Part shown: positions 1 through 64,000 of the stretch, in pieces
How the letters are laid out: every line of letters begins with the position of its first letter
Position numbering within the stretch: the first letter of the stretch is position 1
Notes under the pieces: model-generated
The model's database searches: none
Seen by the model: the letters and a program-made list of their open reading frames with translations, nothing else
What the model was told of the DNA's origin: nothing
Position numbers and translations under genes: made by a program
Origin: Somniosus microcephalus
Lineage: Eukaryota
DNA: 64,000 nucleotides
Assembly (NCBI GenBank): GCA_052327205.1
Contig: CM126216.1
Location: 70,370,001-70,434,000 of the forward strand
Direction of reading: 5' to 3'

Positions 1-1132
1 AATGAAAAATTACACAAAAGTAGATGCACAAGGGAAAGCACATTGGTGTATCAACAAATGTTAGTGCTAAGTGTTGTTTTGATTGGACACATCAATGTTT
101 TTCTTTGCACCACTTTCGGGTCTTGTCCATTTTTGCCTCAAACCTCGGAAGTGGCTTTTTCACTTGGAGTGAATGGTGACACATTATTTAACCTCGAGCA
201 TTGGGCCTTTGGGTGAGAGCAATGGCTTGGTCATTGTATGGATGCTTTATTGGTGTTGTTGGGGTGGGGGCAGGGAGGTGGTAAGTTAGTACAGCATGTG
301 GCTGCATTGCAGCAAGTTAACTAAATCTGGCCATGATGAGGCCATCCCAGGCAGTAACGTGCACCACTGCTGGTGGCATCTGCATCTCAGCTTCCTCCTC
401 CTCCTCCTAAGAGGCTGTGTGCTGTGCGCCCTGCTCCCCCTGTAGCTCCAATCCTTGCTGCTGCACTTTGTTGTGCAGCGCGCAGCAGACGACGATGATT
501 CTGGAGACCCTGGTTGGTGCGTACTGAAGGGCTCCTCCAGACCTCTCAAGGCATCTTCAGCATGCCTATTGCTTGTTCTATTACACATCTGGTGGACATG
601 TGGCTCTCAATATAACACTCCTCGGCCTCAGTACTTGGCCTCCTTAGGGGTGTTATGAGCCACGTCTTCAGTGGATAACCCTTATCTCTAAGCAACCAGC
701 CAGTAACTGTTTGGAGGTGCCAAGAGTCGAGGATGGTGGAGTGGCGCAGCATGAATCACGACAGCTGCCAGGGAATCTGGTGCACTCATGCATAATATTC
801 TTTTTATGGTTGCAGACGAGCTGCACATTGAGGGAGTGGAAGTCTTTGCGATTCACAAACACTCCTGGATGATGATAGGGTGCCATCATGGCCACATGTG
901 TGCAGTCGATGACGCCCTGCACCTGTGGGAAGTCAGCCAGAGCTGCAAAGCCAAGCGCCCGCTCAGTAACACTGACTTCATCAGTGGCAAAGTTAATATA
1001 ATTGGCTGACTTGTGAATCATGGCATTGGTGACCTGTGTGATGCATCTGTGGGTGGCTGACTGGGAGATCTCGCAAATGTCTGCTGCAGATCCCTGGAAG
1101 GAGCCTGAGACGAAGAGGTTGAGGGTACTGGT

Positions 1133-1400
1133 TGATGTAAGAAAAAGGAGGCTTACCATCAAGTAACTTTAAAGTAAGCTTTAAGTAACTTATAAACACA
1201 CTATATACAAGAGAGGTCTTTACCATGCCTCTGGTAGAAGCCTCTTACAATACTGAACAGACCAGTATTTATACCAGTCCAACAGGAAGTGACACATGAC
1301 AGGAAGTGAGGTATGTACACAGTTCATAGTTCATAGTTCACAGTTCACAGTTCACAGGAAGTGATGACATAACTTCCCGGAAGTTATTATTTTTATCACA
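1133..1400 (-). repeat. 3' LTR of Gypsy element 1
   Basis: Direct repeat of 5443-5710 with TG..CA ends; TATAAATA box on the minus strand. Confidence 0.97.
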
Positions 1401-1433
1401 TTCTTCCCTCCTGCAGGTTTAGGAGGTTGTGGT

Positions 1434-4400
1434 CTACCTTTTGGTCCGCAGCCGCCGAACAAGGAAGAGTCGCACCCGTTTGGATTCCCGTCGTAGAGGG
1501 TCGCTGGTCCGCTTACATGCGGTTGGCCATTGGCCAGAGTCCGTGTGGCCTGGATTGCCCTGTGAAGGGTCGGGGAGATCATGGCTTCGAGTACGAGCCC
1601 CAATAGGTTCAAAGTCAGACTGCCTCTGTTCAGAGGGAGGTGCAGAGCTGGTCTGTGGCAGACCAGTACTTTCATGCGTGGTACTGGGAGGGTCGCAACC
1701 TTGAGCACGGGGTTCTACCGGCACCAAGCTAGTTGGTGTCCGATCAGGATCCTGGAGAGGGGTACCCGATAGGTCCCAAGAGTTTCCTGGTGAAATGCCA
1801 TCACCCGATGTCCCACTAGGTCCTGGTGGGCAGGGAGCCAGATCCCGTAATGATACGGTAGATTCTCGGCCGTCGGAATATCGTATGTTTGCATAGGTGG
1901 GGTTGGCATCGGTTAGTTCGACCTCGTCTACAAGAGGGTCATTTTTAGACGTCCGAACGTATCTTCGGAGTAATACAGGTCCAGGAGTAGTTAGCCATGA
2001 CGGGAGTGATGTCCCATGAGATGAGCGACGCTGGAATCCAAAGAACCGCTCATGAGGTGTAGTATTTGTGGCTGTAGAAAGCAGGGACCGTATAGAGTGC
2101 AATGCATCCGGAAGCACTGTTTCCCATTGCTGGTCTGGTAGGCCCCGAGATCTTAAAGCGAGACGTACGGAATTCCAGATGATACCGTTATACCTCTCTA
2201 CCTGCCCATTTCCGATGGGATGGTATGGTGTTGTTTTGCTTGTAGCAATTCCCCGTTCTGAGAGGTAGTCCTTGAGTTCCCTCGACATAAAGGATGGACC
2301 CCGATCTGAGTGAATATAAGCCGGCATGCCACAGAGAGAAAATACCTGCTCAAGGCAGGAGATTACTGTGGACGCCAGCATATTGGAGCAGGGGAAGGCA
2401 AACGGAAAACGTGAATATTCGTCGATCATGGCGAGCAAATATGTGTTCCGAGTTGAAGAGGGCACTGGGCCCTTAAAATCGATGCTAAGTCGTTGCATCG
2501 GTTGGGTTGCATGTATGAGTATACCATCTGAGGGGCGGAAGAACTGAGGTTTTAATTCCGCACAAAGCCGGCATTCTGAGCATATTTTCTTTACATCTCC
2601 AGTGGAAAAAGGGAGATTCCGTGATCGTACGAAATGTAGCATGCGCGTAACGCCAGGATGGCACAAACCATTGTGGACATCCATGAGGGTGGAGGATGAC
2701 ATAGTGGAGCAGAATGCCCGTGTGAGGGTGTCCGGGGCCACATTCTCCTTGCCAGGCCGATAGAGAATGGTATAACCAAAAGAGGCCAGTTCCATCCTCC
2801 AAAGTTGTATTTTATTATTCTTAATTTTGGTTCGTTTTCGATTATCGAGCATGAAGGCGACTGATCGTTGGTCCGTGATCAATGTAAAGTGCTGGCGAGC
2901 TAGAAAATGGTTCCACTTCCGTACTGCCTCTATGATGGCTGTGGCTTCTTTCTCAACCGGAGGATAATGTAGCTCGGCACCTTGTAAGGTCCTGGACATA
3001 AATGCTACAGGACGACCTTCCTGATTCAGAGTAGCCGAGATCGCCACCTCCGAGGCATCACATTCAACCACGAAAGGGAGATTCTCATCAATGGAGTGAA
3101 GAGCCGCTTTCTCCAACTGTTTTTTGAGAAGGTTAAAGGCTGCAACAGCCGCTGTTCCCAGTGGAAATGATCTAGCATGCAGCAAGGGTTGGATTTTGTC
3201 CGAAAAATGAGGAATCCATTTAGCGTAGTATGCAAACAGACCGAGAGCCCGACGTAAAGAAGCCGGATTCTTAGGTGACGGGAGCTCATGGAGCGGGCGA
3301 AGTCTTTCTGGGTCTGGCTTAATGATACCATTGCCTACGCAGTAGCCAAGGATGTTGATGGTCGGTTGCGACTCAACAGATTTGGATTCATTCAGGGTCA
3401 AATTACGGCGATGGAGGGCATCCCGAAATTTTTGGAGGTTGGAGTCGTGTTCCTGTTGATCGTGACCTGCAATGGTAATGTTATCAAGATAGGGAAAAGT
3501 GTCCCTTAGGTTTTCCTGCTTAACCAGGCCATCCATTGCCCGTTGAAAGACAGCCACTCCATTAGTAACCCCGAATGGGAGGCGACGAAATTGGTACAGC
3601 CGTCCATTAGCCTCAAAGGCTGTGTACTGCTTATCTGAGACCTTCAAGGGTAACTGATGATAGGCACTTTTTAAATCGTAAGTTGAGAACACTTTGTATT
3701 CGGCCAGTTTATTAACCATATCATCAATGCGTGGCAATGGGTAGGCGTCCAAGTCGGTATATTGATTGATGGTTTGCGAATAATCGATGCATAGTCGCTG
3801 TTTGTGAGGTTTTAGAGGGTTCTTGACAATGACGACTTGAGCCCGCCAGGGCGACGAACATGGTTCAATGATATCCTCTGCTAGAAGTCGAGAGATTTCA
3901 GCCGCAATAAAAGATTGGTCTTCCTGATTAAAGCGCCGCGATTTCGTTATTATCGGTTGGCATTGAGGCGGAATACTGGCAAATAATGAGGGTTCATCAA
4001 GTGAAGCTGCTGATAATGCACAAAATGGTAATTTAGACGGTATATTAGAAATAATAAGTCCGGGTTTGGATCCACCAAACTCAATGGTGAGTTTCTTATG
4101 CTGTTTTTGGAAGTCCAGTCCTAAGAGGAGATCACTACATAAGTCCTTGAGCACCGAAAGTCGGGTGGAGGGATACATACGACCATGAAGTGTCATATCA
4201 ACAACACAAAAGCCGGAGATTCTGGTATTAAGTGATGACTGGGCCATCGCAATTGCCTGGTCCGATGGGAAGACATGTAGTTTCAATTTCGCAACAATCT
4301 GTTCCTTAATGAAACTATCAGTACTTCCTGAGTCAATTAAGGCATCTAAGGTATGCCCTTTAATTGAAATTTTTGTGGCAGCATGAGACAGGTTCTGTGG

Positions 4401-5360
4401 GCAAGCAGCTGTAATTGGTGTCGTTGCACAGAGAGTGGCTAAAACTCTCGGTGTGCTTCTTCGGGAGAGAGCTCGAGAGGAAGCTTGATAGGTCCTAGCT
4501 GGAGCATCTTGATAGGCCCTAATTGGGGCAGTTCGGTAGGCCTTAGCTGGATTGGCCCTCGTAGAGGCCCTTGATAGGCAAACTTTAGCAAAGTGTCCTT
4601 TTTTCCCGCAATAACTGCAGATTGCATTGCGAGCAGTGCAGGTTTTCCTAGGGTGAAAAGCATCTCCACAAAAGAAGCATTCCTTCCTAGATTGCCAAGA
4701 GGCTGCTAAAGTGGGGTCGTCCTCCTCTTCTTCATCAGAATTATCAGAATTAGATTCCCCCATGATAGGGTTCACCTGAGACCGCTTGAATTGTCTGGTT
4801 GCAGCTACAGCAGCAGATCGAGATCTGGGCAGCTGATAGAGGTCTGCATTTCTCTTTGCCAAATCCAGTGAACAAGCTAGGTCAAAAGCTTTTTGTAGCT
4901 CAAGTGTTTTACTTTCTAGCAGACGCTGGCGTATAAATGGAGAGGCAATCCCGCAGATGAAAGCATCACGAATCATTTCTTGGCGGTACAGCTCAGCTGA
5001 GGCTGCCTGAAAGTTACAATCTACGCTGAGCCTGCGAAGTTCTTGCAGGAATTCGTCAATTGATTCCCCTGGCCCTTGTCGGGCTGTGGCCAGTAGATGT
5101 CTAGCATAGACCTCATTTGGGGTCTTGGCATACAGTTTCTTAAGTGCCCGAATCACCTCATCGTAATTATCCCATTCATCAACATATTCGAACACTTTTG
5201 GGGTCACATAATTGATAAGTATCTTCAATCTAGCAGGAGCATCCGCTTCACATTCATCCAGAAAATTCTCAAAAGTACGGTACCAATGCTTCCATACCCT
5301 GCCAGCTGCTGGTGCATTCGGGTCCAAGTCCAGACGAATAGGTCTAAGGATTTTCTCCAT
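1434..5360 (-). CDS. Gypsy Gag-Pol polyprotein, 1308 aa (Gag CCHC knuckles, protease, RT, RNase H, integrase)
   Basis: CSYCGKKGHFAKVC knuckle; LIDSGS protease; RT motifs LPFG and YLDN; RNase H ECDAS; integrase H..HPG..C..C, DFKG, HSDRG, NGQVER; no stops. Confidence 0.97.
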   Translation of the reverse strand: MEKILRPIRLDLDPNAPAAGRVWKHWYRTFENFLDECEADAPARLKILINYVTPKVFEYVDEWDNYDEVIRALKKLYAKTPNEVYARHLLATARQGPGESIDEFLQELRRLSVDCNFQAASAELYRQEMIRDAFICGIASPFIRQRLLESKTLELQKAFDLACSLDLAKRNADLYQLPRSRSAAVAATRQFKRSQVNPIMGESNSDNSDEEEEDDPTLAASWQSRKECFFCGDAFHPRKTCTARNAICSYCGKKGHFAKVCLSRASTRANPAKAYRTAPIRAYQDAPARTYQASSRALSRRSTPRVLATLCATTPITAACPQNLSHAATKISIKGHTLDALIDSGSTDSFIKEQIVAKLKLHVFPSDQAIAMAQSSLNTRISGFCVVDMTLHGRMYPSTRLSVLKDLCSDLLLGLDFQKQHKKLTIEFGGSKPGLIISNIPSKLPFCALSAASLDEPSLFASIPPQCQPIITKSRRFNQEDQSFIAAEISRLLAEDIIEPCSSPWRAQVVIVKNPLKPHKQRLCIDYSQTINQYTDLDAYPLPRIDDMVNKLAEYKVFSTYDLKSAYHQLPLKVSDKQYTAFEANGRLYQFRRLPFGVTNGVAVFQRAMDGLVKQENLRDTFPYLDNITIAGHDQQEHDSNLQKFRDALHRRNLTLNESKSVESQPTINILGYCVGNGIIKPDPERLRPLHELPSPKNPASLRRALGLFAYYAKWIPHFSDKIQPLLHARSFPLGTAAVAAFNLLKKQLEKAALHSIDENLPFVVECDASEVAISATLNQEGRPVAFMSRTLQGAELHYPPVEKEATAIIEAVRKWNHFLARQHFTLITDQRSVAFMLDNRKRTKIKNNKIQLWRMELASFGYTILYRPGKENVAPDTLTRAFCSTMSSSTLMDVHNGLCHPGVTRMLHFVRSRNLPFSTGDVKKICSECRLCAELKPQFFRPSDGILIHATQPMQRLSIDFKGPVPSSTRNTYLLAMIDEYSRFPFAFPCSNMLASTVISCLEQVFSLCGMPAYIHSDRGPSFMSRELKDYLSERGIATSKTTPYHPIGNGQVERYNGIIWNSVRLALRSRGLPDQQWETVLPDALHSIRSLLSTATNTTPHERFFGFQRRSSHGTSLPSWLTTPGPVLLRRYVRTSKNDPLVDEVELTDANPTYANIRYSDGRESTVSLRDLAPCPPGPSGTSGDGISPGNSWDLSGTPLQDPDRTPTSLVPVEPRAQGCDPPSTTHESTGLPQTSSAPPSEQRQSDFEPIGARTRSHDLPDPSQGNPGHTDSGQWPTACKRTSDPLRRESKRVRLFLVRRLRTKR

Positions 5361-5442
5361 GATGGGTGGTTCCCTGGATCCTTAATTCCGAGTTTGTCCG
5401 AAGGTCTAGTATTCGTGAGTGTAAATACTAAGTTACTTAAAT

Positions 5443-5710
5443 TGATGTAAGAAAAAGGAGGCTTACCATCAAGTAACTTTAAAGTAAGCTTTAAGTAACT
5501 TATAAACACACTATATACAAGAGAGGTCTTTACCATGCCTCTGGTAGAAGCCTCTTACAATACTGAACAGACCAGTATTTATACCAGTCCAACAGGAAGT
5601 GACACATGACAGGAAGTGAGGTATGTACACAGTTCATAGTTCATAGTTCACAGTTCACAGTTCACAGGAAGTGATGACATAACTTCCCGGAAGTTATTAT
5701 TTTTATCACA
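5443..5710 (-). repeat. 5' LTR of Gypsy element 1
   Basis: Direct repeat of 1133-1400; lies upstream of the gag ATG at 5360 on the minus strand. Confidence 0.97.
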
Positions 5711-6597
5711 CTGGTGACTTTGACAGAGTGTCCACCAGGACCTCTGGGCAGCAGGTCTTGTTCAGGCAAGCTACAAATGTCTGCAATGACCTGGCGCTAT
5801 AGCCTGAGCTTCCTGAAGCACTGCTGTTCAGTCATGTTGAGGAAGCTCATCCTCTGCCTGTATACCCTGTGTTGGGGGTATTGCCTCCAGCGCACTGCAG
5901 CCCTGTGGTGCTCCTCTCTCTCCTGTGGAGCATCAGGTTGTTGAGGAGAAGGCTGCTGTTGCGGTTGCTGCTGGTGTTGTTGCTTCTCTTGGTCTGATTC
6001 TGAGGACCAAGGTGAGACAGTATAAGTGGTACCCATGTTGATGTAGTAGATGGCAGGTGAAGTAGCAGAGGGCCAATCCCTCAATGTTCTAATACTGAGT
6101 AGCAGTGTGGTGAGAATGGCTTCTGAGGTTTCAGAAATGACCTACAAACACCTAAAATTGTGCACAGAATGAAGTCATCAACAGCCTTTCCCTTAGGCAA
6201 CTAATGAGGTGTAAGGTGTGTGTATTTATCTGGTATTTCCAGCTGTTAATTGTTGTCCTCGCACAATGGCCACTGAACTTCCACCTCCCGTTCACAGGCG
6301 AGGTTCTGAGCTGCATGCTTCCCGTGCTCATGCTGTTAAATTCAGAAGCTGCAGTTAAAAAGTCTGGTAAGGGTTTGATAACAAGCATTTAATGAGTTCA
6401 ATTAGGTTGCCCAGCTCTCAAGATTGGGTCTGTGGCGCATTGGCAAACGCACCCGAGTTAAAGGCGCGAGGAGGCGGGATGACGGCGGGTTCCCGACGCG
6501 CTGCCTATTTTTGCTTTTTTACAGCCAACCCACCTCCAAACCCGCACGCACGGCAATGGGAAAATTCTGGCCATTGTTGCAGAAGTGCGAAGAAAAT

Positions 6598-7357
6598 GGC
6601 TCAGAAATTCGGGTCTCCACGGGTGAGTACGCGCTGGGTACTCACGCGTAGGCCCAACAAAAGTGCCGGTTTCGTGCATGCACTGCGCATGCGCGGGAAA
6701 CAGGAACTTCCGTTCCCTTAAAGGAAGGGGTTCAGAGGTCGAACGCGTGCGCCGGAGAAGCAGCGCGTGTGTCTGGAACTTACGTTTTTTTTGCAGGTTT
6801 CTCCGGGAGGGTAATTCTCCAGCAGTTACACTTTTAAAAAGCAGGCGCAAGGCCTGCTTTTAACAAGGTAAGTGGTGAATTAATTAAAATTAAAACATTT
6901 TTTCCACAGGTTTATTATTTTTAAATACTTTAAAGAAAGGTAAGTTTATTTTTAGCCCCGTTAGAAAATGTAATAAATTAAAAAAAATAATTAAATTATT
7001 GTTTAAAATAGTTATTTTATGTAATTTATAGTTATTTTAAAAATGTGATTTAAAAAAAATAATTATTTGAAGTTTTAGTTATGTTTTGGGGCTCATAGTA
7101 TTTATAGTTTGACAGCTCTTCCTGTCAAATTTATGAATGGGCATTCCCTCCTACCATTGGCTCTCCATGGCCCACATGATCCTAGGGGACGCTTCGAACT
7201 AACTGCGCCCCTGGGATATGCAAGCACTGCGCGTCGGCAGTTGAAGGAGGCCCAGGATCGGAATTCCACGCGGGCCCACAGCACAATGGCCGTCGCTCTA
7301 GGTAAGTGCAGGTCGGAGGCTTGCACCCGCAGAAAGCCTCCGACCCGAATTTCTGGA
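6598..7357. mobile_element. Harbinger-type MITE (family A, copy 1)
   Basis: Ends GGCTCAGAAATTCGGGTC...GACCCGAATTTCTG; GC-rich arms around an AT-rich core; homologous over its length to 31906-32655. Confidence 0.8.
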
Positions 7358-9600
7358 ATGTCTTTTTCACTAATGGAAAAAATATAGAACAAATTAATGG
7401 TGATGAAGATCAGATTTACCACCCTCCTTCCACTGATTTTTCAGCGTAACTGGGAAGGGTAGGAGTGAGATATGGGTTTGAGATGCACTCTGCCATATTG
7501 TAAGCATATGCAAATGAGGGAAATCCCTGGCATTCAGCATTGGAGGATAAGGGGGAGAAGGTTTAAATTCATTTACAGGACTTGGCATCAAATTGAAAAT
7601 TGAAAAGATACTATTCTTTTACATAGTAGCAATAAATAGAAAATATTTTGTGCTCCTCCTACCCTACAAAGGAAAGTTTTAGACTTTCCTGATAATGGCC
7701 TCTCTCTCTTCAGACCTGCTCCTGCCTCACGGTAAAGCAGCTGTAGCTTCCCCGCTCAGGCCCTGGTTAGAATTGCATTGGGGTCCTTCTTGGGGTCTGA
7801 TTTGCTCCTAAATTTAGCTGGGCACCTCATCTTCCTGCAACAACCTGCAGGTTAAAATCGGAATTAGTTGGGATCTGAGCAGGTAAGTAATCTGCTCATT
7901 TTTAACTGGCCACCCACCTGGTTTCCGCCGGGTGGCTCGTTAACATCGACCACATTTGTCCATCATCGTAGGTTGACTGGTAACTAAAATTTACAAAAGT
8001 CAACAATATATTTTTTATGCAATGATATTTTCACCATTTAAATTTAAGCTACAAAACACAATGCAACACATCAAAAATGTTCTTAAAGCTTTGTTTACAA
8101 CATTGTTGGTACTTAGAAACAATGTAACGCATAACACAAAATAATGTTTCCACACTATTCCAAGTTATTCACCTGTTTTCCAATAAGATAAAAGGAAAAA
8201 TGGGCAATGTAGAAGCCCTGCAAAAGTAAATTTACAAAATTTTAACAAGTAGAACAAAATTATTTTCCTGTTATCAACCCATCATTGAAATCTTATAGCT
8301 TTTAAAAGAAAAAGCGAACTTGCACTGTCTATAACAGACTCATAGAAAGTGCAAAATTAACAGACTTTACAAAAAAAATATGTACATCACACATCAGTTA
8401 AATACATCCATTCAGTTTTCTGGGTTAATATTTCTTCCACTAAAATGCATATTACACACCTAACATTTTATGTGCTCAGAGCACCACTACATGTCCTCTT
8501 CTGCTTGCTGCAAATAATTGCTGTTTGCAAGTGGTCACCAAGCAAGAATACTATATTCCTGAGTTGATGTCACATAATACTAGCTTCTCAATACTGACTA
8601 AAAAGTTATATGAATGGTTACGGGCAAGGCAAGTGTCAGGGAATGGCTTCAAATACTTTTCCCCATAAAAAAGTAATCACAGGCATAGTTTCAGCACTAT
8701 TTTGCCAAATGTTCTTTCTAAAATTGACAACAACTACATCTCCGGTCCTTGGGCATCACATCACTGCTATTCAAATTATTTTTTTACATCCTTAAAAACT
8801 GTAGAAATAGGAGACTAAAAACATAATGTCAGAAACTCCTATTGTTTAAATATTTACTCAACAACTTCAAAGGACGTTGTAAAGAATGCAAATTCTGTTA
8901 CTCTTTTTCTTTAAAGTACATTTGTACAAGTAATATTCCAAAGGCTAAAAAATTTCAAATCTGTGCATGATGTTATCATTACCAATCATTATATTGTTTC
9001 ATTGTAACTCCTGTGTACTAGTATGTATCAAAATCAAGCAAGGTAGAAATGACTCGTGATAAATTCAAATCAGCATTGACTGCCACAAACCTTGTGATGT
9101 GAATGAAAAAAATCAGTCCACTTGGGAAAACAATGTAAAAGCTACTGTGTAACTTACTGTGGTGCAGTATTTGTCATATAGTGAGCCTGCTCACCCCCTT
9201 TTAGGTTTTCACTGCATTTTGATGGTGGTCATGTATCAGCTTAAACAAAGTTTAATCTGCCACAAGACAGACCATAGGCCAAAAATAATCATTAACATTT
9301 TATGAAATGTTAAAACATATTTACCTGCATTCATATTTTCTGTGAGATGTGCATAATGATGTACACCAAGATGTCTTAATTTGATATGTAAACTTATGAA
9401 ATGATACAGTTTGCATAGACTTCTGGAATGACTCAATGTCCATGCAGCCCTCAATGCATAATTAACCAATTACTTGAATAATTGGAAAATATATGCTTGC
9501 TATTGTGATATAAAATGCTTGCAGTATTTTGGAACATTTGATCATTTTAATTGGTGACATTTTGTAAATGTATGTTATGATTAAAATGGAATGACTGCTG

Positions 9601-11471
9601 TCATAATGTAACAGATTCATAATCTTGGGACTCTGGAGGTATTGCCAAACAATTCTCCGTGCCTAAATTTGCAGTTGCAGCTGTGACATATTCTTGCTGC
9701 ATATTTCCATCAGTAGGAGGAGGATGTACAATAGGATGAGTTGGTGTTTTTATCAGGCTTACAGTTTTATCCAAGGTCACATTAGTAACTGGAATATTGA
9801 CTTCAGGTGAGTCAACCTCTCTTACTGTACAGGTCCCTTTTTCATCACAGGTTGCAACCAACTGCGAGTCATCCTGCAGAGGCAATGCCATGTGCTTGAA
9901 GTTCAGAAGATTTTGCTCAGCTGCACGTGCCACATGAACTGAAGTCATGGATCTGACTATTTTACAGGAACTATTTAAACACTGCCTGACAGGCGAGACA
10001 GGCGAGGTCTGCATGATAGCAATCTGATGCTCAGGACTGTGGAAATTAATATTTCTTATAGGGTTCTGTTTGTGCACAGTTGGTGAATGTTTGGAAGGAC
10101 TCTGGTGAGCAGAAGGCATGACATGGTTTTCAGGGGCGTAAATGTCCCAGGCCTGCTGATACAAAATTGAGGCCTGTTCAGCAGGTTGTGGTTTATCTGA
10201 CAATTCTAATGCTTTAGGTGCACTGACAGTAGCATCTTCTGGTTTTGGTAACACAAGCTCCTTCTGAGCAAGTGCATGATTTTCATCATGTAGAATCTCA
10301 GTCATTGGTTCTGAAATAATCTGATCATACTTATACTCAGTATCTGATAAATTGTCATACTGAGAAACATTTGAAACCCGTCTTCCACTTTGGAACTCAT
10401 CCGCATCTTTTATTTCTGTGCTGTTCAAATCAACTGAAGTTTCTTGCGTTAAATCACTAAAGGATGATTTCTCCTCTTCTGGGGATGAAAGCTTCACTAA
10501 CAGCATAGGTTGTGGTTGATCAACAGGGGAATATGCTTCCAATTGTTCAGGGACATTCAGGCCAGAATAAGTATGCAATGTTTCTTGTGGATTTGGGAGT
10601 AACAAATGCATTTCCTCAGAGAACAGTTCTGCAGGGGGAGGCTCTGGGAAAGGTAATGGCGTATTCTCATTGTTTTTCAAATCTGTTAGTCCATCACTTC
10701 TCGATGGGGAGGGCTCATCACTGCTGTATTCTTCATCTAGGGATTGCTCATGCACGGACTCTGAAGCTAGTGCCTGGCATTTCTGCGGAGACTTTGTAGC
10801 CATATTTGTGAGTACAGAAACTTGATCAATTTCTGAACAGCATGCAGATTGTTCTTGCGGAGATTGGGTTTCAGCTATTTCAGTTGTTCCTGTATACTCA
10901 GCTTTGCTCATGTCTTGACAATTGATCATACTCGCTTCTGGAGAGTCGGTGGTTTCTTTTTCTGAAACTATAAAGTTAACTTCTTTTAAACTTGGGATTG
11001 CATCATTTTCTGCAATACAAGTCTCACTATTTTGAGCAGGTAGGATGTCTTCCTTCTTTGGAGGCTGCACTGTATCTTTTTCTGGGATAGGAGGTGGACT
11101 CATTTCTGAAAGTACCACTTCATCTTCTTTTGGTAATTGGGTTTGGTCTTTTAGAGGAGACGTGGAGTTATCATGGACTGGAGCTTGAGCTTTACAAATT
11201 TCCACCAAATGAGCATGGCTCTCTTCTAGAGAAGGAGTCTCATTCTTTTCTGGAGAAGGAGCCTCACTCTTTCCCACAGGCTCAGGGACAGAAGATTGGA
11301 TGTAGCTTTTTTCTGGTGATTTTCTGTCAACCTCATTATCAGGTTCAAAGTCATTTGATGGAGGATTAACCTTTTCATTCTTGCCATTGGCCAAGATGTT
11401 GGTCTTCTCTGGTTTTAAAGTGACAGAAATTTCCTGCCCTAATGGTTTGTTGGGAAACTCATCAGGTTTTG
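9601..11471 (-). CDS. USP6NL: Last coding exon of a USP6NL (RN-tre)-like TBC Rab-GAP gene (long disordered C-terminus)
   Basis: Acceptor ...ccattttag| at 11472-11473, phase 1. The exon opens (A)KPDEFPNKPLGQ, resembling USP6NL GKEDEYPKKPLGQ; internal RRVSNVSQYDNL resembles KRGSTASQYDNV; C-terminus ESVTL* resembles ESVLL*. About 620 open codons. Ortholog versus paralog cannot be resolved here. Confidence 0.8.
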
Positions 11472-12390
11472 CTAAAATGGATCAAAAAAAAAATGCCATT
11501 TAATCTGAAGATAATATAAAATGTAAAAGAGACAAATATTGTGTCTGTAAATTGTGCATACCATCTAAAATAATGTTCTTGCAGAATATAAGACATTGGT
11601 TCTATAGTACAGTATATAGGTTCAGTTCATTTAATTATTTGTTGTGTTAGATTTGGCTTTTCTTCGCACACATTTGTGCCTATTGATAAGATTCATAGAC
11701 TCTGAAGAAAACATTAAAACAGCATTTTAATCTCAGCAGAATGAGGGATAGAAGGAAAGGAAAAACAGGTCTGTTTAACCCTGCAACAAGTACTCCTCCT
11801 AGTGGCCAATGAGTCCCACTGAAAGTTTCTGTGGTTAAGTTGCACGAGGGGAAAATAGTGAAGGTGGCAACATTGCACTTGGAAGATAATCTAGAAAGGC
11901 CACGAAATTAAAATTTGCTGCACCAGTGTCAGGCACAGTCAGGACACTAACATGTTGCAATACAGAATGATAGGAGATAGGGTCACTCCTACAATTTCCT
12001 GCATGGTGAAGGCACCTGATGTAATCTGAGCTACTGCTGGGGACAAGGAGAAGGTCAAAGCAATGGAGGTATTTCCCCAGAAGCAGAAATTGTGAATCAA
12101 CTTGGGTCCATCCATCACCTCTCAGCTGGTTTCAGAATGACACCATCAGTGGCCTGGCCACAGGATATTCGGGTGCAACTTTTAACCAGAGAATTGTACC
12201 TGGAATAGGATAACCTAAAAGAGGGGAAAGAGGAGAACTGTTCATCATCAACAGCACCCAACATTCTATTTTGTCTGAACTGTTCAAATATTGATTTTAA
12301 TGTAAACTTTTCAAAAGAAAAAAATACTTTATCTAAAGAATTCAGTAAAATTATAATTTATAATTATGAAAGAATCATGAAATATTTGTT

Positions 12391-14619
12391 ATAACAACAG
12401 AAAATGCTGGAAAAACTCAGCAGGCCAGGCAACATCCGTGGAGAGAGAAATAGAGTCAATGTTTCAGGTTGAAACCCTTCGTCAGGACTGAAAAAACACA
12501 GGACATGAAACAGATTAAAAGGCCAGTTTGGGGGTTGGGAAATGGGGATGAAAGAACAAAAGAGAAGTGAAGAGACATTAAGAAGTATTCAAAACGAGAT
12601 GAGATGGTGATAGGACTAGTAAAGAGACAAAAGACGGCTCTAGGTTAGGTGTGAAATGCGCTGGCAGAATGAGAGACAGCTGCCATGTGGGAGAGAAAAA
12701 AGGGGGAAGGGCCAAAACAAAGGTGTGGATAAAAAATATATATAAAAATGTAATAGGGGCCGAGGTTATGATCTGAAATTGTTGAACTCGATATTGAGTC
12801 CAGAAGGCTGTAAAGTGCCTAATCGGAAGATGAGGTGCGGTTCCTTGAGCTTACGCTGGGTTTCCGTAGAACAATGCAAGAGCCCGAGTACGGTGAGGTC
12901 AGAGTGGGAATGGAGCGGTGAATTAAAATGACAGGCGACCAGAAGCTCGGAGTCACCCTTATGGACTGAACGGAGGTGTTTCGCAAAGTGGTCACCCAAT
13001 CTGCGTTTGGTCTCCCCAATGTAGAGGAGACCACATCGTGAGCAGCGAATACAGTATACTAGATTGCAAGAAGTACAAGTAAATCTCTGTTTCACCTGGA
13101 AGGGGTGTTTGGGGCCCTGGACAGTGGGAAGAGGGGGAGGTATAAGGGCAGGTGTTGCATCTCCTGTGCTTGCACGGGAAGGTGCCGGGCGAAGGGGAAG
13201 GGGTGCTGGTGGTGATAGAGGAGTGGACTAGGGTGTTTCAGAGGGAGCGGTCCCTATAGAATGCTGAAAGGGGAGGGGAGGGGAAGATATGTTTGGTGGT
13301 GGGATCATGATGGAGGTGACGGGAATGACGGAGGATGATACGTTGAATGTGGAGGCTGGTGGGGTGAAAGGTGAGGCCAAGGGGAACCCTATCGTGGTTC
13401 CAGGAGGGAGGGGCAGGGGTGAGGGCAGAAGTGCGGGAGATAGAACGGACACGGTTGAGGGCCGTGTCAACCACGGTAGAGGGGAATCCTCGGTTGAGGA
13501 AAAAGGAAGACATGTCGGAAGCACTGGTGTGGAAGGTGGCATCGTCGACGCAGATGCGGCGGAGACGGAGAAACTGGGAGAATGGAATAGAGTCCTTACA
13601 GGAGGCGGGGTGGGAGGAAGTGTAGTCCAGGTAACTGTGGGAGTCAGTGGGCTTGTAGTCAATGTTGGTCAATAACCTATCCCCACAGATGGAGATGGAG
13701 AAGTCGAGGAAGGGAAGGGAAGAGTTGGAGACGGACCATGTGAAGGTGAGGGAAGGGTGGAAATTGGAGACAAAGTGAATGAAATTGTCTAGTTCAGGGC
13801 GAGAGCAGGAAACAGCACCGATAGTCATCAATGTACCGGAAAAAGAGGTGAGGGAGGGGACCTGAGTAGGACTGGAATAAAGAGTGTTCCACATATCCCA
13901 CGAAAAGGCAGGCATAGCTAGGACCCATGCGGATACCCATAGCAACACCTTTGATTTGGAGGAAATGAGTGGAGTCAAAGGAGAAGTTGTTCAATGTGAG
14001 AACAAGTTCAGCCAGGCGGAGGAGGGTGGTGGTTGATGGGGACTGGTCGGGCCTCTGTTCAAGAAGCGGAGCGCCCTCAGGCCGTCCTGGTGGGGGATGG
14101 AGGTGCAGAGGGATTGTACGTCCATGGTGAAAAGGAGGCGGTTGGGGCCAGGAAACTGGAAACTGTTAAAGTGGCGGAGGGCGTCAGAAGAGTCGCGGAT
14201 GTAGGTGGGAAGAGACTGGACAAGAGGAGAAGGTAGAGTCGAGATAGGAAGAAATAAGTTCCGTGGGGCAAGAACAGGCTGAAACGATGGGTCTACCAGG
14301 GCAGTCCTGTTTGTGGATCTTGGGAAGGAGGTAGAAGCGGGCTGTGCGGGGTTGGGGAACTATGAGGTTGGTGGCCGCGGGGGGAAGATCTCCAGAGGAG
14401 ATGAGGTCAATGACAGTCTTGGAAATGGTGGTTTGATGTTCGGTAGTGGGGTCATGGTCCAGGTGGAGGTAGGAGGAGGTGTCGGAGAGTTGGCGTTCAG
14501 CTTCCGCTAGGTAGAGGTCGGTTCGCCAAACAACAACAGCACCACCCTTATCAGCAGGTTTAATGACAATGTCGGGGTTGGATCTGAGAGAATGGAGTGC
14601 TGCAAGTTCAGAGGGAGGT
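12391..14619 (-). mobile_element. Penelope-like retroelement, 5'-truncated (RT, GIY-YIG endonuclease, pLTR)
   Basis: RT pieces NNFSFDSTHFLQIKGVAMG..YIDD, FLDFSI, YKPTDSHSYLDY; GIY-YIG LVYCIRCSRCGLLYIGETKRRL (12766-13095); terminal repeat shared with 38769-39258 and 63478-63960; frameshifts. Confidence 0.92.
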
Positions 14620-14624
14620 AATAC

Positions 14625-15463
14625 AAATTAATTTGTAACTAAAACACATAGAAACAAACAAATTGGGTGCAAGTGCAGCAATAATGCCCACCATACTTCA
14701 GTGAGGAGATGTGACTGTCAACTGAACACAGGCAGACACTATGAAACTGAAGAAAAAGAACAAGGTAGATGATAAAAACAAATGAAATATTTGTTAATGT
14801 TTTCTCAAAAGATGTTAAACTATGTAGGTTTATCATTGAGTACTATGTGCTACCACACTACTCAAAATGTTTAATCTACTCTTATGTACATAAAATCTCC
14901 TGACATGCCTTTAACATGCTAGTGATATTATAACTCCACTAATACAATTATAGAGCTCGTACTTAATCATTTAAAACAGACAGAATAATCACACTTTAAA
15001 TAAATCTTCAGTCATCAATGAAAGATGTTCTTTTTAAAAAAAATACTGTATCAAGACTCTGCAGTAAAAGCTATGCATCAAGGCCAAAGAATTACTTGTC
15101 ACACTGTAATGAATCCGAGGTGGACCCCGCTTAATTTTAAGTATGCTGACAGTATGATGTCATGTCACCAGCCAGATCACTACAGATATATTCTTTGGTT
15201 GTCCGAGGCAGCAGGAATCATTTAAGCACATGCACCAGAAGCGCACTAAAAACAAATTATTATTAGTCTATATTTTACAAAGCAAAAAGAAAACAGACAT
15301 ACACACATAAATTAATTTGTAACTAAAACACATAGAAACAAACAAATTGGGTGCAAGTGCAGCAAAATTGCCCACCATACTTCAGTGAGGAGATGTGACT
15401 GTCAACTGAACACAGGCAGACACTATGAAACTGAAGAAAAAGAAGGTAGATGATAAAAACAAA
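14625..15463 (+). repeat. Local direct duplication of about 155 bp (14625-14782 and 15309-15463)
   Basis: Near-identical copies from AAATTAATTTGTAACTAAAACACATAG to GATGATAAAAACAAA, with a few substitutions and a 3-nt indel. Confidence 0.9.
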
Positions 15464-16579
15464 AATGACAAAACTTAACAATGAAGAGGCCCTAAAAAAG
15501 AAATGAAAAGTCAGCATGATAGGATATGTCAAGCAAAATATAAAAACCACAATTTTAATAAATGAAAATCATCATCAGTTATAACTAATTTGAAAAATTG
15601 CTAAGTACTAAGAACATCCAATTTGGGATGGATTTTAAAGTGAAGAAATGCTTAACTGATGCACTTCAGCAACAGTTCAATTATTCCAAATTCTGAATAA
15701 TTGGGCAGTCATTAGACAGAGTTCTTTAAACATATATCAATACTGCAAGTAGAATTAATTTGTACTCTGAAAATGCTATGCCAGTGACCACTCTGTAGGA
15801 TCTTGCCTCTTCTCTGTGTAACAAGATAAGCTGAAATGAGATATGATTTCTGACAAAACTGATTGAACAGAGTTCAGTATAACACTCCAAATGCTTAAGC
15901 TCTGAATGTGCAGCAGATTTACTCAAACATCTTTTGAAAACTTCTATCTCAAGAGAGTACCAAGATCAGAAGTGAAAGGATTGGCTAATCAATTATATAA
16001 GTCAAGAATGGGCTGGGTGACTCATTAGTTCTGAAAACGTTATGAGATTAACTACTAAATAGGATCAAAAATCAAAGTACAATTTAGCAAATAAAGTAGA
16101 ATTCATAAGATCTGACATTGCCGAGACAGATAAAAATTAAAACATGGCTTGATGCCTACAAGCTTTTCACTGACCTATCTGGAACAACTGATGGAACTAC
16201 TTCCTGAAAATCCATTCCCAGAGTAACAGGTTTTCCCCTGCCTTTGGCCATTTGGGATTACCAGAACTAATTATTTATGCAACCTTTTATCCAGTTGCAA
16301 TATAATTTTCCCCTTCTCCAATGAAGGAGGACATAAGTTACTAAGTAAACTAACTCCTGATGACATATTAATTATGTAAATACTAAGATATTCTAGAAAA
16401 GGGTGCTGTCCTGTAGTCATCTTTCTGAAAGACAACCTAATCACTGCTTCAGTGGGTTGGAACATGTTCTTTTTCCTCTGTGACCAGAAGGAACAAATGT
16501 TGCAAGGGCAGGAAAAAAGCAGCTGGCATTTCTTTTCAATAAAGTTATGTGATAAGTTCTGGCATACAAATAAAGGCAC

Positions 16580-17495
16580 ATGGCAGCAGCCATGCTTACT
16601 CCAAACCTAGGTAAGAAAAACAGAACTGCCTTGTTACATGAAATGGTGAGAAAATATAGATGTGATAGGTCACATGTTAACATCTGCGAGTCCCCACACA
16701 GCAAATGTTTTCATTGTGGCTGTGCTTTCATGGGGAGGAAATATTCAAAGTGCAAGTCAACCCTGGGCACTTGCACACAATGTCTAACATCTGGCACAAA
16801 AGCAACAGTTTGAGGTTTTGGAGCAGGTTGTCTGTCTGGTCTATCAGCTGGAGAATAGTATGTTGCCAGGAAAGAGGAGGTTACAAATGAAAGTGGGATT
16901 GAGTGTGTGCAAGTCAAACTCATCCTTGCCAGGGCAAGATGTAATTTTCCTGTCCCCTTGTGCTCTTGTTTATCAATGAAAAGATGCACGTGGATGTACT
17001 ACAAAATAATGCACCATATGTTTGTTCTTTGGATCTACTGTTTCAAGGCGATTCTAATAATTTATGCAATAACTTTGCAAATTTAGGGTTCACTTTCAGT
17101 AATCCGTACAGATTTAAAATTAAACTCTTTCAGACACCGTAACTTATCTATTCCTCTTAAATCAGAAGAATTGGGACATTCTCATTTCAAAGGAATTTGC
17201 TGAACATTCCAAGGATTACAAAGAAATGAAATTCCACAATGGCACATTCATTCTGCACTGTACAATAAATGACATTGCAGCAATAGAAATGGGCCAACGA
17301 ATGGGTCAGGTCAATTTCTACGATTGTACAACTGCAAAACTCACTATTTGTTTGAGCTACGACCTTGTTCAAAGTAATTTCTACGGTATGCTGCAGGCTG
17401 GCTCACAACACTGGTGTCTTGTTTTCAAGATAAAGGATATGTCAGGATACTGTGATCTATGGAAAAATAAACTATTGAGTGATGCCACAGGATGA
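16580..17495 (+). pseudogene. Endogenous viral element fragment 1: alphavirus-supergroup (virga-like) methyltransferase/capping domain, degraded
   Basis: Across frameshifts: DRSHVNI (cf. tobamovirus DRRPKVNF); LHTMSNIW..QFEVLEQV with His at 16774 (cf. [20 protein letters not shown]); VPLCSCLSMK-DAR at ~16950-16991 (cf. VHCCMPNLDVRDIMR); FILHCTINDIAAIEMG (cf. IALHSIYDIPADEFG); VFKIKDMSGYCDLWKN (cf. FSFASESTLNYCHSYSN). Order and spacing are conserved; comparisons are from memory. Confidence 0.65.
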
Positions 17496-17993
17496 GAATA
17501 AGCATAATTCTTGCTCCCGGCATAAACTATTTCCGTAAGTCACTATTTAGTCCAGAAGTATTTTCTCTACCCATTACATGCACAGGAGTGGGCTAGGGAT
17601 TCTCTCCTTCATAATGCCCCTTCTGGCTTCTCCTCATGACCTCCCAACGGTGACATGGCTGAGATCCACTACTGTCCTAGTGGTTTTTAAATTAGGTGTT
17701 TTCATTTTTTCCCACATTTTGTGAAGTCGGAATGCTTAACACGATTGGTACCAAAGTTGCAAGGTTTAATCTGCAACTGTGTATCCTACTTCTTATGGTG
17801 GGTAGGTTACATGAAGTGAAACTGAACTGGATAGTGGTGAGAAAGGGAAGGAGTCAGGAAAGCTAAACAGAGAGCAGAGAGAGAGACACGGTAGAGGAAA
17901 AAGCTGAAGACGTGAAGCTGAAGAGCCATTGGGAAGAAAGTAACAGTCACCAAGCAGATAAAGAAAGAGGAAAGAAAAAGTTGTATTTATACT

Positions 17994-20900
17994 GGCCTAG
18001 AAATCCGACAAGGCTTGAAAATGAGTGGTGCCACCGCGGGGGCGAGGTTTGCTCGCGCCTGTAAAAAGATCGCAGGCAGCACCGTTATTTTTGTGCTGCC
18101 TGCTGATTTGAATGATTGCAGCGCACAGCCTAGTGAGGAATGCGCTGCCTCAGGCGGTGCGCTCTGCAGGAGGCCCAATGTAGTGTGGCTTTAGCGTCCC
18201 AGGAGCGACGCTGCCTTTTCTTAAAGCAAGGCTGTCATTTTAGAAAGCAATCTCGAGCCCTTCTAAAAAAAAATAAAAATCATTTAAAAATAGACAGTCT
18301 CTAGCCCTTAGAGCTCAACTGCCTTCTGAATAAAAAACTTATTAAAAATCTTTCCAAAATGGTAGTCTTCAGCTCTTAAAGCTGAATTCCCTCCTGCATG
18401 TAAAAAATGGTAAAAGTGTTTCAGCATTAATACAAATGACTCAACAGGTCAGTGAAAGGTCACCCAGGGTGTCGCACGCAGCACTCCAGGAGGTCAAAAG
18501 TGGAAGAGAGGTCCTCTGCCCACAGGGGGCCAGGAGGCCCTCCAGAAAGAAGGATGTGGGATCGTCCCCAGGACCTGGATACAGTGCCCAAAGAAGTTTC
18601 ATGACCTCAGACCAGTGGTTAAGGTCAGTGAATGCATCTTCAAAAGCCGTCTCCTACCAACTGCAGCACTAGCCTCACACACTGCTCAACGCACAACCCC
18701 TCCCCATCACACAACTACCAACAATGTCTACCAAACACGAGGCACATCTCACATTCCTAGCTTCACCTCGTCCCATTTTAGGCAGGGGGGTGGCTGTGCC
18801 CTTGGCCAGCAGCGGGGCTGAAAGAATATAAGATGCTGGTATCCTCATACATTATTCTCCTTCTCACATCCCACTTCCCCCTCTTCCAACAATATCTTCT
18901 GATGTACAAGCTACGCATGGTGTAAGCATGTAGCTCTTGCTTTCCCACCCTCGTCTCACCACAACGCTACCCTCGAGTCTTCCTCATTTCAGACACCCAA
19001 GAAATCCAGTCGGCCCAGCCTGTGGTTGACCAAAAGAGGGAGAGGAGAGTGAAGAAGAAACACCATCACTCGATTTGACACTCCCAGCCACTAGCTCCTC
19101 GAGGTCGTCCTGCAAGGCCATCTGCAAGTCACTGAAAGTCAGCAGCCTTCCACCAGCCATGCTGTAGTCACTGGGGTAGCACTGCATAACATCACTAGAA
19201 TAGGCAAAGGCACATGCAAAACAGTCACCGAGGGGATGCACAAGGGGAAATTAGTTGATATCTTGATGGCATATTGGATGCATATATGGATAAAGATGGA
19301 TTGGAAAGATTGCTTTGTGGTAGCTTTTAGTTCAGCATTGAGGCCCAGAGGACGCTGCGATGGCCAGTAACAGTGGAAAGGTAAGGTGTGGAACAAATGT
19401 TGAAAGGGAAATTGGGGTTGTGGTCACTGGTACTGCAGGCGGATAATTCCATCCTGGATATCCCGGCCAGAAAGGGACTAGCTGGGCTGCATCTTTCTTT
19501 CTGCTTCCTTCCCTTTTGCTTCTTCCTCTTCCCTCTGTGAGCAGCTTGTCCCCTTTGCTGCCTCTGCTTCATCTCCATGTGTCCCCCAGAACAGTGAGCA
19601 AGTGGTCTTCTCAGAGGCAAAATACTACAGATGCTGGAAATCTGAAATAAAAACAGAAAATGCTGGAAATACTCAGGTCAGGCAGCATCTCGACCTGAAA
19701 CATTAACTCTGTTTCTCTCTCCACAGATGCTGCCTGACTTGCTGAGTATTTCCAGCATTTTCTGTCTTCTCAGAGGCTTTCCTTTACCATCCAAAGCCTT
19801 GCAAGTGTCCAGCAGCACTCCCTGCACACTTTAACAACTTTTAAAATGTATTACACTACCCACTACTTCATTAAAATATTTAAAAAGTCCAAAAGCTGAA
19901 ATCAAAACTTACATAAAAGTGTGTGTCCCTCTAAGAAATGCTGACAGTGTCTCTGCAGTGCTGCTACACGCACTGTAAGAAATAGCCGTTAGATTCAAAA
20001 ATGGGTTTTAATTCTTAGAACAGAGGCTGACAACATGCAGCCGGGAACAGATAGCAGAAATGCCAGCAGGGTTGAATATCAAGCATCAAAAGACAAATAG
20101 AAGTGATAAGGGAATCGTAAAATGCAAAACACAGGGTGGGGGATAATAGACAAAAATGGAGCCAAAAAGTCATAAAATGTCCTTAAAAACATTCCTCAGA
20201 AAGATAAGAGGGAGGCCTTGTCAGTCATGCAGAAAGGGACGGCGAGGGATGCCTTCCCGTCTCACAATTGGACAATAGGATGGGGGATCAAATGATTGAC
20301 ACCAGGCGATTACCAGCTCACCAAAATAACTATAAATATAGACGACCGAGAGAGAAAATCAGGCAGTTAGGGGCGAAGGCTTCCCCGAGGTGGCTACGGC
20401 CTAACACTGTGGTCAAGTTTAGCCTCTGAGGTGGCTGATGGCCTAACACCTCCAACAGCTTGAGAGATGACCCAACGGAAGTGACCCCTGCAGCAGACTG
20501 CAGGAATCCACCCAGTCCGAGACCACTGTACTGCCTCCCCGTCCGTCCAGTTGTGGCATTCCGATTTGGGAGTCGTAGATCGCTCTCTGCTGTCACGGGT
20601 TGTATGTCTATTATACTCAGCTTAAACCATATGTAATATCTGATTATGCTTTAAAACTGTAGCTCTTTAATAAAAGCCTTGCAACTTCTAAAACGCTTTT
20701 GGGTAATCTGTGTGTGGCCTGTGATCCTAATCTTACAGCACATTCTTCCGTGCGTGGTTTGGAGAGGAAGTTATGGCATGCGGCGATGTCAAAAATCGCA
20801 GTCGTGCGTCAAATCAGGCGTTGCATGCCAACTGACGTCACTATCTGCTCATTCATTTGAATTTGAGGCCAGCGCTGGCAATGGCAGCACTATGGACCTC

Positions 20901-21005
20901 ACCAAAATGGCAGCGGCTGTGTCCCGCGCTGGAAGCGAGGCGGCTGCCATTTTTTTCAGAAATATGGCGCTAACGGTCGGCGGTAAGGTAGGGAATTTCG
21001 AGGCC
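17994..21005. mobile_element. Degenerate Harbinger element with nested insertions
   Basis: TIR-like ends GGCCTAGAAAT...ATTTCGAGGCC; Myb/SANT-like remnant (REVLCPQG..RTWIQCPKKFHDL) at 18436-18630 on the plus strand, homologous to 33442-33680. Confidence 0.7.
19974..20737 (+). mobile_element. Solo LTR, 764 bp (ERV-like or Gypsy)
   Basis: Inverted ends TGTAAGA...TCTTACA; 4-bp TSD GCAC (19970-19973, 20738-20741); TATAAATA at 20331; AATAAA at ~20668. Confidence 0.8.
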
Positions 21006-23455
21006 AGAGTCCCTTTCATGACCTCAGGGCATCCTAAAGCGCTTTACAGCCAATTAAGTATTTTTGAAGTGTAGTCATTGTTGTAATGTAGGAAGGCGGC
21101 ATGAGGCATGTGCAGTAGTGTTGCAAATAGTCACATTAAGTCAAATCATAAAAGACCCATAAATTGAATGTAAACCTCTGCTGTGGCTCCTTAATGGTTC
21201 AGTGGGAATGATGTGGTACTCGGCCAGACAGTCCAGTTAAGCCTTGGGTTCAATTTCACGTCTATGCAGTCAGCTGATCTCTACCAGAGCAGCAGTGGTG
21301 GCTATAATTAACCTCAATATCCTTAGGTTACATCGGGAGGAAAAAAACAGAGCTCCCACTCTTAACCTACATCCAGTGAACCCTGCTGGAAAGTGCACAC
21401 GTGAAAAAGCCAGGATTGAGCTCTTCTGTGATGTCCCAAGTCAAAAGAACTGCAACTCAGCATGAATTATCTCTTCCAGGTGATAAGGGGAGGAAAATGG
21501 AGGGAGGTGAGAGAGAAGAGAAAAACTGTAGGTATAGTATCAGCAAATATCTAATGGGACCTTTGAAATCAATTGATTGATGTTACAACAAAAGAAATGA
21601 ACCAGACTAAAAATTGTGTAAAAACAATTGTTTTTTTTCCTATGATTATATTATTGTTATTGTCAAGGACACGGGTTGGCATCTTGATACAGACATATAG
21701 AGAGAAAAGAAAGCAACAATAGAAATGCTACTCCCAACAGAGAGACAGAAATAGAAAATTACACACATCTAATTTTTCTTGTATTCTGCACATTTCCCCG
21801 TGTATTTCCTCAGTTTTTAAAAAATATTCAAGCACCAAGGATCAAAATCTCATAATTGTTTAATATTTTCATACTTTTTTGGTGCATTCTCATTTAGTGC
21901 ATGTATACAGTAAAAGACAGAAGTTACTAAAATACAAGACTTGGTGGAGGGGGTAATCACAGGCTACAGAAGAAATTCCGACTGTGATCGAGGGTCACTG
22001 CTAATATTTCAGGCTCAGATCAAAATTGGTTGCACTTTCTTCCCCTAATGGCTGAGTGGGTAAATGCTGCTCTGGGTGTTGTACTGAACTTTAAAGATCA
22101 GGAAGGTTCTGGGTTTGGCCTTTGTCCCTGCCGAGTAGACTGACCTCAGCTGGGTACCAGTAAGAACACTCAGTTAGGGTAATTTTGACTTTGTGCAAAA
22201 TGGGTGATAATAGAAACATAGAAACATAGAAGATAGGAGCAGGAGTAGGCCATTCGGCCCTTCGAGCCTGCTCCGCCATTCAACGAGATCATGGCTGATC
22301 ATCCAAACCTTAGCACCTGGTCCCTACACCGACAGCCATCCCACCCAAGCCCTATCCCCGTAACCCCACGTATTTAATCCCCCCTAACACTAAGGCCCAA
22401 TTTTTATCATGGCCAATCAACCTAACCTGCACATCTTTGGACAGTGGGAGGAAACCGGAGCACCCGGAGGAAACCCACGCAAACACGGGGAGAATGTGCA
22501 AACTCCACACAGTCACCCGAGGCCGGATTTGAACCCGGGTCCCTGGCGCTGTGAGGCAACAGTGCTAACTGTTGTGTATGTAATATGTGTGCTACTTTGA
22601 ACCTATGGACAGGACTGCACTACTTGTAGGGCGTAGTGATACGCAGTACCACTCCTGGCCATAGGGGTATAAATAGTACTGTGGGTACTGATCTCCCCTC
22701 AGTTCCCGCCTGTGGGCATGAAGTAAAGACCTACGTATAGTCCCTACCTCCAACCAGTAAAGACCTGTTTGAGTTATACGGTTAAGTCTTTGTGTTAATT
22801 GTTCAATACAATACACATACTTAACACTGGCGACGAGTCAGGTTCTTACCCTGCGGCAGTTGAAGAGAGGTTTCAATCATCACCACCCCACTAGAAGCTA
22901 CAGGCTTTAGGACTCTGAAGCCTCCATCAGCGACTGAGCACTGGAGTGCAGCAGCCATCCTGACAGCTTCCAGCGACTGACAGAAGTCTTTCTGCAGTTT
23001 CCTTGTTCAACCTAGGTGGTGGGGTAAGCCGTGCAGCGTCGGCTGCAAAGACAGGGCTGGGGAAGTTGGAGAAGATAAGGGCGATCGCAATCCCTGATAA
23101 GAGCCGCGGTGAAACGCGCGAGCGGGTGAGCCAGAGGCCGGGAGCCGCTTCAAGTGCGAGGCGCAGCGCGGGCCAGCGATCGGGACCAAAGATAAGGGCC
23201 GCACTCGGACTGAAAGGCGCGGCGGCTGCAGAAGCTCAAGGTGCGAGAGCCGCGGTGCACAGCGCGGGCTATCGATCGCGGCGAAGATAAGGGCCGCACT
23301 CGGGGGCTGAAGGGAGACGGCGTCGGGGGACGGGTGAAGACCGCCAAGCGCGGGAAAACCGCCATTTTGTGGGCGGAGGACGACGGCAAGAGCGGGAAGC
23401 CGCCATCTTTGATAACAAGTAAAGAAAATAAAATCTGAGAAATTGCAAATCTACA

Positions 23456-24703
23456 ATGCCTAAACACGGGAATATTAGCACCTTTGATAGTGACCTCGAA
23501 GATTGGGCCATATATGTTGAAAGAGTAAAAAATTATTGTAAGGCCAATAAAATTCGTGACCAAGATAAAGTTCTAACATTATTAAATTTAATGGGTGCGA
23601 AGACATACGGGCAATTGAAACACCTGTTATCACCAGATGAACCGGCGGATAAGACGTTCGATGAGATTGTTACTGTCCTGAAAGATCATCTAAACCCCAC
23701 GCCGCTGATGCTAGCGGAACGATTTAAATTTTACGACAGAAGGCAGCTGCAGCATGAAAGCAATGCTGAATATTTGCTGGAATTGCGTCAATTAGCGAAA
23801 TATTGCCAGTTTGGAACGGGACTGACAGATGCACTACGAGACAAATTTGTGTGTGGTTTATTTAAACAGGATACACAAAAGCGACTGCTCGAGGAGAATG
23901 AGCTGACGCTTGAGAAGGCGGTCACTATGGCAGCAGCACACGAAGCCGCAGCGAGAGGCACGGCAGTAATGCAGCTACGGTCACCGGAGCTCAGTGCACA
24001 CAAATTGGGTGTGAGTTCTGTTAAATGTTATCGTTGTGGAAAGACAACGCATGATCAGAACCAGTGTTGGTTTAAAAACCAAGAATGTAGAACTTGTGGT
24101 AGGCTTGGACATATAGCTAGAGTATGCAGGTCAGGGAAGAAGACCAGCAACAAGAAGTCACCGCAAGGAAAATACGCAAAGGTACACAAGGTGACCGAAC
24201 AGGAGTCCGATTCAGACGCTAGCAGTAATGAACTGGCTAGCTTAAGCTGTAATGAACTGGCTAGCTTAAGAGTACTCAACGCTGGTAAGGGTGCAGACCT
24301 CCAGACAATTTGGGTCACTCTTCAGATAGAAGGAGTCCAAGTAAAACTGGAATTGGACACTGGATCGGCATTGACGGTCATAAATAAGAAAGATTACGGA
24401 AGGTTATTCCAACATATTCCCCTACAGGATACGGGGATTATATTGAAAACATACACGGGGCAAAGAGTGTACCCCATCGGGAAAATAGAGGTTGCAGTGG
24501 TCCACAAGGGCGAAGACAGTCAAATAATGGACTTATATGTGATATCTGAAGGAGGTTCTCCACTACTAGGACGGGAGTGGATTAGGAAAATGAATATGGA
24601 CTGGCATTTCCTACAAACAATAACGAGTGAGAACTCGGTGAAGATAGTCGGCCCAGACTCTGGAACGGATGATGGTAAGCCCAACTCAGGTGCAAAAGAC
24701 AAA
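23456..24703 (+). CDS. Gag-protease, 5' part of the chimeric ORF (interrupted by a MITE at 24704)
   Basis: Mag-type Gag (WAIYVER, ERFKFYDRRQ, LRDKFVCG); knuckles CYRCGKTTHDQNQC and CRTCGRLGHIARVC; protease LDTGSA..LLGREW. Confidence 0.92.
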
Positions 24704-25390
24704 GGCCTAGAAATTGAGTTTGCGCTGCGCCAGGGCTTTAGCGCCGGAAGTTAGCGCCGGCGCTAAGTCCCTTTGCGCGCGCCAAAAATTCAGTAGCGCC
24801 GCGCCCAAACGGCTGCCGGCGCTACTGAAGGGTTTTAGCGCCTGAAAACTGGCACAACGCGCCGCATTGCGGCGCTATTCCGGCGCTGCGGCGCCCGCTG
24901 CGGTGCGGCAGGCTCGGGAAGTGCAGGCCTCCTCCTTCCGTTAAGGAGGAGCTGCCTGCACCCGGCCGCGGCCCGCGCAAATCTCTGAAAAAATGAGCCC
25001 GGCACCTCGGACAAGTGCCGGGCTTGCATCTGTTCCGGGGGGGGCGGGGGGGAGAAGTCCGGGGAGGGAGCTGCGGGCAGGCGGCCGGCGGGAAAGCGGC
25101 CGGCTGCCGCGCCTCCTTAAAGCGCCGGCGCAGACTCCGGCAACACTCGTTTGCTGGAGTCTTAGTTGCGGCTGCCACTGGCGAGGCGGCCGCAACTGAA
25201 TTTCGGCTTGGGGCCGGGTTACCACGGCAACCGGGACGCTGCGCACACCGATGACGTCATCGGTGCCGGCGCAGCGCTACCGGTCTACCGCCGCGGAAGG
25301 GCCCCAGGCAATTTAGGAACCGGCGCCAATTGCAGCGCTAGGCCCTCTAGCGCCGCAAAATCGGTGCTAAGGGCACTGAATTTCTAGGCC
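24704..25390. mobile_element. Harbinger-type MITE, 687 bp, very GC/CpG-rich
   Basis: Perfect 12-bp TIRs GGCCTAGAAATT/AATTTCTAGGCC; 3-bp TSD AAA (24701-24703, 25391-25393). Confidence 0.92.
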
Positions 25391-25393
25391 AAA

Positions 25394-26362
25394 GTTTCAG
25401 CACAGAATTCCACTGAGCAACAACAACATAGTTTAACTGTGGATTCTGAGTCTGGCAAGTCTACTGATGTGCCCATTTCTGAGGGACACCGGGCTCGAAC
25501 TCAACTCCATTTCAAACTACAACAGCAATTAGAACAAATGCTTCGCTGTTTTGAGCAAGAGTTGAATGCAACGAAAGAGTTCTTTGATATAGAGTTGGAG
25601 AATCTGGAAAGACAACAGAAGCAGCTGATGGAGAAAATGGAGCAGGAGCACACAAAACGTCTGATGTCAGAGGAGTTAACGGTCGGCCAACTCCTGCATA
25701 TGCTGAAGGACAGGACTCTGAAATGGGAAAAACTTGAACACGAACTTCAATATTCAAACGAAAGGGGTTCGGAGCTCTCAAAGGTTATTGGAAGAGCTGA
25801 GGTGGCAACACAGACTGAGATGACTGCAACAGAGCAACCCTTGGATGCCAAAAGTACGCTGACTCACGTCAACGTAGAACAACAGACCGCTGAAACAGCT
25901 GCTCCGGTAGAGGGATTGAATAGTCCGATCAATCAATCTCCAAAAGAAGTTGAAGTAGTAAAATCTCAAATGAGGTCATTAGTAAACGACTTGCTGAAAG
26001 CCCAGAAAAAGCTGGATGAAGAGGTACGCATGAAGAAGTCTCTTCAGGAAAGATGTCTGGACTTGGAACAAAAGCTGGCTAACGCCCAGCTGGGTATGGA
26101 GGAAATAGAAGACCCTCTCGCTGGCCTAGATCAGGACGACACCGAATATTACTATGTCCTGTCCTGCCCAACTTGTAACTTCGACTCCCACCATACAGAA
26201 ATCATGGAGGAGCACCGAAAGTCTACGGAACATCGGGAGAAGGTGGCTCTACTACGGAAAAAGGAGGAAGAGAAGGAGGAACTGCGCATGCAGCTGGCAG
26301 CTGACAGTGGAGCCCAGAGAGTCTCCAAGAAGCAGAAAAGGAAAAGTCGAAACAGAAGATGA
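25394..26362 (+). CDS. 3' part of the chimeric ORF: STK10/SLK-like coiled coil, optineurin-like coiled coils, C2H2 finger, basic tail
   Basis: In frame with gag-PR once the MITE and one TSD are removed. [34 protein letters not shown] is STK10-like; [14 protein letters not shown] and MKKSLQERC are OPTN-like; CPTC..H..H finger. Confidence 0.8.
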
Positions 26363-27999
26363 CCCATCTGAACCATTATTACCTCTACCAGATCACGCAC
26401 GTGGTCCCTCCGAACGGAGCCAATTCAGTTCGGAAGTTCAAACTGTTAAATCCATGGAAGGACTATTGAATGAGTCACTCCAGCAACGTGAACCGACTAC
26501 ACCACAGAGATTGAATCTGTGAACTGTTTTCCGCAGAGACTGAATCTGTGATCTGTTTTGACATGAAGTTATCTATGTATCTATGTTATTCTGTTATGTA
26601 AACCTGAAGTTATATATGTATATATGTTATTACGTTATGTTAAATGGGGAGATGACTGTAAAGCTAGGAAGGGAGGAATGTTGTGTATGTAATATGTGTG
26701 CTACTTTGAACCTATGGACAGGACTGCACTACTTGTAGGGCGTAGTGATACGCAGTACCACTCCTGGCCATAGGGGTATAAATAGTACTGTGGGTACTGA
26801 TCTCCCCTCAGTTCCCGCCTGTGGGCATGAAGTAAAGACCTACGTATAGTCCCTACCTCCAACCAGTAAAGACCTGTTTGAGTTATACGTTTAAGTCTTT
26901 GTGTTAATTGTTCAATACAATACACATACTTAACACTAACCACTCTGCCACCGTGCTGAATCGGCAGCTCATTTTACATCTCTCCTGACTTTGAATTAAT
27001 GGAAATAAAGATCAGGAGAGATGTAAAACGGGCTGCTGATTTACTATCACCCATTTTACACTATCGCACAAAGTCAAAATTACCCCCAGTGTATCTAGGC
27101 CAAGAAGGAATCATCCTGGCTTTCTGCTCCTGATTGCTGTTTAATGACCCTAGCTGGAAAGAGCATATGTGGCTGGCAGGTCAGGACAGGATCCAGCTCC
27201 ACTGTGATGTTCTCCAGCCCATTTGCCAAATAGCCTGCCAGCACTCACAAGGCTCTAATATTAAGAATGGGTGAGGTATCAGAGGACTGATGACACTCAT
27301 GAAAAGGCATCTAAGAATTAGACAACACCTTCATGAGGAGGAGGGAGAAAATTAGTTGCACAAATGGGGGGGGGGGGCATCTACTTCTGAAAAACAAAAT
27401 GCTGTGCATAAACGGGACTCTGTCAAGTGTTCTGAAGTGTGACTTTGCACCATTTGTTGCTTCTCGGAAAAAAGACAAAAATGTCAAAGTGCAGTACACA
27501 TCATTACTGTACATTTGAAACAAGCATTCCATAACAGGTCAAATTCTTTCCCCTGGCCACCAATGTGTCAATGTGTTTTCAGAGTTTTTTTTAATGGTTC
27601 TGTTTCTCTTCTCTTTCGCATTTCCATCCTTGCTCTTTGCTGGCAATTTGTATTATAGGAGTTGTAAAACCAGGAATTGAAGCTAAGTTTAATTTAGTAT
27701 GCACATTCTAATTTTTAATATAAAACCTGTATGAATAGTTAAATAATGAGTAATTAATTAGATCTAAGGGTATAAAATAAACTAAGTAAAAGATACCAAT
27801 ATTAAAGGGATCTGAATAACATTAAATAAATATCTGGTGTACACAAATAATAAATAGGAAATAATCAGAATAATTACAAATTAATTTGATATCAATCTAA
27901 TCCATCAACTAATTAATATTAGACCTCAAGCATTTTTATTAGCTCTGGAGATAAATTGCTGCTAACAATAAACAAATAAATAAAGATTAGATATGACAG

Positions 28000-29895
28000 C
28001 ACAGGCAGTGTGTCGGGACTGCAGTATGTGATCATTTGTGGACAGCGAGACTGTCACATCTGCAGGAAATGTCTCTGCCTTGAGACACTCCAGCTCAGTC
28101 ATTGGCTGGAATTTTGCCTACTTGGGCGGGTCCGGTACGGGCGGTGGCCATGGCGGGTCGCAACCCTGCTGCTGAGTGCGCACCATCACCAGACATAAGC
28201 GCACCCAGTACCAATGCAGATACACACACCTCAGTGGGTGCCACGCGAGATAGAATAGTGTTGTCACCTGGTGTCTCACAACTCACAAGTGACCAAGAAC
28301 AGATGGTGGAGACAGGGACAGCAGTGGAGAGTCCTCACTGGAGGGCGCAGGACGCTCCTAGCTCTGCTCAGCTGCATGCAAACGCTGAGCCTCGGGGACC
28401 ATCCAGAAAGAGGGCGATCCCGGAGGTGCAGGAAGTAGTACAGGGGGCTCTGACAAATTTTGTGAGCGCGATGTCTGCAAATGTTCAGAGAATGGAGCAG
28501 TCCATCTCCAACACGAGCAGCACTGTGTCACAGGTGCTGGCGCCTGTAGGCTCCTCCATGGATAGGATGTCCACCTACATGGAACAGCTAATGCGCCACT
28601 CACAGGAGCACATCGTCGCTATGGAGAATAATGGCTATATATGGAGGACAGATGGCTATGTATGGAGAATAGATGGCAGAGGCTTATAGACCTCTCTAGG
28701 AGGGATGTCAGCATAGACGTGGGTCCTCATGGCCCCACTGATGTGCAGCAAGGTGCTCTCCAGCTCCTTGGCAGCAGGGAACTGAGCTGAGGCCACAGGG
28801 CTAGCACCTCGTAGAAGCACGCGGAAGAGAAAGATGACACACAAGTAGATTCACAAGGGTAGCCACTTGGGTGTTTTATCCAATGTTTCCGTTAGTGTGC
28901 TGTCAAACATAAAAATCTTTATTTTCAACACTTTCCGGTCTTGGACAGATTTGTGTGCACCTTTGTAAGTGGCTTAGTGAGTTGCAGTGAATGGTGAGAC
29001 ATAACGGTATCTCCAGCAATGGTGGTGAGTGTGAAAGGAATGGCTTGGTCATTGCAGGGATGCTTATGGTGTTGCTGTGTGGTGGTGCCAACCTAGCGCA
29101 TCATGTGGCAACCATGTGGGTATACTGCATCAAGTGAAGTAAATCTGGCTATGATGAGACCATCCCTGGCCTCCCGGGCAGCAATGTGCTCGGGTGCTGA
29201 TGCCCTCTGTCCTGTGCAGCATCAGGTGATTGCGGAGAAGTTTTGTGTTGTTGTTGGTGCTGCTAGTGTACCTGGTGCTGCTGGTGTTGGGGCTGATCGT
29301 GGTCAGATCCTGAGGACCAAGGTGAGACAGTATAAACGGAATCCATGCAGATGGAATAGATGGCAGGTGAAGTACAGATGACAGAAGCAATCTGTGAATG
29401 GTGAGAGAGGTTCTTCCACTGAGGTGACACTGGATGGAGACTTTGCTGGAAATACTGCAGCCTGCAGAATCTGTGCTGGGAATGCAGTGAGAAACAGCTT
29501 CTGCTGAGGAAAGTGATTATCTGTCAGGTGGGAGCTTTTATAGTACATTTGATGCTGTCAACTAATCAGCTGGAGCAATGGCCACTCAACTCCCGCCTCA
29601 GGTTGACAGACGTGGTTCCCGAGCACGTGGCCCCCGAGCACGTGGCCATCCAGTTAAATTTAAAAGGTAAGGTTAAAACCACTCTTAATGGTCTGACAAC
29701 TACCTAGCTACTAATAATTTAAATTGGGTCGCCAGCCTCTGCTGGTCGGGTTGGGTCCGCGCTGACAGACGCACCTGGGGGAAAGGCGCCTGGGAGCAGG
29801 ATGACAGTGGGTTCCCGACCCGCTCCCAAAAATAACAACTTTCCCACCCGACCCACATCCAATTGTGCCCGCTGCCACCCTGGAAAATTCTGGCC
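28000..29895. mobile_element. Internally deleted Harbinger remnant, same family as the element at 1-6572
   Basis: 28960-29200 resembles 215-400; 29250-29400 resembles 5950-6080; same terminal GGAAAATTCTGGCC; plus-strand accessory-ORF remnant at 28102-28689. Confidence 0.7.
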
Positions 29896-29899
29896 ATTC

Positions 29900-31395
29900 C
29901 GGCCATTGAGCTCAAGTGCGAGTTAGAGACACTCCATCACATAAGGGAGTCGGTAGAATTTCTGGGTTGTATTCTCCAGAGTACAGAGTACAGTCACACC
30001 TCAGAGGAAAACACAAGTTCAGAAAGGGTAGAGTGTGACTGTCAGTCAGCAGGATACGGGAAACCTAGAGGAGCTAGAAAAGGAGGTCCTGCAGACATTG
30101 GGCCTATCCAACAGGTACAATGCACTTGCTACCTGTGAGAATAAGGATGAAGGTTGCAAGGAGGATGGCCAGAATGCGAACCATGGCATCGTAGAGTAGG
30201 AGGCAGTGAAAAGATGTTGGGGGGGCGGGGGGGGGGTGGGAAGAAGCAGAATAGAAAGGGTGTAGTCATAGGGGATTCGATAATTAGGGGTATAGGTACT
30301 GTCCTCTGAAGTCGCGACCGAGAACAAAATTAAAAAGCATGATCTCACAAGTGGTAATCTCGGAATTACTACCCGAGCCATGTGCTAATTGGCATAGGGT
30401 TAAGCAGATCAGGACGGTGACTGCGTGGCTGAAGGAGTGGTGTGGAAAGGAGGGGTTCCATTTTATGGGACACTGGCACTAGTACTGGGATAAGGTGGAA
30501 CCGTACCACTGGGACAGGCTCCACCTGAACCGGAATGCGACCAAGGTCCTAGCAGAAAGGATAAATAGGGCGGTGGATGTGGCTTTAAACTCGGAAGATG
30601 GTGGGAGGGGTCTGGTAGAAATAACATGAGCCTAATGATAAAAGAAACAGGAGAGGAGAGTAAAGTAAAGGCAAAGGACAAAGATAACATAAACAGTCAG
30701 GGAACAAATACAGTTATAGAACAGAAGTATAAAAAGACTGTTAAAAATAAAGTGAGAGGAACAACTAATAAAAAACAAATTAAATTGCCTGTACAGCAAT
30801 GTACACAGCGTCTGAAATAAAATGGGGGAACTGGGGGCAATAATTCGTAGCGAGGAGTCAGATGTAGTCAGGATAACTGAAACATGGGACTGGCAATTAA
30901 ATATTGCAGTTATAATATATCTACAAAGGATAGGGAAGGAAGAAGGGGAGGTGGGGTAGCTGTACCAATTAGAGATAACATAATAGCAGTAGAAAAAAAG
31001 AGACATAACTAACAGTAAGATAGAAACAGAAGGCATATGGATTGAGATAAAAGTTAAGAAGGGATTTATCATGTTAATAGGGATATTCTACAGACCACCT
31101 AATAGTGGAAGGGATGTGGATGAAGAAATATGTAAGGAAAACTATGAAATTAGTAAAAGATATATAATAATCATGGGAGATTTCAACTACCCCCAAATAA
31201 ACTGCCAAGAAGAGGCAGCTAAAGTGGAAAAAGGAATGGAGTTTTTACAGTATGTACAGGACTCCTTTGTTACCCACCATGTGAAAAGCCCAACAAGAGT
31301 GGAATTGCTGCTGGATCTAGTAATGGGAAATGAATCAAAGCAGATAAGGGAAGTAACAGTAGGGGAACATCTAGGTAATAGCGATCACAACATAT
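29900..31395 (+). mobile_element. CR1 LINE 5' remnant (ORF1 esterase and ORF2 endonuclease), degenerate
   Basis: VVIGDSIIRG and LNRN-type ORF1 motifs; IGIFYRPPN, IIMGDFNYP, LLDLV, LGNSDHN. Confidence 0.85.
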
Positions 31396-31396
31396 T

Positions 31397-31880
31397 GGGC
31401 CTGAATTTGCTGTCGGAGGCTTCCCGCGGGGAAATTCCTCCGATTCGCAAATAAAATCTGCGCCTACCTTCTGCCTTGGGATCCACGGAGACTCGCGTTC
31501 CTGGGCCTCTACACGTAGACATGCGTAAAGGCCCACGTATTCCAGGGGCGCAGGCGGTTCGCAAGCGCCCCTGGGATCATGTGGAACAGCCCAACCAATG
31601 AAAGAAGGGTGATTCCCATTCATGCTTATGGGGATTCCATACGTACGGAATCCCCATAAGCATGAATGGGGAATCACATAACAAACACATTTACATACCA
31701 AATAAATAAAAATTACATATTTAAACTAATTTAATTAACCATTTAAAATAAAAATTAAATTTTTTGAAAAATAAATTTAAACATTTTAAAGGGGCTAAAA
31801 ATAACCGTAACTTATATTACAGATGTTTTAATGTTTAAATAATTGAATTTTTTTTTTAATATTCATTTAAACTCTTAAGC
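31397..31880. mobile_element. Partial Harbinger-type MITE related to family A, opposite orientation
   Basis: Starts GGGCCTGAATTT; contains reverse-complement similarity to 7120-7350 and 32420-32640. Confidence 0.55.
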
Positions 31881-31905
31881 AAATATTAGCTGTACATTAC
31901 AATAT

Positions 31906-32655
31906 GGCCCAGAAATTCGGGTCTCCATGGGTGAGTACGCACGGGGTACTCACCCGTAGGCCCAAGGGAAGTGCCCGTTTCCTGCATGCGCGGGAAACCG
32001 GCACTTCCGTTCCTCTGAACGAAGGGGTTCAGAGGTCGAACGCGTGTGTGGGGGAGGCTGCGCGTGCGCATCGAACTTCGGTCTTTTTTACAGGTTTTCC
32101 CGGGAACGTAAGCCTGCAGAATTTAGAAATGTAAAAAGCAGGCGTAAGGCCTGCTTTTTACAAGGTAAGTGGTGAATTAATTAAAATTAAAACATTTTTT
32201 CCACAGGTTTATTATTTTAAAATACTTTAAAGCAAAGTAAGTTTATTTTTAGCCCCGTTAGAAAATAAAATTATTATTTTTTAAATTTAAATTATTGTTT
32301 AAAAGTTATTTCATGTAATTTATAGTTTATTTAAAAAATGTGATTTAAAAAAAAAATTATTTGAAAATTTAGTGCTATTTTGGGGCCGTAGTATTTATAA
32401 GTCTTGACAGCACTTCCTGTCAGACTTATGAATGGAGCATTCCCTGCTCCGTTTGGCTCCCCATGGCCCACGTGATCCCAGGGGACGCATCGAACTAACT
32501 GCGCCCCTGGGATACGCAAGCACTGCGTGCCGGCAGCTGGACCAGGCCCCGGATCGGAATTCCACGGGGGCTCACAGCTCAACGGCTGGCGCGTAAAGTA
32601 AGTGCAGGTCGGGGGCTTGCACCCACGGGAAGCCCCCGACCCGAATTTCTGGGCC
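31906..32655. mobile_element. Harbinger-type MITE (family A, copy 2)
   Basis: TIRs GGCCCAGAAATTCGGGTC/GACCCGAATTTCTGGGCC; 3-bp TSD TAT. Confidence 0.88.
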
Positions 32656-35600
32656 TATATGTTTAAGGCCCAGAAATATATATTTTAGCTAAAAAAAGAG
32701 CTAAACACTAATTCTAAACCTTTCCATTCCTATTTCCCTTTTTTAAAACTTAAATGACGTTTTACTTGCTTTGAAAGCTACCTTTTTAGCCAATTAAAAT
32801 TGCAGGGCCTGGAGGCTATCTGCTGACATGAAGTAGGTGGTGGGATCGGAGTGTCTTGTGGGTCTCACGTTCGGGAAGTGGGGAGTGCAGGGCAGGGGAG
32901 ACCTAACCTTTCTTACATTGACTCCTAGTCTACCACACCTCAATTTAAAAATTCTTATTCTTGTTTTAAAATTCCTCCATGGCCAAAATATCATGGTTCC
33001 ACAGGCTAAGCCAAAGTAAAAAACAGATTTGCCCATAGGTGCTGCTGTTATGCTTCTGCAGCAAAACTGTAAAAAAAGACAAGAGTACACCTTTGGGGTT
33101 TAGTCCAATAGCAAAAGCATCTTTAACAAATGTTGGGGGCAAAATTGGATAGCCCCCAAAAATGGGCGCGGGGATCGCGATGAGTGATTAAGCCGTGCCT
33201 GTTGTTTGAAATGCAGGCTGCACGCCATCTTCGTGCTGACTGCTCATTATCATGATTTCTGCATGCAGCCAGCACTAACCACGCTGTTCATTGGCTGCAC
33301 GCATCAGCAGGGGGCCTAAAATCGTAACTTCCTAGCACTACTTAAAGCTAGCCCGCAACTCTTAAAGGGGATGTGCATTGTGGCTGGAATAGGTGCTGGG
33401 AGTCGTGCAGAAAGTGAATCTGACCTGGGAAAAGGTGAAGAATGGCACAACATAGGAGAGAGCGGGCGCTAAGATTTTCCGACGCTGCACTAGAGGTCCT
33501 GGTGGAGGAGATGGAAAGGAGGAGACATGTCCTATATCCTCGGGGTCAGGAGGTCCTCCAGACACATGGTCAAATGGCATTGGGAGCAGATAGCCATGGA
33601 GGTGAATGCCAGGAGTCTAACCCCGAGAACCTGGATGCAGTGTCACAAGAAGTTCAATGACCTCAAAGGAGTGGTCAAGGTCATCTTCGAATGCCATATC
33701 CTACCAACTACACCACTAGCCTCAGCCACTGTTCAATTCAACACACTCCCATCACTCAGCTACCAACAATCTCTATCAATCAGCACTCATACCTAGCATT
33801 CATATGCTCCACCGCACCTTCACACACTTTGCACTGCTGCAAGCCTCACACCCACATCTCACAGCTTGCGCACATTGCCAGCTATTTAACCATGACAGGC
33901 ACATCAATCAAACAGACTGCATGACACTCACTGACACACTTCCCTCTCTCTTGTAGGAGAAGGTGGCGCACAACCGGAGGCTGCAGGAACTAAACGGAGG
34001 GGGACAGGCACGCCTGCATGTCCTAACCCCCATGGAGGAGACGGAGCTGACCACTATTGGAACGGAGCAGCAGGGCTGAAACCATTGAAGATGACGGTAT
34101 CCTCATACCTAATCCTCCTTATCACATCCCACTTCCCTCTCATCCCACAATCTCTTCTGACTTACAAGGTGTAAGCATGCACCTCTTACTTTCCCCCACT
34201 CCCCTCACCACAACCTTACCCTTGTGCCTTTTACCTTTCAGATACCCAAGAGCTGCAATCTGGCCAGGCAATGGAGGAACACCAAGGAGACAGTGATGTT
34301 GAAGACACACTGTCAGTTGATTTCACACTTGCTGCCATCAGCTCAGATACCGACACTGCGCGTATCTTAGAGAATAGCATAGAGGCAAGATCTGCATTTG
34401 GTGAGACACCGGGTACGAGTGCCCTGCAGCCAGGGCAGGGGGCAAGGATAGCGCAGGTGTCAACTCGCCGGAGAGCGAGGTGCAACACGAGTTCTGCTGC
34501 AGAGAATTCAGATGAGGACTTTGATGGGGCAGGCTACAGAAGAAGGCTGATGGGCATACACAACAAAATGCTTGGTGCATTGGGAAGTCTGCCAGAAAGC
34601 CTGCGTTCAATGTCAAGAAGCATGGAGAAGTCCAGCACCAACTTGGCACTGGGCTTTGCGCATAGATTGGTGGCTAACTCCATGAGCACACTTGTGGACC
34701 CAAACATGATACAGTGTCTGATGGCCGATATCTCAACTTCCACTGCAGCACAAGCAGCTTCCTCTAAAAGTCTGAGTGCTGCAGTGGAAGCTCAGACTGA
34801 AGTCATGCCAGGTCAGACTGGTGCCATCATGGCTGCAGGTACCAGTGTTCAAAGGGGCTTGCAGGGTGTCACAGCAGTCCAGAAATTTGTCCTCCAACAA
34901 ATTACTAGGGTTGCTGAGGCGCTACCCTGGGGGAGTGGCAGTGGCTCCATGGATGACAGCGTTCGTGTTTTCCACTCCTGTCACTGTGCCAGTGCCCTTG
35001 CTTTTCCTGTCAGCCAGCCAGCCAGCCCAGATTGCTGCCGCCCATACTGGGATGGTGCAGTCTGAAGCTGGGCCTTCTAGGTCCAGAGCTGCTCGAGGTC
35101 GTCCTCCAAGGCCATCTATAGTCTCCTCCACTGAAAGTCAGCTGCCTTCTACAGCCACCGGGGTAGCACTTCGTAGGAGCACTAGAACAGGCAAAGGCAC
35201 ACGGAAGACAGGCACTAAGGGAATGCACATGGTTGATTAGTTTAACTGTGTATAGAATATGGCATGATTTCATTTATAAATTTTGTTTGCACTGTTTATT
35301 TTGTGGTGGCTTTTATTTTTGCATTGTGGCCAAGAGGATGATGCACTGGTCGGTGACAGAGGGAAGGAAGGAGTGTAGGACTGTTGGTGAATGAGGAGAT
35401 GAGGTTGTGGTTACTGGTATCGCACTTGAATTAGTTCTTCATGGACAGCCCGGCCAGAAAGGGGCTGTCTAGGTTGGCACCTCCCTTCCTCTTCCTCCTC
35501 ATCTTCCTCCTGCCCCTCAGCTGCTCACCTGATAGCTGGTGGCAAGGGCGGTCCCCTCATGATGGAAATGTTGTGCAGCATGTAGCAGACCACCATGAAT

Positions 35601-36702
35601 CTTGAGACCTGCTCAGCAGAGTACTGCAGGGCTCCTCCAGAGCGGTCCAGGCAGCGGAATTGTTGTTATAGCATGCCAATGGTCTGCTCTATCACATTTC
35701 TTGCGGCAGCATGGCTCTCATTGTACGCATGCTGCGCACATATGCGTGGTTACGAACCTGAGTCATGAGCCATGTCGTCAGCAGATAGCCCTCGTCACCC
35801 AGTAGCCACCCTTTGGTTTGCCATGGTGGCTGAAATACAGCTGGCACAGTGGACTGCTGAAGAATGAAGGCATCATGACTGCTGTCAGGATACCGGACAT
35901 TGACCTGCATGATGCGCTGCCTATGGTCACACACCAGACGGACATTGAGGCACTGGCATCCCTTTCGGTTCCGGTACATGACAGAGTTGACATGCATCCT
36001 CTGGAAAGCGATGTGTGTGTAGTCAATGGCACCCTACACCATGGGGAAGCCTGCAATCCTAGCAAACCCTTGTCTTCGTTCCGCCTGCTTGTCTCTGGTA
36101 AGAGAGAATGAAATGTAGTTAGCTCTCTTTGAACAGAGAGCCTCAGTGACCTCCTTAATGCAACAGTGGAGGGCAAACTGCGAGATATTGCTAGTATCTT
36201 CAGCTCCAGCCTGGAAGCAGACAGACATAAAACTTCATCGCCACGGTCACCTTCACAGCCACTGGCAATACGGTCCTTGCCCTGTTCTGAGCTTGGAATT
36301 GCAGCTGCAGCAGTTGACAGATTTCAGTGAGAACGTCATTATTGAAGGGCAGACGTCTCACACATTGTTCCTTGCTGAGGTTCAGGTAGGAGAATTGCTC
36401 CCTGAACACCCTGGGCAGATATGGCCTCCTGCTAAGCGCCCTGTTCCCTCTTCTAGCAGCTTGCGCTGCTCTGCGTGGCCTCTGTTCATTCTCCAAGTCA
36501 TGCTGTATTCCAAGGGGAATTCCTACTAGTGCACCCATGTCTGGCAGCAAGTGGTTTGTGCAGAAGCCTTGAAGTCAGCAAAATGTCCTTCAGCACCTGC
36601 CACACCACTCCCTGTAGACTTTTGCAATGTGAAACAACTGTGGAAAGCACCAAACAGTTGTAGAATTGTAGCAACAGTCAGAAGAAATCAACCAGCAATT
36701 AA

Positions 36703-37165
36703 CCTGTGCTCGCTGACCTACATTGGCTCCCGGTTAAGCAGTGCCTTGATTTCAAAATTCTCATCCTTGTTCTCAAATCCCTCCATGGCCTCGCCCCTTC
36801 CTAGCTCTGTAATCTTCTTCAGCCCCACAAACCCACCCCCCGCCCCGAGATATCTGCGCTCCTCTAATTCTGCCATCTCGAGCATCCCTGATTACAATCG
36901 CTCAACTTTTGGTGGCCGTGCCTTCTGTTGCCTAGGCCCTAAGCTCTGGAATTCCCTCCCTAAACCTCTCCACCTCTCTACCTCTCTTTCCTTCAAGATG
37001 CTCCTTAAAACCTACCTCTTTGACCAAGCTTTTGGTCACCTGCCCTAATTTATCCTTATGTGGATCGGTGTCAAATTTGTTATCTTAAAATACTCCTGTG
37101 CAGTGCCTTGGGACACCTTACTACATTAAAGACACTATATAAATACAAATTGTTGTTGTTGTTGT
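36703..37165 (+). mobile_element. L2-type LINE 3' fragment inside the Harbinger element
   Basis: RSTFGGRAFCCLGPKLWNSLP..FKMLLKTYLFDQAF, followed by CTATATAAATACAAAT(TGT)n tail. Confidence 0.8.
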
Positions 37166-37435
37166 AAGTAGTTGATGATCCCTTTAAATAGCGCGTGTGG
37201 GGGGTCCTTCAAGCTGTTTAACGGCGTTCAGCTGTGCGAGGTTAATAGAGGGCGTCGGCTGCAGCATGGAGCTCCAAAATGGCAGCGCTGCTGTGAAATC
37301 AGCGTTGCATGCTGATAGACGTCATGATCTGCCTGCTCTACATACTTCCGGTGGACATTAGCTGCGCGTGCGCTAATGCCTTCACCAATATGGGGTCCGG
37401 CGGGATTCATACTAGAAGTGCACGCGCAGCGGATG

Positions 37436-37573
37436 CTATTTTGGTCCTCAAATGGCACCCATAGCGCCCAAACAACGGACACTATTTTGATCCTCAAATG
37501 GCACCCATAGCGCCCAAACAACGGACGCTATTTTGGTCCTCAAATGGCACCCATAGCGCCCAAACAACAGGCG
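37436..37573. repeat. Tandem repeat, 3 x 46 bp, Harbinger subterminal
   Basis: CTATTTTGGTCCTCAAATGGCACCCATAGCGCCCAAACAACGGAC(A/G) starting at 37436, 37482 and 37528. Confidence 0.92.
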
Positions 37574-38039
37574 CTGCCAAGCCCAATTTCACGTCCATTA
37601 TGTTTTGCTGGTAAACTAATTCTTTCAGCTACTATTGCAACAGAAAATATTATGCATTTGAAAGTTGAAAGTTTAAAACTGGATTTTGTAGTGTACAGAT
37701 CAAAGAAGTGTTAAGTTGTACTAATGTACCACAGCACCAGTACAAAATAAACACAGGCTTTGTCACTTTCAGGATGTATGGTTGCAATACAATTACTTAG
37801 AGCACACTTAAGATCTCTTAAACAAAATATCTCTTGTCTACATAATAGTCATTGCACCTAAAAGATAGATAATCCATTCTGCGAAGCGCTTTGAGATGTT
37901 CTGCAACATGATGAGGTGCTATATAAATTTATTTCTTTAAAAACTAAACTCATTCAAAATGCCCACTCAGCACAGCAACCCAGCCAGTGGTCATGAAGGG
38001 CAACGATCCCAACTGACATGACCATTAGTGTGCAGGAAA

Positions 38040-38760
38040 CCCCTAGGAACAGGAGGTGGCCATTTAGCCCCTCGAGCCTGTTCCGCCATTCAATTAGATC
38101 ATGGCTGATCTGTGACTTAACTCCATATACCCGCCTTTGCCCCATATCCCTTAATACCTTTCATCAACAAAAATCTATCAATCTCAGATTTAAAATTAAC
38201 AATTGATCTAACATCAATTGTCGTTTGCAGAAGAGAGTTCCAAACTTCTACAACCCTTTGCGTGTAGACGAGTTTCCTAACTTCACTCCTGAAAGGACTG
38301 GCTCTAATTTTTAGACAATGCCCCCTAGTCCTAGACTCCCCAAACTGCAGAAATAGTTTCTCTCTATCTACCCTATCAGTTCCCCTTAATATCTTGAAAA
38401 CTTCGATCAAATCATCCCTTAACCTTCTAAATTCCAGGGAATACAACCCTAGTTTGTGTAATCTCTCCTCATAATTCAACCCTTGGAGTCCAGGTACCAT
38501 TCTGGTAAATCTACACTGCACTCCCTCCAAGGCCAATATATCCTTCCTCAGGTGTGGTGCCCAGAACTGCTCACACTGTTCCAGGTGTGATCTAATCAGG
38601 GCTTTGTGTAGCTGTAGCAAAACTTCTACCCCCTTGTATTCTAGTCCTCTAGATATAAAGGCCAGCATTCCATTAGCCTTTTTGATTATTTTCTGTACAT
38701 GGCCATGACATTTTAATGATCTATGTAAATGGACCCCCAAGTCTCTTTGGACCTCCACTG
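38040..38760 (-). mobile_element. CR1 LINE 3' fragment
   Basis: QRDLGV..KKANGMLAFI..RSHLE..LGLYSLEFRRLR..RTRGH..WNSL. Confidence 0.92.
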
Positions 38761-38768
38761 ATATCTTG

Positions 38769-39497
38769 CGAAATAACAACAGAAAATGCTGGAAAAACTC
38801 AGCAGGCCAGGCAACATCCGTGGAGAGAAATTAGAGTCGACGTTTCGGGTGAACCCTTTTTCAAAACTGGAAAGGAAATGAAATAGATCGAAGGCAGGGC
38901 TGCGATAGAACAAAAGAAGTAAAGAGACATTAAGAGGTATTCAAAACCAGACGAGATGGTAATAGGACAGTGGAGACAAAAGACGGCTCAGATTAGGTGT
39001 GAAGTGTACTGGCAGGATAAGACAGCTGCCATGTGGGAGAGAGAAAAAAAAAGTGGGGGGAAGGGAAAACTCAAAACAAAGGGGTGGAAAAAAAATATAA
39101 GTAAAAATGTAATAGGAGCAGAGGTTATGATCTGAAATTGTTGAACTCGATATTGAGTCCGGAAGGCTGCAAAGTGCCTAATCGGAAGATGAGGTGCTGT
39201 TCCTCGAGTTTACGTTGAGCTTCCGTGGAACAATGCAAGAGGCCAAGGACGGTGAGGTATCCACTGTCCTATTACCATCTCGTCTGGTTTTGAATACCTC
39301 TTAATGTCTCTTTACTTCTTTTGTTCTATCGCAGCCCTGCCTTCGATCTATTTCATTTCCTTTCCAGTTTTGAAAAAGGGTTCACCCGAAACGTCGACTC
39401 TAATTTCTCTCCACGGATGTTGCCTGGCCTGCTGAGTTTTTCCAGCATTTTCTGTTGTTATTTCGGATTTCCAGCATCTGCAGTATTTTGCTATCGT
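38769..39497. mobile_element. Penelope pLTR inverted pair
   Basis: 206-bp arms at 38769-38974 and 39260-39465 are reverse complements; flanking 15-bp direct repeat ACTGATATCTTGCGA (38757-38771, 39498-39512). Confidence 0.9.
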
Positions 39498-39498
39498 A

Positions 39499-39977
39499 CT
39501 GATATCTTGCGACCTGCTTGTACTTCATAGGTCATTGCGTCATCTATTCTCTTTCTACATCTTAGGAACAGTCAATTATGGATGAATGGGCAACAAGGGA
39601 AAAAGCAAATTTGCTGGAAAGAGCAAACCAAAACTCTGGGTCATTAGTACAGGATACAGGCGAACATAGTTTTATGCTCCAGGGATAACTCAATAGCAAT
39701 GACCAACTTTCTTTTCTGCATATTTTAATTCTCAATCATGGAGTGTCTGCTTATTTTTCCCAAAGTAATTAAGATAAAATTAGTTTTAAAATGGTATTAA
39801 TACTTTTCCTTTAATCTTTCATAGATTTCAAAATCTGTGCAAAATAGTGAATTCTCTTTTAAATCTACTGTTAAAAATAGCCTGATAATACTGTAATTTC
39901 CATCAGGTGATTTATCCTCAGATCCTACATCATAAAAATCAGTAAGATTCTTTGTGCCGTTACTGTCCTCTTCAAAT
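39499..39977 (+). pseudogene. Endogenous viral element fragment: SF1 RNA helicase motifs I-III, degraded
   Basis: SIMD..GKSK..LLERAN (GGA AAA AGC AAA at 39598-39609; cf. [20 protein letters not shown]); weak FID at ~39840; GDLS-QI at 39906-39924 (cf. GDTQQI). Confidence 0.55.
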
Positions 39978-40640
39978 AACATAAGAAATAGGAGCAGGAG
40001 TAGGCCATTCAGCCCCTCGAGCCTGCTCCACCATTCAATAAGGTCATGGCTGATCTTCCACATCAGCTCCACTTTCCTGCACTATCCCCATATCCCTTGA
40101 TTCTCTTAATATCCAAAAATCTATCTATCTCTGTCTTGAATATGCTCAATGACTGAGTCTCCACAGCCTTCTGGGGTAGAGAATTTGAAAGATTCACCAC
40201 CCTCTGAGTGAAGAAATTTCTCCTCATCTCAGTCCTAAATGGCTGACCCCTTATTCTGAGACTGTGACCCCTCGTTCTAGACTCCCCAGCAAGGGGAAAC
40301 ATCCTCCCTGCATCTACCCTGTCAAGCCCTGTAAGAATTTTGTATGTTTCAATGAGATCACCTCTCATTCTTCTAAACTCCAAAAAATATAGGCCTAGTC
40401 TACTCAATCTCTCCTCATAGGACAATCCCCCCATTCCAGGAATCAGTCTGGTGAACCTTTGTTGCACTCCCTCTGTGGCAAATATATCCTTCCTTAGGTA
40501 AGGAGACCAACACTGTACACAATACTCCAGGTGTGGTCTCACTAGGGCCCTATCTAATTGCAGTAAGACATCTTTACTCTTATACTCAAATCCTCTTGTA
40601 ATAAAGGCCAACATACCATTTGCTTTCTTAATTGCTTGCT
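39978..40640 (-). mobile_element. CR1 LINE 3' fragment
   Basis: ORF 40063-40662 is CR1 RT C-terminus; typical 3' UTR. Confidence 0.92.
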
Positions 40641-40791
40641 GGAAAGGAAATCTCCACATCAAACAGGCTGCATCACTAAGAATGCCCTCATTTATCCTTA
40701 TGTGGCTCAGTGTCGAATTATTTGTCTCTGCAGCGCCGTGGGACGTTTTACTATGTTAAAGGCGCTATATAAATACAAGTTGTTGTTGTTG

Positions 40792-41300
40792 AAACCAACT
40801 TCCAAGGCAACTTGCAATCTTACTGTAAAATATAATTCTTGGTGAATTTAAAGGACTAATCCAATCTAGTTTTTGAGATTGGATAATGACACTGTTTATG
40901 AATTCACACAGAGGTGAGCTGCATTATGAAGCAGTACTGGAGAGAAACCAGGAATTTCCTCCCATTCAGAAAGGGGGAAAATAATCAGTCATGTGACTAG
41001 GGGTCACAGGGGACACTCTTTTACACAACCGAGAGGACCGATCAGAGTCTAGCAGCAGCGTTCCTCTAAGCTGGGGAATAGTGTATGAAGCAGGAATCAA
41101 GAATTTTGGGGTTCAGTTGAAGTCAATAAACTTATTTGCCTACTGGATTATTTCCTTCTAATTCATTTTGAAAAGACATCAATTTGTACAATACATCATC
41201 AAGCCCCAGAAGTCTGGTTTTATTCTAGTTATTTTTATTTTGTCTCTTTCCTTAAATTTTCATTCCATTAACACATTCTTTTTCTATACAAGAGAAAGTG
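40792..41300 (+). pseudogene. Endogenous viral element fragment: helicase C-terminal motifs, degraded
   Basis: SFTQ at 41017-41028 (cf. TFTQ); VYEAG at 41081-41095 (cf. TVHE.QG); INLYN..SPRSLV at ~41180-41220 (cf. SPHVLVALSRH). Confidence 0.5.
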
Positions 41301-41760
41301 CACAAAGATCATAAATTGGTTGAGTTCGATCGCTATCAACCTGAAGTAGATACATAGCTTATAAGGTAAAGTGGTAATGCAGTCTAGGTAAGTAACACTG
41401 AGAGCCTATTTTAAGTTTGCTTGATTATCTTTGGGAACTGGGGAGCCTTTATGCAGATTATTTCCTCAAGAGATTAATTTGGAGGGGCAGAGGATTGATG
41501 CCGCCTTCTTGAACCGCTGCAGTCTGTGAGGTGAAGGTACTCCCACAGTGCTGACTTTGTTGTAGCGGTTTGGTACAACTGACTGGTTTGCTAGGCCATT
41601 TCAGAGAGGCAGTTAAAGAGTCAACCACATTGCTGTGGGTCTGGAGTCACATATAGGCCACACCGGGTAATGATAGCAGATTTCCTTCCCTAATGGGACA
41701 TTAGTGAACCAGTTGGGTTTTTCCAACAATCCGGTAGTTTCATGGTCACCATTACGGATA

Positions 41761-42052
41761 CAGGTGGAGCGTCCCAAATCCGGAGTTCCGGAATCCGGGA
41801 CGATTGGTGGCAGGGGTCCGGAATCTGTAAAATGTTCCGGAATCCAGACACCGAGGGAGGCTTACCAAAAAACGGAAATAGCGTAACCTGGACCCGGCAC
41901 GTGTTTCTGGTGTCCGAAGTCCGGAAATAACGCAGCCTGGGCTCGGGCGTTTCCGGACTTCGGACATCAGAAACACGTTCCGAAGTCCGGAAAAACCCAA
42001 AAACCATCTTGGCCTCAGTCCCGAGGTTGCCGGATTCGGGACGTTCTACTTG
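41761..42052. mobile_element. Tc1/mariner-type MITE
   Basis: TA TSD; imperfect TIRs CAGGTGGAGCGTCCCAAATCCGG / CCGGATTCGGGACGTTCTACTTG; internal TCCGGA palindromes. Confidence 0.8.
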
Positions 42053-43379
42053 TACTAGCTTTTTAAAATTCCAGATTTATTTAATTCTTGGATGCCCTGA
42101 TATCCACCGTGGTTAAAATGAAAACAGGCATGTGCGCAGCAGGTTGGGGTCGGATTTTGTGAATTTGACGATTTAACCACCCCGACCCTCTCCCACCTGT
42201 AGTGGGGGGATTAAAATTCCCCCCATTGTTTCATTCTATGGTTTTTTTCTGTCCTTATTAAAGTTTTAATATACATATTTGCCTATGAGGCCATGCATGA
42301 TTTTTATTCTCCCCGCCCCAAGAATTTTCTGTTTGCCTGTCCCCTCTGGGTCACCAACTTCTGCATCCAATAAGGGTGGGCAGGCAGCTGGCTCTCAAGC
42401 AACCACCAATGATGCAGTTAGTAGGTCACCAGCAAACAGTAGCTTGTGAAGGTTTCAAAATCTAATTTCCCACGCAACTGCAGGAGATGTATCTGGCATT
42501 TGCTCAGCATCTTCCCACAGCATAACAGTACAGCTCAGAACTTTCCAAGTTAAAAAAAAACATTGGGGTTGAAAATCCATAAATCTGATGGGAGAGCACT
42601 GGAAATTAGGCAGGGGACCAAATGCATGTGTCCCAGAATTACTGGGGGATTTCACAAGGCCTTGTAAGGGGCATGGCTTCCTTTCAAGGTCGGCGGCACA
42701 GAAAGAGGCAGGACCATGGACGGAGGCTCCCAATACTGCGAGTTTCCTCACTGGGATCTGATCCACCATCAGCAGAGGTATTCTTGGTGAGACCCGCCAA
42801 AGCAGGCTGCCGATTGGCAGTTGTGGAGCCCACCTGGGAGGAGGGGAACCCACCACTAGAACAGTCAACTTGTGCTGCATTACACAGAATTACATAGAAT
42901 GTACAGAACAGAAACAGGCCATTTGGCACAATTGGTCCATGCCGGTGTTTATGCTCGACATGAGCCTCCTCCCATCCTTTAGAACAAAGCAGGTGCCTTA
43001 GATGCACCCTTGCGCTGCTGACATCTGCCATTCATATATTAATTAAGGGTCATCCCCTTGACCCCACAAACTATGTGGGGTCAGCGGTGGAAGCCCCAGG
43101 CAGGTACTGTATATCCTGGACCTTAGGCTGGAATGCCCCATCCGCTGTGAAATTTCAGCCTTATACTGTTTTTATCGTAAATCTGAGAAAAGAGTTTTGT
43201 GGAACATACCAAGGTCAATGATAAAACAGAATTGGAGAATTGTATGGAAGCAGAGAATCACTTGGTTACCAGCACTCTTGGCATACACTAAAACAATGTA
43301 ATTGCATTGTGTTTTCGATTCTGTGTAGAAATGTTATTCTCAAGGGGTTAACCACCTGTGCTCATTATCCCCATGAAAA

Positions 43380-43920
43380 TAGTGCAGCTATCCCTGATGT
43401 CATTGGAATGCTTGTTATGTTGTTATGTTGGTCTGGTGTCTGGGTATCAAGGGACCCGTAGCAGCCAACCCTATTCTTCTGTCAATACCAGCTGAAGTCA
43501 ATTTTGTTGCTGACTTCTTAGTGTTATTAAAAATTAAAACATTGCTGAATTTCACGTTAAGAAAATCATACTTTGGTTCTAATTTGTTGACTTCAGTGCA
43601 ATTGTTCAGGCAGTCTAATATGAGCTACTGAAAGTGATCAACAGGCAGCAGCCAAATTTAATCAGAAAATCTAGTGTACTTGTATTGTATATATCAGTTT
43701 TGCTAATTGCAACAGGTTATTGATGACATTACCCAGATTTATTATTCTTTGCAGCCAGGGTTAATGTTGATAAATCAATTTAGAGATGATTTCAAAAACT
43801 ACTGTACAAACGTTTTGATGATTGTGGACCTTCAATTGCTGATTGGGCAGAGGGTCAAGGGGAAAAATCATTGCAATAATTCTTTGCATTAACCTAGAGC
43901 AATTCCACTGCTGCATAGAA
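43380..43920 (+). pseudogene. Endogenous viral element fragment: RdRp N-terminal region, degraded
   Basis: SNLLTSVQLFRQS/YELLKVINRQQPNL (cf. [30 protein letters not shown]); QQVIDDITQIYY (cf. LVVDKFFDSY); SIADWAEGQ (cf. SLNRWLEKQ). Confidence 0.5.
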
Positions 43921-46900
43921 CAAGACTGCAGAAGTCACTGGTGGGAGCAGTCTACAGGCCCCCTAACAGTAGCTACATAGAAACATAGAAGATAGGAGCA
44001 GGAGTAGGCCATTCGGCCCCTCGAGCCTGTTCTGCTTTTAATGAGATCATGGCTGATCATCCAAATTCAGTACCCTGTCCCTGCTTTCTCCCCATATCCC
44101 TTGATTCCTTTAGCCTTAAGAAATATATCTAACTCCTTCTTGAATATATTTAATAAGTTGGCCTCAACTGCCTTCTGTGGTAGAGAATTCCACAGGTTCA
44201 CCACTCTCGGTGAAGAAATTCCTCCTCATCTCAGTCCTAAATGGCATATCCCTTATCCTTAGACTGTGACCCCTGGTTCTGGACTCCCCCGCCATCGGGA
44301 ACATCCTTCCTGCATCTAGTCTGTCTAGTCCTGTTAGAATTTTATAAGTTTCAATGAGATCCCCTCTCATTCTTCTAAACTCCAGCGAATATAAGCCCAA
44401 TCGACCCAATCTCTCCTCATACGTCATTCCTGCCATCCCAGGTATCAGTCTGGTGAATCTTCGCTGCACTCCCTCCATAGCAAGAACATCCTTCCTCAGA
44501 TAAGGCGACCAAAACTGCACACAATACTCAAGGTGTAGTCTCACCAAGGCCCTGTACAACTGCAGCAAGACATTCTTGCTCCTGTACTCAAATCCTCTTG
44601 CTATGAAGGCCAACATACCATTTGCCTTCTTAACCGCCTGCTGCACCTGCATGCTTACCTTCAGCGACTGGTGCACAAGGACACCCAGGTCTCGTTGCAC
44701 TTCCCCTTTTCCCAATCTATTGCTGTTCAGATAATAATCTGTCTTCCTGTTTTTGCCACCAAAGTGGATAACTTCGCATTTATCCACATTATACTGCATC
44801 TGCCCAATCACCCAACCTGTACAAATCATACTGGAGTTTCTCTGCATCCTCCTCACAGCACACACGCCCACCCAGCTTTGTGTCGTCTGCAAACTTGGAG
44901 ATATTACATCTAGTTCCCTTGTCTAGATCATTAATATATATTGTGAATAGCTGGGGCCCTAGCACTGATCCATGCAGTACCCCACTAGTCACTGCCTGCC
45001 ACTCGGAAAAAGACCCGTTTATTCCAACTCTTTGCGTCCTGTCTGCCAACCAGTTCTCTATCCAAGTCAATACTTTACCCCCAATCCCATGTGCTTTAAC
45101 TTTGCATGCCAATCTCTTATGCAGGACCTTATCGAAAGCCTTCTGAAAGTCCAAATACACCACATCCACTGGTTCTCCCTTATCTATTCTACCAGTTACA
45201 TCCTCAAAAAATTCCAGTAGATTAGTCAAGCATGATTTACCTTTTGTAAATCCATGTTGACTTTGTCCGATCCTGTCACTGTTTTCCAAGTGCTCTGCTA
45301 TTACATCTTTTATAATGGACTCTAGCATTTTCCCCACTACTGATGTCAGGCTTACTGGTCTATAATTCCCCGTTTTCTCTCTACCACCTTTTTTAAACAG
45401 TGGGGTTACATTAGCTACCCTCCAATCCATGGGAACTATTCCAGAGTCTATAGGATTTTGGAAGATGACCAGCAATGCATCTACTATTTCTAGGGCCACT
45501 TCCTTAAGTACCCTAGGATGTAGATTATCAGGCCCTGCGGATTTATCGGCCTTCAATGTAGAACATAGTATAAATCAAGAAATAAGGGAGCTTGTAAGTA
45601 AGGTACTGCAATAATCATGGGCGATTTGAATCTTCATATAGATTGGACAAATCAAATTGGCAAGGGTAGCCTTGAGGAGGAGTTCATAGTGTGTATTCGG
45701 GATGGTTTCTTAGAACAATACATTGTGGAACCAACCAGGGAGCATGCCATTTTAAATCTGGAAATGTGTAATGAGACAGGATTAATTAAAGATCTCATCG
45801 TAAAGGATCCTCCAGGGAAGAGTGATCATAACATGATAGAATTTCAAATTCAGTTTGAGAGTGAGAAACTTGGGTCTGAAACTAGTGTGCTAAACTTAAA
45901 TAAAGGCAATTACAAAGGTATGAAGACAGTGTTGGCTAAAGTGGACTGGGAAAATAGGTTAATGGGTAAGACGGCAGACGGTAAATAAGCTGCGGCAGAC
46001 ATTTAAGGAGATATTTCATAACTCTCAGCAAAGGTTTATTCCAGTGGGAAAGAAAGACTATGAGAAGGATGAACCATCCGTGGCTAACTAAGGAAGTTAA
46101 GGAGGGTATCAAAGAACATAAGAAATAGGAGCAGGAGTAGGCCAATCGGCCCCTCAAGCCTGCTCCGCCATTTAATAAGATCATGGCTGATCTGATCCTA
46201 ACCGCCAATCTACTATCACAGAACCATCTCCTGAATCTAACAGAATTAGACACACGAAATAGCAGCAGGATCAGGCTACACGGCCCCTGGGCCTGCTCCG
46301 CTACCCACAGGGCCATGTCCGATCCGAACCTAGACTCATGTCCAAATTCCTGCCCGCTCCCCGTAACCCTTTATTCCCTTTACTTCTAGGAAACTGTCTA
46401 TTTCTGTTTTAAATTTATGTAATGATGTAGCTTCTACAGCTTTTTGGGGCAGCATATTCCATGGACCTACCACCCTCTGAGTGAAGTAGTTCCTACTCAT
46501 CTCAGTTTTGAAAGAGCAGCCCCTTATTCTAAGACTATGCCCCTTAGTTCTAGTTTCACCCATCATCGGGAACATCCTCCCCGCATCCACCCGATCCAAC
46601 CCCTTCACAATCTTATATGTTTCAATAAGATCGCCTCTCATTCTTCTGAACTCCAATGAGTAGAGTCCCAATCTACTCAACCTCTCCTCATATGTCCATC
46701 CCCTCATCCCCGGGATTAACCGAGTGAACCTTCTTTGTACTGACTCGAGAGCAAGTATGTCTTTTCTTAAGTATGGACACCAAAACTGTATGCAGTATTC
46801 CAGGTGCGGTCTCACCAATACCTTGTACAACTGAAGCAATACCTCCCTATTTTTATATTCTATCCCCCTAGCAATGAAAGCCAACATTCCATTGGCCTTC

Positions 46901-47441
46901 TTAATCACTTGCTGCACCTGCATACTAACCTTTTGAGTTTCGTGCACCAGGACCCCCAGATCCCTTTGTACTTCAGTACTTTCCAGTTTCTTGCCATTAA
47001 GATAATAGCTTGCTCTAAGATTTTTCCTGCCAAAGTGCATAACCTCACACTTTCCAGTATTGTATTCCATCTGCCAAATCTCTGCCCACTTACTTAGCCT
47101 GTCTATGTCACTTTGCAGGTTTTTTATGTCCTCCTCACTCACTACTTTCCCTCCCATCTTAGTATCATCTGCAAACTTTGATATGTTACACTTGGTCCCC
47201 TCCTCCAAATCGTTAATATAGATTGTAAAGAGTTGGGGACCCAGCACCGACCCCTGCGGAACACCACTAGTTACGGATTGCCATTCTGAGAATGAACCAT
47301 TTATCCCAACTCTCTGCCTTCTGTTAGATAGCCAATCCTCTATCCATGCCAGAATATTACCCCCAATCCCGTGATTTTTTATCTAAAGCAATAATCTTTT
47401 GTGTGGCACCTTGTCAAATGCCTTTTGGAAGTCTAAATACA

Positions 47442-47850
47442 CTAATATAATATAATAATAATTCAACTTTATTGTCATTGTACAATGCACAAGTACATGA
47501 ACAACAAAATGTGATCTTGCAAGCTCCCATGAGTCCAGTACAAATAACATTAACATTAAACGTAAATAGCACCGTCCTGGGAGAAGCAAAGCTGCTGCGT
47601 CTGTGCGCGCCGCCATTCCATTTCCACCATTCCTCCTGTCCGACAATCTTCAGCCCAACGCCCGGGCCTGCTCACCAGCCGCCCCTCCCGGGGCTCCTTC
47701 CGTGACCTTCTCACCAACCGCCCCTCCTCGGGGCTCCTTCCGTGACCTTCTGCGCCTGGTCTTCCCTGATGGTCACCCCTCCAGATACTAACCAGGCCTG
47801 GCTCTGCTTAGCTTCCAAACCTTGCCAGTGACCCTGTCCCTAGTCCCAGG
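47442..47850 (-). mobile_element. 5S rRNA-derived SINE (SINE3-like) with Rex/Babar-type tail
   Basis: Minus strand GGAAGCTAAGCAGAGCCAGGCCTGGTTAGTATCTGGAGGGGTGACC resembles the 5S internal control region; tail ..ACAATGACAATAAAGTTGA matches 53290-53352. Confidence 0.75.
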
Positions 47851-50800
47851 AACGTCCACTGGTTCCCCTTTATCCACCCTATATGTTACTTCCTCAAAGA
47901 ACTCCAGCAAATTTGTCAAACATGACTCCCCCTTCATAAAACCATGCTGACTTTGTCCTATTAAATGATGATTATCCAAATGTCCTGTTACTGTCTCCTT
48001 AATAATGGACTCCAAAATTTTACCTACCACAGATGTTAGGCTAACCGGTCTATAGTTTCCAGCCTTCTGTCTACTGCCCTTTTTAAATAAGGGTGTTACA
48101 TTTGCAGTTTTCCAGTCTGCCGGGACCTTTGCTGAGTCCAGGGAGTTTTGGAAAATTATTACCAATGCATCCACAATCCCTACCGCCACTTCCCTCAAGA
48201 CCCTAGGATGTAAGCCATCAGGTCCAGGTGATTTATCCGCCTTGAGTCCCATTATTTTACCGAGTACCACTTCCTTAGTGATTTTGATCGTGTTTAGCTC
48301 CTCCCCGCCTATTTGTTTGTCCAGTGTTGGGATATTCTTAGTGTCTTCTACTGTAAAGACTGATACAAAATATTCAGTGTTTTTGCCATCTCCATATTTC
48401 CCACCATTAATTTCCCGGTCTCATCCTCTAAGGGACCAACATTTACTTTAGCCACCCTTTTTCTTTTTATATAACTATAAAAACTCTTACTATCTGTTTT
48501 TATATTTTTTGCTAATTTACTTTCATAATCTATCTTCCCTTTCTTAATCAATCTTTTTGTTATTTTTTGCTGTCTTTTAAAGTTTTCCCAATCCTCTATC
48601 CTCCCACTAGATTTGGCTACCTTATATGCCCTTGTTTTTAGTCGAATACTATCCTTAATTTCTTTACTTAGCCACGGATGGCTGTCTTTTCTTTTACACC
48701 CTTTTCTTCTCAGTGGAATATATATTTTTTGGAAGTTGTAAAATAACTCCTTAAATGTACACCACTGATCATGTATCGTCTTACCCTTTAATCTATTTTC
48801 CCAATCCACTCTACTCAATTCCGCTCTCATACCTTCATAGTCTCCTTTATTCAAGCTCAGCACGCTTGTTTGAGATCCAACCTTCTCACCCTCTACTTGA
48901 ATATGGAATTCAACCATGTTATGGTCACTCATTCCAAGGGGATCCTTTACTAGGACATTTTTAATTAATCCTGTCTCGTTACACAGGACCAGATCTAAGG
49001 TTGCTTGCCCCCTGGTCGGTTCAGTTACATACTGCTCAAGAAACCCATCCCTAATACACTCAATGAACTCATCCTCAAGGCAGCCCTGCCCAATTTGATT
49101 TGTCCAATTAATATGATAGTTAAAATCCCCCATAATTATAGATGTTCCCTTATTACAAGCCTCAACTATTTCCTGATTGATACTCCGTCCAACAGAGTTG
49201 CCACTGTTCGGAGGCCTATAGACTACGCCCACTAGTGTTTTTTTCCCCTTATTATTCCTTACCTCCACCCAAACTGTTTCATTATCCTGATCTTTTGACC
49301 CAATATCATTTCTCTGTATTACAGTGATTCCTTCCTTTATTAACATAGCCACCCCACCTCCCCTTCCTTCCTGCCTGTCCTTCCTGATCGTTAAATAACC
49401 TGGTATGTTTAATTCCCAGGCAGTCACCCTGCAGCCATGTTTCTGTAATGGCCACAAGATCATACCCATATGTAGTTATTTGTGCCATTAACTCGTCTAT
49501 TTTGTTACGAATGCTACGTGCATTCAGATAGAGAACTTTCAAATATGTTTTGTGACACTTAGTTCCTGCTTTTGCCCTTTTTATTACTTTACCTTTTACT
49601 CCATACCTTCTGCCCCTTCCTTACACGCTCTGGTTTTTAATTTCCCCACTGCTACCTAAGTCTATGACCTTCTCTGTTGTCATTTTTATTATTTGCTCTC
49701 TAGGAACCTCCCCCCCACTAGTTAGTTTAAAGCCCTCTCTACAGCCCTAGTTATATGATCCGCCAGGACTCTAGTCCCAGCACTGGCCAAGTGAAGCCCG
49801 TCCCAACGGAACAGCTCCCTCCTGCCCCAGTACTGGTGCCAGTGTCCCAGGAAGCAAAACCCATTTCTCCTACACCAGTCTTTGAGCCACGCATTTAACT
49901 CTCTAATTTTATTTGTCCTAGCCAAATTTGCTCGTGGCTCAGGTAATAACCCTTGAGGTTCTGTTTTTAAATTTGACCCCTAGCTGCTCATACTCCTTTA
50001 ACAGAACCGGCTTCGTAGTCCTATCTACGTCGTTTGTACCAACATGGACCACGACAACTGGATCCACCCCCTCCCACTGCAAGTTTCTTTCCAGCCCAGA
50101 GGAGACGTCCTTAACCCTGGCACCGGGTAGGCAACACAGCCTTCGGGACTCTCGCTCTCGGCTGCAGAGAACTCTATCTATCCCCCTAATAATACTATCC
50201 CCTACCACTACAACATTTCTAGTTACTCCCCCCTCTTGAATGGCCCCCCGTTCCACGGTGCTGTGGCCAGGTTGCCCATCCTCCCTGAAGTCCCTGCTCC
50301 CGTCCCCACAGGGAACAAATTGAAAGAAAAGGCATACAATGTAGCCAAGATTAGTGGTAGGCCAGAGGATTGGGAAATTTTTAGAAAGCAGCAAAGGATG
50401 ACTAAAAAAATAATAAAGAGGGAGAAGATAGATTATGAGAGTAAACTAGCAAAAAATATTAAAAACAGACAGTAAGAGCGTCTACAGGTATATACAAAGG
50501 AAGAGAGTAGCTAAAGTAAACATTGGTCCTTAAGAGGATGAGACTGGGGTATTAATAATGTGAAACAGGGAAATGGCACAGACTTTGAACAAATATTTTG
50601 CATCGGTCTTCACGGTAGAAGACACTAAAAGCATCCCAATAATAATTGATAATCAAGGGGTTATAGGGAGGGAGGAACTTAAAACAATCACTATCACTAG
50701 AGAAAAAGTACTAGGCAAACTAATGGGACTAAAGGCTGACAAGTCCCCTGGACCTGATGGCCTGCATCCTAGGGTCTTAAAAGAAATGGCTGCAGAGATA

Positions 50801-51429
50801 TTGGATGCGTTGATTGTAATCTACCAAAATTTCCTGGATTCTGGAGAGGTCCCAGCGCAAATCTAACGCCCCTATTCAAGAAAGGAGGGAGACAGAAAGC
50901 AGGAAACTATAGGCTAGTTAGCCTAACATCTGTCATTGGGAAAATGCTAAAATCCATTATTAAGGAAGTAATAGCAGGACATTTAGAAAATCATAATACA
51001 ATCAAGCAGAGTCAACATGGTTTTATGAAAGGGAAATCGTGTTTGACAAATTTACTAGAGTTCTTTGAGGGTGTAATGAGCAGGGTGGATAACAGGGAAC
51101 CAGTAGGTGTAGTGTATTTGAATTTCCAGAGGCATTTGATAAGGTGCCACATAAAAGTTTACTGCACAAGATAAGAGCTCATGGGTTTGGGGGTAATATA
51201 TTAGCATGGATAGAGGATTGGCTAACTAACAGAAAACAGAGAGTCGGGATAAATAGGTAATTTTCAGGTTGGCAAACTGTAACTGGTGGGGTGCCACAGG
51301 GATGAGTGCTGGGGCCTCAACTATTTACAATCTATTTAATGACTTGGATGAAGGGACTGAGTATATTGTAGCCAAATTTGCTGATGATACAAAGATAGGT
51401 GGGAAAGCAAGTTGTGAAGAGGACACAAA

Positions 51430-52263
51430 GGGCTGGATTTTCATTGAGGCAGGTAGGTAGGAGGCGGGACTGCAACTTTTGGGGTTGTAGTCCCGCCTCC
51501 ATCGAGTTCTAGCCAACCCACGCGATTTTGACTTGATTGACCTTGTTGAGCCCGCCCAGCGAGCTCAGCAGGCCAATTAAGGACCACCCGGCAACAGGTG
51601 ACATCACAGATTGAAATTTCATCTGTCAAGACCTTTTGACAGATGAAATATCAGCGTTTGACAGCTGTTTGAAGCTGTCAAACACTGACAATCTGTACTC
51701 CAGGTTAATTCCTTCCTATCAGGATAATTTAGAGATCTCCCCGGAACAGAAAGCAGAGGCTGCAGATTTTGACAGCTGGCGGCCATTCTGCTTTCTGTGC
51801 CGGGGAGATGAGGGACTCCCGAGACCTGAAGGAAGGGAGGCTGCAAAGGTAAGTAAAGGTTAGTAGAACTTCTTTAAACACTTTACACAGACCAAACACA
51901 CTTACCTCTGCACTCATGCACCTAGCACTCACCTGAACACCGGACATCTCAACCCCTCCATCCCGATGGCCCACCTCGCTAACTTGGCGTGGTTTGGAGC
52001 CGTCGGGAATCCCACATTTCAACAATGAAAATAGGGATTAGGCTAAAAACTGCCTGTTAACTACCTGTTAACAGGCAGTTAATTGGCACTAATCCCCTTC
52101 CTGCCTCGGGGAGGCGGGTCCCAGTGCGGGGTGGGTACCCGCCTCCTTTGAAACTGGCATGGAGGCGGGTTGGGGCGGGATAGGGTCGGGATCCCCGATT
52201 TCAGGATTTTAAACCCCCACATGCCTCCAATCCCGACACCACGGCCCAATGAAAATCCAGCCC
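51430..52263. mobile_element. Harbinger-type MITE, 834 bp, inside CR1
   Basis: 17-bp TIRs GGGCTGGATTTTCATTG/CAATGAAAATCCAGCCC; TSD AAA. Confidence 0.9.
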
Positions 52264-52950
52264 AAAGAGTCTGCAAAGGGATATAGATAGGTTAAGTGAG
52301 TGGCCAAAAATTTGGCAGATGGAGTATAATGTGGGAAAATGTGAGGTTATCCACTTTAGTAGGAAGAATAAAAGTAAATTATTATTTAAATGGAGAGACT
52401 ACGAAATGCTGCGGTACAGAGGGATCTGGGGGGGGGGGGGTCTTCTTACATGAAACACAAAAAGTTAGCATGCAGGTACAGCAAGTAATTAGGAAGGCAA
52501 ATGGAATGTTGGCCTTTATTGCAAGGAGAATGGAGTAGAAAAGTAGGGAAGTCTTGCTATAACTGTACAGGGCGCTGGTGAGACCACATTTGGAGTATTA
52601 CATGCAGTTTTGGTCTGCTTATTTAAGGAGGGATACACTTGCATTGGGTGCAGTTCAGAGAAGGTTCACGAGGTTGATTCCCGAGTTGTCTTATGAAGAA
52701 AGGGTGAGCAGGTTGGGCCTATATTCATTGGAGTTTAGAAGAATGAGAGGTGATCTTATTGAAACATAAAAGATTCTGAGGGGTTAGATGCAGGGAAGAT
52801 GTTTCCCCTCGTGGGGGAATCTAGAACTAGGGGGCATAGCTTCAGATTAAGGGGTCGCCCATTTAAAACGGAGATGAGGAGGAATTTCTTCTCTCTGAGG
52901 GTCGTGAATCTTTGGAATTCTCTACTCTAGAGAGCTGTGGAGGCAGAGTC

Positions 52951-53367
52951 ATTGCAGAGCCCTGCAGCGGGTAGTCAAAACTGCCCAACGTATTACCGGC
53001 ACCCGGCTACCGACCATAGAGCACATATACCAGAAACGCTGTTTACGGAGGTCACGGTCCATCATCGCCCTCCTGCCATCTGGGAGACGCTACAGATGCA
53101 TTCGCACCCGTACGACCAGATTTAGGAACAGCTTCTTTCCCAGGGCTGTCATCCTACTGAACTCCACAAATAAACTCTAAAGCCTGCACATCTGCCAATG
53201 CACTTTATTATGGTTATGTTTATGTTAACGTATTACAAGCCAAATGTATGTTGAATGTTTAAATGTCTTAATCTAAATGTACACTCTCGGGAGCCGCAAG
53301 CCTACATTTTGTTGTACTGCACTTGTGCACTAACAATGACAATAAAAAGTTGATTTGATTTGATTTG
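52951..53367 (+). mobile_element. Rex1/Babar LINE 3' fragment
   Basis: LLPSGRRYRCIRTRTTRFRNSFFPRAVILLN, followed by TGACAATAAA and (TTGAT)n tail. Confidence 0.82.
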
Positions 53368-53830
53368 ATCAAGGCAGAGATAGATAGATATTTGAGCTAC
53401 AGGGGAGTCAAGGGTTATGGAGAGTGGGCGGGAAAGTTGAGTTGAGGCCAAGATCAGCTCAGCCATGATCTTATTGAATGGCGGAGCAGGCACGAGGGGC
53501 CAAATGGCCTACACCTGCTCCTATTTCTTATGTTCTTATACAGTGGTCTTAACTGCAGATATTTGAAGATTGATTTTTATCTGTATGGGGTTAGTGATTA
53601 ATGAAATTCAGGAATGCAGACTAAAATAGCTCTGGTGAATGCACAATTTAAACAAACCTCATGATTATGCACTATATTGTAATAATCTTTTATTATTCCT
53701 GAATAGAAAAAAAAACCAAATAGTGATGGAAATGTGAAATAAAAGCAAAAAATGCTGACAACACACAGCAGGTCCATCAGCATTGTAATGAAAGGTTAAT
53801 GTTTCTGGTGGAATGACAGAGTTCTGGGGT

Positions 53831-54088
53831 TCACTTCTCTCCTGAGGCTTTTAAACTAATGTAGAACACCAAAAACTGAAGTATCAGTAAAAACTGCCAT
53901 TGCAGGCAGAAGTTGGACCTCTGCATTGAATCCAAGCTGGAACTAAAAGCTGTAATAGTTTTCTTTGCCAGTATTAAGATTGTTAAGGCCACTTGAGACC
54001 TGTTTGTTGCATTGCCTTCATCTGCAATAAGCAGACTGATGGCAAGATCACAATGTGTATCAGGACACACAGATTGTACCGTACATAT
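53831..54088 (+). pseudogene. Endogenous viral element fragment: RdRp finger motifs, degraded
   Basis: FKLM-RTPK..LQAEVGPLH*IQAGTKSCNSF-FASI aligns position for position with [35 protein letters not shown] (Q, E, L, I, K, N, F shared). Confidence 0.65.
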
Positions 54089-57000
54089 CATAGAATCCTA
54101 GAAAAGGAGGCCATTCGGCCAGTGTACCTGTGCTAGCTCATTGAAACAGCAGTCGTGCTTAGTCCCACAATCCCACTTTTTGTCCGTAACCCTGTAAATT
54201 CCTCATCCTCATGTACCTGTTAACTCCCTTTTAAAATTATTCATGGAATCAGCTTCCACCACCTTTTCAGGTAGAGTGCTTCAGATCCTGACAACGCTCA
54301 GTGAAAATATTTCTCTTCATCGCCCCTCTAGATCTTTTGCCAATGATTTTAAATCTATGACCTCCCGTTATTGACCCATGTGCCAGAAGCAATGATTTTT
54401 CTCTATCTACTCTATCAAAACCTCTCATCATCGTGAATACCTCTATTAGGTCACCTCTTAACCTTCTCTGTTCCAAGGAGAACAGTCCTAACTTTTCCAA
54501 CCTCTCCTTGTAACTGAAGTCCCTCATCCCGGTTTACATCCTGGTAAACCTCCTCTGTACCCTTTCTAAGGCCTTTACATCTTTCCTGGTGCGGTGCCCA
54601 GAATTGTCCACAACACTCCAGCCGAGGCCTAACCAGTGATTTATAAAGTTCTAGCATGATCTCTTTGCTTTTATATTCTATGCCTCGATTTATAAACCCA
54701 AATAACCTATATGCTTTTTTAACCACCATATCAACTTGCCCTGCCACCTTTAAGGATTTGTGTATATGGACATCTACACTTTTCAAAATCATGCCATTTA
54801 TAGCATATACTGTCTTTCCATATTAGTCCTCCCAAAGTGCATCACTTCACACTTCTCCACATTAAACTCCACCTGCCATGCTTTTGCCCATTTCACCATC
54901 CTGTCTATGTCATCCTGAAGTCTACAAGTATCCTCATCACTATCTACTATGTTACCAAGTTTCGTATCTTCTGAAAACTTTATAATGCTGCTCCATACAC
55001 CCGAGTCTAGGTCGTTTATAAAAATTGAAGAGTAATAAACCCAAAACTGACCTTTGGGGAACAGCACTACAAATCAACTCCCAGTCTGAAAAACATTAAT
55101 CAACCACTACCCTCTGCTTCCCGTCACTGAGCCAATTCCATATCCATACCGCCACTTTCCCCTTAATTCCATGGGCTTCCAGCTTCTTAACAAGCCTCCT
55201 GTGCAGCACTTTATCAAATGCCTTCCGAAAGTCGATATATACATCTACTGCACTACCTTGATCAACCTTCTCGGTTACCTCATCAAAGAATTCAATCAAG
55301 TTAGTCAGACACGATTTGCCTTTAACAATTCCATGCTGGCGCTCCTTGATTAACCCATGCCTTTCCAAATGAAAGTTTATTTTGTCCCTGATGATCGTTT
55401 CCAATAACTTCCCCACCACTGATGTTAGGCTGACTGACCTGTAGTTTCCTGGTTTATCCCTCTTCTGCTTCTTGAATAGTGGTATAACATTAACAACCCT
55501 CCAGTCCTCCGGCACTACTCCTGTATCCAATCCCTTGGCCAAAATAACTCCCCAAATGTTTATAAAATGTTTTAGGATTCAATTTAACGTTGCCTGCTAA
55601 TCTTTTCTCGTAACCTCTCTTTGCCTCCCATATTAACTTTTTCAATTCCCTCCTGTACTTTCCATAATCTTCCTGGTTATTAACTGAATCTTATTCCTGA
55701 CATTTGTCATAAGACTCCTTTTTCTGTTTTATTTTAACTTTTATTTCCTGTCATCCAGGGCATATTAGCTTTGGATGTTCTACCTTTTCCCTTCAAATGT
55801 AGATGCCTAGTTTGTACCTGAACTATCACTTCCCTGAATGCCTTCCATTGCTCCATTACTGCTTTACCCTGCAATCGCTTTTCCAATCTACCTGTGCTAG
55901 GTCCCTTTTTAAAATAATTGAAATTAGCTCTTCCCCAGTTGAGCATTTTTACCTTTGATATTTTCTGGTCTCTTTCCATAATTACTCTAAACCGAATTAT
56001 GTTGTGGTCACTGTTAGCTAGATGATCTCGTACTGTAACACACTTCACTTGTCCTATTTAATTTCCCAGAACCAGATCTAACACTGCTTTCTTCCTTGTT
56101 GGATTGGAGACATATTGATCAAGACAGTCTCTTGTACACATATCAGAAATGCTTCTCCTTCCCTATCCTTAGCACTGTGTTTTTCCCCAGTCTATATTAG
56201 GATATAATTGAAGTCTCCTAATATTACTACACTATTTTTGATATATGCCTTTGAAATTTGCCAACGAAGTTGCTAATCTATCTCCTTCTCACCGTTTGGA
56301 GCTCCATAAAAAAAACTCCCAGCAATGTAACAGTTCCCTCTCTGTTCCTTAACTCAGGGTATAACATGTTTAGAAAAGATAGAGAGAGAAAGAGGAGGTG
56401 GAGTGGCTGTACTTACTAGGGATAACACAATGGCAGTAGAAAAAAAGTGATGTAGCTATCAGCAAGACAAAAATAGAATCCATGAGGATAGAGATAAAAG
56501 ATAACAAAGGATCAATCACACTAATGGGTTAGTTTACAAACCACCTAATAGTGGAAGGGAGGTGGAGGAAAAATATGCAAACAAATTAGGGAAATGAGTA
56601 AAAAACATAGAATAATCATCATGGGGAATTTCAACTACCCCGATATTAATTGAAGAGATAGATAAAGGGGATAAGGGAATGAAGTTCCTACAATGTGTAC
56701 AGGACTCCTTTCTAACCCAGTATGTAAAAAGCCCAACAAGGGAAGATTCGTGATTGGATCTAGTAATGGGGAATGAACCAGAGCAGATAAAAGAAGTAAA
56801 AGTAGGCGAACATCTAGGCAATAGTGACCATAATATAATACGCTTTAAGATAATAATTGAGAAGCACGTAAGTATGACGAAGACCAGGGTAATAGATTGG
56901 AGAAAAGCCGATTTTGAGGGGCTGAGAATAGAACGTGGGTAAATAAAATGGACAACAATATTGGCAAATAATGATGCAGAACAGCAGTGGGAAATATTTT

Positions 57001-59734
57001 AAAGTGTTCAAATATATTCCGCTAAAAAACAAGAACAAGCTAAGCACTAATGAGACACCATGGATGAATAAAGGCATAAGGGAAAAATTGAGGGTAAGGA
57101 AAGAGGCATACACTAAGTAAATGGACAGCAGAGGCGAGCATGACAAGAGAGAATACGAAGAGCTTAGAAGAGAAGTCAAAAAAAAATTAGAAAGGCGAAA
57201 AAGAACTATGAAATTAAATTATCAAGGAACATAAAACAAAATAGTAAAATATTTTACAGGTACATAATTAAAAAAGGAAAGTCAGAATGGGAATAGGGCC
57301 ACTAAGGGATGGACAGGATAATATCACAGGCAGCAATAGAGAGATGGCAGAAATATTAAATAATTACTTTGCTTCAGTATTTACAGGGAGACAGAACAGG
57401 TGGACAACTCATCCGCACATTTTAAAAGAATTTAGGGAAGGGATAGTAAAGGCATTACTACACATGTTTAATAATTCATTAGAACAAGGTGTAGTGCCAG
57501 AGGACTGGCGGATCGCTAACGTAATACCAATATTTAAGAAGGGAGATAGAACATGTCCAGGGAACTATAGAACAATCAGCTTAACATCAGTGGTAGGAAA
57601 AATAATAATGGAATCCCTACTAAAGAAAAAAATAGAAGAACATCTAGAAACCAAAAATATAATGAATGGATTTTAAAAGGGAAAGTCTTGCTTGACCAAC
57701 CTCATTAATTTTTTGAAGAGATAACAGTTAGAGTAGACAAGGGTAATGTAGTAGATGTAATTTATCTAGATTTTCAAAAGGCATTCAATAAAGTACCACA
57801 TAATAGACGAATGAAAAAGGCCAGAGAATGCAGACTCGGGACAAGTAGCAGAATGGATAACTAGCTGGCTTCAAGACAGAAAGCAGAGAGTAGGGGTAAA
57901 GGGTAGCTATTCAGAGTGGCAGAAGGTGGGAAGTGCAGTTCCACATGGATCAGTGCTGGGAGCACTGCTATTCACAATTTATATTAACGATTTAGAGTTT
58001 GGACTCAAAAACACAATTTCTAAATTTGCAGATTACACCGAATTGCGGCGGGGGGGGGGGGTGGGGGGGCGTGGTTAATAGTCAATACTGAGGAGGACTG
58101 CAACAAATTACAAGAAGACATTAATAAACTTGCAGAATGGGCATATAATTGGCAAATGAAATTCAACACAGATCAATGTGAGGTATTACATTTTGGTAAG
58201 AAAAATAGGGAGGTCTCATATTACTTGGAAAATACGGATCTGAATGGGGTAGAAGAGCAAAGGAAATCTCGGAGTACAAATACACAAATTACTAAAAGTA
58301 GGGACACAGGTTGACAAGGCCATTAAAAAGCAAACTAAGCACTAGGTTTTATTTCTAGAGGGAATGAATTGAAAAGTAGAGAAGTTATGTTAAACCTGTA
58401 TTGAACCTTGGTTAGACCACATTTGGAGTATTGCGTACAATTCTGGTCGCCATATTATAAAAAGGATATAGAGGCACTGGAGAGAGTTCAGGAAAGATTT
58501 ACAAGGATGATACCAGAAATGTGAGGTATACCTAACAGGCTGAGTCTCTTTTCTCTTGAAAAGAGAAGGCTGAGGGGTGACCTAATAGAGGTCTTTAAAA
58601 CTATGAAATGTTTTGATGGAGTGGATACAGAGAGGGTGTTTCCACTTGTGGGGAAGAGCAAAACTAGGGGCTATCAATATAAGACAGTCACCAAGAAATC
58701 AAATAGGGAATTCAGAAGAAACTTCTTTACCCAGAGAGTGGCGAGAATGTGGAATTCGCTACCTCAGGAAATGGTTGAAGCGAATAGTATAGATGCATTT
58801 AAGGGGAGCCTTATAAGCATGAGGGAGAAAGGAATATGCGGATAGAGTTAGATGAGGAAAGATGGGAGGAGGCTCAAGTGGAGCATAAACGTCGACATGG
58901 ATTGGTTGGGTCGAATGGCCTGTTTCTGCACTGTATATCCTATGTAAGCCAAATAGATTCAGTTCCAGAACCATCTAGTATATCCTTTCTATTTAAAAAT
59001 GTAACATCATCCTTAATCAATACTGTCATAACCCCTCTACTTTTTCCTTCTTTATCATTCCTGAATACTTGGTAACCAGGAATATTAAGAACCCATTCCT
59101 GGCCTTATCTAAGCCATGTCTCTGTTAATGCAACCACATCATAATCCCATATGGCAATTTGTGCCTGCAGCTCATCAACCTTATTAGCTACACTATGGAC
59201 ATTGACCTACATACAATTTAATACCTCCTTTGTCATTTTCCTCAATCTGGTCCCTGCAATTTTGGGGATATTTATAATTTTACTGCTGCTGATATTTCTC
59301 TGTGTTCCGGTCTCATTGCTGTTCCTTTCTGGTTCCTCTCCCCTTGCCAAATTAGTTTAAACCCTCCCCAACAGTACTAGTTACCTCTCAGTGAGAACAT
59401 TGGTCCTGGCTCTGTTCAGGTGCAACCCGTCCATCCTGTATAGGTGCCCCTTCCCCCAGAACTGGTCCCAATACCCCAAGAATCTGAAACCCTCCTTCCT
59501 GCACCATTTCTCCAGGCACGCTTTTACCTGCACTATTTTGCTGTTTCAATATTCACTAGCACGTGGCACTGGGAGTAATCCTGAGATTACTACCTTTGAG
59601 GTCCTGTTTTTTAATCTTTTTCCTAGCTCCTGAAGCTCTGCTTGGAGGACCTCAACGCTTTTTCTACCTATGTCATAGGTTCCAACATGGACCACGATTT
59701 CTGGCTGTTCCCCTTCCCCTCGCAAAATGTCCAT
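54089..59734. mobile_element. Minus-strand CR1 (54089-56355 and 58948-59734) interrupted by a plus-strand CR1 (56356-58947)
   Basis: ORF1 VVHVGT.DI..VVISGLLPVP, plus endonuclease and RT remnants on both strands. Confidence 0.88.
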
Positions 59735-60086
59735 ATATGTCTGCTACTTTGCCCAAAAATCTTGCAACTGCTCACATGATTCCATTTTGCTGCTTAGAAT
59801 TCTGCACAGAACACAGGGGAATGAAAGGATTAGTTAGCCTTCCCCAATATTATTGGCACACTGTTTCTTTCTGTAGGTTTCCATATCTTATACGCTAATA
59901 AATTCATAAATGCTGAACCCATCTCTTTATATGGTATATCTTTGAGATGACAGCTTCACTGTTTTTCACTTGAGGCATACAATATTTGTCAGCTGGGGCT
60001 GTAGGGACAAAATTCTTCTAACTCTGCTAGCTGAACAAAACATTATGCTCTGCAGTGTGGAATAGTTTCCATTGGAATCACTTTTG
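59735..60086 (+). pseudogene. Endogenous viral element fragment: RdRp motif A region, degraded
   Basis: AEPISLYGISLR*QLHCFSLEAYNICQLGL (59912-60001) vs [29 protein letters not shown]. Confidence 0.65.
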
Positions 60087-60475
60087 TGACGTCAGTTGTG
60101 GCTCAGTGGTAGCATCACTCCTGAGACTTGAGCACATAATCTAGGCTGGCACTTTAGTGCTGCATTGTCGGAGGTACCACCTTTCGGATGAGACGTTAAA
60201 CCATGGCCCTATCTGCCCTCTCGGGTGAATGTAGAAGATACCGGGGCGTTCTCCCAGTCTCCTGGCCAATATTCATTCCTCTTAACAACATCTAAAACAA
60301 ATGATCTGGTCATTTATTTCATTGCTGTTTGTGGGAGCTTGCTGTGTGCAAAATAACTGCCACATTTCCTACATTACAACAGTGACAACACTTCAAAAAG
60401 TCCTTAATTGGCTGTGAAGTGCTTTGAGACACTCTGAGGTTGTGAAAGGTGCTATATAAATGCAGGTCTTTCTTT
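60087..60475 (+). mobile_element. tRNA-derived Deu-domain SINE with L2-type tail
   Basis: GTGGCTCAGTGGTAGCA A-box; CTTTCGGATGAGACGTTAAACC..GCTGTTTGTGGGAGCTTGCTGTG body; CTATATAAATGCAGGTCTTTCTTTC tail. Confidence 0.8.
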
Positions 60476-60970
60476 CATCAAATTTCTTCTGTATCTTGAT
60501 TGTCTCATCTCAAAATTAGCTCTAATATACAGTTAGTGGGCTCCGATTGTTCGATAACTCATCAACATGAAAATCATTTATTGGCAAACAGCACTTTATC
60601 CAGAAGCATAGACGCAGCAGTCAGTGTAATGTATTTTCTTTTTAAAGGGAGCTGCCACGTTCTCCCTGATATCTCTGCTCTTCAGTGTGTTCAGTGGCAC
60701 AGCTGCTTTTAACTCGAATATTACAGTTGTTAAGCTACTTAATAGATGCCAAAGAACAACCATGAAGATTAGTTTCTTCGTTTCCGCTAACATAAGTGGC
60801 TTGGGGAATTAAAATATGGCTCAGTGGAGTGCTCGGGCTGCATCACAGTCTTGCCAGTGGTGCCAATTTTATTACAACAATGCCAACCATGCCCAAGAAG
60901 AGTAATTAGCCCTGATGAATGTTTCGACAAAATATTAACCAGCTGGTAATTGACATCAATGGGCAAAACC
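60476..60970 (+). pseudogene. Endogenous viral element fragment: RdRp motif C and thumb region, degraded
   Basis: QLVGSDCSI (GSD at 60539-60547, where GDD is expected); YFLFKGSCHVLPD (cf. YVIHHDRGCIVYYDP); MKISF..SGLGN (cf. FRRSL..SLNN). Confidence 0.5.
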
Positions 60971-60973
60971 ACT

Positions 60974-61520
60974 TGGTGAGTGATGAAAGTACACAACAGA
61001 ACAGAGCCACTTGCCTACAGATGTCACACTGCATCATCCAAGAATGTCAATGGGTGGGAAGGGATAGGGAGTGGGCAGAATTATGTATTATATTATAGTA
61101 TTATTTTAGTTTACTGGGGCAATAAGATAAATATAGACTTAAGAGTTTACTATTGATGGTTTCTCTTTTGGATATTGATGGACCTACTGTACTATGCATT
61201 TTCAGTGTTTTCTATTTTTATTTTAGATTAAAAATTGTTCAGTACCTCTTCCCTGTTGCATTAAATTTGAAGCACCCGCTCCCCCAAATGGGATTGAGTG
61301 AAGAGCCATCTAGTGTTTAGAAAATTGTTTTCACGACTGACTGGTGAGTGATGAATGCATACAACAGAACAGAGCCACTTACCTACACAGATTTCATAAG
61401 GCAGCATCCATATATTCCATCAGTGGTGGGTGTGGAGAGAGTGAAGTATTACACACCAAAATTTATATTAGCTGACGTAGAATAAGATAAATGTAAACTT
61501 AACGATATGATTTATTATTG
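60974..61520 (+). repeat. Diverged direct duplication (60974-61155 and 61342-61520)
   Basis: Shared TGGTGAGTGATGAA..ACAACAGAACAGAGCCACTT.CCTACA and AATAAGATAAAT.TA.ACTTAA. Confidence 0.8.
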
Positions 61521-61794
61521 CTGCTCGCCATAAAAAACATCAGCCACTAGTTTCAAGAAATCAGCTTTTAAGCATTACAGCATTTTCTCAGTCACTTTAG
61601 TAATCCATGTGGTTAATGGTTGCCTGTTATAGCCCTAAAACAGTCAAAGTGAGGTACAGGGAGGTCAATATCTTCAGGAGAGGAACAGAGGAAGAAAATT
61701 AGGAATAAAAATAATTTTTTAAAAAGGGATCGGCATTTGGCCTTAAAGGCTTTACTGGTTTCTAAAAATTCTTTTTATTCTTATGTAGAAGGCA

Positions 61795-62050
61795 TAGGGT
61801 TGCCAATCCTCTCGGATTGCCTGGGAGTCTCCCGGAATGAGACATCAATCGCCCGGGCACTGCTGCCAGCAGCCAGGGAGAACTTTGTCCTTTAAATTTC
61901 ATGCTGAAGCAGCAGCCCACCCCCGCTCTGTGACGTCACCGGCTGACGCCGCAGACAGGCCTTTGGCTCCGTGACGTCAATCCTTACTGCCGCAGCGAGC
62001 CAGCTCTTGCTTAGGGGTGACTGAAAACGGGGCCGGACTGGTTGCTGGGA
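61795..62050. mobile_element. Possible hAT-type DNA transposon end
   Basis: Begins TAGGGTTGCCAA; no partner TIR found. Confidence 0.35.
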
Positions 62051-62316
62051 GACTGGGGGGGATGAAGAGAGATAAACGGATGAGGAGAGGTTCAGGGTTA
62101 GGGTGAACAAGGCCTAGGATGCAGGAGAATAGGCATCAAAGGGATGGGGGGTAAGAGTGGATGAAAGGGAACTGGTGAGGGTCAGGGGGAGAGGGTTACA
62201 GGGGACTGGGGAATAAGGGTTGGGGAATCGGGGGAGAGGGAAATTGGGGAACAGGGTCAGGAGATTGGTCCATGGCGGGTAAGAGAGGGTGACTATGGAA
62301 TGAGGGTTGGGAGCTC

Positions 62317-62320
<4 letters not shown>

Positions 62321-62376
<56 letters not shown>
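62321..62376. repeat. (AG)n microsatellite
   Basis: 28 perfect AG units. Confidence 0.97.
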
Positions 62377-62378
<2 letters not shown>

Positions 62379-63199
62379 TGAGTGAGTGTCAGGACCATTG
62401 GGGCTTGGAGAGAGGGAGACTGATGAATGGGTTGAGTGTGTGGCCCAGCATTTCCTGAAGAGCCAGGAGCAGCAGCAGCAACATGGTGAGTGGGAATTAC
62501 ACTGAGAGGAGCAGCCTGTAAAGGGATGAGTGAGACCTGGGAACTTTACTATGGGTAAACGGTGATTCTTTCCACTGGTGGGCGAATGGGGAACAAGGGG
62601 ATGAAGACTGAGAATTCTCACTGGAAGAACCAAGGGAGAAGGAAAGCTTTTGAACCGAGGGCTATTTGACCATGGGTGCTGACGTATAATGTGAGGTCAA
62701 CTGCTTTACATGATATTGCACAGCTCCCAGCACTGAGCAAATGATGTGCTGCACTCTGGTACTGTTCAGTCTAGAATGCCAGCAGGCCTGTAGTTGCAGG
62801 GACGGCCTCTGACCCAGCACAAGGAGATACCCCTATTCCTAGATACACAACAGTCAAGCACTTCACTTGCTCTTCCCCCTGAGTAAACACCAACATTGAG
62901 AAGTAGAAGGTACAAGCCATACACTCTCACAGAGGGGAAGCTTTGGATTAAATACAGTCACAACACACAGTGAATGGGTGAATAATATTTGGGTTAACTG
63001 GTACTGTAATAAGTCATGAGAGTTAATTTGGAATGGGTCAGGATATGGTAGTTGTGGTGCAATGAAATTGTATTCATGGTCTTGAAGTAAGGCTGAGGGT
63101 AATGGTGGGATCCTATTTTTTTTGCCAAATATTGGTCTGCAGGCATCTCTTCTGGTTGTAAGCCAAGGTCCTCTTCTGCCACAGGTTGTGGTGGGCTGT

Positions 63200-63400
63200 C
63201 TTTTTCCCCATGCACCAATGTATTTGCAGTGTGAAGTTATACAAGCTGCTGTCAACAATAATCTGGGCTATTTTGGCTGGCTGTATAGCAAAACACCCCC
63301 TGATGAGTCAAGGCATCTGAACCTTTACTTCAGCATGCCGATGGTCTGCTGCATCAAGTTATGTGTCTCACTGTATCTTTTATTTTGGCTTGGCCATTTT
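63200..63400 (-). mobile_element. Harbinger transposase remnant
   Basis: KRYSETHNLMQQTIGMLK*RFRCLDSSGG on the minus strand. Confidence 0.7.
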
Positions 63401-63477
63401 CCTTAAAAAGATTTGGGCATAGTGATCTTAATATGCATGTTAGGCAGAAGCTTGCCTGAAAGGGAAGAGTTTCTCCA

Positions 63478-63960
63478 GAAATAACAGAAAATGCTGGAAA
63501 AACTCAGCAGGTCAGGCAACATCCGTGGAGAGAAATTTGAGTTGACGTTTCGGGTCGAAACCCTTCTTCAAAACTGGAAAGAAAATAAAATAGATCGAAG
63601 GCAAGGCTGCGAACGAACAAAAGAGACAATAAAAGGTATTAGAAGCCAGACGAGATGGTAATAGGCCCGTGGAGACAAAAGGCAGCTGAGATTAGGTGTG
63701 AAGTGTACTGGCAGATAAGAGACAGCTGCCAAGTGAGAGAGAGAGAAACAAAAGGAAAGGAGGGGGGGGGGGTGGAAAAGGAGGACCCAAAACAAAGGGG
63801 TGGAAAAAATTATAAGTAAAAAAGTAATAGGGGCCGAGGTTATGATCTGAAATTGTTGAACTCGATATCGAGTCCGGAAGGTTGCAAAGTGCCTAGTCAG
63901 AAGATGAGTTGCTGTTCCTCGAGTTTACGTTGAGCTTCCGTGGAACAATACAAGAGTCCA
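63478..63960 (-). mobile_element. Penelope pLTR / 3' fragment
   Basis: Homologous to 12391-12890 and 38771-39250. Confidence 0.88.
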
Positions 63961-64000
63961 GACAGCCCGTGCTGGGTTGGTCATCCATAAGCTGATGAGA

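Follow-up and report, generated by a model that had tools for sequence, protein, structure and literature searches.

How does an LTR retrotransposon come to carry pieces of host genes in the reading frame where its pol should be, and what keeps that frame open? The question is raised by an element in a window of 64,000 nt, the whole stretch of DNA analysed here, from Somniosus microcephalus (GCA_052327205.1, contig CM126216.1, 70,370,001-70,434,000, forward strand). The original prediction held that host mRNAs had been captured one after another by template switching, and suggested selection on the fusion protein.

Structure of the element

The element is one copy of a non-autonomous Ty3/Gypsy LTR retrotransposon family. 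It is inserted within the 3' end of a SINE-like repeat, and the flanking repeat recurs elsewhere in the window. Its parts, in window positions, are:

22565..22569, + strand: target-site duplication CTAAC, left copy, 5 bp
22570..22826, + strand: 5' LTR, 257 bp, TG...CA
22828..22837, + strand: primer-binding site, PBS-like TGGCGACGAG, 10 nt that would pair with the CCA end of a tRNA-like sequence
23456..24313, + strand: gag, with two tandem CCHC knuckles
24314..24624, + strand: aspartyl protease (LDTG) and linker
24625..24702, + strand: STK10 piece 1 (aa ~400-426 of P0023), 88% to host exon
24704..25390, no strand assigned: PIF/Harbinger-type MITE, 687 bp, AAA duplication
25391..25485, + strand: STK10 piece 2 (aa 448-479), 85% to host
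25481..25662, + strand: STK10 piece 3 (aa 616-677), 91-93% to host, PKK coil
25655..26106, + strand: OPTN piece (aa ~227-384 of P0002), fusion of four host exons, 80-91% to the host sequence
26116..26353, + strand: DNAJC21 piece, degenerate C2H2 finger and basic stretch, boundaries approximate
26354..26474, + strand: STK10 piece 4 (aa ~327-354 and 374-389), the segment of the putative circle beyond the back-splice junction
26475..26559, + strand: integrase C-terminal tail remnant SLQQREPTTPQRLNL, carrying a 29-nt duplication
26666..26678, + strand: polypurine tract, abutting the 3' LTR
26679..26935, + strand: 3' LTR, 257 bp
26936..26940, + strand: target-site duplication CTAAC, right copy, 5 bp

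The LTRs, target-site duplication, primer-binding site and purine tract had been called intact, and they are: the two LTRs show 1 mismatch across 257 bp, and the PBS-like sequence begins 1 base past the 5' LTR. At locus L146 the same 10 nt that match the PBS are followed by T-arm sequence; neither ARAGORN nor Rfam detected a complete tRNA at that locus, and Rfam gave no match over the region. A candidate primer is tRNA-Ser(GCU). The family, which has two tandem CCHC knuckles, may belong to the Mag clade of Ty3/Gypsy. Pfam reports a zinc knuckle and an aspartyl protease in the window copy, both below the curated cut-off, and PKK (STK10/SLK coil, E 4e-8). It reports no RT, RNase H or integrase core, as had been predicted, and there is no pol match at the element.

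The 687-bp insertion is of the PIF/Harbinger type, with short terminal inverted repeats, the 3-bp AAA duplication on both sides, and a related insertion at the same site in L021 that encodes a DDE_Tnp_4 transposase (E 3.5e-38). The site is a recurrent insertion target, and the reading frame is broken by the MITE in the window copy only. The long frame of this copy terminates at 26360-26362, and STK10 piece 4 now lies 3' of the stop codon in a different frame. The integrase tail noticed in another frame is indeed present, but that frame (26130-26522) also holds a further STK10 piece, which lies upstream of the other pieces in the host gene.

Origin of the captured sequence

By sequence match, the cargo donors are STK10, OPTN and DNAJC21. 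STK10 matches the cargo at 77-78% in two separate pieces and OPTN at 69% over aa 83-240; these are specific matches, beyond generic coiled coil, and confirm the STK10-like and OPTN-like identities. Introns are absent from both, so that spliced donors are shown for these two, and STK10 piece 3 consists of two host exons fused exactly at the splice junction. The OPTN piece is without the N-terminal NEMO-like and C-terminal ubiquitin-binding parts, and its junctions have microhomologies of 9 nt and 12/13 nt, within an overall range of 7-13 nt at switch points. The C2H2 finger and basic tail described earlier are both present; together, however, they form a third captured gene, DNAJC21. A 10-residue basic stretch is identical to P0157, and Pfam matches the finger in L047 and L128 and not in L008, the finger being degenerate in the window subfamily. 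The first four exons of host DNAJC21 were located; the finger exon was not found in the 60 kb beyond them, and in a further search element copies swamped any signal from it.

Counting other lineages, there are at least three named donors and two or three further ones. The cargo of L144 resembles the Ig domains of titin/obscurin, and that lineage has no OPTN. Two further cargos, for which protein searches returned generic coiled coils only, may be EVI5 and ANKRD24; a DNA search for their host exons gave element copies only among the best 40 of 2,155 candidates. A PDB search with the 3' frame gave chance coil matches only, and a search of 50%-representative proteins gave nothing past OPTN- and STK10-like proteins. 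A Gag-STK10 fusion was absent among the best 120 of 2,592 matches to the simplest form, which says little on other sharks because gene sets mask repeats. Most cargos are coiled coils, and cargo pieces are freely deleted and exchanged between lineages.

A circular signature in the first capture

The simplest relatives, numbering at least 858 copies, carry five STK10 exons (1,245 nt) in permuted order, with STK10 376-704 followed by 290-389 in all 47 of the 47 loci scored. At the permuted junction the base immediately preceding a GT donor is fused to the one that directly follows an AG acceptor, and the cargo is 98-100% identical to the host exons. Its 1,245 nt equal the sum of the five exons, or one turn of a back-spliced circle, and such a circle contains no stop codon. 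That both cargo ends should fall at exon ends by chance has a probability of ~1.5e-4. The cargo has no poly(A) and no genomic tandem copy of the exons. In the window copy the back-splice-type junction has been overwritten by OPTN, and only the permuted order is left. The first capture thus bears the signature of a circular RNA and not of an mRNA, and its template would have been a closed circle. Sequential mRNA capture therefore stands as to spliced RNA and successive captures, but the first of these appears circular-RNA-like.

A linear RNA in which exons a-e occur twice would give the same product, whether it arose by trans-splicing or exon repetition or from an ancestral duplication that placed the five exons in tandem and was later lost. 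No inverted repeat pairing was found between the introns flanking the circle exons, and the circle is deduced from DNA. Nevertheless, a gap-free stretch of 80 kb of host DNA contains a single copy of each of the five exons, no STK10 sequence from beyond them occurs in any element examined, and exit after exactly one turn would fit a template consumed by RNase H. A linear template is for these reasons held to be quite unlikely.

The autonomous parent and the switch points

A parent with the same flanks was found in 8 of the 12 loci examined. L096 and L099, at 94-98% identity to the non-cargo parts of the first-capture form, identify the autonomous partner that the original prediction had called for, and the parent pol has the order PR-RT-RNase H-IN with no env (L095, L097). 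In the capture, 2,650 nt of the parent were exchanged for the cargo. The 5' switch has 11 nt of perfect microhomology, the best match within the circle (next best 8/11), whereas the 3' microhomology of 7/9 is weak, since three places in the circle tie at 7/9. Codons for L-D-E stand in frame at all three first-capture sites, two in the element and one in STK10. The two parent sites are similar to one and the same STK10 site, which excludes a linear colinear mRNA as the source of the cargo and also explains why gag-pro, one turn and the integrase tail fall in a single frame. An "empty" deletion intermediate without cargo was seen neither in the 12 of 27 pattern matches examined nor in 14 longer fetches. 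With introns gone, microhomologies at the joins, and both intermediates and parent found, template-switch capture of spliced RNA is borne out. The cargo has since moved onto a different gag-pro lineage: the window gag is 92% identical to the autonomous subfamily of L097 and L103, and 77-79% identical to the first-capture subfamily.

Copy number, open frames and transcription

The family has at least 6,249 copies. MITE-free copies were sought in 29 other loci, taken from the best 40 of 1,523 candidates; 18 have no insertion at the MITE site, and 14 of these 18 retain an open stop-to-stop frame of 738-749 aa. In L008, AKDK runs into VSAQN in a single frame of 738 aa counted from Met. The 738-aa ORF proposed on removal of the MITE is therefore shown by natural copies, and not by joining the halves in the window. 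RNA reads mapped to the window element reveal sense-strand transcription of MITE-free copies. Among the RNA matches listed for the simple form none carried it, and because 78% of that query is host STK10, the matched shares are uninformative on the element. Of the 27 copies in the sample whose LTR pairs could be measured, 26 have LTRs with 98-100% identity; absolute dating was set aside, there being no calibrated rate. Measured in 20 open copies, the distance from the stop to the purine tract is 150-400 nt, and the protease ends ~1.1-2.0 kb 5' of the stop.

Selection on frame and on protein

Shared stops are missing from the cargo, with 0 observed against 10.4 expected in the unselected sample and 1 against 14.3 across all 93 loci. 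Shared rearrangements 5' of the terminal piece are in frame in 12 of 12 cases (unselected sample, hand tally), although a one-in-three null is too harsh because coding sequences joined through microhomology tend to keep the frame in any case. One shared rearrangement, in an A run (L062, L063), is out of frame. Single-copy changes in the unselected sample include 1 stop in 158, where ~6 would be expected. The probable cause is that several copies are alone in their subfamilies, blurring the contrast between shared and private; in the star-like A group, 4 private stops in 121 changes compare with ~5 expected.

Could the frame be open with no selection on the cargo whatever, given young copies and a microhomology switch that favours in-frame joins? 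The near-identical LTR pairs and the in-frame L-D-E sites would agree with this, as would the 82% of young fly LTR retrocopies that are in frame (PMC5131818, in the part of the text available). Yet the cargo is 10-20% diverged from the host, ~250 shared substitutions include no stop where ~10 are expected (P 3e-5), and indels confined to one copy often shift the frame, unlike shared ones. The proposal is already disfavoured, and we give it very little credence.

The amino-acid sequence behaves differently from the frame. Cargo dN/dS for shared changes is 0.85-0.87 (p 0.23 vs neutral), seven pairwise comparisons give 0.72-0.97, and shared and private changes are alike in dN/dS (p 0.87-1.0) and in BLOSUM score (p 0.40). 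The dN/dS of gag-pro is low, at 0.11-0.32, but sequence imported from autonomous elements confounds this figure: in the same pairs, the dS of gag-pro is 2-4 times that of the cargo. Within the young subfamily of the window copy, gag-pro does not differ from cargo (p 0.43). The open frame is what is selected, and amino-acid selection on the cargo is not supported. The suggested dN/dS check on the captured part thus found no constraint, and of the claimed selection on the fusion protein the absence of shared stops remains.

The same capture history might still have yielded a cargo selected as protein, with generic coiled coils taking the place of RT as a dimerising or packing partner for Gag-protease, or with the OPTN and STK10 coils acting as decoys on host partners. 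The prevalence of coiled coils, the maintained frame and the sense RNA are consistent with this. Changes to proline appear somewhat rarer among shared (9/193) than private (21/218) changes, and the shared dN/dS of the A group is 0.42 (11 N, 10 S, p 0.049), a figure from small numbers that partly reflects host-side change. Against these stand the dN/dS and BLOSUM results, the free deletion and swapping of cargo, the lineage with Ig domains and no OPTN, the OPTN piece stripped of its NEMO-like N-terminus and ubiquitin-binding end, and the degenerating DNAJC21 finger. Selection on the protein is therefore considered unlikely.

Relation to known systems

In transducing retroviruses with v-onc, pol is exchanged for host sequence fused to gag, and the virus depends on a helper. 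The shark family shares these traits; unlike those viruses it has no env, its captured STK10 is without the kinase domain, and no amino-acid constraint was detected.

The family is a variant of already known LTR-mediated retroposition, with introns absent (STK10, OPTN), an ORF replaced, microhomology, transcription of the cargo together with the element, and re-amplification. As described in the available text of Tan et al. 2016 (PMC5131818), animal LTR-mediated retrocopies likewise have partial spliced host RNA in place of internal ORFs, microhomology at switch points, several parent genes per element, non-autonomous re-amplification and often an intact frame. Those cases comprise one to a few loci each, unlike the thousands of copies, living intermediates, parent, chassis swaps and permuted first cargo found here, and the word "circular" does not appear in the accessible main text (PMC5131818). 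Maize Bs1, in the portions available of PMC13317346 and PMC5131818, is also a non-autonomous LTR element, with three host-gene pieces in one chimeric expressed ORF; unlike the shark family it has one to five copies, a single invariant set of switch points, one out-of-frame piece, a proposed host function and no circular template.

Mouse circRFWD2-derived pseudogenes (33-42 copies), treated as pseudogenes of a mechanism called mysterious (Dong et al. 2016, PMC4897178), resemble the simple form in their genomic non-colinear back-splice junction, absence of poly(A) and nearby LTR (MMERVK10C-int, figure legend). The simple form has DNA features of a circRNA retrocopy, namely an exact non-colinear splice-site junction and circle exons only. 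It differs from the mouse case in that the circle lies within a complete LTR element, in the gag-pro frame and for exactly one turn, and that the two switch points have been located on the parent.

A shark genome preprint (10.1101/2024.09.09.611499), in the part available, reports intronless OPTN copies with several fused exons and an LTR or LINE within 1 kb. It lists them as lineage-specific gene duplicates and describes no element, and STK10 and DNAJC21 are not named in that part of its main text. Literature searches gave no paper on STK10 retrotransposition in sharks and, among the records listed, no description of this family.

Proposed origin

The best explanation, in which we place good confidence, is template-switch capture of an STK10 circle, followed by later additions, with the cargo serving as a translated spacer. 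Reverse transcriptase copying the autonomous element would have jumped from the integrase tail to a co-packaged back-spliced STK10 circle of five exons and 1,245 nt, which is frame-neutral, gone round it once, and returned to the element at the start of RT, founding a non-autonomous family. We infer that switching took place inside the particle. Descendants would be mobilised in trans by autonomous relatives. The nested architectures suggest that OPTN was taken up next and then DNAJC21, and that other lineages gained Ig-domain and further coiled-coil pieces. In-frame deletions would have removed pieces from descendants, and recombination would have placed them on other gag-pro lineages; the copy in the window would be a late derivative, then broken by the MITE.

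In this scheme the element supplies its own Gag and protease, and the cargo would be kept open as a spacer and not as a functional domain, most likely because a stop after the protease leaves a long 3' UTR and a risk of nonsense-mediated decay (NMD). That decay is the reason for the open cargo is our inference; according to the text available, RSV gag depends on a stability element for its escape from NMD (PMC2925335). It is also fairly probable, if slightly less so, that one whole turn of a host circRNA was copied into the gag-pro frame and founded an in-frame exon-shuffling family of more than 6,000 copies, in which selection keeps the cargo translated whatever its sequence, although some lineages may have begun to use their coiled coils.

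Implications

The paper on circRNA pseudogenes did not settle how circRNAs are retroposed; the family offers a concrete mechanism, with the parent, both switch points and the one-turn product in one genome. Work on retrogenes usually merges a frame that is open and expressed with a protein that functions; here the two can be separated. Because early stops are present in some of the thousands of natural copies and absent from others, RNA-seq alone could test the NMD idea. Where shark annotations list intronless expressed "duplicates" of OPTN, STK10 or DNAJC21, these may represent cargo of a transposon and not adaptive duplicates.

The window element and its family

The non-autonomous LTR element originally predicted in the window is real, with LTRs, CTAAC target duplication, PBS and purine tract as claimed. 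Its LTRs are 257 bp long with one mismatch between the pair; two CCHC knuckles and an aspartyl protease are encoded in its 5' frame and a PKK coil in its 3' frame. It belongs to a very large family of non-autonomous Ty3/Gypsy elements in the shark, in which captured host-gene pieces (the cargo) replace pol, and is a late copy disrupted by a MITE. Its nearest proteins come from sharks and rays only.

Window 22570..26935: the element
Window 24701-24703: AAA site of MITE insertion
Window 22177-22212 and 27042-27085: 20-nt inverted repeats that flank the element together with a SINE-like repeat, both being nested within another MITE-like element
Window 2022-3908, minus strand: degraded RT/integrase from an LTR element of unrelated type, with about 30% identity to the matched protein P0060
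Loci L002, L004-L007, L016, L017, L020-L023: PIF/Harbinger insertions, of several families, at the AAA site

Copies free of the 687-bp MITE were sought genome-wide. Among 29 other loci, taken from the best 40 of 1,523 candidates, the site lacks an insertion in 18, and 14 of these 18 keep an open frame of 738-749 aa. In a sample for which the frame was not a criterion (the first 32 of 6,249 junction matches, from a single contig), 21/32 copies have a frame that stays open for 724-1,025 aa, counted from the Gag start; no copy in the sample carries the MITE. The MITE is a later accident at an insertion hot spot. The AAA site is occupied in 11 of the 29 other top loci (a set biased towards insertions by the first bases of the query), in both orientations and by inserts that are 82-98% alike or unrelated, one of which encodes a Harbinger transposase (DDE_Tnp_4). 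The site falls where a deletion, found specifically in the window subfamily, has its junction.

Host donors of the cargo

The predicted STK10-like and OPTN-like coils have specific donors: the window cargo matches OPTN (69%) and, as two separate pieces, STK10 (77-78%). The predicted C2H2 finger and basic tail are present, but both derive from one captured gene, DNAJC21. A less diverged version of the finger piece, from locus L047, matches DNAJC21 at 69%, all 54 proteins that match this version share the Pfam set of DNAJC21, and the basic tail in the window equals the DNAJC21 protein P0157 over 10 residues. The host STK10 and OPTN genes were located, and the cargo follows their exons with the introns removed; the host DNAJC21 exon was not located in the genome searched, and intron removal is seen for the STK10 and OPTN pieces. 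Compared with the element copies and the OPTN protein P0002, host OPTN in this assembly (L079) is longer by two bases near one exon boundary. Both additional bases fall in short runs (G000:C17 ~85,884,790 and ~85,885,360) and are either sequencing errors or marks of a frameshifted host gene.

A putative circular template for the first cargo

All 47 loci returned by an STK10 search show aa 376-704 followed by a piece that starts at aa 290. Sixteen of these loci were fetched; they run from LTR through gag-pro, STK10 and integrase tail to LTR, and 10 of them have a single open frame. In this simple form host exon e extends to its final base, ahead of the GT, and is followed directly by exon a from its first base, which comes after AG; this exact junction is present in at least 858 copies, and exons a-e occur once each in 80 kb of gap-free host DNA. 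Added together, the five exons come to 1,245 nt, which is also the length of the STK10 cargo, and a circle made of them contains no stop codon. One STK10 site has 11 nt in common with the start of RT in the autonomous parent and matches the parental integrase tail in 7/9 nt. With entry and exit at one site, a colinear mRNA would contribute nothing whereas a circle would contribute one turn; RNase H, having cut the template, may force exit after one turn. Against a circle, no inverted repeats were found in the introns flanking it, and the 3' switch homology is weak; a linear STK10 RNA with repeated exons could have served instead. The first cargo of the family most likely stems from a single complete turn around a back-spliced STK10 RNA.

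The intron after host STK10 exon c (L068) appears to begin with GC, not GT. The intron that directly precedes the acceptor exon of the circle, 15.5 kb long, harbors a decayed full-length relative, about 70% in gag and with a frameshifted pol (L069-L070, G000:C8 ~167.208-167.213 Mb). An intronless copy of STK10 3' coding sequence outside the circle exons (G000:C3:354658271-354658948, 97% identical) is probably an ordinary retrocopy.

Later cargos and exchange of gag-pro

The OPTN-bearing forms (20 fetched, picked for long frames) have a common in-frame STK10 deletion, with OPTN inserted over the permuted junction; some also carry DNAJC21 within the STK10 exon that follows. In the window type there are three further deletions, and the DNAJC21 tail forms its end. 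Identity to the host genes falls along the series from the simple form to the window type, from 98-100% through 94-99% to 80-93%. The nested architectures suggest that STK10 was captured first, then OPTN and then DNAJC21. Past the back-splice junction, the STK10 exon of locus L144 is interrupted in frame (3061-4047) by a 924-nt insert that encodes three titin/obscurin-like I-set Ig domains. Another lineage has further in-frame coiled-coil cargos (L125, 2690-3400; L116, L121, L122 and L130), which may come from EVI5 and ANKRD24; the L125 piece is found in at least 40 copies at 99-100%. At L016/L017, L127/L128 and L124/L125 there are tandem copies that have an LTR in common, as well as a family member that has landed back-to-back inside another.

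Autonomous parents were sought by the 5' flank pattern with a non-STK10 continuation, and of 12 examined among 27 matches, RT follows in eight and four are mutated cargo copies. Full parents are 5.1-5.4 kb with PR-RT-RH-IN. In the proposed comparison by LTR similarity, no fetched parent matches the window LTR over its full length. For gag and protease, the window copy shows 92-95% identity with a second autonomous subfamily, against 76-84% with the first one and with earlier cargo forms. In a tree of 40 natural gag-pro stretches, the window type falls with the second subfamily (100/100), and every other cargo form falls with the first. From these sequences, the cargo of the window type appears to have moved onto a second gag-pro lineage, a chassis swap. 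In L116-type copies, dS of gag-pro is roughly fourfold that of the cargo, suggesting another gag-pro import. A tRNA 3'-end pattern has 526 genome matches, and the one match read (L146:1490-1527), a CCA-bearing tRNA 3' half adjoining an LTR-like end, is the unusually long PBS of another element.

Selection and expression

The predicted selection on the fusion protein holds for the frame, which is under selection to stay open, but not detectably for the amino acids of the cargo. Of 98 loci tried, 93 were used (L049 was not parsed and four duplicates were dropped), and changes in two or more copies were counted as shared. For shared changes, dN/dS of the captured part is near neutral, at 0.87 for all loci (235 N, 105 S; p 0.23 vs neutral) and 0.85 for the 31 unselected loci, with no detectable selection on cargo amino-acid sequence; seven pairwise comparisons give 0.72-0.97. 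The gag-pro values, 0.32 and 0.26 respectively, include change accrued in autonomous lineages, and in the young window subfamily gag-pro and cargo do not differ. The simple form alone gives a weak signal in the cargo (0.42; 21 changes, p 0.049). Shared cargo stops number 0 vs 10.4 expected in the unselected sample and 1 vs 14.3 across all loci, where two unrelated copies have CGA changed to TGA. Among single-copy changes, stops are also scarce in the unselected sample (1 vs about 6 expected); for the simple form, which is star-like, they lie near expectation (4 vs about 5). All 12 shared rearrangements that lie upstream of the terminal piece in the unselected sample keep the frame (hand tally), and one is out of frame among all loci. 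As a caveat, microhomology between coding sequences by itself favours in-frame joins.

Two RNA runs from coded organism B place 12,237 and 15,634 reads on a 4.7 kb stretch that includes the flanking repeat and MITE, covering every bin, with 84 and 140 reads across the MITE-free junction; contigs of organisms A and C likewise cover all bins. In run X23, sense reads exceed antisense about tenfold across the ORF, although the two insertion directions are equally common among the element copies (3,110 and 3,139). Run X24 appears unstranded.

The element is most likely the source of the Gag and protease that serve its own RNA, and RT and integrase would be borrowed. With translation ending at the protease, 1.1-2.0 kb more RNA would stay untranslated; with the cargo open, 150-400 nt separate the stop from the purine tract. 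Retroviral RNAs whose 3' UTRs are long require protection from NMD (PMC2925335), and the open cargo may be kept to spare the RNA from NMD. The coiled coils might instead assist the particle or bind host partners, a role for which the sequence gives no signal, and escape from NMD is the reading we favor.

Comparison with known systems

The family shows the tested features of LTR-mediated retrocopies (PMC5131818), and the simple form shows those of circRNA-derived retrocopies (PMC4897178). It does not behave as a functional retrogene. No description of the family was found in the literature searched, with subscription journals, repeat libraries and supplements outside the search. The family resembles maize Bs1, with a copy number three orders of magnitude higher. 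Its novelty is that known kinds of event are joined: gag-pro encloses one complete turn of a probable circle, both switch points are mapped, in-frame captures follow in series, and the copy number is high.

Follow-up and report, generated by a model that had tools for sequence, protein, structure and literature searches.

Acutely transforming retroviruses carry gag-onc fusions in which host coding sequence takes the place of pol, and these viruses are replication-defective and helper-dependent. Elements with long terminal repeats (LTRs) also capture host genes: in the available text of Tan et al. 2016 (PMC5131818), spliced host RNA replaces the internal ORFs of LTR elements in the sense orientation, with microsimilarity at the joints, and such LTR-mediated retrocopies include chimeras of several genes, four at one mouse locus, and further copying rounds. 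According to the accessible parts of PMC13317346 and PMC5131818, maize Bs1 is an LTR element whose single fused reading frame combines pieces from three host genes. The mouse circRFWD2 pseudogenes have a back-splice joint fixed in the genome, 33 high-confidence copies, adjacent MMERVK10C-int LTR sequence and no poly(A) (Dong et al. 2016, PMC4897178), and in the same paper the mechanism behind circRNA-derived pseudogenes was termed mysterious; the available part of PMC5408686 adds that the location of circRNA-derived copies near LTR sequence may suggest LTR mediation. As far as the accessible text of these sources goes, LTR-mediated, microhomology-driven capture of several genes and circRNA-derived copies beside LTR sequence are both already known.

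We analysed a stretch of 64,000 nucleotides of shark DNA (the window), in which the original prediction had marked positions 25481-25663 (+) as a captured coiled-coil segment of STK10 (LOK) or SLK and had proposed a protein search and an alignment to the host mRNA as checks. The translation of this interval matched the peptide described. In the protein search, the best matches were shark STK10 with 82% identity, and no SLK-named protein was among the 120 matches listed (305 hits among 314 candidates), all 120 of which contained the PKK domain (PF12474) that the segment itself matched above the Pfam curated cut-off (E 1.5e-9). The DNA alignment to host STK10 revealed that the segment spans an exon junction, where exons 11 and 12 are joined and the 1,029-bp intron is absent; positions 25481-25568 were 93% identical to host exon 11 and 25568-25662 were 91% identical to the neighbouring exon 12. 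This splice joint was also seen in RNA reads. The host gene lies on a different chromosome (G000:C8, 167.19 Mb), where coding exons 2-15 were each mapped once within the 100 kb examined (the numbering assumes a single first exon outside that stretch). A paralog locus on C30 matched at 61% over 28 residues only, and the second-paralog stretch used for the SLK comparison (L123) was without the exon. The best protein and DNA matches being both STK10, that half of the label stands and SLK is dropped; the marked interval is a real STK10 piece but one of several in the element. Judged by sequence comparison, the segment is spliced STK10, rather than SLK, cargo inside an LTR element. It sits in a 324-residue stop-to-stop frame (25388-26362), with which a PDB sequence search returned just three chance matches (E 0.5-0.7). 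Separately, the host STK10 intron after exon 10 is of the GC-AG type, starting with GC (G000:C8:167,193,682).

The surrounding element is 4,366 bp long and keeps gag and protease, while reverse transcriptase (RT), RNase H and integrase are absent (Table 1). It has the hallmarks of Ty3/Gypsy-type LTR elements, namely a TG...CA LTR pair, a target-site duplication, a primer-binding-site-like motif and a polypurine tract, and the domain order gag-PR-RT-RNase H-IN is present in its autonomous relatives (L092 and the family X described below), the window copy having gag-PR only. From these LTR hallmarks and the domain order of the relatives, it is classed as a non-autonomous derivative of the Ty3/Gypsy type. 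No further long frame that could be env was found between the pol end and the 3' LTR in L092 and L093, nor in the window element, and with env missing it does not fit an endogenous retrovirus with a transduced host gene.

Table 1. Features of the LTR element in the window (window positions)
Feature	Position	Strand	Remarks
Target-site duplication, 5 bp	left 22565..22569, right 26936-26940	+	sequence
5' LTR, 257 bp, TG...CA	22570..22826	+	1 mismatch vs 3' LTR
Primer-binding-site-like motif	22828..22837	+	directly after LTR; common to nearly all fetched copies
Gag (two CCHC knuckles) and aspartyl protease	23456..24624	+	no RT, RNase H, integrase or env downstream
STK10 exon 9 piece 1	24625..24703	+	in frame with protease; 88% to host exon
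GC-rich MITE-like insertion, 687 bp	24704..25390	+	terminal inverted repeats, 3-bp duplication
STK10 exon 9 piece 2	25391..25484	+	85% to host exon
STK10 exon 11 (3' part) spliced to exon 12 (5' part)	25481..25662	+	junction 25567/25568; PKK coiled-coil start
Optineurin, four spliced coding exons (5th-8th; first and last partial)	25655..26106	+	in frame
STK10 exon 8 short remnant	26096..26113	+	overlaps optineurin end by microhomology
DNAJC21 C2H2 zinc finger and basic tail	26114..26353	+	in frame; stop 26360-26362
STK10 exon 8 end spliced to exon 9 start	26354..26474	+	deletion inside; now untranslated; 86-92% to host
Parent integrase frame, shortened tail	26475..26522	+	comparison with L038, L093, L099
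Polypurine tract	26666..26678	+	sequence
3' LTR	26679..26935	+	pairs with 5' LTR

The MITE-like insertion splits the frame of the window copy and was absent from 20 of 20 other loci (L001-L020), where both frames are contiguous. A relative of it, 89% alike, occupies the identical site in another family-A copy in the opposite orientation (L088, G000:C1:177.567 Mb), and the pair suggests a strong target preference. Elsewhere in the window, a separate full-length Gypsy-type element lies at 1132-5710 (-); its LTRs match each other and measure 269 bp, and its gag-PR-RT-RH-IN frame has 1,315 residues. It was rejected by sequence as the helper of family A. A 626-residue Pro/Ser/Glu-rich frame without a Pfam match at 9601-11481 (-) is probably a large exon of a host gene whose intron or flank holds the element, and a perfect inverted repeat of 209 bp with a 279-bp spacer was found at 38769-39465.

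The window copy belongs to a large family (family A). An exact 24-base pattern across its STK10/optineurin joint had 3,946 matches in the genome, where a control pattern had none. When the genome was searched with the window frame, the best 150 of 16,196 candidates were 93-100% identical, and frames of at least 730 residues were present at 111 of these best-scoring 150 places, which were selected by score. Most of the family-A copies listed have one frame of about 740 residues, running through Gag and protease into the STK10, optineurin and DNAJC21 pieces. LTR pairs were 98.1-100% identical at 19 of 21 family-A loci (mostly picked for long frames; the other two were one gapped and one miscalled pair), and likewise at 4 of 4 loci of family B and 9 of 12 of family C, both described below.

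The optineurin identity was given by 15 of 15 protein matches, the best at 70%, and the pieces were 80-91% identical to host exons on G000:C17. The sixth coding exon of host optineurin (G000:C17:85,885,344-85,885,539), which tblastn missed, has a 1-bp register difference from the captured copies that may be an assembly error or a host allele. DNAJC21 was identified through the sister copy L018 (393 hits among 455 candidates; among the 120 listed, the named proteins were DNAJC21 and the rest were unnamed J/C2H2 proteins) and was also supported by alignment to shark DNAJC21, while a single protein query for the host DNAJC21 locus gave 0 matches among 110 candidates. The DNAJC21 piece was longer, duplicated or closer to DNAJC21 in the family-A copies L013, L015, L016, L018 and L089, which suggests subfamilies or repeated refreshing from host RNA.

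A genome search with STK10 sequence not represented in the window's pieces yielded 89 matches among 92 candidates, which were mostly intronless. All six matches fetched were Gag-protease fusions, and the five that extend far enough showed STK10 residues ~386-706 followed by ~291-388. In one copy of this family B (L038), the exon order was 9 (3' part), 10, 11, 12, 8, 9 (5' part), and the STK10 pieces of the family were 97.6-99.4% identical to host exons. The joint from exon 12 to exon 8, which had 855 exact matches in the genome, uses true splice sites, as host exon 12 precedes GT and exon 8 follows AG. The insert was 1,245 nt in three of four copies (the fourth was not measurable), equal to the sum of exons 8-12, and this lap is a multiple of three and stop-free. 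A reversed-order joint at true splice sites, cargo consisting of circle exons only and the absence of poly(A) are the marks of a circRNA-derived retrocopy, and all three were found. A different kind of STK10 copy was found at L037:4268-5101 (-) (G000:C3:354.658 Mb), where an intronless C-terminus (exons 14 onward) adjoins a LINE; this is an independent, ordinary STK10 retrocopy.

The autonomous parent of family B was also recovered. Ten loci were examined from 20 pattern matches, and five were autonomous elements running from the 5' switch point into RT. On the two flanks of the insert, the parent L093 matched family B at 98.0% identity (2,212 nt) and 98.3% identity (412 nt), the parent L092 carries PR-RT-RH-IN, and family B is the parent with pol replaced by the STK10 lap. 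Intronless host exons thereby replace internal ORFs between LTRs with microsimilarity at the joints, as in LTR-mediated retrocopies. A single site in exon 9 matches both parent ends; the match is 11 nt long just downstream of the protease and 6-8 nt long where integrase ends. The 11-nt exact match is the only one between the circle and the parent pol (1 of 1,245 positions) and the longest on the circle. At the 3' switch the exact match is six bases, and matches at least this long occur at 524 circle sites, so that entry there is not special by itself.

Intermediates connect family B to the window. Among 20 plus-strand matches to the back-splice joint on C1, a sample that left out copies already found through the intronless STK10 query, all 20 had a deletion from exon 9 to exon 11; 11 were STK10-only and nine carried immunoglobulin (Ig) cargo. 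In the latter (family D, e.g. L097, L102 and L113), about three titin-like Ig domains lie in frame inside STK10 exon 8; searches with this cargo returned Ig I-set clusters with recognition below threshold and no firm gene name, titin being the best PDB match only. In family C (12 loci found via optineurin), up to at least six spliced optineurin exons occupy the place where the back-splice joint stood. Short shared stretches were found at these later joints, and nearly all cargo joints are in frame. L098:4081-4370 holds further cargo of the lineage, a coiled coil that may be cingulin-like and for which nothing firm was found in Pfam. The window copy is without the back-splice joint, retains the exon order 9-11-12...8-9, and its piece at 26354..26474 ends at a switch point identical to that of family B.

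The front half of the window element has a different history. The cargo of its family differs from that of family C by a dS of 0.16-0.22, with 0.20 for the window copy itself, while the gag dS is 1.08. A second autonomous family (X) had 4,070 motif matches, and pol followed at all 12 loci examined; the window gag-protease is 86-88% identical to X, and family A gag nests within X with support of 99/97 in a 21-row tree. Because cargo is shared with C while gag is X-like, the cargo half recombined onto the front half of X. Direct descent of the window gag from that of B/C was rejected by the 77% identity, the dS and the tree.

We consider it very probable that the cargo began as one full lap of a candidate back-spliced STK10 circular RNA (exons 8-12), copied by the RT of the element via template switching. 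The existence of the parent and its exchange of pol for exons 9(3'), 10, 11, 12, 8 and 9(5') in family B form the first step. In the second, the candidate circle would have been co-packaged with element RNA, which is possible by analogy with the circRNAs packaged in HIV-1 virions according to the accessible part of bioRxiv 10.64898/2026.01.21.700838. During minus-strand synthesis, RT would leave the integrase-region end at the 6-8-nt match, enter the circle and complete one lap, the template behind it being destroyed by RNase H, and would exit at its entry point via the 11-nt match. In the third, for which the intermediates exist, the deletion inside the cargo probably came first, and spliced optineurin exons (C) or titin-like Ig exons (D) would then have been captured at microhomologies in or near exon 8. 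The tree and dS show a fourth step, in which X supplied a new gag-protease for the cargo half, the DNAJC21 piece was taken up and an amplification of about 4,000-fold gave family A, including the window copy. Finally, family A would move with RT and integrase from X while still needing its own Gag, and the frame may be open mainly so that the RNA is translated and packaged.

Selection and transcription bear on this last step. Gag is under purifying selection, with a dN/dS of 0.16-0.25 when compared with five X copies; the protease (0.41-0.60) and the cargo (0.43-0.62) are less so. The cargo had 31.5 synonymous changes versus 22.7 in neutral simulation, a value reached in 10 of 600 runs and, with CpG weighting, in 5 of 600; for the STK10 pieces alone, constraint was not significant (P 0.08-0.12). 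Constraint on the cargo thus appears modest. RNA reads of a related organism, which has fixed-site differences from this genome, span the whole length of a family-A copy (20,114 and 18,172 reads). Reads of the first kind of run were strongly one-directional, consistent with sense RNA over the cargo, whereas those of the other run were mixed. In an index of sequencing runs, the stretch occurred under four organism labels (11 rows with at least half of the words), with no RNA run among the rows listed. The RNA data of the related organism contained 69 and 59 reads across the back-splice joint and 125 and 83 across the element-specific deletion joint; since element transcripts give an identical joint and the deletion joint is as frequent, the former cannot be separated from element RNA.

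We favour a helper-dependent element whose frame is open for its own Gag and whose tail is weakly constrained, and a function of the tail is the main rival. The cargo could be a working part of the particle, its coiled coils and zinc finger aiding Gag assembly, helper co-packaging or RNA binding, and could have driven the 4,000-copy burst. The cargo dN/dS, the synonymous excess, the stranded run, the long frames and the in-frame joints would all agree with this. However, the long frames were counted among copies selected by score, microhomology between coding sequences itself favours in-frame joints, and the cargo dN/dS resembles that of the now dispensable protease and is above that of Gag. 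The cargo was also repeatedly deleted and swapped, with STK10 cut three times, optineurin halved and titin-like cargo in the sister branch. We therefore regard a working cargo as possible, though doubtful. The favoured helper-dependent element resembles gag-onc retroviruses in its host sequence fused to gag, its displaced pol and its probable helper dependence, but it is of the Gypsy type without env, its cargo is without a kinase domain and there is no oncogenic sign.

The route by which the lap entered can also be read in other ways. A deletion between the two similar sites of the parent might first have removed pol, with the lap inserted later at the single joined site. Similar motifs do stand at both pol ends of the parent, and entry at the exit point would be explained without coincidence; the parent's base in 32 of 37 3' joints is compatible with either route. 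Such a two-step entry is nevertheless unlikely, as exact-match search found no empty pol-less element, 2 T-variant matches of 20 were autonomous, and an empty joint was present in none of the nine loci examined among 10 exact matches at the 3' site. We find it less plausible still, and improbable overall, that RT captured, by two ordinary template switches, a linear RNA in which exons were repeated through trans-splicing of STK10 pre-mRNAs or a lost tandem duplication. Such an RNA would leave an identical joint from exon 12 to exon 8 and would present the switch site twice, 1,245 nt apart, in accord with the matches at both parent sites; but no exon is duplicated within the 100 kb examined around host STK10, no exon 7 or 13 sequence adjoins the cargo in any sampled copy, and back-splicing is established as the usual source of such joints (PMC4897178). 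Although the window is rich in CR1-like LINEs, insertion of an L1/CR1-type processed pseudogene of STK10 into the LTR element at the DNA level is scarcely credible, given that pol is replaced rather than interrupted, the cargo ends without poly(A) or target duplication, and microhomology with the parent at both ends and the parent comparison contradict it.

Circle capture by template switching thus remains the preferred reading, and the result resembles the circRFWD2 pseudogenes in its non-colinear back-splice joint, many copies, LTR sequence and lack of poly(A). Unlike that case, for which PMC4897178 shows no parent or switch points, the shark family preserves the parent, both switch points and exactly one circle length, and its lap is in frame with Gag-protease and exists in hundreds to thousands of copies. 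ORF replacement, joint microsimilarity, sense orientation, multi-gene chimeras and re-copying are shared with LTR-mediated retrocopies as the available text of PMC5131818 presents them. The templates there are linear mRNAs ('circular' is absent from its main text), whereas a candidate circle is proposed here, and the accessible part of that paper contains no vertebrate family with graded intermediates and thousands of copies, both of which the shark lineage has. Pieces of three host genes in one LTR-element reading frame are likewise found in Bs1, in the accessible accounts a plant element with no circular RNA source; the shark intermediates and donors survive in one genome. In the literature searched, some of it available in part, neither this family nor a complete circle lap with its parent and switch points was described, and no paper on circSTK10 came up; what appears new is the full lap with parent and both switch points, followed by serial capture and mass amplification.

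More tentatively, the same lineage might be a standing exon-capture platform, with a circle-founded lap set by RNase H, in-frame uptake of STK10, optineurin, DNAJC21 and titin-like pieces, gag swaps and a selected working Gag tail, yielding a new transcribed gene family of 4,000 copies. The mechanism by which circles are written back, left open at its first description, here points to template switching by an LTR-element RT, and a testable rule follows: an RT bearing RNase H should copy at most one lap and exit at its point of entry. A vertebrate genome here also preserves, in many copies and with living intermediates, a record of exons shuffled serially and in frame. The family-A load would be about 14 Mb if all 3,946 matches were full 3.6-kb elements, and in these sharks fragments of STK10, optineurin and DNAJC21 in their thousands will confound annotation, RNA-seq and the calling of circRNAs.

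Follow-up and report, generated by a model that had tools for sequence, protein, structure and literature searches.

Results

Architecture of the locus

The window, that is the whole stretch of 64,000 nucleotides analyzed here, contains a young Gypsy-type LTR retrotransposon lacking pol. A piece of optineurin (OPTN) lies in frame inside this element, together with gag, protease, pieces of STK10 and a tail derived from DNAJC21 (Table 1). Of the features tested for non-autonomous Ty3/Gypsy elements, the LTRs, the target-site duplication and gag were found without reverse transcriptase (RT) or integrase, and no RT, RNase H or integrase follows the protease in the window copy. The motif just inside the 5' LTR is presumably a tRNA primer site. 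No tRNA was detected in the window, and Rfam gave no match over the element. Close to the 3' LTR, positions 26599-26692 match pol-bearing relatives at 90-91% in 5/7 loci. The sequence-only reading of the locus had described the OPTN segment as part of a Gag fusion. This does not hold for the window copy, where a 690-nt insertion (24704-25390) breaks the Gag-protease frame before the cargo, but it does hold for other copies, with one open frame of 737-753 codons in 16 of 20 unselected copies.

The insertion is GC-rich, ends in 16-bp terminal inverted repeats and contains a short duplication rich in A, and contig depth indicates high copy number; we take its ends to be Harbinger-like. The LTR element is nested in a SINE-like repeat (22400-22569 and 26936-26955), which itself lies between the inverted-repeat arms of another element (about 22177-22212 and 27042-27085). 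Elsewhere on the minus strand, the window carries a gag-pol frame of 1,315 codons, intact and coding for protease, RT, RNase H and integrase, from a Gypsy element of different appearance (1434-5381), a 626-codon open frame without a Pfam match at E 0.01 (9601-11481), and LINE-type endonuclease and RT fragments (44789-49475).

Table 1. Features of the OPTN-bearing element and its insertion site (positions in the window)
Feature	Position	Strand	Remarks
5-bp target-site duplication, left copy	22565..22569	+	right copy 26936-26940
5' LTR, 257 bp, TG...CA	22570..22826	+	1 difference in 257 to the 3' LTR
Primer-binding-site-like motif just inside the LTR	22828..22837	+	common to most family copies
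gag with two CCHC zinc knuckles	23456..24140	+	zf-CCHC E 2e-4 (above cut-off); Retrotrans_gag E 0.02 (below cut-off)
Aspartic protease, DTG intact	24314..24606	+	gag-asp_proteas E 7e-4 (below curated cut-off)
STK10 exon 9 piece, first part	24625..24702	+	88% to host G000:C8:167196962-167196885
Terminal-inverted-repeat insertion, non-coding, frame-breaking	24704..25390	.	RNA reads skip 690 nt in both runs
STK10 exon 9 piece, second part	25390..25485	+	85% to host
STK10 exons 11-12 piece, spliced; start of PKK coiled coil	25481..25662	+	93% and 91% to two host exons; Pfam PKK E 3.9e-8
Spliced OPTN piece, four host exons	25655..26106	+	joints after 25764, 25936 and 26052; host exons G000:C17:85884683-85890195
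6-nt microhomology at the STK10/OPTN joint, scar of 318-nt in-frame deletion	25658..25663	+	
EVATQTE with TQT motif inherited from OPTN	25799..25819	+	ATQTE itself 25805-25819
STK10 exon 8 stub, joined to OPTN at 8-nt microhomology	26096..26113	+	
DNAJC21-derived zinc-finger piece, decayed	26114..26353	+	approximate boundaries; stop codon 26360-26362
STK10 exon 8 end and exon 9 start remnant, behind the stop	26354..26474	+	86-92% to host
Purine-rich tract before the 3' LTR	26663..26678	+	
3' LTR, 257 bp	26679..26935	+	

Identity and extent of the optineurin piece

The peptides on which the suggestion of an OPTN capture was based are found in the translated ORF 25388-26362. The 140-residue stretch gave six significant matches among 489 candidates, all of them shark OPTN (60-71% identity, E 1e-44 to 1e-33), which marks the host as a cartilaginous fish. 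The proposed similarity is thus real, with the best identity of 71% referring to the shark OPTN proteins that the similarity search returned. Pairwise alignment to the best shark OPTN (667 residues) covered residues 219-384 with 114/166 identical positions (E 9e-65), and the piece spans about residues 226-384 of the shark OPTN reference. Searched by blastn against the host gene on G000:C17, the piece matches four consecutive exons at 80-91% identity. It crosses three host exon joints exactly and lacks the introns of 552, 2017 and 2469 nt, as a captured segment spanning exon junctions of the host gene would. The segment had been placed correctly at 25664..26083, but by blastn it is slightly larger (25655-26106). 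Longer relatives of the element match six OPTN exons, five of them at 96-99%, and loci L037 and L039 contain five OPTN exon joints without the introns. The segment is captured OPTN inside a known kind of chimera. The OPTN piece had no Pfam match, the cargo ORF matched nothing in PDB below E 0.5 by sequence search, and atlas searches with the cargo returned generic zinc-finger and coiled-coil look-alikes alone.

The assembled host OPTN (G000:C17:85884780-85885410, L056) has two bases too many close to where two of the captured exons meet, and these put it out of frame with other shark OPTNs and with the element copies. Two nearby substitutions alter the TQT motif. This oddity of the host frame reflects either an assembly error or a broken allele.

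Motifs kept and lost in the piece

The window piece ends at residue 384 and includes neither the N-terminal region nor the autophagy receptor features of OPTN, namely the LIR (183), the ubiquitin-binding UBAN (557) and the zinc finger. The LIR is present in 25/27 long loci and in 0/20 loci of the short subfamily. Reviews tie LC3 and ubiquitin binding to the OPTN parts missing here (PMC5962687, PMC6018216). A role of the segment as a decoy or trafficking module, which had been put forward as speculation, is weak for the short subfamily since LIR, N-terminus and UBAN are absent from its piece. The 318-nt deletion at the STK10/OPTN joint removed the LIR, and the decoy idea is therefore weak for the window copy.

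The TQT motif is the anchor motif of the consensus site for the dynein light chain LC8 (DYNLL). The likeness of ATQTE to such a site was also pointed out by the sequence-only reading, and the motif is indeed present as a candidate LC8-type site (Table 1). It is inherited from the host, as it occurs in 4/4 shark OPTNs checked, and it is kept in 20/20 short copies. It was not found in 7/27 long loci, among which L043 and L049 share an in-frame loss removing it. In shuffles of the segment, a TQT arises in 5% of cases.

STK10 cargo and the founder joint

The STK10 assignment stems from the PKK match and from a longer version in a relative, which matches STK10 best. STK10 pieces flank OPTN in permuted order (residues 385-478, 616-686, OPTN, 307-389), with the exon 8-9 remnant lying 3' of exons 11-12. 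An OPTN-less ancestor was predicted from this order, and the genome was searched for the end of STK10 exon 12 (the numbering assumes one unfetched first exon). The sequence occurs at 1,163 places, a count that should include the host gene, and is missing from OPTN-bearing copies. In 10/10 inspected loci, the exon 12 end is joined to the start of exon 8, exactly in nine and with a 4-nt loss in one. No STK10 sequence outside exons 8-12 was matched in the loci L135-L144. Host exons 8-12 amount to 1,245 nt, a multiple of three free of stops. The cargo of L136 and L141 equals this length plus 11 nt exactly, and that of L143 and L144 equals 1,245 nt plus 5 nt after a 6-nt loss. Relatives thus carry sequence features of a circRNA-derived copy, that is a non-colinear donor-to-acceptor joint and exons of the circle alone. 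Given one unit plus 11 nt and the exon 12-8 joint, the founder cargo is likely the copy of a circular STK10 RNA of the host, made in a single full turn.

In the 100 kb fetched for the host gene, every STK10 exon is present a single time, and a search of the introns on either side of exons 8-12 turned up no inverted repeats between them. The exon 12-8 joint is absent from the long and short OPTN copies compared. In the window copy, it is replaced by OPTN and the permuted exon order remains. Identity of the STK10 parts to the host is 97-99% in five circle copies, 85-96% in ten long copies and 88-92% in nine short copies. Apart from the family, locus L069 (G000:C3:354658655-354658948) is intronless and 96% identical to STK10 residues 753-850, which lie outside the exons of the circle; it is probably a separate STK10 retrocopy. 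Host STK10 exon 10 (G000:C8:167193683) seems to end at a GC donor site.

Joints, deletions and the order of captures

In long relatives, STK10 continues beyond the point where it stops in the window, then passes into OPTN at a 9-nt microhomology, and the joint leading from OPTN back into STK10 exon 8 has a microhomology of 7 nt. The window joint between STK10 and OPTN corresponds to a 318-nt in-frame deletion at a 6-nt microhomology, and the other OPTN end was trimmed by a 159-nt deletion at an 8-nt microhomology. The direct adjacency of STK10 and OPTN noted from the sequence is correct, as shown by Pfam PKK and host exons 11-12. The joint was made by the later deletion and is therefore not the capture junction. 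All cargo-to-cargo joints examined show microhomology, which at the OPTN joints measures 9, 7, 6 and 8 nt; where pol gives way to STK10, little of it is clear with the relatives compared. Genome-wide, the window joint has 4,297 matches versus 2,206 for the long joint, with 0 for the reversed control of each. OPTN replaced the STK10 exon 12-8 junction at the latter 2,206 places.

Six large deletions separate the subfamilies, all multiples of three (417, 159, 102, 93, 69 and 318 nt), although the compared pieces were taken from open frames and the in-frame state is thus partly built in. The STK10 remnant located after the stop codon is gapped, and its frame is shifted. A gag-protease tree (28 rows) nested the short group, with a long branch, among the circle copies; it was left out of the inference on event order.

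DNAJC21 tail and other cargo

The tail of the cargo is DNAJC21-derived. The call comes from a better-kept variant of the tail in L024; for the window's own tail, a protein search gave no match. The L024 variant matches zf-C2H2_jaz and has 14 protein matches; five of the top six, all but the fourth, carry the name DNAJC21. A likely DNAJC21 gene lies at C1:2.65-2.68 Mb. Its later exons are absent from the 100 kb fetched, which hold 1,000 N, and the host exon of the tail was not located in this sequence. A degenerate motif search yielded nothing. A ZHD family match at C17:58.36 Mb was rejected as DNAJC21, with no zinc-finger exon matched in 180 kb; we take the exon there to resemble DNAJC2.

Further cargo was found in other copies. 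In circle-bearing relatives, STK10 exon 8 is interrupted by a pair of I-set Ig domains of the titin/obscurin/MyBP-C type (L138:754-1404, minus strand; also L142). A coiled coil of 236 residues lies between the STK10 and OPTN pieces of L082 (4806-5513, plus strand) and seems to resemble the ANKRD24/RAI14/UACA family. L142 (608-1075, plus strand), and in part L135, has an in-frame insert of 156 residues between protease and STK10 with a C2H2-like motif; the insert had no Pfam match.

Copy number, chassis and pol-bearing relatives

Host coding fragments sit behind Gag at at least 7,600 places. A first-look figure of 15,797 candidates was rejected as a copy number, as it is not a copy count. The protease motif of the window element occurs at 11,452 places; among 30 loci sharing it, 18 carry cargo, 11 continue into pol and one stops at once. 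The unselected short copies are 20 loci drawn from the first 32 listed, omitting protein-search matches and loci already seen in that list. LTR pairs could be scored in 16 of these 20 and are 98.1-100% identical.

In seven pol stretches, which belong to six elements, the frames that include RT are 902-1,320 codons long, with the order protease-RT-RNase H-integrase as read from the translations. Their gag-protease is 86-88% identical in DNA to the window element where that part was aligned alone, and their LTRs are 76-81% alike over the ends to those of the window family. This pol-bearing family provides candidate helpers. Between the long and short subfamilies, dS is 0.58-0.88 in gag-protease and 0.12-0.18 in the cargo, and the LTRs differ. 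Since dS of the cargo is far below that of gag-protease and the LTRs are not the same, the cargo cassette would have recombined onto a different gag-protease/LTR chassis.

Selection on the cargo

OPTN dN/dS is 0.44-0.69 between long and short copies (p 0.009-0.23) and 0.49-0.63 between host and short copies (p 0.03-0.09), two sets of pairs that are not independent of each other. The ratio is 0.18-0.28 for gag and protease and 0.7-1.1 for STK10. Variants shared among the 20 unselected copies have pN/pS of 0.23 in gag (p 0.003), 0.76 in protease, 0.99 in STK10, 0.62 in OPTN (p 0.25) and 2.39 in the DNAJC21 tail, and private variants in unselected copies have pN/pS near 1. A lower OPTN pN/pS of 0.07 was rejected as an artefact, its 29 loci being the best protein matches. 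The OPTN part contains no indel in the 20 unselected copies. Several large rearrangements have left the frame of the cargo intact, and its sequence now differs from the host by 8-14%. The constraint signal in gag could have been imported by recombination with the pol-bearing family.

Expression

Raw RNA reads were taken from a species label that holds the element and may not be the window's own species; four organism labels hold at least 47% of the sampled words. In run X23, depth over the OPTN bins was 660-1,450 with an about 17-30-fold bias to the sense orientation, and 194 reads skip the insertion 24704-25390. In run X24, strand bias was weak. The reads show transcription of the family, not specifically of the window copy.

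Discussion

Origin of the chimera

We suggest that the OPTN piece was captured from a spliced mRNA by template switching into a circle-founded element, and that it serves as filler rather than as a mimic of OPTN; on balance, this is probably the right account. The piece is likely a frame-keeping filler behind Gag-protease under at most mild constraint. The same chassis also spreads with unrelated cargo, such as Ig domains or a different coiled coil, which argues for a filler. Some constraint on the OPTN piece (dN/dS < 1) and the DNAJC21 insertion, which ends the frame early, count against it.

The proposed series of events begins with the replacement of RT, RNase H and integrase by STK10 exons 9(3')-10-11-12-8-9(5'), with the exon 12 donor joined to the exon 8 acceptor and an 11-nt overlap at the ends, as can be read off the copies. 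The template may have been a co-packaged circRNA of 1,245 nt, around which the enzyme would have traveled once before switching back where RNase H had cut its starting point. Six spliced OPTN exons then replaced the exon 12-8 junction at the 9-nt and 7-nt microhomologies seen in long copies, likely by template switching of the reverse transcriptase. In-frame deletions, apparent from the subfamily comparison, shortened OPTN on either side and took away the LIR, and the element gained a piece of DNAJC21. Recombination might have placed the cassette onto the new gag-protease/LTR chassis. The resulting element could make its own Gag and borrow RT and integrase from the related pol-bearing family. 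Copies with one long open frame might spread better through RNA stability or packaging in cis, and the encoded content of the filler would matter little.

Alternative readings

The circular template concerns the origin only, and the exon 12-8 joint might instead come from a linear RNA, through trans-splicing or a past duplication of STK10 exons. The lack of inverted repeats in the flanking introns would fit such an origin, as would the fact that the circle is deduced from genomic copies alone, and the text of PMC4897178 allows that non-colinear joints can arise otherwise. Cargo of exactly one unit plus 11 nt is not what a linear template would lead one to expect, however, and within the 100 kb fetched the host gene has no exon in duplicate, so that we regard a linear origin as improbable. 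Once founded, the cargo and even its open frame could be neutral passengers. The frame would then be open through youth and through microhomology-favored in-frame joints, as microhomology between coding sequences may by itself favor joints that keep the frame. LTR pairs of 98-100% identity, private pN/pS near 1 and STK10 dN/dS of 0.7-1.1 are what neutral hitch-hiking would produce. But the cargo lies 8-14% from the host and has gone through several large rearrangements with the frame still intact, whereas the STK10 remnant behind the stop is gapped and frame-shifted; pure hitch-hiking seems very improbable to us.

Two further readings give the OPTN piece a task as a protein. It might be a module whose coiled coil and putative TQT/LC8 site dimerize or transport Gag-protease in place of pol. 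An OPTN dN/dS that stays below 1 (0.44-0.69) in every pair, whether long copies or the host are compared with short copies, the TQT in every short copy and the lack of OPTN indels speak for a module, as do the cores that survived several deletions (STK10 PKK and the OPTN middle), which are of coiled-coil type like the L082 cargo. But L043 and L049 lost the TQT in frame, the motif is simply inherited and turns up in 5% of shuffles, circle-only and Ig-carrying elements spread without OPTN, and the OPTN pN/pS of 0.62 at shared variants is not significant. A literature search gave no paper that brings optineurin, DYNLL1 and the three domain terms together. A module is a doubtful option, though the main rival to a filler. 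The fragment could also act as a decoy that dampens OPTN-dependent autophagy or signaling against element particles. Sense transcription of the family and retention of the LIR in 25 of 27 longer relatives would be compatible with a decoy, and OPTN is described in PMC5962687 as oligomerizing and binding LC3 via the LIR. The larger subfamily has nevertheless lost the LIR (4,297 vs 2,206 matches), and the TBK1-binding N-terminus and UBAN/zinc finger were found in no captured piece, element matches having begun near residue 131 and ended near 447. We consider a decoy highly unlikely. A filler captured from spliced mRNA remains our preferred reading.

A bolder version would have a vertebrate Gypsy lineage that wrote in one turn of a circRNA by template switching and became a self-amplifying exon-shuffling platform, taking up at least five host RNAs in frame behind Gag and keeping coiled-coil modules, the OPTN piece among them, as aids to particle assembly or travel. 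We offer this tentatively, as an unlikely extension. If true, it would explain how circRNAs can be retroposed and would show a retrotransposon that has enlisted adaptor domains of its host in its own cycle.

Implications and comparison with known systems

Cargo consisting of one circle plus 11 nt in the place of pol points to template switching inside an LTR particle. How circRNAs are copied into genomes is left open in the text of PMC4897178. Capture intermediates, including the optineurin step, are still present in one genome. The fragments sit behind a sense-transcribed Gag at a number of places far above the one to five copies given for maize Bs1 (PMC5131818, PMC13317346). The family may give rise to novel chimeric proteins or to transcripts, sense and antisense, that match OPTN and STK10. 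It will also confuse gene annotation, read mapping and expression estimates for both genes.

Among the papers listed in literature searches outside subscription journals, none described this family or an LTR element that had taken up a circRNA; similar cases may sit in supplements. The closest relatives are the LTR-mediated retrocopies of animals (Tan et al. 2016, PMC5131818). As in the retrocopies described in the main text of that study, pieces of spliced mRNA without introns replace part of the internal ORF between the LTRs of the shark element, with microsimilarity at the switch points. Several genes per element, often in frame, and re-mobilization as non-autonomous elements are likewise common to both. 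The retrocopies have few insertion sites each, and the word "circular" is absent from the main text, whereas the shark element has thousands of copies, preserved intermediates and a founder of back-splice type. Maize Bs1, as presented in PMC5131818 and PMC13317346, is also an LTR element and carries pieces of three host genes in a chimeric ORF. Bs1 has one piece out of frame, while the shark element is from a vertebrate, has gag-protease in frame with the cargo and shows at least 4,297 copies of one joint.

The 33 mouse circRFWD2 copies reported as circRNA-derived pseudogenes (Dong et al. 2016, PMC4897178) share with the shark founder a non-colinear exon joint in genomic DNA, the lack of poly(A) and LTR sequence nearby. 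The text of that report calls the mechanism mysterious and places LTR enrichment in the flanks alone, whereas the shark circle lies inside the element in the place of pol, as one turn plus 11 nt read in frame.

Two further systems offer a comparison. TR-GAG elements resemble the shark element in having LTRs and gag (and protease) without RT or integrase, but were described in plants, and in-frame host cargo is not known to be part of their definition. Acutely transforming retroviruses with gag-onc fusions similarly join host coding sequence to gag and are replication-defective and helper-dependent. Unlike these, the shark element is without env, has relatives with Gypsy-type pol, carries fragments without catalytic domains and gives no sign of a transforming function. 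The capture of mRNA by LTR elements is already known; new here are the likely circRNA founder, the serial in-frame captures and the copy number.
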